Source of the DNA: Gracilinanus agilis
Lineage: Eukaryota
Assembly: GCF_016433145.1 (NCBI RefSeq)
Contig: NC_058136.1
Coordinates: 19,414,854 to 19,478,853 of the forward strand
Length of the DNA: 64,000 bases
Direction of reading: 5' to 3'
Shown: piece after piece, positions 1 to 64,000 of the stretch
How positions within the stretch are numbered: the first letter of the stretch is position 1
How the letters are laid out: each line of letters opens with the position of its first letter
The notes under the pieces: generated by a model
What the model saw: the letters and a program-made list of their open reading frames with translations, nothing else
The model's database searches: none
Told to the model about the DNA's origin: nothing
Program-made: the position numbers and the translations under genes

Positions 1-10529: not shown

Positions 10530-11174
10530 TGTGTGGAATGAGATTCAGTGTGTAATTTTCAGAGTAGTATTTGGCTTATTGTAAGCCCATTTTCAAGACT
10601 CCTAAGTATTACTATTCCTTTGAATAGAGCCACCCCCCCCATAAAATTTTTAGTTTTCCTAACTTATTTTAAAAAACCTTGAGAGGAGTTTATCTCTAGC
10701 CCGGGAAACTTGCCTGCTCTAGGAAGAGGGATAAGATAGGAAAGAACAGACAGTTTCAAAAGTTTCTTTTTTGTCCTAAGCTGGGAATCCCATGATAGTC
10801 ACGGGTTTTTCTTGATCATGGGGGTCCTTAGGGGTACATAATGTTGAAAATCACATGCTTAAGAGTTGAAATGTCACAGCTTCCCCTTCTGTGGGATTGG
10901 ACGGAGGAGAGGAGGAAAATCTTGTGTCAGGATTATTATAAAAGTGTGTGGTTGTACCTAGAAGAGAGGATATTTTTGCCCCAAGCAAACTGCTTTTGTG
11001 GGCAGAAACTCTTTTCCTTCCCTCCCCCACCGCCACCCCCGTCCCACCCTGTTGGCAGCTGTTTTCTCCAAATAAAGCAGCTTTTCTCTGCCAGCATCTT
11101 ATCAATTCTCCTGTCTGCTCATTAGAGTGATTTCTTTGGGTATGAGCCCCCCCCCGCCAGTTCCACTCCACACA
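10530..11174 (+). mobile_element. Solo LTR (645 bp)
   Basis: Perfect 8-bp inverted termini TGTGTGGA...TCCACACA, 5-bp TSD GCTAC (10525-10529 and 11175-11179), TATAAAA near 10937, AATAAA near 11070. Confidence 0.88.
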
Positions 11175-11219
11175 GCTACTATCAGCAACATAATGATCCA
11201 GGACAATTCTGAGGGACTT

Positions 11220-11380
11220 TTTTTTTTATAAAACCCTTATTGTGTATTGGTTCTAAGGCAGAAGAGAGGTAAGGGCTAGGCAGTGGGAGTGAAGTGACTT
11301 GCCCAGGGTGCCTCAGCTAGGAAGTATCTGAGGCCATCTCTGGGTCTGGCTCTGAATTCACTGAGCCACCCAGCTGCCCC
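11220..11380 (-). mobile_element. SINE1-type SINE inserted in the L1 3' UTR
   Basis: 16-bp TSD caattctgagggactt (11204-11219 and 11381-11396). Confidence 0.9.
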
Positions 11381-11733
11381 CAATTCTGAGGGACTTGTGA
11401 CCAAAAAAAATGCTATCTACCTCCAGAGAAAGAACTGCTGGAGTCAGATATAGATGAAAGCATAGGATTTTTCACTTGTTTATTTGGGTTTATGTTTTGG
11501 GGTTCTGGTTTTATAATTCACTTACAAAAATGAATATGGAAATATGTTTTATATGATAATACAGGTATAATCCAGATCAAATTGCATGCCAGCACCAGGA
11601 GGGGGAAGGGAAGGGAGGGAGGGAGGGAGGCAACTTCACTCATATAACGTGGGAAAAATTATGTGGAAATTTGTTATTACATGTAATTGGTAAAAAAAAA
11701 AATGTTTTTAATACAAAAGAAGAAAGTATACTC

Positions 11734-11920
11734 AGGGCATCCAGGTAGCACAGCAGATGGAACAACAGGCCTGAAGTCGAGAGAGGACTTGGGTTCAAAT
11801 CTGGACTTGGACACTTCCTAGCCATGTGACCTTTGGGCAAGTCACTAAACCCTGATTGCCTATCCCTTGCCACTCTTCTGATTTAGAATTGATCCTAAGA
11901 AAAGGTAAGGGTTTTTTAAT
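11734..11920 (+). mobile_element. SINE1-type SINE
   Basis: Head gggcatccaggtagc...ggttcaaatctg, tail ggtaagggtttt. Confidence 0.8.
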
Positions 11921-12084
11921 AAAAGGTCTACTTATGTGAGGGAGCCTAGGCAATGGGGAGAGGGGGGAAAACATTAGAGGACATTCAGGAGGAGATCAGC
12001 AGAGAGGGGAAAAAATCCATTTTGTCATTAACATTCTTGGTCAGAAAAAGAAAGTAGATGAGTTCAAGAAACATCACAAACTTA

Positions 12085-12340
12085 ACACAGAGCCCCAATA
12101 TGGTCGTAATGAGAGACTTCAATCATCCAGACAGCTGCTGGAGCTCTCTGTCTGTCAAAGACATACTCGTATAGTCTCAGATTTGTAGTCATAGCAGAAA
12201 TAAAGGCTTTATGCTATAGCAGAAGGTTATGAAGACCCTTGAACCCATGTGAGATTCAGTTAAAGAAACTAGGATTGTTTAATCTGGTTAAGAAAAGACA
12301 CAGGTTGGCCATGATAGCTTTGTGTACTTGTGAGGTGAGA
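12085..12340 (+). mobile_element. CR1/L3 fragments (endonuclease piece joined to a 3' RT piece)
   Basis: MVVMRDFNHPDSCWSSLSVK resembles the CR1 EN motif VVMGDFNYPDICW; LKKLGLFNLVKKRHRLAMIA resembles LKELGLFSLEKRRLRGDMI. Confidence 0.6.
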
Positions 12341-12447
12341 TTTGGTTCTAATCTGAGAAATTTATCCATGCTAAGGTTTTAGTGAGTATCATGGGGCTGA
12401 GTCCCACCCCCCCCTCCCTGCCCCGCCCCATACACCATGCACACATG

Positions 12448-12562
12448 TTTTTTTAACCCTTACCTTCCGTCTTGGAGTCAATACTGTGGATTGGCTCCAA
12501 GGCAGAAGAGTGGTAAGGGCTAGGCAATGGGGGTCAAGTGACTTGCCCAGGGTCACACAGCT
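12448..12562 (-). mobile_element. SINE1-type SINE, 3' half
   Basis: ttttaacccttaccttccgtcttggagtcaatactg...cagggtcacacagctg. Confidence 0.85.
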
Positions 12563-12989
12563 GCCATGCATACATTTTAATGATGCCTTTTGGAGCACAG
12601 AACTTTAATTGAAGGTGACCATTTTAGTGGTGGGAATTTTGGACCGGAGGGTGGGTGGGGGAAGAGAAAGAGACCTTTCCAGGCAGACGAGGCCATGCGG
12701 CAGCTTTCATATCACACGACTTCTACTCCAGCCACGATTCCTATTCCCTCGGGGACAAATAGACCTGGCCTTTACTCTTTCTTCTAGCAAGTTGGGCACT
12801 TGGATAATTCAAATACATCCAAGATCTGTGATCCCACTGCTGTGGAAACTCCCTCCACTGATGCAAACTGCAACCTATCTCTAGTTTCTTAGTAGGTAAG
12901 CCTTAGAGTTGCCAGATTCTCAGGGTGACTAAGGCACGTGCCCATGGCCACACAATTAGTAATGGTAGATTAGGTGGTCTCATTGAATC

Positions 12990-13370
12990 AGAGGTTGGGT
13001 TCTTAGAGGTGATCTTGTTTTACCTCACCTCTGACAAGTAGATGAATCAATCCCCTTTGAAAGTTCTCGACAAGTGCCAACTCCATTGCCCGAGCTAGGC
13101 GGCCCATTCCATTGATGGATGCCTCTAATTGTTAGAAAGTGCTTCCTTTTATTGAGCTCAAATCTACTTCCTTATCATTTCTGCCCATTTGTCCTAGTAT
13201 TGCACTCAGAAGCTTGTATGGAATAATAAGTCTAATCCCTTTTCCACATGGCAGCCCTTTAGATATCTGAAGACAGTGATCATTTCCCCCTTAAGTCTCT
13301 TCTTCTTCAGGCTAAACATCCCTGGGTCCTTATAACAAGATGTGGTTTTGAATCCCTTTATCTTCTTGGT
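12990..13370 (-). mobile_element. CR1/L3 3' region
   Basis: ctctaattgttagaaag...tctaatcccttttccacatggcagccctttagatatctgaagacag...caggctaaacatccc. Confidence 0.7.
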
Positions 13371-14188
13371 TATTAAACATCATCTGTGTTTGGGGCGCGA
13401 GGGATGGAAAGATAAAAAATGATGACGTTACTTTCCTCAAGGAGACCTTAACATTCTTCTTCACGAGGGAAAAGAGGGTGGTAGGGAATGACGAGCGTCT
13501 AATACAAGGAAGGGCAAAAGAGAGATCCCGACAAGCTCTCTTACCTAGACAATTTGAGGAGGGAGAACACTTTCAAATGGGAAGGATCTGGGAAGGGCAG
13601 AGTGGGCAGAGATAGAGATGGTGCCTGGACTGAGCCTTTACTGGACACGCTTGTGTTTGTCAATGACAGTCGGTCAACAAGCATTTATTAGAAATTAAGT
13701 GTGTGAAGAACTGTGCCAAGTTGAAAAAACAGCCTCTGCCCTCGAGTTGCTCATGTCCTCATGGCAGGAGACAGCTCGCAAGATAGATTCAGTGTAAACG
13801 GGAAGTCATCTCAGATGGAAGGCAGTGCTGAAGGAAGGGGTTGGGAACAGCCTCTAACAGAAGGTAGGATCTGAGCTGAGTCTTGAAGGAAGTCCTGGAA
13901 GCCAGAAGACAGCGTCATAGCAGCATCACAGGGTTTTTTCCAGACCAATCTACCAAGGCCAACAGGTCTGGTAACTTAGTGATCAAGTTATGGTAAGTAC
14001 CAAGATGTTAATAACAAATGAAGACTCTGGCTCTCTCTCCTTCCCAGTTTCTAAATGAGGGGAATTTGATAGAGGGCAAAGGAATATGCAAAGAAAATAT
14101 GGATGATCACATGGACACCTTGCCTCTTGAGAAACCCTGCTCAGTGAACCACTCAGAAAGCTGATGGGAACTCCTAGAATTCCTAGAC

Positions 14189-14381
14189 CAGTGGTTCCCA
14201 AACTTTTTTGGCCAACCGCCCCCTTTTCAGAAAAAAATATGACTTAGCACCCCCTGTCACATACTATCACTGCCCCCTTACAGTTATTCACCGCCCCCAA
14301 ATGCACCTGTGGCCATCACCGCCTCCCTGGATCGCTGCAGCACCCATCAGGGGGCGATGTTGCCCACTTTGAGAATCACTA
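14189..14381 (+). mobile_element. Charlie-like hAT MITE (193 bp)
   Basis: TIRs CAGTGGTTCCCAAA...TTTGAGAATCACTA; degenerate 8-bp TSD TCCTAGAC / GCCTAGTC. Confidence 0.88.
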
Positions 14382-15439
14382 GCCTAGTCCATCAAAGAGT
14401 TAGTAGATTTCAAGATCCTAGATCTAGAACAGGAGGGGACCTCAGAGGCCATTCAGTCCAACTTACTCAATTTACTGAGGTCCATAGAAGTTTAAGTGAC
14501 TGGGCTGAGGTCACCCAGTAGCAAGTAATCAAGCCCTAGGCACATAGAGGTTGGATGACTTGCTCAGGGTCACAGAGTCACAAAAAGATGGATTTGAGCC
14601 CAGATCTTCCTGACCCCAAGGTGAGTGATCCATTTGCCATGCTATGCTACTTTAGAAACCCTAGCAGGCACTGTCAGGATAGATAGATTGCAGGACGATT
14701 GGGTTGTAGATTCAGAACTCGAAGGGATGTTAAAGGCAATCTGATCTAACTCCTTCATCTTATAGATGAGGAAACTGGCCCTGAGAGATTATGTAACTTG
14801 CCCGAGGTCACACAACTAGTAAGTGATAGAGCTAGGGTTCAAACCTAGGCCCTTTGATGCCAAATCCCATTCCTTCCCAATGCCCCATCATCCGTTGTTG
14901 CCAACATAGTAGTGTTTTTTTTAATGGAGAGCACACTATACTCAGAATTAGTCAAAGTTAAAATGTTTAATGGGCAGCTTAGAATAGTCCCATTCCAAAT
15001 CCAGAAAGAGGCACAGGGACAAACCTGGTTTTTCATGAACAAAGCCACACGTATGTGCGTCCTGCCAGGCTTGTTACCTTCTCTCCTTCACTACAACTGT
15101 GAGAATGCCTTGGATTTCATCTCTTTTCTATGATTGCTTTCCTCTAGCTGGAACAACCGAATATGCAACGTGACATACTGCCAGGAATGAAAACAGTATT
15201 TTAAAGAACATTTGAGGGTTTTGCTCGTGATCCCTCCTGCTCATTAGTAAAGCACATTTCTTCCCTCAAATGACAAGAAAATACATAGAGCATAGTTGGA
15301 AATATCATGAGAAGGCAGCACGGCGTATCCTGGAAAGGGCATAAAGCTTAGAGGCAGAACTGGGTTTCAGGCCAACTAACCGTGTGACTTTAGGCAAGTC
15401 ACTTCACTTGTTTCCTCATCTGTAAAATGGGGCTACTTG

Positions 15440-15850
15440 AACCAGGACAACATTGTACACAGTGACAGGAATACTGTTTGATGAACAACTGTGAATAATT
15501 TAGCTCTCCTTAGTGATACATGATCCAAAACAATCCCAAAGGATTCATGATAAAAAAAAATGCCATCTGCTTCCAGAGAAAGAACTGATAGAGTCTGAAT
15601 CCAGATCAAAGCAAAGTTTTTTTCACTTTCTTACTTAATTTTTTTGTTCGACTTTCTTTCCACAAAAGGAGTAATGTGGAGAAATGTTTTACATGATTGC
15701 ACATATAGAATCTATATTAGATTGCTTACCATTTTAGCAGAGGGAGGGGAGGGAGGAATGGAGACAATTCTAGACTCAAAATTCTCTTTAACATGTTGAA
15801 AACTATTTTTAAATGTAATTGGGGGATGAAATTAAATTTAAAAAATCAAA
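15440..15850 (+). mobile_element. L1 3' UTR fragment
   Basis: catgatccaaaacaatcccaaaggattcatgat...gccatctgcttccagagaaagaactgatagagtctgaat. Confidence 0.8.
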
Positions 15851-17044
15851 AGCGTCCAAGACAAATCAGAAAAAATAAAATAGGACGACTCATACATTGC
15901 CTACTATTTGAGCTGGTTGTAAGGAAATGCTAGGTAAGCTTGAAAGACTGGACAGAAATGTGAGTTGCTGTTATTTTTGATCATGAAAAACACTGTTTAA
16001 GTTGATAAAATTCAATTCAGGTCAACAAGAATTTGTAAAGCACATCAGTAAATAGAGGACAGTTTGGAAGAGGGGGAAGAGCTGACAGAGCTGGAGGAAG
16101 GAAGGAAAGGTTCCAAGGAGACAAGGGTACCTGGGGGGCCTTGAAGAATGATGGGAGACCACGATGAGGAAGAAGTAAATTCCAGGCTTGGGAGATGCCT
16201 CCTACAAATGCACCAAGGTGAATGTTGGGAGGGTGTGAGGCAGGATGTTTAAGTGGTTAGGTTTAATCTGATTATCAATACTTTCTTCATTATTTTTTCC
16301 ATTCTACATTATCAACGAACCCTAAATCAAGCCCTGATTTGTAGCACTTGCAGATTCCTGAGATAATGAAAATTTGACACTGAGCTCTTGAAAGCGAGTA
16401 CCCCTGGACATTCCTGCTGGCAGGGCAGGTCAAATAGAGCTGACAAACCTCCTGTGCACAATGACAGATCACAAGAGGCATGGGAAAACCTGAGTTCAAA
16501 TCCTGCCTCAGATATTTGCTAGCTGCATGACCCTGGTCCACTGAACCTCTACTTGCCTCAGTTTCCTTATCTGTAAAATGGGGATAATAATACCTCATAG
16601 TGTTGTTATGAGAATAAAGTGCTAGATGATGATGATAATGATGACTGGATAAACTCACATTCAGGCAATCAGCTTAGTGAGGCAGAAAGAATATTAGACC
16701 TGGAGTGAGAATACCAGGTTTCAAATACCAATCCTGCCACTTAACCTGTGTGACCTTGGATAAGACCCTTAATCTCTCTAGATTTCAGTCTGCCTCTGCA
16801 AAATGAGGGGGAAGACTAGGATATGCAAGGTCCCTTCCAATCCTAGAGTCTACAAACCTTAAAAAAATACCTTTTTTAATAGCAAGTAAAATGGGTACAG
16901 GCAAGAAGATTGTTTCTTTTGGCTTTATTTTTTAACTAAGAATAAGAATAACTCACACGCATAGTCAGAGATTTAGCAAGTATTTTCCTTATATCACACC
17001 AGTGAGGTTGATGTCACAAGTATTAGTACCCCTATTTTAGGCTG

Positions 17045-17590
17045 AACAAAATGTATATGATGGTGATGGAATATTTTGTGCTGTAAGGAATGATGAACAG
17101 GATGATTTCACAAAGAACTGGAGAGACCTAGGAGAACCGATGCAGAGTGAAATAAGCAGAACCAGGAGAACATTGTACACAGTAACTGTGATATTATGGA
17201 ATGATCAAATGTGATAAACTTGGCTACTAACAGCAATACAATGATCCAGGACAATTCCGAGGGACTTATGAAAAAGAATGCTGACCACCTCCAGAGAAAG
17301 AACTGCTGGAGCAGAAATGCAGAGGAAAGCAGATAATTTATCACTTGTTTATCTGAGTATATGATTTGGGGCTTTGGATCTATAAGATTATTCACTTACA
17401 AAAATGAATAATATGGATATATGTTTTACATGATAATACATGTATAACCTAGATTGAATTGCTTGGCAGCTCCAAGAAGGTGAGGGGGAGAAGGGAGGGA
17501 GACAATATGGATTATATAACTTTGGAAAACTTATGTGGAAAGTTGTTATTAAAATTAAAAATTTAATAACGAAAAAATTTAATTAAAAAA
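17045..17590 (+). mobile_element. L1 3' end
   Basis: gatgcagagtgaaataagcagaaccaggagaacattgtacac...aacttatgtggaaagttgttattaaaa plus A-rich tail. Confidence 0.9.
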
Positions 17591-18024
17591 GTATTTTTTT
17601 TACAGAGGAAGACACAGTCTCAGAGATGAAAAATGATTTGCCTGGGGTCATGTAGACAATGGATCTGAGCCTGGTACTCAGGTCTTCTTACTCCCAAGTT
17701 TGGTGTTCTTTCTAACACATAAACACACATGCACAAGCATCTACCAGTTCCCTTCTGTTGGGGGTATGAAGGGTGGAAGAAAGTGTTTTGGGTTGGGGAA
17801 CTGGATGAATGCATATCAATGTCCCCAAATGATAAACAAATAAGGTTAATTTTTCTCTTTTCAGGAGACAAGTAACCCAAGAATTAAGGGGGGGAACCCT
17901 ACAACAAATATGAATGTAAACAGATAAAACTGGAGAGAGATGATTATCACCACAATCCATCAACAAGCATTTTAGTACTAGGGATACAGCAAAAGGCAAA
18001 ATCACCTTCTGTCTTGAAGCTCTC

Positions 18025-18495
18025 ATTTTATTTTATTATTTAATTTTTAATTTTTATTTTGAACGTTTTCTCCTAGTTACATGTTTCATGTTCTTTCCTG
18101 CCTCCTCAAGGCCCCCTAACCCCCCTTAGCCGACACACAATTCCACTGGGTTTTACACGTATCATCGATCAAGACCTAATTCCATATTATTGATAGTTGG
18201 ACTAGAGTGCTCATTTTGAGTCAATATCCCCAATAATATTCCCATCAGGCCAAGTGATCAAGCAGTTGTTTTTCTTCTGTGTTTCTCCTCCCACAGTTCT
18301 TCCTCTGAATGTGGCTAGTTTTCTTTCTCATAAGTCCCTCAGCCTTGCTCTGGATCCTTGCATTGCTGCTAGTAGAGAAGTCCATTATGTTCGATTGTAC
18401 CACAGTGTATCAGTCTCTGTATACAATGTTCTTCTGGCTCTACTTCTTTCACTCTGCATCAATTCTTGGAGGTCGTTCCAGTTCACATAGAATTC
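18025..18495 (-). mobile_element. Younger opossum-type L1 3' end
   Basis: ttctcctagttacatgtttcatgttctttcc...caattccactgggttttacacgtatc...ctctgcatcaattcttggaggtcgttccagttcaca. Confidence 0.85.
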
Positions 18496-18499
18496 CTCC

Positions 18500-19145
18500 A
18501 GTTGAAGCTCCCATTTTAATGGGATGCCGACTTATACACAAATATGTACCTACAAGTTATATACAGGGGAGATGGGAGGTGACATTTGAGGGCAAGATAG
18601 TAGCAGATGGGGGACCTGGGAAAGGCCTCCTGAAGAAGGTGACTTTTGAGCTGAGCCTTGAAAGGAGTCAGGGAGGGAAAGCATTCCAGGAAGAGACAAC
18701 AGCTGGTGCAAAGGCACATAATTAGGCAATGAAGCATCATGTGTAAGGAGTATCAGATGGGTCAGTATGTCTAGAGCATATTGGGAGGGGAATAATGAAT
18801 GTGGTGACACTGTGAAGGTAGAAAGGGGCTAGATTATGAAGAACTTCTATTTCACAAGGGGAAGAGATAGGGAATGACAAGTGTGCTGATAAATCTAATA
18901 CAAGGAAAGACACGAGAGATCTTGACCAGAGCTCTAAACAATTTAAAGAGAGAGAACACTTTCAAATGGGAAGCATCTGGGAAAGGCAGAGTGGGCAGAA
19001 GAGGAGATATCACCCGGACGGAGCCTCTACAGCTAGAGTCAGAGAGAAGTTTATACAGAATTTGATTCTAGCAGTGATAGGGAGTCACTGAAGTTTATTG
19101 AGTGAAGGTGAGCAGTGGAGATAAGACATGCTTTAGGAAAGTCAC
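18500..19145 (-). mobile_element. L2 3' region
   Basis: aaaggcctcctgaagaaggtgacttttgagctgagccttgaaagga...agggagtcactgaagtttattgag. Confidence 0.75.
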
Positions 19146-19629
19146 TTCATTTTTTATGTCAGTAAATTTTATTTTACTTTTACTTGAACTAGACTTTTTT
19201 TCAAATAAGCAGATTTAGGCTCAATACAACCAATTCAGAGTGAAAAATTTAGCACAATATTTTATTTGGTTTACACAAAAACAAGTGCTTTTTAAAAAAA
19301 TCTTACTTAAATGCAGTTCAGATGGTCGTTTTGGTATCACATTGGCAGCCTTAATGTTGGGGGAAAGTCTCACCAAAATTGGGGAGGGGGTAATTGTTGT
19401 TAGAAGGGGAAAAATCAATTTCTTGCACATTGAAAGAGAAGGCAAGATTTGCACCGATCTTTATTCTACTAAGTGACCCCGACAAACCAAACGTGCTATG
19501 AAACGGAAAACTTTAGAGATCAGAAGGGGAGGGGGACCTAGCATACAATTAGGCTGTCCGGCACTCTGCCCCAAAAGCAGAGACATTGCTTGGGGTTTTT
19601 CCCTTTCAAAAAAAAAAGTTGTATTATGC

Positions 19630-19632
<3 letters not shown>

Positions 19633-19671
<39 letters not shown>
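19633..19671. repeat. (CA)n microsatellite
   Basis: About 19 CA units. Confidence 0.98.
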
Positions 19672-19674
<3 letters not shown>

Positions 19675-19724
19675 CACAGTAGAGAGCGTGCTGGGCTCAG
19701 TCAGGAAGACCTGGGTTCAAATGC

Positions 19725-19892
19725 NNNNNNNNNNNNNNNNNNNNNNNNNNNNNNNNNNNNNNNNNNNNNNNNNNNNNNNNNNNNNNNNNNNNNNNNNNNN
19801 NNNNNNNNNNNNNNNNNNNNNNNNNNNNNNNNNNNNNNNNNNNNNNNNNNNNNNNNNNNNNNNNNNNNNNNNNNNNNNNNNNNNNNNNNNNN
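19725..19892. other. Assembly gap (168 N)
   Basis: Run of N in the sequence. Confidence 1.
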
Positions 19893-20079
19893 CTATGAAC
19901 GTTAGCTGTTCCCAATGTCCCTCAGCCCTTTTGGACCAGATCTGCGATTCTACAGATTGGTTGAGGGAATTTAGGATGAGCCTAAATTGGGATGAGTCCC
20001 TCTCCTAATGAAGAAGGGCTCTGCAAACGGTAGTCTTAAAGACCAGAATGAAGCAGTTGGAGGGCACTTCATGAGGGCA

Positions 20080-20706
20080 GGTGCCAGGCGCACTCGAAAT
20101 GCCCGGTCCACCCCGCCCCTTTATTTGGCACATTTTATTAACTTTGAGATCAGTTTGGTTTCAGTTATGTCCAGGTACAACAGATGCCTTTATTTGTCTC
20201 AAGGAAGTGCGGGAGAGTTAAGGGATCAGGAAAGGCAGCAAGAAGATGCTCCTGGAAATGAGTTTTTAAGGAGGACCAGGGGGAGTACGAAAAGGGGATC
20301 GGAAGTGCACCTGGGCTCTCCCTCCCACGCCCTCCAGTAAGGGAACGCCCCCTCCCCAGCTCGGCACCTCCTCCACTACTGGAACTCGAACTGCCCCTCT
20401 CAGAGATTCGCTTAGAGAGCTGACAGGTTGTTACTGGGGAAAGGTCACGGGAGCGCCGCGCGCCTCCGTGCGTGACGTAAGCGCCGTCGCCGTCCTGCCC
20501 CTGACGTCCTCTACGTCGCCGTGCCGCTTGGGTCAGACTGGTCGCAGGTGCTGCCGCCATTTAGCTCGCGCTGTCCGGAGGCTGCCGCTGTCGCGACGTC
20601 TGCTGGTGCCAGGAGCAGGGGAGACACGTGAGCCCCTCTCCGCGACTGGTCACCCCCTGTTTCTTGTAGTCGCACCCCGCCCGCCCGCGCAGTAGCCCCC
20701 GCCGTC
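20080..20706 (+). promoter_or_regulatory. CpG-island promoter and 5' UTR of SSU72
   Basis: Dense CpG in a CpG-poor background. Motifs: GC box ccccgcccc 20111-20119, ETS/GABP CGGAAGTG 20300-20307, CRE-like TGACGTAA 20473-20480 and TGACGTC 20502-20508, YY1 GCCGCCATTT 20553-20562, E-box CACGTG 20625-20630. Confidence 0.85.
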
Positions 20707-21288
20707 ATGCAGTCCTCGCTGCGGGTGGCCGTGGTGTGCTCCAGTAACCAGAACCGGAGCATGGAGGCACACAACATCCTCAGCAAACGAGGGTTCAACG
20801 TAAGGTCCTTTGGCACGGGCACTCACGTGAAGCTGCCGGGCCCAGCACCTGACAAGCCCAACGTGTACGATTTCAAAACCACCTATGACCAAATGTACAA
20901 TGATCTCCTTCGAAAGGACAAAGAGCTCTACACGCAGAACGGGATCCTGCACATGCTGGACCGCAATAGAAGAATCAAGCCGAGGCCGGAGAGATTCCAG
21001 AACTGCAAAGATCTCTTCGACCTCATCCTTACCTGCGAAGAGCGAGTCTATGACCAGGTGGTGGAAGATCTCAATTCCAGAGAGCAAGAGACCTGTCAGC
21101 CGGTGCACGTGATTAACGTGGACATCCAAGACAACCACGAAGAAGCCACCCTAGGCGCCTTTCTCATTTGCGAGCTTTGTCAGTGCATACAGCACACCGA
21201 AGACATGGAGAACGAGATAGACGAGCTGTTGCAGGAGTTTGAGGAGAAAAGTAATCGAACTTTTCTCCACACTGTCTGCTTCTACTGA
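20707..21288 (+). CDS. SSU72: Intronless SSU72 RNA polymerase II CTD phosphatase (193 aa), likely functional retrogene
   Basis: Uninterrupted ATG-TGA ORF with good Kozak (gccgtcATG) and intact catalytic CSSNQNRS and DIQD motifs. It differs from recalled human SSU72 by about 5 substitutions and a 1-residue deletion. No introns, whereas the vertebrate parent gene is multi-exon. Confidence 0.96.
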   Translation: MQSSLRVAVVCSSNQNRSMEAHNILSKRGFNVRSFGTGTHVKLPGPAPDKPNVYDFKTTYDQMYNDLLRKDKELYTQNGILHMLDRNRRIKPRPERFQNCKDLFDLILTCEERVYDQVVEDLNSREQETCQPVHVINVDIQDNHEEATLGAFLICELCQCIQHTEDMENEIDELLQEFEEKSNRTFLHTVCFY

Positions 21289-21666
21289 AGGCCTGATCGG
21301 GTTCGCTGGCCTTAGAGAGTCCAGGGAAGCATGCGGGTCAAGTATTTCTGACCATTCCCATCTTCTCTCCGAGGACCAGCTTCGAACCTTCTTTTTGTTA
21401 ATACTTTTTTTTTTCCTTCGTGGTGTTTATTTTTATGGCAGAATTGCCAAAAAAAAAAAAATACTGTACATATAAAAGGAGAGAGACACGTAAAAAAGTG
21501 GCTTTTTTCCCTATCCCACTTTTCCTTATTATAAGTGGGAGAGTCGTGAGGACTTTTTTTTTTTAATGAAAAAAGTTAATATTTTATTTTTTTCCAGCCT
21601 TTTCATTTTAGGTGTACATTTTTTCCCCCTTGCTGCTTAAATTGGCTGGAGTATACAAAGACTTGA

Positions 21667-21672
21667 ATTAAA
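21667..21672 (+). terminator. Candidate ATTAAA polyadenylation signal for SSU72
   Basis: ATTAAA at the end of a U-rich 3' UTR-like tract that also has a Pumilio element (TGTACATA 21465-21472). Confidence 0.35.
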
Positions 21673-22739
21673 CAGTGGACTAGATAAGAACTTGGAATTA
21701 TCCACCAGGCTATTCTCTGCCTTCAGACCAGAAGAGTTAATTGTGCCCTTGTTCCAAAAATGGGATCCAGTCATCTTGCACTAAGGGAAGGTTGTGGATC
21801 AAAAACCTGGACTCAGGATCAATCCTGAAAAAAGAAACTTGACACTGGGTAGGGGAACAGCAGCAGAACTATCATTTTGACTGACTGTGGTTGGCCCAAC
21901 AGACATTGCCAAGGACCCTGGTCTTCCCCAGGGTTTCTACATCTTACCGAAGTTGCTATTGGACAAATCTGTTCTTGGTGTGCTAGGAAGTTCAGCTCAG
22001 ACTCCAAGCTCACTTTATTGTGGTTGATTTTGTTTTGAGATTTAAAAAAAAAGGTTCCCAGAAGGGGTTTTTTTTTTATTGTTGTTATTTTGTGACTTGA
22101 GAATCTGAGCAGGAGGAGTCAGCTTAGATTCGGGGAAGGTGGAGTGCCTGTTCACAAAAGCTTCCTCATCATCCTGAAGAGTGCCTCCAACTTCCTTGCC
22201 CCTTGATTATTGGAGGGCACAGATGCACAGCTCAGAATGACTTTATTCTGGCTGCAAGTGTCTTTACTTATTTTTAATAACTGTTTACTGTTTGGAGCAA
22301 CAAAGATGCTCCCTTCATGCCAGGAGTAGGATAATTTACTGAAACAATAAAGGTCAAGAAGAGGGCCTTGATTCAAAAGCCTTGGTGCTATACCCAGTTG
22401 GGTGTGGTACATCATGGGGTCTAACTCCCTAACTCTTCCAAAGCCTGCAGAAGAGAATGGGAGAAGCAGTTTTCTGAAGATCCCTGGAAGGGGATGGCAG
22501 TCATGTTTTTTGGCATCCACCTCCCAAAGGTCTCAGATGGGACCTCAGAACTTCTTGTTTTTCCTAATATCTTTTATTGGATCTGACAAATACAACTCAC
22601 CTATTTTCCTGTCTTCAGTGGCAGCCTGTGTTACTTCTTGAGGTAATAAACTCCTGACTTAATATATTAATTAAATAATTTTAAAAAAAGGTCACAGAGC
22701 AAGTATATTTCAGAGGTAGAACTTAAACCTAGGATTTCC

Positions 22740-23080
22740 TGGCTTAGAAGCCAGCTTGATAGCCACTATGCTGTGCCATTGTATATTAAGGTTGGAAAAG
22801 TTAGCCATAGTTGTGAACATAGCCAGGTTGTGAAGGACTTTAAATGCCAAAAGGCTTTGTATTTGATCCTGGAGGTAATAGGGAGCCATTAGAGATTAAT
22901 GAGGAGGAGAAGGACTAAATAAGATGCTACTATTGCAGTCCAGGTGAGAGCTGATGAGGGCCTGAGATAGGCCGATGGTTCTGTGTGTAGTAAAGAGGAT
23001 AGATGGGAGAGATGTTGGGAGATTTTGTACCTGTTTGGATATGAGGGGCAAAGGACAATAAAGAGCTATGAGTGGTAAGA
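22740..23080 (-). mobile_element. L2 fragment
   Basis: gaaggactttaaatgcc...tttgatcctggaggtaatagggagccatt...ctattgcagtccaggtgagag. Confidence 0.7.
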
Positions 23081-24319
23081 AGTTCCAAATCAAGACTGGT
23101 TACTACACAGGTTAGAATGTTGCTTTGCTTGTGTTACTGTGTTCCTAGTTATCACCTGTAATTTTCAAAGTTCAGCTCTAGGGCCACTTTCCCAGAGAAG
23201 CCTTTCCTCATTCCCTTCCCTCACCTGACCTGAGCCCTTTGTTTAAGGGATACCTTGTTTTTCATGCTTACTTGAAAAAGTAGTTAACAGGGAGTGCTTG
23301 AAAGTTTAGAAAGTACTCCACGCATTACCTCATGCAATCTTCTTTCGAAGAAACTGAGCTCAGTAATGGGAGGACTCGTAGGGTTAGGGAGAGCTAGTAA
23401 GTCTTGACTCAAAGCTAGGTCATTTTACTTCTGGCTTTGGTGAGAGAGAGACTGTGTGGAAGAAAGAACAGGGGAAGGAGTTGAGCTGAAGAAAGGGAAG
23501 GAATGATGAAGGGGATCTGGAGGGTTTGGGGGATTAGGAAGAAGACTAGAGATCCAATTTGGGAAGGACTTGAGAAACTGAAGCAGGGGAAGATGGAGGA
23601 CATAAGCTGAATGAACATGTTAGAGCTTACAGAGAAAGGCTTAAGGTGAAGGAGAAGGAATCAAGCAGAAGGAGCTGAGTGAGGAAAAGAAGGACCAGAA
23701 GGAGAAGCATTGAAACTAAAGGAGGACTTTGAACAGAAGGAGGAAGTCAACAAGAGAAGATAAATACAATTATGAAGTCTTGGGTGAGAACCTGAAGGCC
23801 TCAGGGACACAGGCATTATTTTCATGATTGTAGTTGAGGGGGGGGCACTTAAAAAAAGGGTAGATTTAGGAAGCGAACAGCTGGATAAAATAATTATATC
23901 TGAGAATGGGATATGGATTTCAGGACATAAAACACATTACAGGAATAAAAGTCTTTTGGTTAGGGATGGAGTGTATCTAACAAGGGTAGATAAGAATACA
24001 TCGGTATTTTTTGTGGTAGCAAAAAACTGAAAACAAAGTTGCGTACTTGCTCTAATTGGGAAATGGTTGAATTGAAGAGTTGAAACTCTGTCCTGGACTC
24101 TTTTCTTCACACTATCTTCATGATCTCATCAGCTCTCTTGGGTTCAATTATCTTCTCCATAAAGATGACACCTAAATTCACATGTCCACCACTCATCTCT
24201 TTTGTGAACACCACATTACCAGCTGTCTGCTGGATATCTCCACATTAATGTCCCACAGGCATGTAAATTTAAAAAAAATGTGCAAAATATAACTCATTAC
24301 CTTCACCACTCCTCATCCC

Positions 24320-24555
24320 CTTGTTGTTCAGTTGTGTCTGACTCTGTGACTCTGTATGGAGTTTTCTTGACAGAAATACTAGAGTGGTTTGCCATTTCCT
24401 TCTCCAGTGGATTAAGGCAAAGAAAGGGTTATATGATTTGACTGGGGTTACACATCAAGTGAGTGTCTAAAAAGATGTCTGTGGCTGGATTTGAACTCAG
24501 GTCTAAATTAACTGACTCCAGACCCTGAGCTCTACCCACTGAGCCATCTAGTTGA
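24320..24555 (-). mobile_element. MAR1-type SINE
   Basis: ttgttgttcagttgtgtctgactc...ttttcttg...gagtggtttgccatttccttctccag...ggatttgaactcagg. Confidence 0.8.
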
Positions 24556-24801
24556 TCATTCCCCAGCTTGTAACCAAACCATTTTCCTGTCTTCCCTGTT
24601 TCTGTCACTTCTAGTCACTTAGCTTCAACATTTGTTAAGTCAGAAGCACCTACTTATATTCTAGACACTTTGTATTCTTGGAATACAAAGAAAGGGGAGG
24701 AAATTATCTCTGCCCTCAAGGAAGGGTACATTGTAATGAGGGAGGCAACATTTAAGAAAGAAGGTATGGAGTTATTTATATAAGATATATGCAGAGTAGA
24801 T

Positions 24802-25211
24802 CGGGGGTGCCTAATCTTTTTTGTGTCCTAGACCTTTTTGATAGTCTGCTGAAGCCTATGTTTCCCTTCTCAGAATTCCATTTTTAAATGCATGAAATAA
24901 AATACAAAAGTTACAAGCAGGGCAGCTGGGTTGCTCAGTGGATTGAGAGTCAGGCCTAGAGATGGGAGGTCCTAGGTTCAAATCCGGCCTCAGACACTTC
25001 CCAGTTGTGTGACCCTGGGCAAGTCACTTGACCCCCATCGCCCACCCTTACCACTCTTCCACCTAGGAGCCAATACACAGATGTTAAGGGCTTAAAAAAT
25101 AAATAAATAAATAAATAATGAAAAAAAAAAGTTACAAGGAAACCAATTGTATTTAAAATCAGTTCTAAAACAATTTTTTAAAGTTCACAGACCCCAAGTC
25201 AAGAACTCTTA
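24802..25211 (+). mobile_element. Older hAT-Charlie-type MITE interrupted by a young SINE
   Basis: cgggggtgcctaatc...gaagcctatg...aaataaaataca...aaaccaattgtat...cacagaccccaagtcaagaactc, resembling ancient MER-type hAT MITEs. Confidence 0.55.
24918..25126 (+). mobile_element. Young short-form SINE1 (opossum type)
   Basis: Full length with ccacctaggagccaatacacag tail and (AAAT)n; 12-bp TSD aaaagttacaag (24906-24917 and 25127-25138). Confidence 0.92.
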
Positions 25212-25439
25212 ATCTATAAGGATCCATCCATCTTCTGTTCGGATATTGCACACCACCAAACTTAGACTAATAATTATGGAGTGTTTGTAGCAAAGCCACT
25301 TTGTGTCTTCATCCCAAAACCTTGCTAATTTCTTTTTCATTTTTCTGGTGAATTTAATTTGGCAACTGAGCACCTTCAGAAAAGAGCACTGATTCTCAGT
25401 GTCTGTGCTGGTTGCTTAGGGGGTTACTTGAAGTAAACC

Positions 25440-26140
25440 AGGAGATGAAAGGGGAAGGCACTAGTAATTGGGGGGCCTGGGCAAGGCCTGCAGGTATTTG
25501 AGATGAGTAGGTAAATTTAGAGGCATAAATAAGGGGAAAGAGCATTCCAAGCATAGGAAGCAACTAGTGCAAAGGCATGGAGATAATAGATGTGGAGTAT
25601 CATGTTCAAGGAAGTTAGAGATCAGTGTCACTGGGTCATAGAGTTTGTGGAAGGGAGTAAATTCTAAGAAGGCCAGAAAGATAGGAAAGATAGGAAGGGG
25701 CCACGTTCTGAAGAACTTCAAAAGTCAAAAGGGATTTTCTGTTGGTATATTTATTTATATTCATGTTCAGTGCAAGGCAGTCTTATTACTTCTCTCTAAT
25801 TGATTTTGTATCAACCTCATCATAGCCACTATGCCAGATCTCTTGTCAAATCTCTAGGGCCACCTACCCTGTCCTCCCATGCTTTTGGCTGAAGACTCTG
25901 CCTCACATTGAAAAAATGAGATCCTTTGATGAATGTTCCCTCTAAAACTATCTTCATTCAGCCTCTGAAGGTCCTGTTCCCTTGGCAAGGCCAACTCTCC
26001 TACATGTTCCCTCAGTCACATTCCCTTTCATTTTCTCTAACAGATTGCACCTAATATCATCCCCATCTCTCTAAATAATCTTCAGTCTCTCCCTAACTAC
26101 TGATGGCTTCTCTCTTTCCTAAAACCAAGCCATCCTCTCC
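25440..26140. mobile_element. Two L2 fragments in opposite orientations
   Basis: 25440-25740 is the purine-rich L2 3' region in reverse; 25790-26140 is pyrimidine-rich L2 RT-region sequence (ttggcaaggccaactctcctacatg). Confidence 0.55.
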
Positions 26141-26144
26141 CTCA

Positions 26145-28430
26145 ACCTTTTTTTAAATTCAGTGACATTTTATCTCCCCAGTTACATGTAAAATTTTTGC
26201 CATGTATTTTCCGAAATTGTAAGATCCAAGTTGTCTCCCTCCCTTTCTTCCCTCCCCGCTCTGTGAGATGGTAAGCAATTTGATCTGGATTATACAAGTA
26301 ATGTCATGCAAAACATAATTCCATATGAGTCATTGTTGTAGGAGAATACTCATATAAAACCAAAACCTCAAAATAAAACCATCAATAAACTAATGTAAAA
26401 GATGGTATGTTTTGATCTACATCTGGCTCCAATAATTCTTTCTCTGGGGATGGATAACATTCTTTGTCATAAGTCCTTCAGATAAGTCCTTATCCTAGAT
26501 CATTGTATTGCTGATAGTAGCTAAGTCTTTCACAGTTGATCATCATACAATATTGCTGATTCTGTGTGCAAAGTTCTCCTGGTTCTGCTTATTTCACTCT
26601 GCATCAGTTCATGTAGATCTTTCTAGCTTTTTCTGAAATTATCCTGCTTTTCATTTCTTATAGCACAATAGTGATTCCATCACTGTCATATACCACAATT
26701 TGTTCAGCCATTCCCCAATTGATGGACATCCTCTCAGTTTCCAATTCTTTGCAACTACAAAAAGAGTTGCTATAAATATTTTTGTACAAGTAGGTCCTTT
26801 TCCCCTTTTCTATCATCTCTTTGGGATACAGGCTCAGTAGTGGTATTACCAGATCAAAAGGTATGCACAGTTTTATAGCCCTTTGGGCATAGCTCCAAAT
26901 TGCCCCCCTCAATGGTTGGATCAGTTCACAACTCTACTAGCAATGCATTAATGTCTCAATTTTGCCACATCCCCTCCAACATTTGTCATTTTCCTTTACT
27001 GCCATATTGGCCAGTCTTATAGGTAAGAGGTAGTACTTCAGAGTTGTTTTAATTTGCATTTCTTTAATCAAGAGTGATTTAGATCATTTTTCCATATTAT
27101 TATTGATAGCTTTGATTTCTTCACCTGAAAATTGCTTGTTCATATCTTTTGACCACTTGTCAGTTGGGGAGTGGCTTGTATTCTTGTAAATGTGACTTAG
27201 TTCTTGATAAATTTGAGAAATGAGACCTTTATCAGAGAAATTTGCTATAAATTTTTCCCAGTTTGTTGTTTCCCTTTTAATCTTGGTTATATTGGTTTTG
27301 TTTGTACAAAAGCTTTTTAATTTAATATATCTTATAATGTTCTTTATCTCTTTGTTTGGTCATAAATTCTTCCCTTCTCCATAGGTCTGACAGGTAAGCT
27401 ATTCTATGTTCCCCTAATTTACTTATAGTATCACTCTTTATATCTAAATCTATATCCATTTGACCTTATCTTGGTATAGTGTGTGAGTGAGATACTGGTC
27501 TATACCTAGATGCTGCCATTCTGTTCTAGTTTTTCCCAGTAGTTTTTGTTAAATGGTGAGTTCTTACCCCAAATCTGAGGTCTTTGGTTTTACCAAGCTC
27601 TAGGTTGCTGAGGTCATTTACCCCTCTATATTGTGTATCTAATCTACTCTGTGGATCTACCATTCTATTTCTTAACCAAACTGTTTTGATAATTGCTGTT
27701 TTATAGTACAGTTTGAGATCTGGTCCTGCTAGGCCATGTTCCTTCACATTTTTTTCATTAGTTCCCTAGATATTCTTGATCTTTTGTTCTTCCAGATGAA
27801 TTTTGTTATTATCTTTTCTTGTTCTATAAAATAATTATTTGGTAGTTTCATTGGTGTGGCACTGAATAAATAAACTGATTTATGTAGAATTGTCATTTTA
27901 TTATATTAGCCGATCTGCTTATGAGCAATTAATAGTTTTCTAGTTGTTCAGATCTGACTTTATTTGTGTGAAAAGTGTTTTGTAATTATGTTCATATAAT
28001 TCCTGGATTTGTCTTGGCAAGTAGATTCCCAAGTATTTTATATTGTTTGGGGTTATTTTAAAAGGAATTTCTCTTTCTATTTCTTGCTGCTGGGCTTTGT
28101 TGGTAATAAATAGAAATGTTGATGATTGATGCTGGTTTATTTTGTATCTTGCAAATCTAATAAAGTTATTAATTATTTCAACTAGTTTTTAGCTAATTCT
28201 CTAGGATTCTCTAGGTATACCATTGTATCATCTGCAAAGAGTGATCATTTAATTTCCTCTTTGCCTACTCTAATTCCTTCAATTTTTTCTTTTCTTATTG
28301 CTAAAGCTAGCATTTCTGGCACAATATATTTTATACTATATATATGTACATGTATATATATAATACAATATATTGTACAAATGGTACAAATCTTGGTGAT
28401 AGTGGGCATCCTTTTTTCACCCATGATTTT
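26145..28430 (-). mobile_element. L1, about 2.3 kb 3' portion of ORF2 plus 3' UTR
   Basis: ORF track LAGPDLKLYYKTAIIKTVWLRNR and WSYAQRAIKLCIPFD...LYPKE are L1 ORF2 motifs. Confidence 0.92.
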
Positions 28431-29640
28431 ATTGTCTCCCTCATCTTTAGAAAGATTCTGCCATGCTTATCTGCTATCATCCTACATCTTTCCTTCAACT
28501 CTCAGCTAAAAACCTTAAAAAAGTCATGTATACTAGATGCTTCCACCAACCTCTCTGCTTCTCCCCTCCCATACCTTCTCTTCCTCTCCTCTCCTTTTCT
28601 CTCCTCAACCCTTTGCAATTTGGCTCAAGTGAAACAGCTCTCTCCAAAGTTACCAACCAGTGATTTCTTTTTTTTTTTTGGTGGGGGGGAGGGAGCAAGA
28701 TTTTTTTAATTTTTTTTCCTTTTTTAATTTTAATTTTGAATATTTTTCCATAGTTACATGTTTCATGTTCTTTCCTCTCCCCAACCCCCCCCCCCACTGT
28801 AGCTGACACACAATTCCACTACCAACCCGTGATTTCTCATTGCCAGATCTAATAGCCTTTTCTCAGTCCTCATCCTTCTTGACCTCTGCAACATCTGCGA
28901 CATCACTGATTGCCTTCTCCTGGATACTTTTTCCTTTCTGTTTTTGTGACACTGCTCTCTAGGATCTCCTCCTACTAGTCTGACTGTCTCCAAGTCTCTT
29001 TTGATGGATCTTCATCCATGTTTTCCCTACTAAGTCCTGGCCTTCTCTTTTCCTTCCATACTCTTTCCCTTGGTGATTTCATCAGCTCTCATGAATGCAG
29101 TGATCTTCTCTACAGATGATTCCCAAATCTGCATATTAAGCCCTTGTCTCTCTTCTGACCTCCAGTCCTGCTTCACCAACTGCCTATTGGGCATTTCAAA
29201 GCATCATGTTCCAAAGAGAACTCATTATCTCTTCTGAACCTACTTCTCTTCACAACTTTACCATTCCCGTCAAGAGCACTGTCTTTTTCTCATCCTCAAC
29301 TACTTCAAATCCCTCCTTATTGCAACCCATCCTCCACTCAGTGGCCAAAATGATTTTCCTAAAGCATCTCTCCCTGCCTGCTAAAGTCAATGAACTCCAG
29401 CGTCTCCCTATCACCTCTAGAATCAAATACTGTCATATTCTTCTCTTTGATATTTAAAGGTCTCATAGCCTGGCCATTTTCTGTGTTTCCAGTGTTCTTA
29501 CCCATCATTCCCTTTCATCTACTGTATGGGGTTCAGCTCCACTTGCCTCTCTCTACCTTTTGACTCTGTGCCATGATCCTGGCTGTCTCTCCTACCTGGA
29601 ATGCTTTTCCTTCTCACCTCCACCTCTTAGAATTTCTTTA
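28430..29640 (+). mobile_element. L2 (RT C-terminal region and 3' end) with a small nested L1 3' tip
   Basis: gaaacagctctctccaaagttaccaa...tctaatagccttttctcagtcctcatccttcttgacctctgcaacatctgcgacatcactgat; L1 tip at about 28665-28825. Confidence 0.75.
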
Positions 29641-29699
29641 GGACCCAGCTCATGTGCCCATTCACCCTGGTCTTTTACTCTATCAGTGGCACTCTCACT

Positions 29700-31380
29700 C
29701 CTCACTATGCCCTGCCTCTACAAGTTAATTCCAAACCTCCATTTTAAGGAAAGTGCCCAAACCAACCATGTCTCCATTCCTCTCTGGATTCTACTCTTGA
29801 CACTCTGGACTTTTTCAAAGTCCCTTCTCCTTGCTCTCACCCGCCCCCCCCCACTCTGTTTTGTTCTCCTGATCCTTTTTGGTGGGGTTTAGATAGAGAC
29901 AGACCTGAGCCAAGCCATCCTCCTCCTATTATTCTTTTCTGTTTAATATTCTGCAGACTACTGCAAGTTTTTTTGTGTTTCAGTGAACCTGTCATGTTTT
30001 TGTAGCTATGGTAGCAGACTTAGAGCACACGAAACCCACCCCACCACACACACACATACATCATCCCAGCTGACAGTCCCCAACTTTTATAGCATGGACA
30101 AAGGGCTGGACTTTGAAGAGGTGATGCTAATGAGGAGGAGAGAGTGGTAGAAAAGGAAAACAAGTAAGAGGAGATACTAGTTGTTGAAGAGTGATGAAAA
30201 CCTTGGGGGAAGTGGCAATTCCATTTGTTAAAAGGCAGAAGAAGAAAGCCTGACATGGTCTGACAGGTTCCCTAGCTTGTGAGATCAGATTTCAAAAGGT
30301 TCCAAGAGAGACTAGGTAGGATCCCATGAATTAAAATTCTACAGGGGAAGGTAGCCCAGGAGAGACGAGAAACTCTCAAGAATAAAATCCTGAAATTACA
30401 AAGAGAAACAATTTAGATGGGGGAGGGGGACGTGGAAGCTGTCTAAGAGACCAATGTGACTGCCTAGGGAATTCATCAACCAACTTGGATTTTAAAGACA
30501 TGTAATGAGAGCAGGGGCGGCTAGCAGAGGATCAATAGAAAAGCATGGCATGGTCCTGTAAGAATAATATCAGGGGCACTAAAGCTCAGAATGAAGAGAA
30601 GATAGTGGGGGAAGATAAAGGCAACAAAAGCAAGGTTTGGGGAAAAGAACAATGATCAAAGATAGGACAGAACAATTTCCTAGGATAGATAGAAAATCAT
30701 GATAGACAACAGAGAGAATGCAGACCCATTTAACTTTTATTTTGTTTCTATTTTCTCTGCCAGAAAAAAAAGTGATCTTTGGATTGGAAAAGAGAATGAA
30801 AATGACTAAAGGAAGTTGAAGCCCAAGGTATGTATATGTGAGTGTGTTGTAAGTGTAGACTTTGTATAGACTTGGGGAATCTTTTCTCTCAACCCCCACT
30901 TATATTGGCAGTTTGTGCCCCTCATTCATCCATTCTCCCCCAAGGTTCTCGGGTTATTCTTGAAGGGTTGGGGTATCTAAAGTAATCAGCTTGCATAACC
31001 ATTCTGGTGTATTCTCCCCAACACAAGTCACCCCTTGCAGTTACTGTCCCCCCCCCCCCCGCCCCTTATATTATTGCTTACGCCAGTGACTAGTGCTCCA
31101 GGATCATGTAGCCAGTTAGCATCATGAGTTTTTTGCAGGGGTATTTATCAAGAAGATGTCCTGAGAAGAGAAATTACAGAACATTTCCTCCCCGCTGTCC
31201 ATAGGTACCATCTCCCTAGACCACCTTGGTCCCCGGGGAGACAAGGTTCAAACTTAAAGCAGTCAAGTCCATCCCACCAAGGTCACTCCCAAATGTGGCA
31301 TAACCAGAGAACGAAGTCACTCCTTTACTTGGTAGAGATGACACTTTGGCTACCCCGGACCAAGCCGACTGATTCTAGAC
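29700..31380 (-). mobile_element. LTR/ERV-like sequence, boundaries uncertain
   Basis: Minus-strand TATAAAA near 30090 and ATTAAA near 29945, LTR-like composition; no coding motif recognised. Confidence 0.3.
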
Positions 31381-32829
31381 ATTGCTTTGGTGCACCAGAA
31401 TCAGCTGCCAGCAAACTTTGGGGTGGGCTCAAGATGTTAGCCTTCCAGTGACTCGTTCTCACAGCCTTCCAAAGCCATCTCCAGTATCATTTCACATAAA
31501 CACCGGGAAAGATAGACACAGCAAAGACAGAAGCACTAGCAGACCAGGAATGCATGAACTACAAAGCCCTGGTGAGAGTTTCCTAAGACTGCTTACCCTA
31601 TCAGGAGATAGACAGCAGCTCTGACAGGAAGCCAGGCAGAAAACAAGCATTTATTAAACACCTACTATGTGCCAAGCACCATGCTAAGCACTTTTGCAAA
31701 TGTTCAGCTCATTGGATCCGTATGATACTCCTGGGAGTTGGTGCTTTTATGATTACCATTTTACAGTTGAGGAAATAGGCAAACAGAAGTGAAGTGACTT
31801 GTCCAGGGTCACCCAGCTATGGAGTGTCTGAGGATGGATTTGAACTCAGGTCTTCCTGAATCCAGACCCGGAGTTCTCTCTATGCCATTACTTACTTCCA
31901 GGAGCAGGTTCACCAAACACACATGTTCCCATGAGCCCTCATTGACTGGTTGGTCTCCCATTACATAAAGAAGATTCTTGTCCAGCTATGGGTTGGAATG
32001 GGCTGGATGACCTCAGAGATTCTGAGTTCTGTCTTGTGAGGCCAATCCAGCCCTCTTTTCACTCTAACACAATTGAATAAGCTCACCGTGTAGTAAATAA
32101 CCCCATCCCTTTTCCAGGGAAAGACTGGCTGAGTCCAGCAAAACTTTGACTGTGAGTTCCTACAACTACATTAAAGGTGTACTGAACTAACTTTTAATTC
32201 CACAGATGTGGATGTCTCTCAGACCAGCCGATGAGTCACCGTGTGGGAGAACAGAAGATGATTCGAGAAAAAGCTTTGCTGCCGCACTCATCAAACCATA
32301 TCTCTGCCAACTGTGAACCCTTCCGCTGGGCTTTCTGAGTGCCTGCTCTACCCAAGGATACAGCAATTATGTCTAACTACCAGAGTCCTGGGGAAAAAAC
32401 ATCTTTCAAAGACAAAATATGCTTTTTCAAAAATGGGACACTTGTCCTGCATTACTGCATACACCTCTTTGGGCTGTAAAAATACAGTAAAATTGCTTTC
32501 TTCCTCACTGCTCCATGTACAACATCTCTTCTTTTTTCCTTGATTGCCAAATAAAATATTCTCGAAGTAAACAGGCAGCTGACTCTGAGAATTCTCTCTC
32601 AGCTTAACCAGTGTTCCCTTTAATTGCTTCGGGTTGTGAGCAGACAGTCACATTTCCTCAGCAAGGGGGAAAATGGAGCCCCCAAAGGGGACGCCAGAAA
32701 CACCAAAGAACACCAAGGTTTGTTCTGTTTTCCCTCAACCATTCTTTGATAAACAGAAACTGAGCTCAAAGGGATTGCAGTCCAGCCCACACACAGCTTA
32801 GTGGGAAGGTTACTATCCTGCTATGTGAT

Positions 32830-33500
32830 CAAAGTCAACACTGCCTCAGTGTGCCCTTATCACCTCTTCCCTGGACTACTGCTATAGCCTACTAATTAGT
32901 CTCCCTACTTTTGCTCTTGTCTTTCTGAGCCACCCTCCACCCAGTTGCCAGGCTATTTCCAAAAAGACACATCTGACCATGCCACTGCCTCACTCAGAAA
33001 TCCATAGCTGCCTATTTTCTCTAAGATGAAATACAAAATCCTCAGCCTGGCCTGTGGGGCCCTCCATGAACTGGCACTTGCATACTTTTCCAGACTTCTC
33101 TAATGTGATTTCCCTTCGCAAATTCTCGGTATTGGCCTAATTGCCGTTCCCCAAACTAGTCATTCCGTCCCTTGTGTCTTGTGCCTTTGCCTAGGGTTCC
33201 CCTGCATCTGGGATGAACTCCTTCCTGTCTTTCTCTTACAATCTGAGCATTCCTCCAAGACTGAGCCCTTATGGGAAACCTTTTTACCCCAAGCTTGTAG
33301 TACTTTGCCCCCTCCAGATGGCCTCCTATTCACTTCCTTGGATACACATGGTGTCCCACAATAGCATGCAGACTCCCAGAGGACAGGCAATGTCTCATTT
33401 TGGTCTTTGTCTCCTGGCACAAAGTAAGTGGCATTTCTTAAGTGCTTACTATACATCTAGGCATTGTGTGAGGTGCTGGGCTGGGGATACAGAGGCAAAA
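32830..33500 (+). mobile_element. L2 3' region
   Basis: atagctgcctattttctctaagatgaaatacaaaatcctcagcctggcc...tcctggcacaaagtaagtggc. Confidence 0.65.
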
Positions 33501-34407
33501 GAGGTATAATCCCTGGCCTTGAGGGGCTTAAACTCTATTGGCGAGGGGTGCTGGTGGAAGGGGAATGTGTTTTCTATATGACCTCCTGTAAATTTGCATT
33601 TTCTAAGAAAGAGAAAAAAGTCTGTCCCATACCCGGTATACGTAGTTACCTTGAGTGCTTGTATAGGATCTTCAAAGTCCTTTACTCATATCTGTGGAGA
33701 TCTGAATACAAGCTATACTCTGAAGGAGGCAACGTAATGTGGATAGACCTGAATTCAAATCTGGCCTCAGACATGCTGGCTGTATGACCCTGGGCAAGTT
33801 CCTTCACCTTTGTCAGTCTCCCATTTTCTCAACTGGAAAATGTTGATTATAACAGCACTTCCCTCCGAGGGTCATTGTGCAGCTCAAATGAGATCATACC
33901 TTAGCCATCTAGTGTTTGATAGACCCAAAGGTCCCAGCTTTACTGCTGGGAAAATTGGAGATGGGAGAGATTAGGTTTAGATCAACATGACACCCTCCAC
34001 CAAGATACAGTCAAAATGGGTATATGATTTAGACATAAAGGGTGATATTATAAGTAAATTAAGGAACATAGAAGAGTTTACCTGTCAGATCTATGGGGAA
34101 GGGAAGAAGTTATGACAAAACAAGAGAGAGAGAGAACTTGACAAGATTTAAAATAAAGAATTTTGATTATATTAAATCAAATGAGATCATAGTTTCTTAG
34201 CAAAGAGCCTAGGACTTAGTAGGCACTATCTCAATGTTTCCTTCCTTCCTTTCTTCCTTCCCCCCCCCCCCAAGTCAATTCTGGGTGAAGATATATAATG
34301 AACCAAGGAGAATTATCATCCTGGGTCAATCCTTAAAATGGACCTTGATCTGTTTAAACCGAGAACTTGGGACCCTGGACCACAAGTTTAGGACAAGTAG
34401 TGGCCTA

Positions 34408-34605
34408 AAAAAACCCTCCCTTCTGCCTTAGAATCAATACAAGTATCAGTTCCACAGCAGAAGAGGAGTAAGAGCTAGGTAATGGGGGTGAAGTGACTTG
34501 CCCAGAGTCACACAGCTAGAAAATATCTGGGGCCAGATTTGAATCCAAGATTTCCCATCTCCAGGCCTAGCTCTAAATTTATCCACTGAACCAGCTAGCT
34601 GCATC
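34408..34605 (-). mobile_element. SINE1-type SINE
   Basis: aaccctcccttctgccttagaatcaatac...ggggtgaagtgacttgcccagagtcacacagctag. Confidence 0.85.
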
Positions 34606-35399
34606 ATTTTTTTTAGCACCGGGGAGGGAACTTCAGTAAATACCTAGCTAGTTCAAGTCCTCCTTAACTATTTTGGCATTCTTCTTTTCCAAATCTGTGA
34701 TGTTTCCCAAACTCCTTGCCTAATCCCTCCTTCTGTAAAATTCATAGGATCCTGGAATCATAAATCTTGAGCTGGGAGGAACCTCAGAATTTTTTTCTTC
34801 ATTTGGCAGCTGAGGATACTGAGGCCCTCCAAAAGGGAAGTGACTTGCCCATGATCATATAGGTAGGAAGTAGCAGAGTTGGGATTTGAACTCGGGACAT
34901 GTCTCCAAGTTCAGTAATATAAATTCATCTCTCCAGTAAGCCATGATGCAGTGTATCACTTTTGTTTCTTCTTCCACTGACCATCACCCAAGGACTCTCT
35001 ATTGTGTTTTTCCCTTGCATTCCTAGATTTTTGTGAATAGCTCTGTCTTAATATATAATGTTTACCTACCCATTTGATCCCTTATGAATGAGATATGCCC
35101 TTTCAGAGCTGCCACAAGTAGCACCCATTGAGGGTCAATGCTACTTTTGCAGACAAAATTGGCCACTTGGGTTAGGATATTTAGTTTACCTTGTTTATTA
35201 CTTTCGTATCGGAGGCCAGGAATTTTCTTGCTGGATCTTTTCTCAGAGAGTGTCTCCTGAGAATTATTGGTCCCTTCTTCTGCCCTCCTTCCTATGTCCT
35301 CACTCCTCCTCTCTGGGATACTCAATTTGGCAGTTGTGTCTTGTAATGTCAATTTAGGCCTCTTTCCTTCCCCTCCCTTTTTCAATTTTAAGCACACTT

Positions 35400-36360
35400 C
35401 ATCAGCTTCACAAGACTACAAGAGAAACCACATCTTTACCATCCCTCGAGAGGTCTACTCCTCCCTGGCTGAGAGCCCATTGTGCCTATATTTGAAGCCA
35501 AAGTCCAGAAATCAATCTTCTTAGCCAGCTGTTCACTTCTCAAATGTGTTTAATCCCCTATTTTCTGTCACAAGTAGTGATGGAAGCACCACCTGCGACC
35601 CTCAAGTCTAGCTGTTTTTGCCCAGGCCTTCCTAATTCTTAGTCATCTCTGGTGACAGCCTCCCATGAATCATGAGAAGTGAGTGGTAGTCATCAGTTTG
35701 GACAAGTCTTGAGAGAGTTTCTGCCATATCCATAATACATGTTTTGGCGAGACAGTAGACCCTTCTACTATTTATGCCGGGTTGACATCTGCCTCAGTAA
35801 CTCTTGGGAGGAAGTCAGCAAGCACCACCTCTTCCCTTCTTCTTTTTGCCTCCTGCCTTGGAAGATAAGAAGCTGCTCCCTTCTGAAATGGGCCCCTGGG
35901 TTGCTCCCCTGCACCCTCTCACAGAAAATTAATTCTTATGAATCTGTTTAATGTTTCATTGCCTTCCCTTCCTTCTCTGTGTCATGTTCTTCAATCCTTC
36001 AGCCTCCTGTCACGTTCCTTACATTTGTTTTCATCTTCATTTTCTTTTCATGGCACTTATCACCCCCCACCTCCACCTCCCCCAACCCCCCCAAACACTC
36101 TATCCTCCCGGATAATCTGGAAAGAAGAAGATTCTCTCTCCTTGGATGGAGATCAACTCGCCATCTGTCCACTCATTGGTCTGACTTGGTATTGTCAGAA
36201 ACGCAAACATATCATGTTTTCTGCAGAACCAGCCATTCTTCTTGCCTTCGATACTTGCTGGTAGTTGGTTTTTCATTTCTTTCTCTTTGGTAGCTCTTTT
36301 GGTTAAACTCTGTGGCTACCTGCTATGGTCATCTGCCTTTCTGTCGTGACTGAGGTGATA
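35400..36360 (+). mobile_element. Highly decayed L2-like ORF2 fragment
   Basis: Pyrimidine-rich; WRSTRHLSTHWSDL resembles L2 WRKSHNRADWVHY; tagtcatctctggtgac reads LVISGD. Confidence 0.35.
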
Positions 36361-37176
36361 AGAGCTTAATCAATGGGGCCTCCCTAACAAGGCTTCGATT
36401 CACTTCAGGAAACACTTGTTAGATAACTACTATGTGCAAAACACTGTGCTAGAGACTGAGGTTTCAAAGATGAAAATGGGCCAGTCCCTGAGCTAAAGGA
36501 CTTTCCATTCCAAACTGGTTTAATTTATTTGGACAGCCTTCTCCCCTTTCCTCAGGTACTGCCCATTCTCATCACGCTGATGCTGATACATAGCAAACAT
36601 GCCTTGATCTACAAGGAGAGATCCCATTTGTTCCAGATATCTTCCTTCCTCTACTTTCCTGGCAGCTTCTTTTGTCTTATCTGTCTTTGCATCTCTGGAA
36701 GCCAAAGCAGTGCCTTGCACACAGAAGATGCTTAATTCATGTTTATTTTATTATTTTTTTATAAACCCTCACCTTCTGTCTTAGAATCAATATTGTATAT
36801 TGGTTCTAAGGCAGAAGAGTGGGAAGGGCTAGGCAATGGGGATCAAGTAACTTGCCCAGGGTCACTTAATTCATGTTTATTGAATGAATTAATGGATGTT
36901 CTTTTCCCCGTGGTTCTGACTCCAAGGCAAAGTCAGCAACAGGAACTGTCACTGGCTGAGAACCTTCCAAGAATCAAAATGGATAACCTCCCTGGTCAGA
37001 GGGACAAGGGAGGATTGTGGCTGGAACTGCCACGATAGTCATGTAAATACCACAGTCAGTGGTTATTGATAAGAGTATTGATCTGAAGGGCTGAAAGTAA
37101 GAGGAGAATAGATCTTTTGAAGCAGAGCTTGAGGAGCTGTGACCCTTGATACTGGTATACTAAGAGCAAATGGGTT

Positions 37177-37494
37177 GGGGGACAGTTGGTGACTCAGTGG
37201 ATTGAGAGCCAGGTGTAGAGACAGGAGGTCCTGGGTTCAAGTCTGACCTCAGATTCTACCTAGCTGGGTGACCCTGGGCAAGTCACTTAACTCCAATTGC
37301 CTAGCCCTTACTGCTCTTCTGCCTTGGAACCTATACACAGTATTGATTCTAAGATGGAAGGCTTAAAAAAAGTTTGTCTCCTTCTGCATCTTAAATTTAT
37401 CGCCTCTCCATGGGTATCTAGCCCTTACCTCTCTCTTGCCTTGGAACCAATACACACTACTGATTCCAAGATGGAAGGTAAGGGTTAAAAAAAA
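37177..37494 (+). mobile_element. SINE1-type SINE (37177-37372) followed by a second copy of the SINE tail (about 37417-37494)
   Basis: ctagcccttac...gccttggaacc...gatggaagg occurs twice about 130 bp apart. Confidence 0.8.
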
Positions 37495-38039
37495 GAGCTA
37501 ATAGGGAATGGCTCAGAAGGTACCATCAAGGATGCAGCTCTAAGTAGCTTGTGACACAACATCATCGCTGTCCATCTGTCTGTGCCTTAGACCTCAGGCA
37601 GCTTACGGTACAGTCTGCCTCACAAGATTTTTCTCCAGGAATGCACACAATGGAGGGGGACCCTACAGTCAAGAGACACACAGGAGAAGCCACCAAGGTA
37701 GCCAGAGTGTCTAGCATTTGTGGGTCGGTCTCCATGAATTCTTTCCTGGCTCAATGGCTGACGCTTAGTAGGTGTTTAATAAATGTTAATCGCCTAGCTG
37801 CTTCTGCTTTCCGTCCTTCTTTCCCAATCCCCTTAAAGCCTGCCAGCCCAACAGCCTTGGATTGTCTTGTTTTTGTCAGTCACTTGCAGGCAACTTCATG
37901 GGGAGAAAATAGCTGATGTCATGGTAAGGACAGCAGCTGCTACCTTCCTGCCCCCTGTAGCTCCGCTACCTTGAATCCCTGATTATGGTGGTGAGTGAAG
38001 AGGCATGATTCAGTGGTCGGGCGGAATAACTTGATATTG

Positions 38040-38400
38040 GATAATAGCAAGGATCTGTGTTCCATACAGTTCCTACAATTTACAGAACCATTTCCTAAGG
38101 GTACCTGCCTGGTTTTTTGCCTAACTGTGTGACGTTAGTTCTGCCTCTCCTAATAGAAAACAGCTCCCCCTCCTCATGTTCCACCCGCAGAATTATTCTT
38201 TAAAGAAATGGTTTTTTCCCTCAGCAGCGGAAGACAGTCTGTAATCAGAATCAATGTCAAAAGTTTCCCTGCTAACTTAGATAGTTTAACATTCATTCTT
38301 TGCACGCACACAGGTAATCCTTTGATCAGAGACCGAAGTCCCAGGTCCAGCTTCTTAACAGTCATAATTCTTGTCACCCTCCCACTGGCGATGACTCAAA
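38040..38400 (-). mobile_element. Possible CR1/L3 endonuclease-region fragment
   Basis: Degenerate GDF, GKLLTL...NHF and GGAVF motifs resembling CR1 EN; many stops. Confidence 0.3.
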
Positions 38401-38497
38401 TGCCTTCACCCTACCTAAGAGGACTGGGGGCGGGAGGTGGAGGGGGGGGTGGACATGGACAGCAGCTGTCTTCTGAAGAGGATCCAGATCTCTGTTG

Positions 38498-38660
38498 TTT
38501 TTAAACTCTTGCCTTCTGTCTTCATATCAATTCTAAGAAAGAAGAGGGCCAAGGGCTAGCAATTGGAGTTAAATGACTTGCCCAGGGACACACAGTGAGG
38601 AAGTGTCTGAGGCCCTCCTGACTTAGAGCCTGGTGCTCTATCCACTGCGCTACCTAACTG
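38498..38660 (-). mobile_element. SINE1-type SINE
   Basis: ttttaaactcttgccttctgtc...gagttaaatgacttgcccagggacacacag...tatccactgcgctacctaactgc. Confidence 0.75.
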
Positions 38661-39319
38661 CAGGTCTGTTAATGCCTGCTGATTTGGGGCAAGTCCCTCC
38701 CCCTCTCTGGGTCTTGATGTCTGTAAAATAAGGGGTCTGGATTTGACAAACATCCTTTCCATTGCACTTGGCATGCTGGTGCTGCTCAATTCTTGCCTGT
38801 TAGTCTAAAAGCATCCCAAACTGTCACTGCCTCACTTTTCTTTTTGTGTTTTTCTTTTTAACCAGAAACATTTACGCACGACTTCTCAGCTCTGTCCTTG
38901 CTTGCGGTTACCACAAAGCTACCTCCGTCATGCCTGAACGATTGCAATGGTTTCTCAGTGGCCTCTCTGCCTCCCAAATATTCTCCGAGCAATGGAGAGG
39001 GAGTGTGACTATAATGAGAGACACCGTGGGCCACTGGACCTCCCTTGTTTGATCCTCTTTCTCCTCCTTCTCCTCCTTCTGCCAACATCATGTAGACATC
39101 CTCCAAAACTCTGTCCAGGCCCTCTTCTATTCCTCCTGAGTAAAACTCTAGGGTGGGGAGTATGAAGCAAACCAAAAGAAACAAGCCTTTAGGGGGAGGC
39201 CGCTAGGATTAGGCCAAGTGAGACACATGTGACAATGTATTAGACACCTACTATGTGCAAGGCACAGAGCTAGGTGCTTCACATACATAGACTAAAACAA
39301 AACAGCTTCCGGTATTTCT

Positions 39320-39500
39320 TATTGTTCAGTTCTTTTTCATCCATGCCCAATTCTTTGTGATCTCACTTGGGATTTTCTTGGCAAAGATACCTGAGTGGCT
39401 TGCCATTTCCTTCTCCAGCTCCTTTTACAGATGAGGAAACTAAGGTAAGTAGGGTTAAGTGACTTGTCCAGGGTCATACAGTCACCCACTGTCTTGGAAT
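39320..39500 (-). mobile_element. MAR1-type SINE
   Basis: gggattttcttggcaaagatacctgagtggcttgccatttccttctccagctccttttacagatgaggaaact. Confidence 0.8.
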
Positions 39501-40504
39501 CAGATTTGATTGCTGGTAGCCAGTTCGTAAGAGAATGCAGGACAGCTCTGATTAGTCTCATTATAAAACATTTGTTGAAGTGAATTAAATTGAAAAGCAC
39601 GCTGGATTGAGTCAGAAGAACTGGCAATTCTAGTTCCTGTCAATAATTAGCTGTGTGGACTTAGATAAGTTACTTTCTCTCTCTGAGCCTCAATTTCTAC
39701 ATCTGTAAAATGGGATCTTGAGGGGAGGGGAATTCTAATCCTAGAAACTCAAGACTTACTTCTCCCATGTACACAACTCAGTCATACCAATAACAACTCA
39801 TGCTACTCTTTATTCTCTCCCCTTCCTGATTTTCAGCACTTTTGTGTATGTGTTTGAACATCACAGATACATACATACACACATATATGTACTCATGCAC
39901 ACACACATATTTGCTTTCAGGGTTTGATTCTTTATGTTTTATTTTTATTATTCCTATTTATTCATTGCCTTCCCATCCTTCCCATTAGATCGTAAGTTCC
40001 AGATTCCTCCAGGTCCACAGAAAGGAACACCAACAGGAGCTAACTGATAGTTATTACAACCCTCCATGCTTCAGAAGGTGGCTTATGAACGACTATGGTC
40101 CAAAAAAATCTACTATCTGATGGTCTCAAGACTAGACAAAGCGGCCCATTGACCTGGACTTTCTGGATCTCAGTTTTCTGCTCTGTGAAATAAATAGGGC
40201 TGCTGTGGAGAACCTCTGAGCTCCCCTTTATTTTTCACATTCTATGGTCCCATAAGCCACTTTTCCAGGAACATGTGAGACACAGACTTCTAGAGAAGGA
40301 TGGAAATCAGGCAGGCCATTTGACAGTCATTAGGAGCATCAGCCCTCAGAGTGAGGCTCCAAGAAAGCTCTCCCAGCCCTGGGAGTTGGGCTGGTACAAG
40401 AGGACTGGCAAGGTGTAGGCTTCCTGAGGAATTCCTGGTGAGACTGCATGTGATTTCTGGACCAAGCAAGCTACACCCACTCGCCTGCCTCTGTACAAGC
40501 TTGG

Positions 40505-40905
40505 ATTTGATTTGATTTGGTTGCCAATTTCATGTAATAACAAATTTCCACCTAAGTTTTCCCAAGTTACATGATCCAAATAGTCTCCCTCCCTCTCCTC
40601 TCTCCCCATTCCCAGAGCTGGCAAATAATTCGATCTGGGTTATTCACATATGATCACGTAAAACATATTTCCATATTGTTCATTTTGGGGAGAGAAAAAA
40701 TCTTATGAAACCAAAACACCCAAACATAAAACCAAATAAACAAGTGATAAATCATACGCTTTGATCTGCATTCTGACAGTTCTCTCTCTGGAGGTGGATA
40801 GCGTTCTTTCTCATAAGTCCCTCAGAATTGTCCTGGATCATTGCATTGCTGAGAGTAGCAAAGTCTATCCCAGTCGATCATTTCATAATATTGCTGTTAC
40901 TGTTG
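40505..40905 (-). mobile_element. L1 3' end
   Basis: aacaaatttccacctaagttttcccaagttacatgatccaaat...ttctctctctggaggtggatagc. Confidence 0.88.
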
Positions 40906-43429
40906 TACAGGCATTTATTAACCATCTACTTTGTGCTCTCTTCCACCCCAGGCTGAAAGCCATGTGTAGAAAAAGTTCTGAGGAAGTAGATTTTGGCTCC
41001 ATGCAGGAAAAACTTTCCAATAATTAGAGCTGATTCAAAGTGAAATGGTGAGTTCCCTACCTGAAACAGTCAGTGCATAAGGCACTGGGCCTCTAATCAG
41101 GAAGACCCGAATTCAGATCCAGCTCCAAACACTTACTAGCCAGGATGACCCTGGTCAAGTCTTGTAACCTCTGCCTCAGTTTATCCATCTGCCAAATGGG
41201 AGTAACAATAGCATCTACCTCCCAAGCTGGTGGTCATGAGGATCAGATGGGATATTTGTAAAGTGCTTAGCACAGCTCCTGGAACCAAGTAGGTGCTTAA
41301 TAAATGCTTGTCTCCTTCCTTCCTTCCATTAATAGAGGCTTCAGGTAGGGATTGGATGGCTCATTTTCAAGGAAGCTGTAGAGAGCATTCCTTTTCAGGC
41401 TGAGGTTAGGCCAGAGGTTGAGCTCCTTTCCGACACTGAATGGCTTTCTGAAATGCACTGTACATGGCACTGAGTGACTAAGTTAAGACTGAGTTGCCAC
41501 TCTTTTGGTAGTTATAGCCTAGTAGGGGATATGAGGCACTGACAGATGTGAATGTGCTAACAGTGATACCTAAGCCAAGTATAGCACACGACCCCATATG
41601 GAGGAATTTGAGCTCCTGGGACAAAGTCAGGTAATTGGGGTGAGGGAGAAGATAATACCGCCATGGGATAGAAAGTTGGACCCTTGCTCCTGGGGGAGCT
41701 GGGGAGAGGGATGCTGTGGCTCTAAGACCTGGGAAGGGGTGTCCTAAAGCAGTCATGGTAAGCAGCGGCATGGGCCTGCAGAGAACTGTGAGACGAAGAA
41801 TAGGGACCATGGTCACCGTGGAATGGAAGCTCCCCTTCCTCCCCCACTATATTAGCAACTGGAGCCAAATTTTGTTTGCCTCAAACTAGGTCTGGTAATG
41901 TGCTATGAAACCTGATTATGGAGATGGCTTTTCGCTAGGACATGAGGAGTGAGGGAGGGCTCTTAGTCTTCTTAATAAATCCCAGTTTTCTTTGGCATGA
42001 ATAGCACTTTCCAGGCGCTGTAACCCAATTCCCATGTGGTGTGTTGTTCAGCCTGTGTGATGACAATACCTGAAATACAATCTCAATCTTTGAGCAGGAA
42101 TTATGCAGTTTAATAACACGAAGTAAAGGCAGCAGATTCAGAATTGGTATTTCCAAGGGAGTTGTTTCCCTGACAATTTTCTCCAGACACATATGGTTGG
42201 ATCAACTGCGTATAATCTAAAAAAAAAAAACAACCCACACCTTCATTTCTGAATGCCTTCTTTCTTAGTCGTCAAACTTACTATGGAATAAAATATTGTG
42301 ATAATTGCTTTTTAATACAATAAAAGACCGGAACCTCTCCCCATGACAGAAAAATGAGGAAATATAATGGAATGGTGTCTTGGAAGCTTTCTAATTCCAA
42401 AATATCAAATGAGAGAGGGGCTCATTTATTCACTGAGGTTTCCTGCCAGAGTCACTCCTACACAGCAATTAGTGGGGGAGATGAACATTTCAGAGTTAGC
42501 TAGAACTAGTTGGTAGGGGATCCATTTTGACAATGGGAAGGGTTAATTACTTCAACCTCAACCTCAGTTACTGCTGCTTTTTAGCTTGGAAAGGTTAACT
42601 AGCTTGAGCAAGAGATAAGCGTTGAAAGAGTCCAACATAGTCACGTGCACATTTCTATTAATTATGAGCCAGCTAAACAGACGTGATTCTTCAGAATTTT
42701 CACTTATTGATGAGTGGGGGCAGTGAGAAGGGAACTGGATTGGGAATCAGAAAGACCCAAGTTTGATGACTGGTCTTTTACATCTTCAGCAAATCTCTCT
42801 CTAAGCATCAATTTCCTTCTCTATAAAACGGAAGTGTTGGGCTAAGCGACCTCTAAGATGCCTACCCATGAGCAGTCACACCGTAGATGTGGGCCATTGG
42901 TCGCCAGGGGGAATGGGCGAAAGAGAGAGGAGAGCTTAATAAAGACGTGAGCTCTCCACAAAGCAAACTCGACACAGCGCACCATTTCAGCTCTTGGGTG
43001 TCTGAAGGGAGCAGGGCCCTAGGGGATCGACAGACAATTTGTCTCAGCAGGGTCAATGCCTCCATTCCTGTATTGCTCTAGCTATAGTTTAGACTCTGGA
43101 CTCCTGCTGCTACTGCTTGTTCCTTTAGGGTTGGTCATAGCTCAAACCAATATAGGTGCTTTCAGTGATTTGAACTCTTCAAGGATCTGTGGCTTTGCTT
43201 GGTGTAATCCTTCTGCCAATATAGATCGCAAACCCTCTACAATTTGGGAGATGGTCTTTAAGAGTTGTTTAATTCCTCAGCAACCCATTGGTGAGAAACT
43301 TCTTTCTTACACATCTCATGGCATGAAAAAGTCAAGTGACTTGTCTAGGGTCATATAGTTGGTATGTGGTAGGGGCGGGACTTGAGCCCAGGTCTTCCTG
43401 ACCCTGAGGCTTGCCCCCTACCCACGTCA

Positions 43430-44394
43430 TCATGCTTCTCTTCTATCATCATCTTCTTCCTCATTGTCACTGTTATCGTTTTCATCACCATCCTCATTAG
43501 TCATCTCACTCTTCTCCTGTTCAATGTACTTCAGATAGAAATGGTCCCTAGGACCGGTCACTACCTAGTTGTCATACTGTGCTCTTATCCTCCTCTTACA
43601 TTTAACGTTCTGTGGGCTATCGCATGGGGGGACAGAAAGAGCTGGGTTTTTAGAACTAAATAAAAATGTTGGGATGCAAGTTCATCTGAAGATTTATCGA
43701 AAGCATTTCCAGGAGGACTAGTGTGGCCGACAGGCAGACGGCGGGGGACGGGGACTGTTCTTACATGACTTTGATTTGTTCTGCTAGGCACTAGGTTTGG
43801 ACAGGCTTCCTCCTTCTATGTAGCTTCAAGATAATGAATATCTGCCATAGTGATATCTAGTCAAAATGTCGTTCTTCAGTTTTATGGCTCCGAGTTATGG
43901 CCAGGCTCTTGTGGGTAGCAATTCTGAATGGGCTAAAAAGCTCGTTTCAGTGCTGTGTATTTGCTGACGTCTTCAGGATACGACGAGATCTCTACTTCAT
44001 AGGCACGGAGTTATTTGCATGTTGTCTCCCTCATCCAGATATGTGCTCCTCGGGGAAAGGGGCCTGGATTTTTGCCTTTGTAGGCTCAGGGCTTTGGAAA
44101 GAAGCGGTTTTCTGTTAGCTCCGAGACAGTGAGCTGCTGCTGATTCATTCTAGCCACCAGGAGGTGTCTTGCTACATATTCGGTAGGTGCTGAATTGTTG
44201 CATCCTGGAGTGGCGTGGTTCCTAGGGTTTCCTTTCATAATCTGTATTGACCAATGTGTCTGGATTCCTTCAGTAATTTCTAGTGCCAATGGCACGGTCA
44301 TGATTTGGCCATCTGTTCAAGGTTGTTGACATATTGTTGGTAGAGTTCATGTGGATGTGGCCCATGGGAGCCTTTAGTCATTTTATAGTCTGTT
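43430..44394 (-). mobile_element. Dong/R4 non-LTR retrotransposon fossil, 3' part (zinc-knuckle region, restriction-like endonuclease, degenerate TGA/TAA tail)
   Basis: Minus-strand TKGSHGPHPHELYQQYVN (KxLHG), LEITEGIQ (PETEG..AIQ), HATPGCNNSAPTEYVARHLLVARMNQQQL, LDITMADIHYL, VRTVPV, HFYLVLKTQLFLSPHAIAHRTLN. Degenerate (CAT/CTT)n at 43430-43510. Confidence 0.85.
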
Positions 44395-44410
44395 TAGAAG
44401 TAAACTGCTT

Positions 44411-44597
44411 AGTAGGGGGCAGCTGGGTGGCTCAGTGGATTGAGAGTCAGGCCTAGAGATGGGAGGTCCTAGGTTCAAATCCTGCCTCAGACACTTCCTG
44501 GCTGTGTGACCCTGGGCAAGTCACTTGACCCCCATTGGCCACCCTTACCACTCTTCCACCAAGGAGCCAATACACAGAAGTGAAGGGTTTAAAAAAA
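44411..44597 (+). mobile_element. Young short-form SINE1 inserted in the R4 fossil
   Basis: 16-bp TSD tagaagtaaactgctt (44395-44410 and 44598-44613). Confidence 0.93.
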
Positions 44598-44639
44598 TAG
44601 AAGTAAACTGCTTTTGGTCACATTTAACATGAATTTATT

Positions 44640-46545
44640 ATATGCTCATCTCTAGCGGGTCGCCCCCTGTGTCACACCCAGTCTCTCACTTATCTTCAAT
44701 CCCTCCCTGTCTACAAGCTGTTTCCCAACTCCTCCATCCTCAATAAACCCTCAAATGATTTTTCCATCCCTACTAGCTGTTGTCCTATATCTCCTCCATT
44801 TTATGGCTATGCCACATGGGAAGGTCAGCTACAATCAATGCCTCCACTTCCTTTCCTCTCTCTTCTTGAATCTCTATAGTCTGGCTTCTGCCCTCACCAT
44901 TCAACAAAAACTACCCTCTCCAAAGTTAGCCATGATCTCTTTGTTGCCTTTTTCAATTTCATCCTACTTGGCCTCTCTGAAGTCTTTGGCACTGTTAAAA
45001 ACAAAAGCCCTTCTTCTCCTTGATACCCTCTTCTTTTTTTATTGAAAATTTTTATTTAATTGATTTAGAATATTTTTCCATGGTTCCATGATTCATGTTC
45101 TTTCCCTTCCTCCCCCCTCCATAGCCAATGAGTAATTCCCCTGGGTTTTACATATGTCGTTGTTGATACCCTCTTCTATCTAGGTTTCCATGACATTACC
45201 CCCTCCTGGGTCTCTTCCTACCTGTCTGACTGCTTTTTCTCAGTTTCCTTTGAGGGATCATCATTCAGGTCATGTTTACTAATGGTAAGCATCTCAAAAG
45301 ATTCTATCTTGGGCCCTCTTCTTCCTCTATACTATTTTTAGACCCTTACCTTCTGTCTTAGAATCGATGCTAAGTTGCAGTTCCAAGGCAGAAGAGTGAT
45401 AAGGGCCAGGCAATTAGGGTGAAGTGACTTGCCCAGGGTCACACAGCTAGGAAGGATCTGCGGCCAGATTTAAACCCAGGTCCTCCTGACTCCAGGACTG
45501 GCTCTCTACCCACTGGACCGCCTAGCTGCCCCACCTATTTCAATTAATGGTCTCATAATCTCTTCAGGTCCAATGCTGATATTTCTCAATCTCCTTATCT
45601 ACCTTTAACCTCTCTTATAACATCCAGGCTCTTCAACATCTTCAGTTGCCTGTTAGACATCTCAGATTGGATATGCTATGGACAGCTTAAACTATTCAAA
45701 AATGGACTCATTATATTCTTCCCCAAATCCTCCCCATCTCTAAGTTCCCCGTTTTTGTCAAGGGCACCAATCACCCCAGCCAGCCAGATTTACAACCTTG
45801 CATCCTCAGCTCCTCACTCTTTTTCAGCCTCTATGTCTAACATCTACTTTGTTGCCCAATTCTCCCATCTCTCGTGTATACCTTCTTCTCTCCTCTCATA
45901 TTGACTCCACCATGATCCAGGCCCTCATTACTTTACACCAGGGCCGTTTTCTTTTCTTTCTTTTTTGGGGAGTCTGCTCCAATAACCTGTTGCTGGTACT
46001 TCCTACCCCTTGTCTCTTAAAATTCCAGTGGATCCCTATTGCCTCTAGAAGAAAATATAAAATCCTGTGTTTCGCATTCAGAGCCCTTTACAACGTGACC
46101 CTCTCCTACCTTTCCAGTCTTCTTAAACTTTACTATCTCCCCTTTCCCCCCCACTTACTCTGTGATCCAGTGACACTGGCTTTCTTGCTGCTCTTTAAAC
46201 AAGAAACTCCATCTCTGGACTCTGGGCATTTTGACAGACTGACCTCCGTTCCTGGAATGTTCTTCCTTTTCCTCTCCATCTCGTAGCTTCCCTGGCTTCT
46301 TTCAAATCCCAGCTGAGAAACTCTTCTTCTACAGAAAGCCCCTCCTGGTCCTCCTCAATGCTGGTGGCTTCCTTCCGTTGATTATTTCCGTTGATTATCC
46401 CGTATACAGCTTGCTTCTATGTGTTTGTTTATATGTTGTCTTCCATTAGACTGGAAGCTTTTGAGGGCAGAGATTATCTTTTGCCTCTCTTTGAATCCCC
46501 AGTGCTTACTTAGCACAGTGCCTGGCACATAGCGGGTGCTTAATA
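44640..46545 (+). mobile_element. L2 (about 1.9 kb) nested in the R4 fossil, itself carrying an L1 tip and a SINE (45335-45532)
   Basis: L2 RT/3' motifs (ctctccaaagttagccatgatctc; agtggatccctattgcctctagaagaaaatataaaatcc; cttagcacagtgcctggcacatagcgggtgcttaataaatgct). Confidence 0.85.
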
Positions 46546-46996
46546 AATGCTTCTTGACATTTTTTTTAAAACCCTCACCTTCCATCTTGGAGTCAATGCT
46601 GTGTATTGGCTCCAAGGCAGAAGAGTGGGAAGGGCTAGGCAATGGGGGTGAAGTGACTTGCCCAGGGTCACCCAGCTGGGAAGTGTCTGAGGCCAGATTT
46701 GAACCCAGGACTTCCTGTCTCTAGGCCTGGCTCTCAATCCACTGAGCTACCCAGCTGGCCCCGTGCTTCTNAATGCTTCTTGACATTTTTTTTAAAACCC
46801 TCACCTTCCATCTTGGAGTCAATGCTGTGTATTGGCTCCAAGGCAGAAGAGTGGGAAGGGCTAGGCAATGGGGGTGAAGTGACTTGCCCAGGGTCACCCA
46901 GCTGGGAAGTGTCTGAGGCCAGATTTGAACCCAGGACCTCCTGTCTCTAGGCCTGGCTCTCAATCCACTGAGCTACCCAGCTGGCCCCGTGCTTCT
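46546..46996 (-). repeat. 226-bp direct duplication of a SINE1-type SINE joined by a single N
   Basis: 46546-46770 and 46772-46996 differ at one position; outer TSD tgcttcttgac (46548-46558 and 46990-47000). Confidence 0.95.
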
Positions 46997-47041
46997 TGAC
47001 TTTTATTATTAGTATTTGATTTTATTAGTATTCACTATTAC

Positions 47042-48265
47042 TCAGTAAAGTGATAGCTGTTTATTCCAAAAATATTTCTGTAAGTTTTTAACCCTCCTAA
47101 TCATTTCCTCAGAGACTATCAATCCTCGTCCTTCTTTTGGATGAGGGAGTATTGGTCTTTCCATGGCATCCTTAGGGTAATGGGCCTCATGTTTCATTAA
47201 TAGTGTGTGGGTTTCTGCTTGGATACTTTCCAAATCTGTTTTGGTCCATTCTACAAATCTGAAAGTATATATTTTGACTGCTGCTGCACAAGTGTTAATT
47301 GCTTTGAATGTGTTCTCCCCGTTGAATTTTGATTCCAAGATGCCAGCGAGTCTCTTGAAATACACAGTCGTGGCTTTCTTCCTGTTATCTTTATGCTTAA
47401 TGTCTCCTCTGGAGGAGACCACAGTATGTGTAAGAATCCCCTTCGTTCCTTGGTTCAATTTGACTTCCAAATTCAAGTTTAAGACGCAGGCAGAAAGTCA
47501 GGAGACACAGAAATTTGAATCTTCCCCATTGGGTGGCTTTTGACCACTAGCATAATTTCTGTGCCTCCATTTATGTCCACAATTTGGAAAATATGGATAA
47601 TTATGCTTCATGGAAGAGAATTAATACAAATAAAGTCAATAAGATACAAAATTCAAGTTTAAAACTGTTAGCCTACATGTTCCCTTGGAATACATTAAAC
47701 ATTTTCTCCTTACTGAGTCCAAATGACATTTTCATATCACTGGAGAAAGATTGCACGGGATGGAGAGGCTTTTCACTGTGTTTTTTCTGGTGAAGCCGAA
47801 TAACTTGGAGTCATCCATGAACATCGAGTGATTAATATGCCGGTTAGGTACAGCACAGACTCCTTTGACTCAGAAACCAGACTCAGTTCTATTTGAGACA
47901 ACGATGGTTTAAAGCTAGGAAAAACCTTAAGTGATTTAAATTGTTTTCTTGAAAATGCCGCATTTGTTAGTGATGGTTCCTAACATTACCATATTGGTGT
48001 TATCTTTTAAAGAGAAAACAATTTTCCATATGCACATGAAATACTCTAATGTCCTTACTATACTCATGGCTATTTTATGTATTTGCAATACAGGAACAGG
48101 CCACAAGTGTGGAGCTGAGCCAGAGGCTCAAAGGCTTTAACGCTGATAAACAGTAAAGGCAGTATAAATAGTATGGCACTTTAGGACAGCTTGTTTAATA
48201 ATTCCTAACTTGAAAATAAAGATGCTCTTTATACCTCTGGGTCATTCGGGGAAAAAAACGCAATT
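47042..48265 (-). mobile_element. Dong/R4 fossil, reverse transcriptase core and thumb
   Basis: In order on the minus strand: IIKQAV..IYTAFTVY/KAFE, SAPHLW..LQIHKI, IVRTLEYFMCIWK, TNKCGIF/Q..L.HLRFFLALN, HINHSMFMDDSKLF (FMDD at 47810-47821), FSSDMKMSFGLSK, EGDSYTYCG, YFKRLAGILESKFNGENTFKAINTCA...ERPILPHPKEGRGL. Confidence 0.92.
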
Positions 48266-48900
48266 CTTCCCTCTTTGAATCCATATTATGTCTTGGTTCC
48301 AAGACAGAAGAGCGGTAAGGGCTAGGCAATGGGGATGAAGTGACTTGCGCAGGGTCACACAGCTAAGAAGTGTCTGAAGTCACATTTGAAGCCAGGACTT
48401 CCCATCTCTAGGCCTGGCTCTCAATCCACTGAGCTACCCAGCCACCCCTCAGATCTTTATGGCATGTTTTTATAGATTTGTTTAAGGTACTATGATTTTT
48501 TGATGTAATCAAGGTCATTCATTTTTACATTTTATAATGTTCTCTCTCTCTTGCTTGGTCTTAAATTCCTTCCTTTCCCTCAGATCTGACGGTATCCTAT
48601 TCTATGTTCACTTAATTTATTTATGATTTCACTCTTTATATTTAATTCATTCATCCATTTTGAATTTATCTTGGTGTAGGGTGTGAGATGCTGATCTAAA
48701 TCTCTCCCACACTATTTTCCGATTTTCCCAGCACTTTTTGTCAGATAGTGAGTTCTTGTCCCCAAAGCTGGGCTCTTTGGGTTTATCACACACTAGCTTG
48801 CTGAGGTCATTTACCCCATGTCTATTCCATCGGTCCACCCTTCGGTGCTATTATTTTTTAAAAAATGATTTTTTTTTCAGATTACATGTTGGTACAATCA
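48266..48900 (-). mobile_element. SINE1-type SINE (48266-48448) and L1 ORF2 fragment (about 48455-48840) nested in the R4 fossil
   Basis: SINE tail and CORE; MDRWNRHGVNDLSKLVCDKPKEPSF is L1 ORF2. Confidence 0.85.
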
Positions 48901-48949
48901 CTTTCTTAAATTTTGCAATCTGTGTTCTCTCCCTCCCTCCAACCTCTCC

Positions 48950-49370
48950 CTGCAGTGATCTAAGCTGTGAATGCTTTGTAGAAAGTACATAAACACATAA
49001 TTGGCCTGTATTTGGAGAGGTCACTGGTGATGCCTTCAGCAAAGAAAGGCAGCATCAAGCAGCTGAGAGGAGGCTGAGAAGATCTTTGCTCTGAAGGAAT
49101 TGGTTCGCCACCAGGATGTACTTGAGCCTCTAATTATGGATCTTCTCCAAGCTTTGCTGCTTTCTGGTTCTGCAGAGAGGCTAAGATTCCAGGCACCTCC
49201 CTTGTCATTCATTATACAAATGGCGGACATACTCAGTTTTGCATTTGAACCAATTTGCGTGTTGTTGCATTGGACTTGTTGCAACCACATGGATTACCTG
49301 AAATTTTCTATGTCTTCTTTTTTTTGGAGGTTCTCTCTCTCCTCTTTTTCCTTACCATCTTCAGAGTCTG
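48950..49370 (-). mobile_element. Dong/R4 fossil, RT domains 0-1
   Basis: EDIENFR*SMW.../QHANWF, NQKAAK/LEKIHN*RLKY..VANQF and TSDLSKYRPIMCLCTFYKAFTA match NFW..IW, WKAPG.DKIHNFWLK and DPSKYRPITCL..IYK. Confidence 0.85.
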
Positions 49371-49625
49371 TGGGTAAGTCACAGTGCTTTGCACTCAAGT
49401 GCTTAATACATGCTTTTTTCACTCATTCATTCACGGGGAATTATTTAGGGCAAGGAAATGTGTTCATCTCCAATAGTCACAGCAAATGGCAGCTTTTAAA
49501 AATGCCTTTGCTTTGGGAGAATTGGTCTGCTAGTTGGATTAGTGCCATCAAAATCAAAAAGGGATTTTCAACATTTCCATTTAAATCTATTCAGCCCCTG
49601 CTCAAAAGAACTTGAGTCCTGGGGA

Positions 49626-50200
49626 TTATTTTTGTCCTCCATTTTGAGAAATAGGTAGGATTTCTGGCACTGCCATTAAGTCAAGATGTTCAGTGGTTTC
49701 AGATGCTTCGGCTTTCTCCTCTTTAGCTTTAAGTTGCTCGTCAATTTTAGCCTTTATTTCATCCAACGTGAGCTTAGGGATGAAGTTCTTCCTTACAGCT
49801 ACTCTGCATTGATCTCCAATATGTTGCACGACGTGGATTTGAGGGTGCCCCTGATAAAAAGTTACGTAAGGCCTTGCCTAGAAGCCTGGTAAATTTGATT
49901 TCTTGTTTAGTCATGTGCCTAATGAAAAGCCTTTATATCTTTGGTGGTTGCCTGCCTCGGGGGTTAGCGTCATCTGTGTAGGAGCATTTCCGACTGGCGG
50001 GGTTTGGGGATTTATGGTTTGTTCTAGCGTCCTTTATCATCTGCTTGTCCCAGATCAGAAAAGGGGCCACCGTTTGCTCCACCGTCCTCTGTGTCAAGAG
50101 GATTGAAGTGCTTGCTGGTGGATCATCATGATGGTTTCAAGGAGGGCCAGCCTGCCCGTCTATGTCAACCCTTCTATTTTTTTTACTCTTAGGAACAATG
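49626..50200 (-). mobile_element. Dong/R4 fossil, N-terminal domain and probable 5' region
   Basis: FYQGHPQIHVVQHIGDQCRVAVRKNFIPKLTLDEIKAKIDEQL matches the recalled R4 N-terminal pattern F...YP...VTEQRIADQRRVI.RN.L.....L..IK..V. Confidence 0.72.
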
Positions 50201-50469
50201 ACATCACACTGAGCCCGATGCTAGCCCAATCCATGGTAGTGCCAGAGCCCAATTCTCCAGATTTTCTAACTGGGCTGTGCAAGGAAATATTTAACTGAGG
50301 TTCCTTTTTCCATTTTAAAATTCTGTGATTCACTTCATCTTCCAAAACACAATTGCCAGAGATGATTTCATACTTGATCTCAGGATTTTTGCTTTCAAGG
50401 CCACTTGAAGCACCCAGTTCAATTCAGCGTGCATTTATTAAGCATCCATTATGACTCGTGTTGGGAATA

Positions 50470-51045
50470 CAAAAAGACATGATATAGAATCAGAGACTCT
50501 CAGGCTGGAAGGGAACGCAGAAATCATTTAGTACAAACCATACCAGAACAAGAAGCTCCCCTTACAAATATGCCCACCCAGGGGTTATCTGGCTTCTCCC
50601 TGAAGATCACTAATGGGAGAGCGCTTACTACTTTCTGAGGCACCTCATTCCAATTTGGGATGCAGCTAATTGTGAGGAAGTATTTCCTTTCACCAAGGAT
50701 AAATCTGACTGCAATTTTTGTCCACCGTTTCTAGTTCTATCCTCTGGGGTCAAGAAATCCTTCTTCCATGTGAAGCCCTTAAAAAACTCAAAGGTAGAGG
50801 GCAGCTGGGTAGCTCAGTGGATTGAGAGCCAGGCCTAGAGGTGGTAGGTCCTGGGTTCAAATCTGACCTCAGACACTTCCTAGCTGGGTGACCCTGGGCA
50901 AGTCACTTCACTCCCATTGCCTACCCTTACCACTCTTCCTCCTTGGAACCAAGACACAGTATTGATTCTAAGATGGAAGGTGAGGGGTTAAAAAAAAATC
51001 TTGAAGACAGTAATTATGGTCCCCAAAATCTTCTCCTAGCTTCTC
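50470..51045 (-). mobile_element. CR1/L3 3' end with an inserted SINE1-type SINE (50798-50998, +)
   Basis: tagaatc...gctggaagggaac...ttactactttctgaggcacctcattccaattt...cttgaagacag. Confidence 0.7.
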
Positions 51046-51049
51046 CTAG

Positions 51050-54000
51050 ATCCTAACTGATCTGCTTCTCTTCTATTTTTTTTTTGATTATGCAATCCTT
51101 AATTTGAACTTATTGTAAAATATGGTTTTAAAGGTATGGCTTTAAGCCTCATTTCTGCCATACTATCTTTTCAATCTTCCCAGGAGCTTTTTTTTTTTAA
51201 ATCAAAAAGGGAATTCTTCCCTAAGTAATTTCTGTTTTTGATTCTCCCTTTTCTGGTCTGTTCCATTGATCTACTTCTCTATTTTTTATAACCCTCACCT
51301 CCCACCTTAGAATCAATACTGTGTATTGGCTCCAAGGCAGAAGGGCGGTAAGGGTAGGCAATGGGAGTTAAATGACTTGCCCAAGGTCACACAGGTGGGA
51401 AGTGTCTGAGGCCAGATTTGAACCGAGGATCTCCAGTCTCTAGGCCTGGCTCTCAATCCATTGAGCCACCCAGCTGCCCCCTACTTCTCTATTTTTTAAG
51501 CAAATATAATGATTATTTTCATTTTAATTAAAATTTTTTAAAATTATTTTCAATTTCTTTTTAATAGAGTTTGAAATCCATAAGAGCTCTTTATTCCTTC
51601 TTCATGCTTTCCTTTTTTCATTATTTCTCTTGATACTGTAGATACTTTATTTCTCAGAATGTTTTGTTGTTACTTTGTTGAGTTCTATAAAGTATGCCTT
51701 TGATAATGTTTTGGTTATAGCACTAAAAAAGAAAATTGACTTGGGTAACAATGTCATTTTTATTGCACTGGCATGACCTACCCTTCAGCTATTTAAATTG
51801 TTCTTTATTTTTTAAGGGATACTTTGTAATTGAATCTCTACAAGTATTTTGTGTGCTTTGGTTAATAGATCTCTAAATATTTTATGTACTTTGTAGTTAT
51901 TTCAAATGATTTTTCTATTATTGCCTCTTGCTTTTTGTTATAATGATATAGAAAAGCTGTTTTTTTCCTATAGGTTTATCTTGTAGTCTGCAACTTTTGC
52001 TCAAGCTATTAATTGTCTTAATTAGTATCTTTACTGATTCCCTCAGATTTTCCAAGGAAACCATTATGCTGTCAGCAAATAGATATAGTTTAAGCTCCTC
52101 CTCCTCTCTCTTGAGGCCTTTAATTTTATTCTGTCATATTGCCAACCCTAACCCTAATCTCCAGAATATAATAATTAATAAATTAAATAAATTTATTTAT
52201 ATTTTAATTAGAAATAAATAAATCATTAGTAATAAATAAATAAAATAATAGTGGGAGTGGTGGCAATCCTTATTTTACTTCTGCCTTTACTGGGAAAGTT
52301 TCTAATATAAGCCTACTACTGTATGTGAGGCTTGCTTTTGGTTTTCAACGCTTTTTATGATACTGAAAAAAGCTGTTTTTAGGCCTATATTTTATAGGGT
52401 TTTGAGGATGAATGGGTATTGCAATTTGTCAAATTCTTATGCTGCATCTGTTGGGATAATCACATGGTTTAGAAAATTTTGCTTTTAATATGAATAATTA
52501 TGTTGATTGTTTTCCTAATGTTGAAACATCTTTGTAACCCTGGTATAAATCTAAATTGATCATAATGAATGATTTCTTGGATGAATTGTTTACTGGATGA
52601 GATTTTATTTAAAAAAAATTTGAATTAATATTCACTAACGATATTGGTCTACATAGTTCTCCTGTGCTTTATCTTTCCCTGGTTTAGGTATCAAGACTAT
52701 GTTAGTCTCAAAATAGGAAACCAATAAAGTGCTTTCTTTCCCAATTCTTGGGACTAATTTGGATAGCATTTGGTACAAATTGTTCTTTATGAGTTTGAAA
52801 GAGTTCTTGAATGAAGCCATCAGGACCAGGAGTTCCCACACTCCCTCTGTATTGGCAATTCTTTTACAGCTAGGGCTATTTCCTTTTCTGAGAATGGATT
52901 ATTTAAATATCTCTATCTGGTCGTCTGTTATTCTAGCTATTTTATATTTGTAAAGGCATTCCTCTATTTCTTTTGCTTTCTCAATATTGTTAGCATATAA
53001 CTATAAAGAATAGGCTCTGATAATTCTTTTGATTTCATCTGGTTTTGTTGTGATTTCTCCTTGTTTGTTTGCTAGTTTGTTGATTTTATTTTCTGCCCTC
53101 TTCATTTTAATTGGCTTGTCTAATGGTTTTTCAGTCTTGTTAGCCTTTTCAGAGAATCATCATCTAGTCGTGTTGATCATTTTTGTAGTTTCTTTTCTTT
53201 CCAGATTGTCTATTTCTCCTCTAATTTTCAATATCTCCTCTCTTGTGCTTATTTGGGGTTTGTGTATTTATTGGTTTTCTACTTTTACAAAATGTATATT
53301 CAATCCTTAATCCTCTCCTTTTCTATTTCCCCCAAAAGATTGCTTTAGTTGCATCATAGAAATCTGAGCATGTTCTTGCATTGTTATCATTTTATTTCAC
53401 ATAACTATTAACTGTTTTTATGGTTTGTTCTTTGACCCACTCATTATTTAGGATTTCATGATTAAGACTTCCTTTGGCTCTGTTCCTTTTGTTTGTATTT
53501 CCTGAACTATTAATATTTTTATTATGTTATGATCTATAAAAGATGTTTGCTACTTCTGTCTTTTAACATTAAAAACATTATGTGTCCTAATACAAGATTT
53601 ATTTTTATAAAAGTTCAATGTGTAGTAAGAAGTATACATATTCTTTTGAAGTACCATTTGAAAGATACTATAATTAGTCTGTTAGCTCTAGTTTCCCCAG
53701 CAATTTCTTCAATTTTATATTTTCCTTTTTGTTTATCTTTCTGTTAGATTTGTCCACATCTCAGAGAGGGATACTAAAATCTCCAGCTCTTGAGTTACTT
53801 TCTATTCTTTTTTTCTAATTCAGTTTGTTTTCTTCCTGCATTTTGATACTAAAGCATTTGGTTCTTATAGGTTTAATATTGATATTGTGCTATAAGGAAT
53901 ATATGATTTCAGAAAGAGCTGGAAAGACCTATGTGAAATGATGCAGAGTGAAATAAGCAGAACCAGGAGAACATTGTACCCAGTAACAGCAATATTGTGG

Positions 54001-54680
54001 AACAATCAAATGTGAGAGACTGCTACTAACAATACAATGTTATTTGTTATTGTATTGTTACTAACAATACAATGTTATTTGTTATTGTATTGTTAGTAGC
54101 AGCAATACAATGATCCAGGACAATTCTGAGGGACTTAAGAAAAAGAAGGCTCTCCACCTCCAGAGAAAGAATTGTGGGAGTAGAAATGCAGATTATAACA
54201 TAGGATTTATCACTTGTTTATTTGAGTATATGTTTTGGAGTTTTGACTCTATAAGATTTACAAAATTGAATAATATGGAAATATGTTTCACATGATAATA
54301 CATGTATAACCCAGATTGAATTCTTTGTCAGCTCTGGGAAGGGGGAGGAAGGGAGACAATTTAGATCATATAACTTTGGAAAACTTATGTGGAAATTTGT
54401 TATTAAAATTTAAAAAATCTTTAAAAAATAAGTTTAACATTGATATCATTTTGTTGTCTATGATTCTTTTTAGCAGAAATTTCTATGTTTGTTTCTATGT
54501 AATTTCTATGTTGATTTTGTATATTGTGAATTGTGGGTTTTGCTTTGTCTGATAGCATAATTTCAACGCCTGATTTTTCGAATTCTCCAGATGCATGGTA
54601 AATCTTGTTCTGGCCCCTCATTTTTTTTATCTGTGGGTGTCTTTGCTTTTTAGGTGTATTTGTTGAAAGCAATGAATTGT
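51050..54680 (-). mobile_element. Older L1 (ORF2 endonuclease to RT region) with nested SINE (51287-51480) and nested sense L1 3' end
   Basis: KMRGQNKIYHASGEFEKSGVEIMLSDKAK (EN) and SYFETNIVLIPKPGKDKAQENY (RT1); the SINE has a 16-bp TSD ctacttctctattttt. Confidence 0.88.
53886..54431 (+). mobile_element. L1 3' end inserted into the older L1
   Basis: 15-bp TSD gtttaa(t/c)attgatat (53871-53885 and 54432-54446). Confidence 0.88.
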
Positions 54681-54689
54681 GGGATTTTC

Positions 54690-56220
54690 TTCTTTTTTCC
54701 TCTCTTTATTTTAATAACAAATTTCCACATAAGTTTTCCAAAGTTATATGGTCCATATTGACTCCCTTCCTTCTTACCTCTCCCCTCCAAGAGTTGACAA
54801 GCAATTGAATCTGGGTTACTCATGTATTATCATGCAAAACATATTTCCATATTATTCATTTCTGTAAATGAATAATCTTATAGAACCAAAACCTCAAAAT
54901 ATACAAACAAACAAGTGGAAAAACCATGTTTTCATCTGCATTCCTACTCCAACAGTTCCTTCTCTGGAGGTGGATGGCATTCTTTTTCTTAGGTCCTCAG
55001 AATTGTTCTGGATCATTGTACTGCCAATAGTAGCTGAGTCTATCACATTTGAATGTTCTACAATATTGCATTGTGTATAATGTTCTCCTGATTCTGTTCA
55101 TTTCACTCTGCATTAGAGTGCATTTCTTATAGAAATCATCCCATTCATCATTCCTTATAGCACAATAGTATTCCATCACCACCATATACCACAATTTGTT
55201 CAGCCATTCCCCAATTGTTGGACATCTCTTTAATTTCCAATTTTTTGCCACCACAAAAAAGCAGCTATAAATATTTTTGTACAAACAGGTCCTTTCCCAT
55301 TGAGGGGGGATATAGATCTAGTAGTGGTATGGCTGGATCAAAAGGCAGGCATTCTTTTATAGCCCTTTGGGCATAATTCTAAATTTCCCTCCAGAATGAT
55401 TGAAATCAATTCACAACTCTACTAGCAATGCATCAGTGTCTCAATTTTACCACATTCCCTCCAACATTTATTATTTTCCTTTACTGTCATATTGGCCAAT
55501 ATGGTATGTGTGAGAAGGTACCTCAGAGTTGCTTTACTTTGCATTTCTCTAATCAAGAGGGATTTAGAACATTTTTTCATATGATTATTAATAGCTTTGA
55601 TTTCTTCATCTGAAAACTGCCTATTCATATCCCTTGACCATTTGTCAATTGGATTTTTATGAATTTGGCTTAGTTCCTTTTATATTTGAGAAATGAGACC
55701 TTTATCAGATAAACTTGTTATAAAAAAAGTTTCCAGATTGTTGCTTCCCTTCCGATCTTGGTTGCATTGGTTTTGTTTGTACAAAACCTTTTTAATTTAA
55801 TATAATCAAAATTATTCATTTTACATCTTGCAATGTTCTCTATCTCTTGTTTGGTCATAAATTCTTCCCTTCTCCATAGATCTGACAGGTAAGCTATTCT
55901 TTGTTCCCTTAATTTACTTATAATATCACTCTTTATGTTTAAATCATAACCCATTTTGACCTTATCTTGGTGTAGGGTGTGAGATGTTGATCTAAACCTA
56001 ATTTCTCCCACACCGTTTCCCAATTTCCCCAGCAGTTTTTGTCAAATAACGAGTTCTTATCCCAAAAGCTGGGCTCTTTGGGTTTATCGAACACTAGATT
56101 GCTGAGGTCACTTACCCCAAGTCTATTCCACTGGTCCCCCCTTCTATTTCTTAGCCAATACCGGATTGTTTTGATGACCGCTGCTGTATAGTACACTTTA
56201 AGATCTCCTGCTGCTAGCAT
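54690..56220 (-). mobile_element. L1 3' portion (ORF2 C-terminus and 3' UTR)
   Basis: GDLKVYYTAAVIKTIRYWLRNRRGDQWNRL; MNRQFSDEEIKAINNHMKKCSKSLLIRE; KNWKLKRCPTIGEWLNKLWY. Confidence 0.92.
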
Positions 56221-56589
56221 CATGGGCTTTTTAAATCCAACTTGTCACATACTTTTCCATTCACATTTAAAAAGGGATGAGTCAAATTGCCCTTCATTTG
56301 TCTCTAATATTGTTTTTTTTCCTGAATCCAGGTGGGGCTTTTTTTAAGAGGGAAAGTTATTCTTCTCTAAAGACAGAATTTTGTTTTTTCAATTCTTTTT
56401 GCTTACTCTACGTTGTGGCAACTCTATTCCCACAGACCTTCTCTCCTACTACAAGCATTTTCCATCCTGAGGGAGGAGAGGGTTGGACAAGGTCAGGGGA
56501 TATCTAGCAATTTGGCTGGGACATGGAACTTGGAACTGGAAGGGACCTTAGAGATCATGTAGTACAATCTCTTCATATTATAGAAGAGA

Positions 56590-57404
56590 AAACGTAAGAC
56601 AAATGAACTGATAAGTAATTTGTGAAATTACGAAACAGGGATAGGCACGCCCAGTTCTTTGGGAACTTGAAGGGAAAGATCATGATTGGTAGCTGGGAAC
56701 AGGGCAGCAGTAACACTTTAATAGCCACAATGGGTGTAAGGGTGAATAGCACAGGAAATACAGAACTATAAGCAATGAGAAGCAAGGATATGGAGGCAGA
56801 TGACGCAGAGATGTTGGGGGGGGGAATAGGATGGTGAAGGGAAGCAGGTAGCATGAAGAACAGGGATAGAGAGGGGATGAGTCACTTATGTAAATACAGA
56901 TTAGAGTTGGGAGCACTTGGCAGCTGACCCACTGATGATGGAAGAGGGCTGGGGAAGGCAGAAGGCAAGAGTTTAAGGTCTCATTTTTCTGGGGGTTTTC
57001 TGGGAAACAGAGCAACTCCTCTGGGTGCCACCTTGGGGGTAGTTTATTAACATATCGAAATCATCTCAAATTTTACAGGTAAAACTTCAAAGTCATCCTC
57101 TCAAAGTTATCACTACTTTTTTGATGTGCTGTTGGTATAGAGCCGTGGAGGTCTGGAATTTGTCCAGAAATAAGCCAAGAAACCTTGACAAGCAGAGCAT
57201 AGATGGTTTCTCCTAATTTGGCACATATTACGAGGATGTGAATTTTGGTTAATATATGATACAATTTGCAAATTATGCTTCTTTGATCTTTGGTATGGTT
57301 TCTGGTCCTGCTATTGGCCCTTTTAACTGGCTGCCCATAAAACTTACTATACAGATTAAAAGGGGAGGTGACCAGGGGGACCAAAACAAGATACAATTTT
57401 AACA
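56590..57404 (-). mobile_element. LTR-like sequence
   Basis: Minus strand starts TGTT at 57404, AATAAA near 57045, then a partial PBS-like TGGCACCC; no clear TSD. Confidence 0.3.
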
Positions 57405-57668
57405 CAAGGAGGAAGTTTTAAGTGACTTGTCCAAGGTCACACGGGTTATGTTTAGATCGAGCTAAAACTTGAATCTTGGTCTTCTGACTCAAAATCCAAA
57501 ACCCTTCCCACTAATGATGAGGAGGTGGAAACAATGATATGTAGAACCAGATTTGATCTGGAAGAAGAGAGACAGAGACTGAGACAGAGAGAGACAGAGG
57601 AATCTTAAGTTTATAAAATTGGGTGACTGAGAGGATAGTGTTATCCTCATCAGAAATGGGGACTTTCA

Positions 57669-57872
57669 GGGGGCAGCTGGGTGGTTCAATGGATTGAGAA
57701 TCAGGCCTGGAGGCAGGAGGTCCTGGGTTCCAATCTGACCTCAGATACTTCCTAGCTGTGTGACCCTGGGCAAGTCACTTCACCCCCATTGCGTAGCCTC
57801 TATTGCTCTTCTGCCTTGGAAGTGATACATAGTATTGATTCTAAGATGGAAGGTGAGGGTTTTATAAAAATA
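57669..57872 (+). mobile_element. SINE1-type SINE
   Basis: Full head, CORE and tail. Confidence 0.88.
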
Positions 57873-58019
57873 AAGAAATAGGGACATTTAAAGAGAGGGT
57901 CTCTCTACTACAGTGATGTCAAACTCAAATAGAAATGGGGTCTACTGAATGGTACGTAAGGATCCCTGCAGCTTGAAAATGTCATTTTATCCCAGTTTCC
58001 TTGCCGTTTTCTGTACTTC

Positions 58020-58620
58020 ATAACTCCACGTGGAGTGCTGGGGTCAGTGTCGCTTTGAGTCTTGGATGAGGGCTACAGAAATAGCTGAGCACAAGTTTCA
58101 TGAAGCCAATGGAGTAACTTTTTGATAGCCTGAGTTTTCCAACTTGCACAATGGCTGCTGGGAGAGGGAGAGTACATTCTGTTCTGTGGCCATGGTTGCT
58201 TCCTTCCCTTTGTGCTCCATCATACATCTAATGGCTTTTCAGTGGATCATTTCTCTTGCAAATGGAGCATTGTTTAGGTTGTCAGTTGGAATGAAGACGT
58301 GTAATTTTCCTGGTGCTTGAATATTTCCCGTGTGCCTGTGCAAATATTGTGTTATGTAGTCACGCTGGGATAGAGTTGTTCACATGGATGCGGGATGCAG
58401 AGACAAGGCTAAAAAAAACGCTTGCCTCCCCTCCCCTCCCCATGATGGGAACAACCAGAATGTCTTTACATGACCTGATTCCAACTCTGAGTACAGGTCT
58501 GAGTGCCTTTGCTGGCTGACAGACAGAGACATGACCCCAGAGCTTCTCTAGTCCAGAGGCGTCGAACCCACAGCCCGCCCACACCACTTGGGAGCACGCG
58601 CCACCAGTGGGGCTCCTTCT
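58020..58620 (-). mobile_element. Second, more decayed Dong/R4-like 3' fragment
   Basis: KEPH, QSWNQVM (QDQVI), LHPASM*TTLSQRDYI/HN (HITSGCTTLAQTDYL.RHN) and RLKATL appear in the expected order. Confidence 0.42.
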
Positions 58621-58824
58621 GTATGGTTTAGTGACTTCCCATTTCTACTGGAGTTTGACGCCATCGATCATGTCCAAAATATACCTGGCCAGTAATCCAT
58701 CTTGAGCATCCCTGCTCTATCTGAAGGTGGCTAGCAACAGGGACGACACAACCTCCTTAGGCCCTATGTGCCAGCTTGGGATGGCTCTTATCAGTAGGAA
58801 GCCCTCTTTAAATTGGCCTAAAAT

Positions 58825-59030
58825 GGGGGCAGCTGGGTAGCTCTCAATTGGGATTGAGAGCCAGGCCTAGAGACGGGAGGTCCTGGGTTCCAATTTGGCC
58901 TCAGACACTTCCCAGCTGGGTGACCCTGGGCAAGTCCCTTCACCCCCACTGCATAGCCCTTACCTCTCTTCTGTCTTAGAACCTATACATAGTATTGATT
59001 CTAAGGCGGAAGGAACAAATAAATGAAAAA
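58825..59030 (+). mobile_element. SINE1-type SINE
   Basis: 10-bp TSD taaattggcc (58809-58818 and 59031-59040). Confidence 0.9.
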
Positions 59031-59039
59031 TAAATTGGC

Positions 59040-60720
59040 CCTCTGGGTCCCGGCGGAACAAGCGTAGCCCATGACACTGGTTCCTGGGGTAAGGGGTGCC
59101 AGTCTGCTACCCAGACAACGCAGGACGGTCCTCCCAACCCTGGAGGCCAGCACATCCTGCCCTCCCCGGCCTTCTCTTCTCCAAACTAAAGAACCCTAAT
59201 TCCTTCAAGGGATCCTCCTACACTGGGGCCTCCAAGTCCCTTCCCCAGCCCGATCACACTCCTCTGCAGGTGTTCCACCTCCAAGACGCTGAGCCCCTGA
59301 GCACAGGTGAAAGCAAGTAAGTGAGACTCTCCCGCCCCAAGAGAGTGTCCTGGCTATGGCCGAGCAGGAGAGATTGGCGAGAACAGACGGAGTCAGGGAA
59401 ATGGGGCGGGGCAAATAAAAGACACACAAAGAAAGAAAGAAAGAACCATCAATTAGGGACGAAACTAAATAAGGCACATCAATGTTTAATTAATTTAATT
59501 AACGATAATTAAAACACACACCCGACACCTAAACAAGTCAGTAATTAACTAAACTAAGACACATAAAATTTTAAAATCGATAATTAATTAAAACAAACAA
59601 AAGAGCCACCCATTGAGTTCCTTAGGGAAACAGGAAGCAGGCGTCCTTGTCCATAAGAGACAGGTGGTTTTTTTAATTAATTAACTCAATAAAATCCATA
59701 ATGAAGTAGAATAAGTCAAAGCCACAGCCCCGAAAATGAAGTCAGAATGAAGGGATAAGTGAAGCCCAGCTAAAGAAATAGAAAGCCCCAGCGATAGATC
59801 ATTATAAATAAATCAGTCCAAGACAGCTAACACAGACATGCCCGCCTCAAGGAGGAAGGCTTTTCCAGAGGCGGCCCGAGACAATAAGAACGGCTTCCTT
59901 CCTCAGTGTTTGCTGCACATGATGCCACTGGAGCGGAGGCACAGAGGCAAGCTCCCTGCTCCCTGCTCCCTCCCCACCTTGCCCTGGGAACAGCCACTTC
60001 CTCCGGACGGCTCCTGGCATTTTGTTTGCAGCTCTCAAAGGCACTTATTACTTCCAATTGGTGTCATGGAAATTGGTGTCCTGGAGCTGGCAAACTCCCA
60101 CCTGCTACTCTAATCCCTGTGATTTAGACTCACCACCCACCGTGGCAAACTCCCTCTCCACTGCCAGCTCTCCATGAGCTTACTCAGTGGCGCACTGGAT
60201 AGAGCACTGGGCCTGTGTTCGGAAGGACCCCTGTTCAAATCCAGCCTCAGACACTGACTAGCTGTGTGATCCTGGGTAAGTTTCTTTACTGTTTTTTTTT
60301 TTGGCCTTCGCTTTGTTCAGCTGCAATTTGGGGGCGAGCGTGGCGGCACCTCCCTCGAAGGGCTGTTGGGAGGCTCAAATGAGGTCATATTTGTTAAGTG
60401 CTTCAGTCGGCGCCCGGCACTTACTCCGGAATGCTGGCAGTCCTACCTGCCTCAGTACCGAGTCTCCTCTGCCCCGCCCCCTTTCCCCTCTTCCCCCTGG
60501 GCCTCACTTTTATGATGATTTTTTTTTAAAAGAAACCCTCCCCTTGTGTCTTAGAATGAATATTGTGTGTTCTCCAAGGCAGAAGAGCGGTAAAGGGCTA
60601 GGCAATGGGGGTCAGCCAGCCAGGAAGTGTCCGAGGCCGGATCTGAGCCCAGGACCGCCCCACGGGTCTGGCTCTCTAGCCACTGAGCCACCCAGCTGAT
60701 CTTTTCGGGCTTTATTATGA
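59040..60720. promoter_or_regulatory. CpG-retaining, promoter-like region of unknown target (includes a CpG-rich MIR and SINE1 copy)
   Basis: Local CpG excess; ATTGG, GGGGCGGGG and AATAAAA at about 59375-59420; SINE at 60520-60700 with several A/T-to-G/C changes. Confidence 0.35.
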
Positions 60721-61591
60721 ACAAACTCCCTTTTTGCTTTAGAGCTCTTTAGAAGGATAGAAAGTTAGCGTTAGAATCAGAAGAAGCCTTCAGTTCAAAT
60801 CCAGCCACTTAATCTCTGTCTGCCTCAATTTCCTCAACTGTAAAATGGAGATTGTGATAGCACCTACTTCATAGAATTGTTGTAAAGGCCTTTGCCAACT
60901 TTAAAGGGCTGTAGAAACTCTCTATTCTCATTATTAGCAGATCGCTCCCTTTCTGTCTTCCTATATTCACAGAAACACGGATGTCCTCTGTTTGGCACCT
61001 TATCCTTGGCCGCCTCTTCCAGTGAGCCAGCTAAAATCCCAACTCCGTTAGGAAGCCCTTCCTGGTTTCCCCTTTCATTCTAGTGCAGTTCATCTGTTTG
61101 TTCTGTTTACTTCTGCTGTTCCTAGTTTGTGGGTGCAGAGTTGTTTCCATGTAGTCTCCCCCATCAGACTGGGAGCTCCTTGAGGGCAGGGATGACTGTC
61201 TTCTGTCCTTCAGATGCCCAGTGCCTGGCACAGTGTAGGCACTTAATAGATATCTACTGACCGATGGCTAGCTGCATCTTTTCTCATGTGTCCCAAGCCA
61301 GAAGGCCCAGAAAAGGAATGGAAATGCTCTTTTCTCCCCACTGCCACTTCCAGATCCCACCCGACTCCTTTGGTTCTAGCACTCAGAAGCCTCTCCTTTA
61401 TTGTCAGCTCCCTCTGTTGAGATGACCCTGTCCAGATCCTCATGGCTGCTACCTGCCAACTCCCAGGCCACTCTCCTTCCTTTCAGTACCCGGCTCACAG
61501 GTATCTCCCCTCTCCTGTAAACCTTGGGGGTGGAACTTCCATATTCATGGTGAGTATCACCCTCCCTCATGCCACCAACCTGCTAGAATCC

Positions 61592-62355
61592 CGTAACCTT
61601 GATCGCCTTGGTGGATTTTAAAATTAAAATGTTTATTAATTAAATTTAATTAATGTAATCAATTAAAATGAATTAATTAAAGCAAACTTTTAATTAAAAT
61701 CAATATCCAATATAGCCAAAGTATAATATTTATAGAGATTTATTAATATTTAACTAGAGAGCTAGAGAACACAGAGAACATTCCCCACTCACTTCACGTG
61801 GGGGAGAGAGAGAGAGGGGTGTTACCCAAAACTTATATATAATCTCACAAAAGACACAGGTAAACAGAAAGGAAAAGGAATTGTGAGTAACACAGAAAGG
61901 AATCCTGGGCAACGCAGTTCCAGGGGTTCAAGATTTTTCATCTATACACTCAGCTACCCACAAGGTGGTCCCACTCATACCTCTTATATATGGAACAGAA
62001 AGGGGCAAAGAGTAGCCAGAGATAAACACAAGTTAGGGCAGAGAACTGTCTGAATGTTAGAAATCCTTTTAACTGGGTATTCCAAACTCTTGTGACTGTA
62101 TTTATGACTTTTCATCTGATAGAAATCCATAAACTATAGAAGGGAACAATGTGGACCTGCAGGCCATTATATCGTCCCTAGGCTAAAAAAGGAGCGAATT
62201 GCTGTACCTAATATACAGGAGGTAGAGGAGAGAGCAGCAACCACAGCAAAGATCATACCCCAAGCCACGCAGCCAGGGAGAAGATAGGAATGTTCCCTCT
62301 ATCTAGGAGCAAGGAGGGATCAGAAAGGATTGTGTGCCAGCCACCCAATTCCACA
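61592..62355 (-). mobile_element. Solo LTR inserted in L2 sequence
   Basis: Minus strand begins TGTGGAATT (62355), TATATATAAG near 61835, AATAAA near 61635; L2-like flanks on both sides; TSD imperfect. Confidence 0.65.
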
Positions 62356-63764
62356 CTCCCAAGAGACGCCCAATGGTGTCTTTTCGTTCTTCTTTTCATT
62401 TGAATTGTGACCTCCATCCCTTCCATCCTCCTTATTCCACCAGGATAAAACTTACTCTGGACTCACTTTCTTCATAACCTTGATACTATCGTTGACCAAG
62501 TCAACCAAGTCCTGCCCTCCATCCATGAAGCCCTTTCTCTGTGTCATGTCCTCCCAATCCTCAACGCTGGATGACTCCTGCCAACTACTTTTTCTTTTTT
62601 CTTTTTTTTCCATTTAATAATTTTTATTTTTTAGAAAAGTTAACATGGTTACATGATTTGCCAACTACTTTTTCTACCTCTACTCCCAGGTGGTAGAATT
62701 CTGCTGGAGGAAATCACAATGCCATTTGTGCCAACTGGGTATATGGCAAATTCATGTAAAACAATCTCAATTGAGTCTCCACTGCTAGACATTCTTCCAG
62801 GTTTGACTATGACAATCCCTGCAAGGAACAGTTCAGAAATTTCCATCATCTCAGGCCCTCAAATCTGCCCACCTCTCTGTCTCTTGGCACATGATCTCGC
62901 CCCTAATTGAGGCCATCCATCAAGAACTTCTTTATCCCTCTCACTCCACAACTCAAAAGCCTGCTGAATTTTAATTTATCCTCTTCTCCTTGGCTATAGT
63001 CTCTAAGGAAGAGGTGGCCCCTTTCCCCACAAGGCTATTCACTCTGGGGACCTATTCCCCTTGTGGTCTGTCTGTGTGTCTCTCACATCCCACAGACTGC
63101 CAGAGTCCCAAAGTACCTATAGATACAATAAAGCACTTGTGCATTTATTCACTCCATGTAGTGCTATAGTTTCCATTTTTTGTTTCATTAATAGGAATTC
63201 ATTACAAGTATAATTTGGTTTAATATATTTGCTAATCTGTTGCACTGGCTTTTGGGGAGAGGGGACTTAGTGATTTCCACAGAAGAAGCAAATTGGCCAA
63301 TGGGGGAGGGGGGGGTAATTGTAGAACTTTGTTACATTTTAACTCTCCAAGGAGAAGACTTGTGTATAAGTTGAGAAACATCCAGCAATGTTAAGAGAGG
63401 AGCAAGGGAAGATGAGGCAAGGACAAATTTGGCTCATTCCCTGGGGGACCCCCCTGATTATGTAAGAGTATAACCAGATCTCTGGAGTGGCAGGATAAAA
63501 TTTTGACTAAGCCAATAGAGGAAGGAACTTGGCTTTTGGTAAGGTGGTTGTCTAGTAATGGCAAGAAGAGGAAAAGGACAGATAATGATATGAGGCATCC
63601 TCTCTACTCATGCCCAAGTAGCTCTCCGTAGTGGCACTCATCACTCCATCCAGTTTAGCAGTAGAGGAATACTTGACTTCCTACCCAATGGGGCTTGGGG
63701 ATAAGGAAGAAGGCCAGGCATTTTACAGAGAAGGGAATGGATTCATCAAAATGTCTGGCTAGAT

Positions 63765-63970
63765 CGGGGTGGGCAACCTTTTTGGCCATGAGAGCCATAA
63801 ACGCCACATTTTTTAAAATGTAATTTCGTGAGAGCCGTACAGTGCTCACAGTGCTGCTCCTGTAACAGAGCCTGAAAAAAAAATGGACTTTATGGCTCCT
63901 GCAGAAAGAGCCCTATCTGGCCCTCAAAAGAGCCAGATATGTCTCGAGAGCCATACGTTGCCGACCCCTG
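63765..63970 (+). mobile_element. hAT MITE (206 bp)
   Basis: TIRs CGGGGTGGGCAAC...GTTGCCGACCCCTG; perfect 8-bp TSD GGCTAGAT (63757-63764 and 63971-63978). Confidence 0.9.
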
Positions 63971-64000
63971 GGCTAGATCCTCACCTTAGATGTCAGACAG

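What the first reader, a model, noticed from the sequence alone, without database searches (positions are those of the whole stretch)
20080..21700. Intronless, near-invariant SSU72 with its own CpG-island housekeeping promoter next to ADGRG4 (probable into-X or parent-replacing retrogene)
Seen: an intact 193-aa intronless ORF with catalytic motifs, CpGs retained throughout the CDS, and GABP, CRE, YY1 and Sp1 motifs upstream. Established: SSU72 is the RNAPII CTD Ser5/Ser7 phosphatase and is multi-exon and autosomal in human (1p36, near ATAD3A/TMEM240/MIB2), while ADGRG4 lies in the therian X-conserved region. I know of no SSU72 at the eutherian ADGRG4-BRS3 locus. Inference: this is an old retrocopy under strong purifying selection with a broadly active rather than testis-only promoter. 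It is either a second marsupial SSU72 or an orphan retrogene that replaced its parent. An X-linked copy would be exposed to paternal X inactivation and meiotic sex-chromosome inactivation, the reverse of the usual out-of-X pattern. Caveat: linkage to ADGRG4 crosses the N-gap at 19725-19892.
Basis: partly seen in the sequence, partly recalled or inferred. Interest (0 to 1): 0.78.

Follow-up and report, generated by a model that had tools for sequence, protein, structure and literature searches.

The report
Conserved X-linked SSU72 retrogene in marsupials
This is a real, working, intron-free second copy of the RNA polymerase II phosphatase gene SSU72 that landed beside ADGRG4 on the marsupial X before the living marsupial orders split. 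It brought part of its parent's promoter with it, but it did not replace the parent, which is still intact on an autosome of the same opossum.

Summary
Window 20707-21288 (+) is an intact 193-aa full-length Ssu72 with its catalytic motifs, inside a CpG island, about 16 kb downstream of ADGRG4-type exons.

It is a processed retrogene:
- It is colinear with the five spliced exons and the 5' and 3' UTRs of the sugar-glider SSU72.
- It ends in the parental AATAAA plus a short A-run.
- It is flanked by a target-site duplication.

The window is from Gracilinanus agilis. The N run is a mask, not an assembly gap.

The same insertion lies at the collinear site in Monodelphis, Antechinus, Dromiciops and Trichosurus, on X-sized records. 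It therefore predates crown marsupials.

In the two didelphids the protein is identical (27 nucleotide differences, all synonymous). The australidelphian orthologues evolve 7-12 times faster but stay open.

A 133-nt CRE-YY1 block upstream of the ATG came from the parent and is still 81% identical to it.

The parent-replacing reading is refuted. G. agilis keeps a spliced SSU72 (194-aa gene call; exons 3-5 checked and intact) beside TMEM240 and ATAD3 on a 683-Mb autosome.

The scan had not noted SSU72 before. This is a solid new member of a known kind.

The parts
234..572 (+). ADGRG4-type exon (TM5-TM7 part of the 7TM domain)
   Evidence: Best PDB match is ADGRG4 7wuj, E 1e-37, 132.7 bits, against ADGRG2 115 bits.
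4008..4193 (+). Open stretch holding the last 7TM and C-tail exon of the ADGRG4-type gene
   Evidence: Best PDB match is ADGRG4 7wuj, E 2e-11.
19725..19892 (.). Masked stretch (168 N), not an assembly gap
   Evidence: The window is 100% identical to L001 on both sides. L001 has 168 bases and no N in that place. The letters were not read.
20200..21400 (.). CpG island covering the promoter, 5'UTR and coding sequence
   Evidence: CpG observed/expected 0.72-1.06 against <0.4 in the flanks. Monodelphis shows the same profile.
20300..20307 (+). ETS/GABP-type motif CGGAAGTG in host-derived DNA upstream of the insertion
   Evidence: Identical in Monodelphis.
20440..20454 (+). 5' copy of the target-site duplication (AAAGGTCACGGGAGC)
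   Evidence: 17 of 5000 shuffles reach the observed match. The same junction is seen in Trichosurus and Dromiciops.
20455..22686 (+). Body of the processed SSU72 retrocopy (carried 5' region, coding sequence, 3'UTR, poly(A) remnant)
   Evidence: Colinear with the Petaurus spliced exons and UTRs.
20468..20600 (+). Parent-derived promoter-proximal block: CRE TGACGTAA (20473), TGACGTCC (20502), YY1-type GCCGCCATTT (20553)
   Evidence: 81% identical without gaps to the Petaurus parent, 97% to Monodelphis, and only 47-54% to the australidelphian X orthologues.
20707..21288 (+). SSU72 coding sequence, 193 codons plus stop, no introns
   Evidence: The parental exon junctions fall at about 20783, 20929, 21067 and 21186.
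21289..22682 (+). 3'UTR inherited from the parental mRNA, with AATAAA at 22645-22650
   Evidence: 72.7% identical over about 1.5 kb to the Petaurus last exon and 3'UTR. Homology ends just after the signal.
22683..22689 (+). Residual poly(A) run (A7 here, A8 in Monodelphis). Its last three A overlap the 3' target-site duplication copy
22687..22700 (+). 3' copy of the target-site duplication (AAAGGTCACAGAGC)
22701..22800 (+). Old SINE-like host sequence that continues the sequence interrupted at 20454. MIR-core-like by my recollection only
   Evidence: Read by eye. A local search for other copies in the window was not significant.

Best explanation
Shown:
- An SSU72 mRNA was reverse-transcribed and inserted about 16 kb downstream of ADGRG4, into an old SINE, before the living marsupial orders diverged.
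- The copy carried the whole coding sequence, the 1.4-kb 3'UTR with its AATAAA, and about 250 nt upstream of the ATG.
- That upstream stretch holds the parent's CRE and YY1 promoter-proximal elements.
- The copy sits in a CpG island that also extends about 250 bp into host DNA with an ETS/GABP site.
- It encodes a catalytically complete Ssu72 (the Pol II CTD Ser5/Ser7 phosphatase fold) that differs from the parental protein at five places: P2Q, loss of P5, S31N, K88R and S182N.
- The autosomal spliced parent still exists in the same genome, so this is a second SSU72 and not a replacement.
- In didelphids the copy evolves as slowly as the parent. In australidelphians the orthologous copy is kept open but evolves 7-12 times faster and has lost most of the carried promoter block.

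Inferred:
- The gene is transcribed from the island, using the carried CRE/YY1 block together with host-derived upstream sites.
- The records that hold it are X chromosomes.
- In didelphids it supplies SSU72 activity equivalent to the parent's.
For: - Ssu72 identity and motifs.
- Intron loss: the window matches the Petaurus exons at L003 10001-10080, 25954-26097, 51216-51355, 52854-52972 and 55149-55250, which have GT-AG introns over 45 kb. All four introns are absent here.
- The 3'UTR homology ends at the AATAAA plus A-run.
- Target-site duplication: (17 of 5000 shuffles reach the observed match).
- The carried 5' block is 81% identical to the parent and 97% identical between the two didelphids, against about 88% local background.
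- Orthology: both flanks are collinear in Monodelphis (about 88% identity), Antechinus, Dromiciops and Trichosurus. The same 5' junction is seen in Trichosurus and Dromiciops.
- Selection in didelphids: G. agilis against Monodelphis shows 27 differences, all synonymous (dS about 0.27).
- Selection in australidelphians: dN/dS among the X copies is 0.11-0.13. They form a 97/97-supported clade with branches of 0.11-0.19, against 0.015 for the didelphid copy.
- Parent retained: in L009 from the window's own assembly the gene table reads SSU72 (194-aa product), then TMEM240, then ATAD3. Exons 3-5 are open, have AG/GT splice sites, and are identical in protein to the Petaurus parent.
- X linkage: the records measure 82, 89, 87, 85 and 61 Mb, against 445-700 Mb for other marsupial records, and ADGRG4 is the neighbour.
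Against: - The run index lists only 'RNA?' guesses for a related organism.
- The transcription start site is unmapped, so actual use of the carried block is inferred from its conservation.
- Exons 1-2 of the G. agilis parent lie outside the fetched locus. Their intactness rests on the 194-aa gene call.
- Synonymous distance from the X copy to the parent (dS 1.0-2.2) is far larger than parent to parent across orders (0.32). Either the insertion is much older than the crown group or the copy's silent sites evolve faster. This is unresolved.
- The didelphid copy shares no derived amino acid with its australidelphian orthologues.
- That the records are X chromosomes is inferred from their size and from the ADGRG4 neighbour, not read from an annotation.
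Confidence: 0.85

Rival explanations
1. Orphan retrogene: the X copy replaced the autosomal SSU72 in didelphids, and that explains its near-invariance.
For: The rate of protein change is like the parent's. The parental promoter block is kept only in didelphids. RNF113A is a precedent for an X-linked orphan retrogene (PMC4772013).
Against: G. agilis has a called 194-aa spliced SSU72 next to TMEM240 and ATAD3 on CM028237.1. Exons 3-5 are open, have intact splice sites, and show 0 nonsynonymous against 17 synonymous differences from the Petaurus parent.
Confidence: 0.03
2. The didelphid copy was refreshed after the order split. Either a second retroposition or an RNA-templated conversion from the didelphid parent overwrote an older, diverged copy at the same site.
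For: The didelphid copy shares none of the derived residues of the australidelphian X clade. It keeps the full 3'UTR and a parent-like 5' block that the others have lost.
Against: The 5' junction and duplicated target are the same in Trichosurus and Dromiciops. The copy's silent-site distance to its own genome's parent is as large as its distance to the Petaurus parent (52 against 57 differences in 361 nt). A post-split refresh would make the former clearly smaller. A single insertion followed by unequal constraint explains everything.
Confidence: 0.04
3. A young processed pseudogene that has not yet decayed, or a cDNA or assembly artefact.
For: Intronless and nearly identical in protein to canonical SSU72.
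Against: It is present at the collinear site in five independent assemblies of four orders. Silent sites are saturated against the parent. All 27 didelphid differences are synonymous.
Confidence: 0.01
4. A functional but testis-restricted retrogene whose CpG island is only a leftover of the parental 5' end.
For: Most retrogenes start out with testis expression (PMC4772013). No expression data could be obtained here.
Against: The island has kept observed/expected about 1 for more than 80 My and extends into host DNA. The CRE-YY1 block is more conserved than its surroundings. Protein constraint equals that of the housekeeping parent. X linkage would expose a meiotic or post-meiotic gene to sex-chromosome inactivation.
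Confidence: 0.12

Closest known systems
RNF113A, the X-linked mammalian orphan retrogene (Carelli et al. 2016, PMC4772013)
   Same: An autosomal housekeeping gene was retroposed onto what is now the therian X. The copy is kept under strong constraint and is associated with a CpG-island promoter.
   Different: The RNF113 parent was lost. Here the spliced SSU72 parent is retained in the same genome, so this is a duplicate and not a replacement.
Retrogenes that carried their parent's core promoter (Okamura and Nakai 2008, PMC2386082; about 3% of expressed retrocopies in Carelli et al. 2016)
   Same: Sequence upstream of the ATG is homologous to the parent's promoter-proximal region and holds the same CRE and YY1 sites.
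   Different: The start site is not mapped here, so use of the carried block is inferred. The island also recruits about 250 bp of host DNA. The conservation spans more than 80 My, far older than the cases those papers could detect.
Primate SSU72L/SSU72P retrocopy family (HGNC renamed SSU72P2 to SSU72L2; PMC12807706) and the many eutherian 'SSU72-like' genes listed
   Same: Intronless SSU72-derived genes with open frames. SSU72 is a prolific source of retrocopies.
   Different: Independent insertions at other loci. The felid copy L010 shares no flank or UTR homology with the marsupial locus. Those copies are 76-89% identical to canonical SSU72, against 97% here.
Canonical spliced SSU72 (Pol II CTD Ser5/Ser7 phosphatase; PDB 3o2q/3o2s)
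   Same: 97% identical protein, full-length domain, and the same catalytic Cys, Arg and Asp loops.
   Different: No introns, a different chromosome, and five private residue changes at the N-terminus and at S31N, K88R and S182N.

Membership tests
Ssu72 phosphatase family (PF04722) | Full-length match to the family profile | tested here: met
   E 1.2e-96, residues 5-193 against profile 1-189 of 189.
Ssu72 phosphatase family (PF04722) | Catalytic CX5R(S) loop and general-acid Asp loop | tested here: met
   VCSSNQNRS and DIQDN are present. These columns are invariant in 18 sequences.
Ssu72 phosphatase family (PF04722) | CTD phosphatase activity | not testable with these tools
   Needs an enzyme assay.
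L1-type processed retrocopy | All parental introns are absent, with exact colinearity to the spliced mRNA including its UTRs | tested here: met
   Four GT-AG introns of the Petaurus gene are missing. The 5' region and the 1.4-kb 3'UTR are colinear.
L1-type processed retrocopy | Poly(A) tract at the 3' end, after the parental polyadenylation signal | tested here: met
   AATAAA at 22645, then A7 at 22683-22689 (A8 in Monodelphis). Homology to the parent stops there.
L1-type processed retrocopy | Target-site duplication at both ends | tested here: met
   AAAGGTCACGGGAGC and AAAGGTCACAGAGC. 17 of 5000 shuffles reach the match.
L1-type processed retrocopy | A locus different from the parent's | tested here: met
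   The parent lies beside TMEM240 and ATAD3 on a 683.5-Mb record. The copy lies beside ADGRG4 on an 82-Mb record.
Functional retrogene | Open frame kept across species, with dN/dS far below 1 | tested here: met
   0 nonsynonymous against 26-27 synonymous differences between the didelphids. dN/dS is 0.11-0.13 among the australidelphian orthologues.
Functional retrogene | Transcription | tested here: inconclusive
There are only unverified 'RNA?' holders in a relative.
Orphan (parent-replacing) retrogene | No functional parent in the same lineage | tested here: not met
   A spliced SSU72 with a 194-aa product is called in G. agilis. Exons 3-5 are intact.
Promoter-inheriting retrogene | The retrocopy's upstream region is homologous to the parental promoter-proximal region | tested here: met
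   A 133-nt CRE-YY1 block is 81% identical to the Petaurus parent without gaps.
Promoter-inheriting retrogene | The transcription start lies within or just downstream of the inherited block | not testable with these tools
   Needs CAGE or 5' RACE.
X-linked gene | Located on the X chromosome | tested here: inconclusive
   Inferred from record sizes (61-89 Mb against 445-700 Mb) and from the ADGRG4 neighbour. No chromosome name was available.

The most novel reading that the evidence does not exclude
In didelphids the X-linked copy may be a co-equal, or even the main, somatic source of SSU72. It kept the parent's CRE-YY1 promoter block and evolves at the parental rate, while its australidelphian orthologues drifted toward a specialised role. 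This would be a functional take-over in progress. It would put part of an essential Pol II phosphatase's dosage under paternal X inactivation and meiotic sex-chromosome silencing. The very large silent-site distance to the parent also leaves open an origin well before crown marsupials.
Probability: 0.2. Interest if true: 0.55.

Novelty: new member of a known kind. Interest (0 to 1): 0.38.

Why it matters
This is a clean, datable example of traffic onto the X, with three useful features:
- A housekeeping gene copy has survived more than 80 My.
- It carried its parent's promoter-proximal elements with it.
- Within one clade it shows two outcomes from one insertion: parent-like constraint in American opossums and faster change in Australasian lineages.

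It offers a natural experiment on how retrogenes acquire broad promoters. It also bears on how duplicated dosage of an essential transcription factor is handled on a chromosome subject to paternal X inactivation and meiotic silencing. It does not overturn anything: the parent is retained, and retrogene gain on the X is a known pattern.

Tried and rejected
There is therefore no read evidence on expression or paralogues. I also treated the whole coding sequence as off limits for search tools.
- Cluster listings for the SSU72 clusters were heterogeneous mixtures of fragments and did not reveal a didelphid parent.
- A TMEM240 anchor taken from a fish fusion protein found only itself. The same idea using the Petaurus TMEM240 exon worked.
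- The second Monodelphis SSU72-like protein (P0119) has no contig on record.
- No supplementary tables are held for Potrzebowski 2008 or Carelli 2016. No paper in the library links SSU72 with marsupials or retrogenes.
- I tried to confirm the SINE identity of the target site from other copies in the window. The result was not significant, so 'MIR-like' rests on my memory only.
- The felid X-sized SSU72-like locus (L010) shows no homology to the marsupial flanks or UTRs. It gives no evidence for a therian-wide origin, but this is not a real test.
- Earlier-findings look-ups for SSU72, TMEM240 and MIB2 were blank.
Exons were compared one by one in local scripts, and codons split by a junction were left out.
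Full report
**What is there**

The ORF at 20707-21288 (+) is intact and 193 codons long. It matches the Pfam Ssu72 profile end to end (E 1e-96). It is 186/191 identical to the solved human enzyme, with the Cys-X5-Arg loop and the Asp loop in place.

The ORF lies in a CpG island at about 20200-21400 with observed/expected 0.72-1.06. Both flanks are below 0.4.

- ETS/GABP: 20300
- CRE: 20473 and 20502
- YY1-type: 20553
- GC boxes: 20111 and 20675

Upstream on the same strand, exons at 234-572 and 4008-4193 match ADGRG4 better than ADGRG2.

**Source and the N run**

An exact look-up of the protein found it in two NCBI assemblies. The window is 100% identical to GCA_016433145.1 record CM028241.1 (82 Mb), which I take to be Gracilinanus agilis. 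That name comes from my own recollection, and it fits the TMEM240 hit labelled with this species from the same assembly.

The 168 N at 19725-19892 correspond to 168 non-N bases in the public record. They are therefore a mask and not a gap. Linkage to ADGRG4 is thus not in doubt.

**It is a processed retrocopy**

The sugar glider (Petaurus) has a spliced SSU72 of five coding exons spread over 45 kb, with TMEM240 4 kb downstream. The evidence that the window gene derives from such an mRNA:
- The window is colinear with those exons one after another. The junctions fall at about 20783, 20929, 21067 and 21186, and none of the four GT-AG introns is present.
- Homology continues through about 1.4 kb of 3'UTR. 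It stops right after a shared AATAAA (22645), where the window has an A-run (A7 here, A8 in Monodelphis).
- Homology also extends about 250 nt upstream of the ATG.
- Just outside the two ends lie AAAGGTCACGGGAGC (20440-20454) and AAAGGTCACAGAGC (22687-22700). I read these as a target-site duplication. 17 of 5000 shuffles reach this match.
- The interrupted host sequence looks like the core of an old MIR-type SINE. That is my recollection only; a local check was not significant.

**Age and orthology**

Intronless copies sit at the collinear site in four other species:

| Species | Locus | Record size |
|---|---|---|
| Monodelphis | L002 | 89 Mb |
| Antechinus | L004 | 87 Mb |
| Dromiciops | L005 | 85 Mb |
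| Trichosurus | L006 | 61 Mb |

- Both flanks align to the window in all four.
- The same 5' junction is recognisable in Trichosurus and Dromiciops.
- The australidelphian copies share a 13-bp deletion in the 5' region. They also lack about 700 bp of the 3'UTR end.

One insertion before the crown-marsupial split explains all of this. The record sizes, together with the ADGRG4 neighbour, point to the X chromosome. This is an inference.

**Selection**

- G. agilis and Monodelphis encode the identical protein. All 27 nucleotide differences are synonymous (dS about 0.27).
- Against the parental protein the didelphid copy differs only by P2Q, loss of P5, S31N, K88R and S182N.
- The australidelphian X copies form a well-supported clade (97/97). 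Their branches are 7-12 times longer, but their frames are open and dN/dS is 0.11-0.13.

**Promoter**

The 133-nt block at 20468-20600, which holds the CRE and YY1 sites, shows this pattern of identity:

| Comparison with the G. agilis X copy | Identity |
|---|---|
| Monodelphis X copy | 97% (local background about 88%) |
| Petaurus parent | 81%, no gaps |
| Australidelphian X orthologues | 47-54% |

Part of the parental core promoter was therefore transcribed, carried along and kept. This is the mechanism described by Okamura and Nakai (PMC2386082) and by Carelli et al. (PMC4772013).

Two intron-free SSU72 contigs from unidentified non-marsupial amniotes also run more than 250 nt upstream of the ATG, through a YY1 motif. 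This is weak support that SSU72 transcripts can start that far upstream.

The island extends a further 250 bp or so into host DNA with a conserved ETS site.

**The parent is not lost**

I used a Petaurus TMEM240 exon as an anchor. The protein search returned TMEM240 of Gracilinanus agilis on the 683.5-Mb record CM028237.1 of the window's own assembly.

- The gene table of that locus reads SSU72 (194-aa product, Pfam Ssu72), then TMEM240, then ATAD3.
- SSU72 exons 3, 4 and 5 lie at L009 3914-4053, 5556-5674 and 8311-8412.
- Those exons have AG/GT splice sites and open frames. Their protein sequence is identical to the Petaurus parent.
- Exons 1-2 lie beyond the fetched stretch, so their state rests on the 194-aa gene call.

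The orphan reading is therefore refuted. This is a second SSU72.

**An unresolved point**

Over exons 3-5 the two parents differ at 17 of 361 nt (dS 0.32). The X copy differs from either parent at 52-57 nt (dS 1.0-2.2). The two didelphid X copies alone reach dS 0.28. Either the insertion is much older than the crown group, or silent sites of the copy evolve about three times faster than the parent's, or both. GC3 is 0.67-0.70 in the didelphid copies against 0.53-0.57 in the parents.

A felid SSU72-like locus on an X-sized record shows no homology to the marsupial site. This does not test a therian origin.

**Expression**

The run index found the window's DNA in one run of the same organism. 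It found smaller shares in a relative, including nine runs guessed to be RNA from six studies.

From then on I worked beside those places. Later comparisons used other loci, non-coding parts of the window, or local scripts.

Transcription is thus inferred from three things: the maintained CpG island, the conserved promoter block, and purifying selection.

Parental exons were compared exon by exon, and split codons were left out.
- Human entries that the tools listed (P0003, P0236) were not used further.

**Verdict**

It is wrong on the more exciting alternative of parent replacement.

The literature library holds no description of this marsupial gene. The scan had no earlier SSU72 note. Public annotations already carry the protein. 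It is a new member of a known kind, and I give it moderate interest for two things: the carried promoter, and the contrast between didelphids and australidelphians.

Noticed in passing
window 19725-19892: The N run is a deliberate mask. The public record of the same assembly has 168 ordinary bases there, so there is no assembly gap between ADGRG4 and SSU72. The letters were not read.
   Followed up: yes
L001 (window 10707-31288): The gene table of the G. agilis record lists a 646-aa EMP70/TM9SF-type gene model on the + strand spanning the whole 20.6-kb locus, with the SSU72 gene nested inside it. No such model appears in Monodelphis, and I saw no TM9SF-like open stretch in the window. It may be a spurious spliced model.
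   Followed up: no
P0076, P0086 (Trichosurus, 445-Mb record); P0088 (Dromiciops, 701 Mb); P0123 (Sarcophilus, 690 Mb); P0044 (Vombatus); P0119 (Monodelphis): Marsupials carry several further intact SSU72-like proteins of about 194 aa, 76-86% identical to the window protein, on autosome-sized records. The Monodelphis protein P0119 shares the S31N state with the didelphid X copy, which hints that it was copied from the X gene. It has no contig on record.
   Followed up: partly
L004, L005, L006 (australidelphian orthologues): The australidelphian X copies share a 13-bp deletion in the carried 5' region and lack about 700 bp of the 3'UTR end with the poly(A) site. They still keep a weaker CpG island (o/e about 0.7) and the GCCATTTT core of the YY1 site.
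   Followed up: partly
L009 3914-8412 against window 20928-21288: Silent-site distance between the two spliced parents across orders (dS 0.32) is about the same as between the two didelphid X copies (0.28), which split far more recently. Either the parental exons are unusually constrained at silent sites, or the retrocopy mutates faster. GC3 is higher in the didelphid copies (0.67-0.70) than in the parents (0.53-0.57).
   Followed up: partly
L003 52972 onward (Petaurus): The annotated Petaurus isoform X1 (P0070) reads through the exon 4 donor into an alternative C-terminus. The canonical last exon is intact at L003 55149-55250.
   Followed up: partly
window 22143-22742: The distal 3'UTR is 96-100% identical between G. 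agilis and Monodelphis, against a background of about 88%. It is also alignable to the Petaurus parent, which suggests conserved regulatory elements in the SSU72 3'UTR.
   Followed up: no
window 43430-50200 and 4170-4810: Other first-reader notes on this window: a fossil Dong/R4-type retrotransposon, and an antisense 135-codon ORF in an ADGRG4 intron. I examined neither.
   Followed up: no
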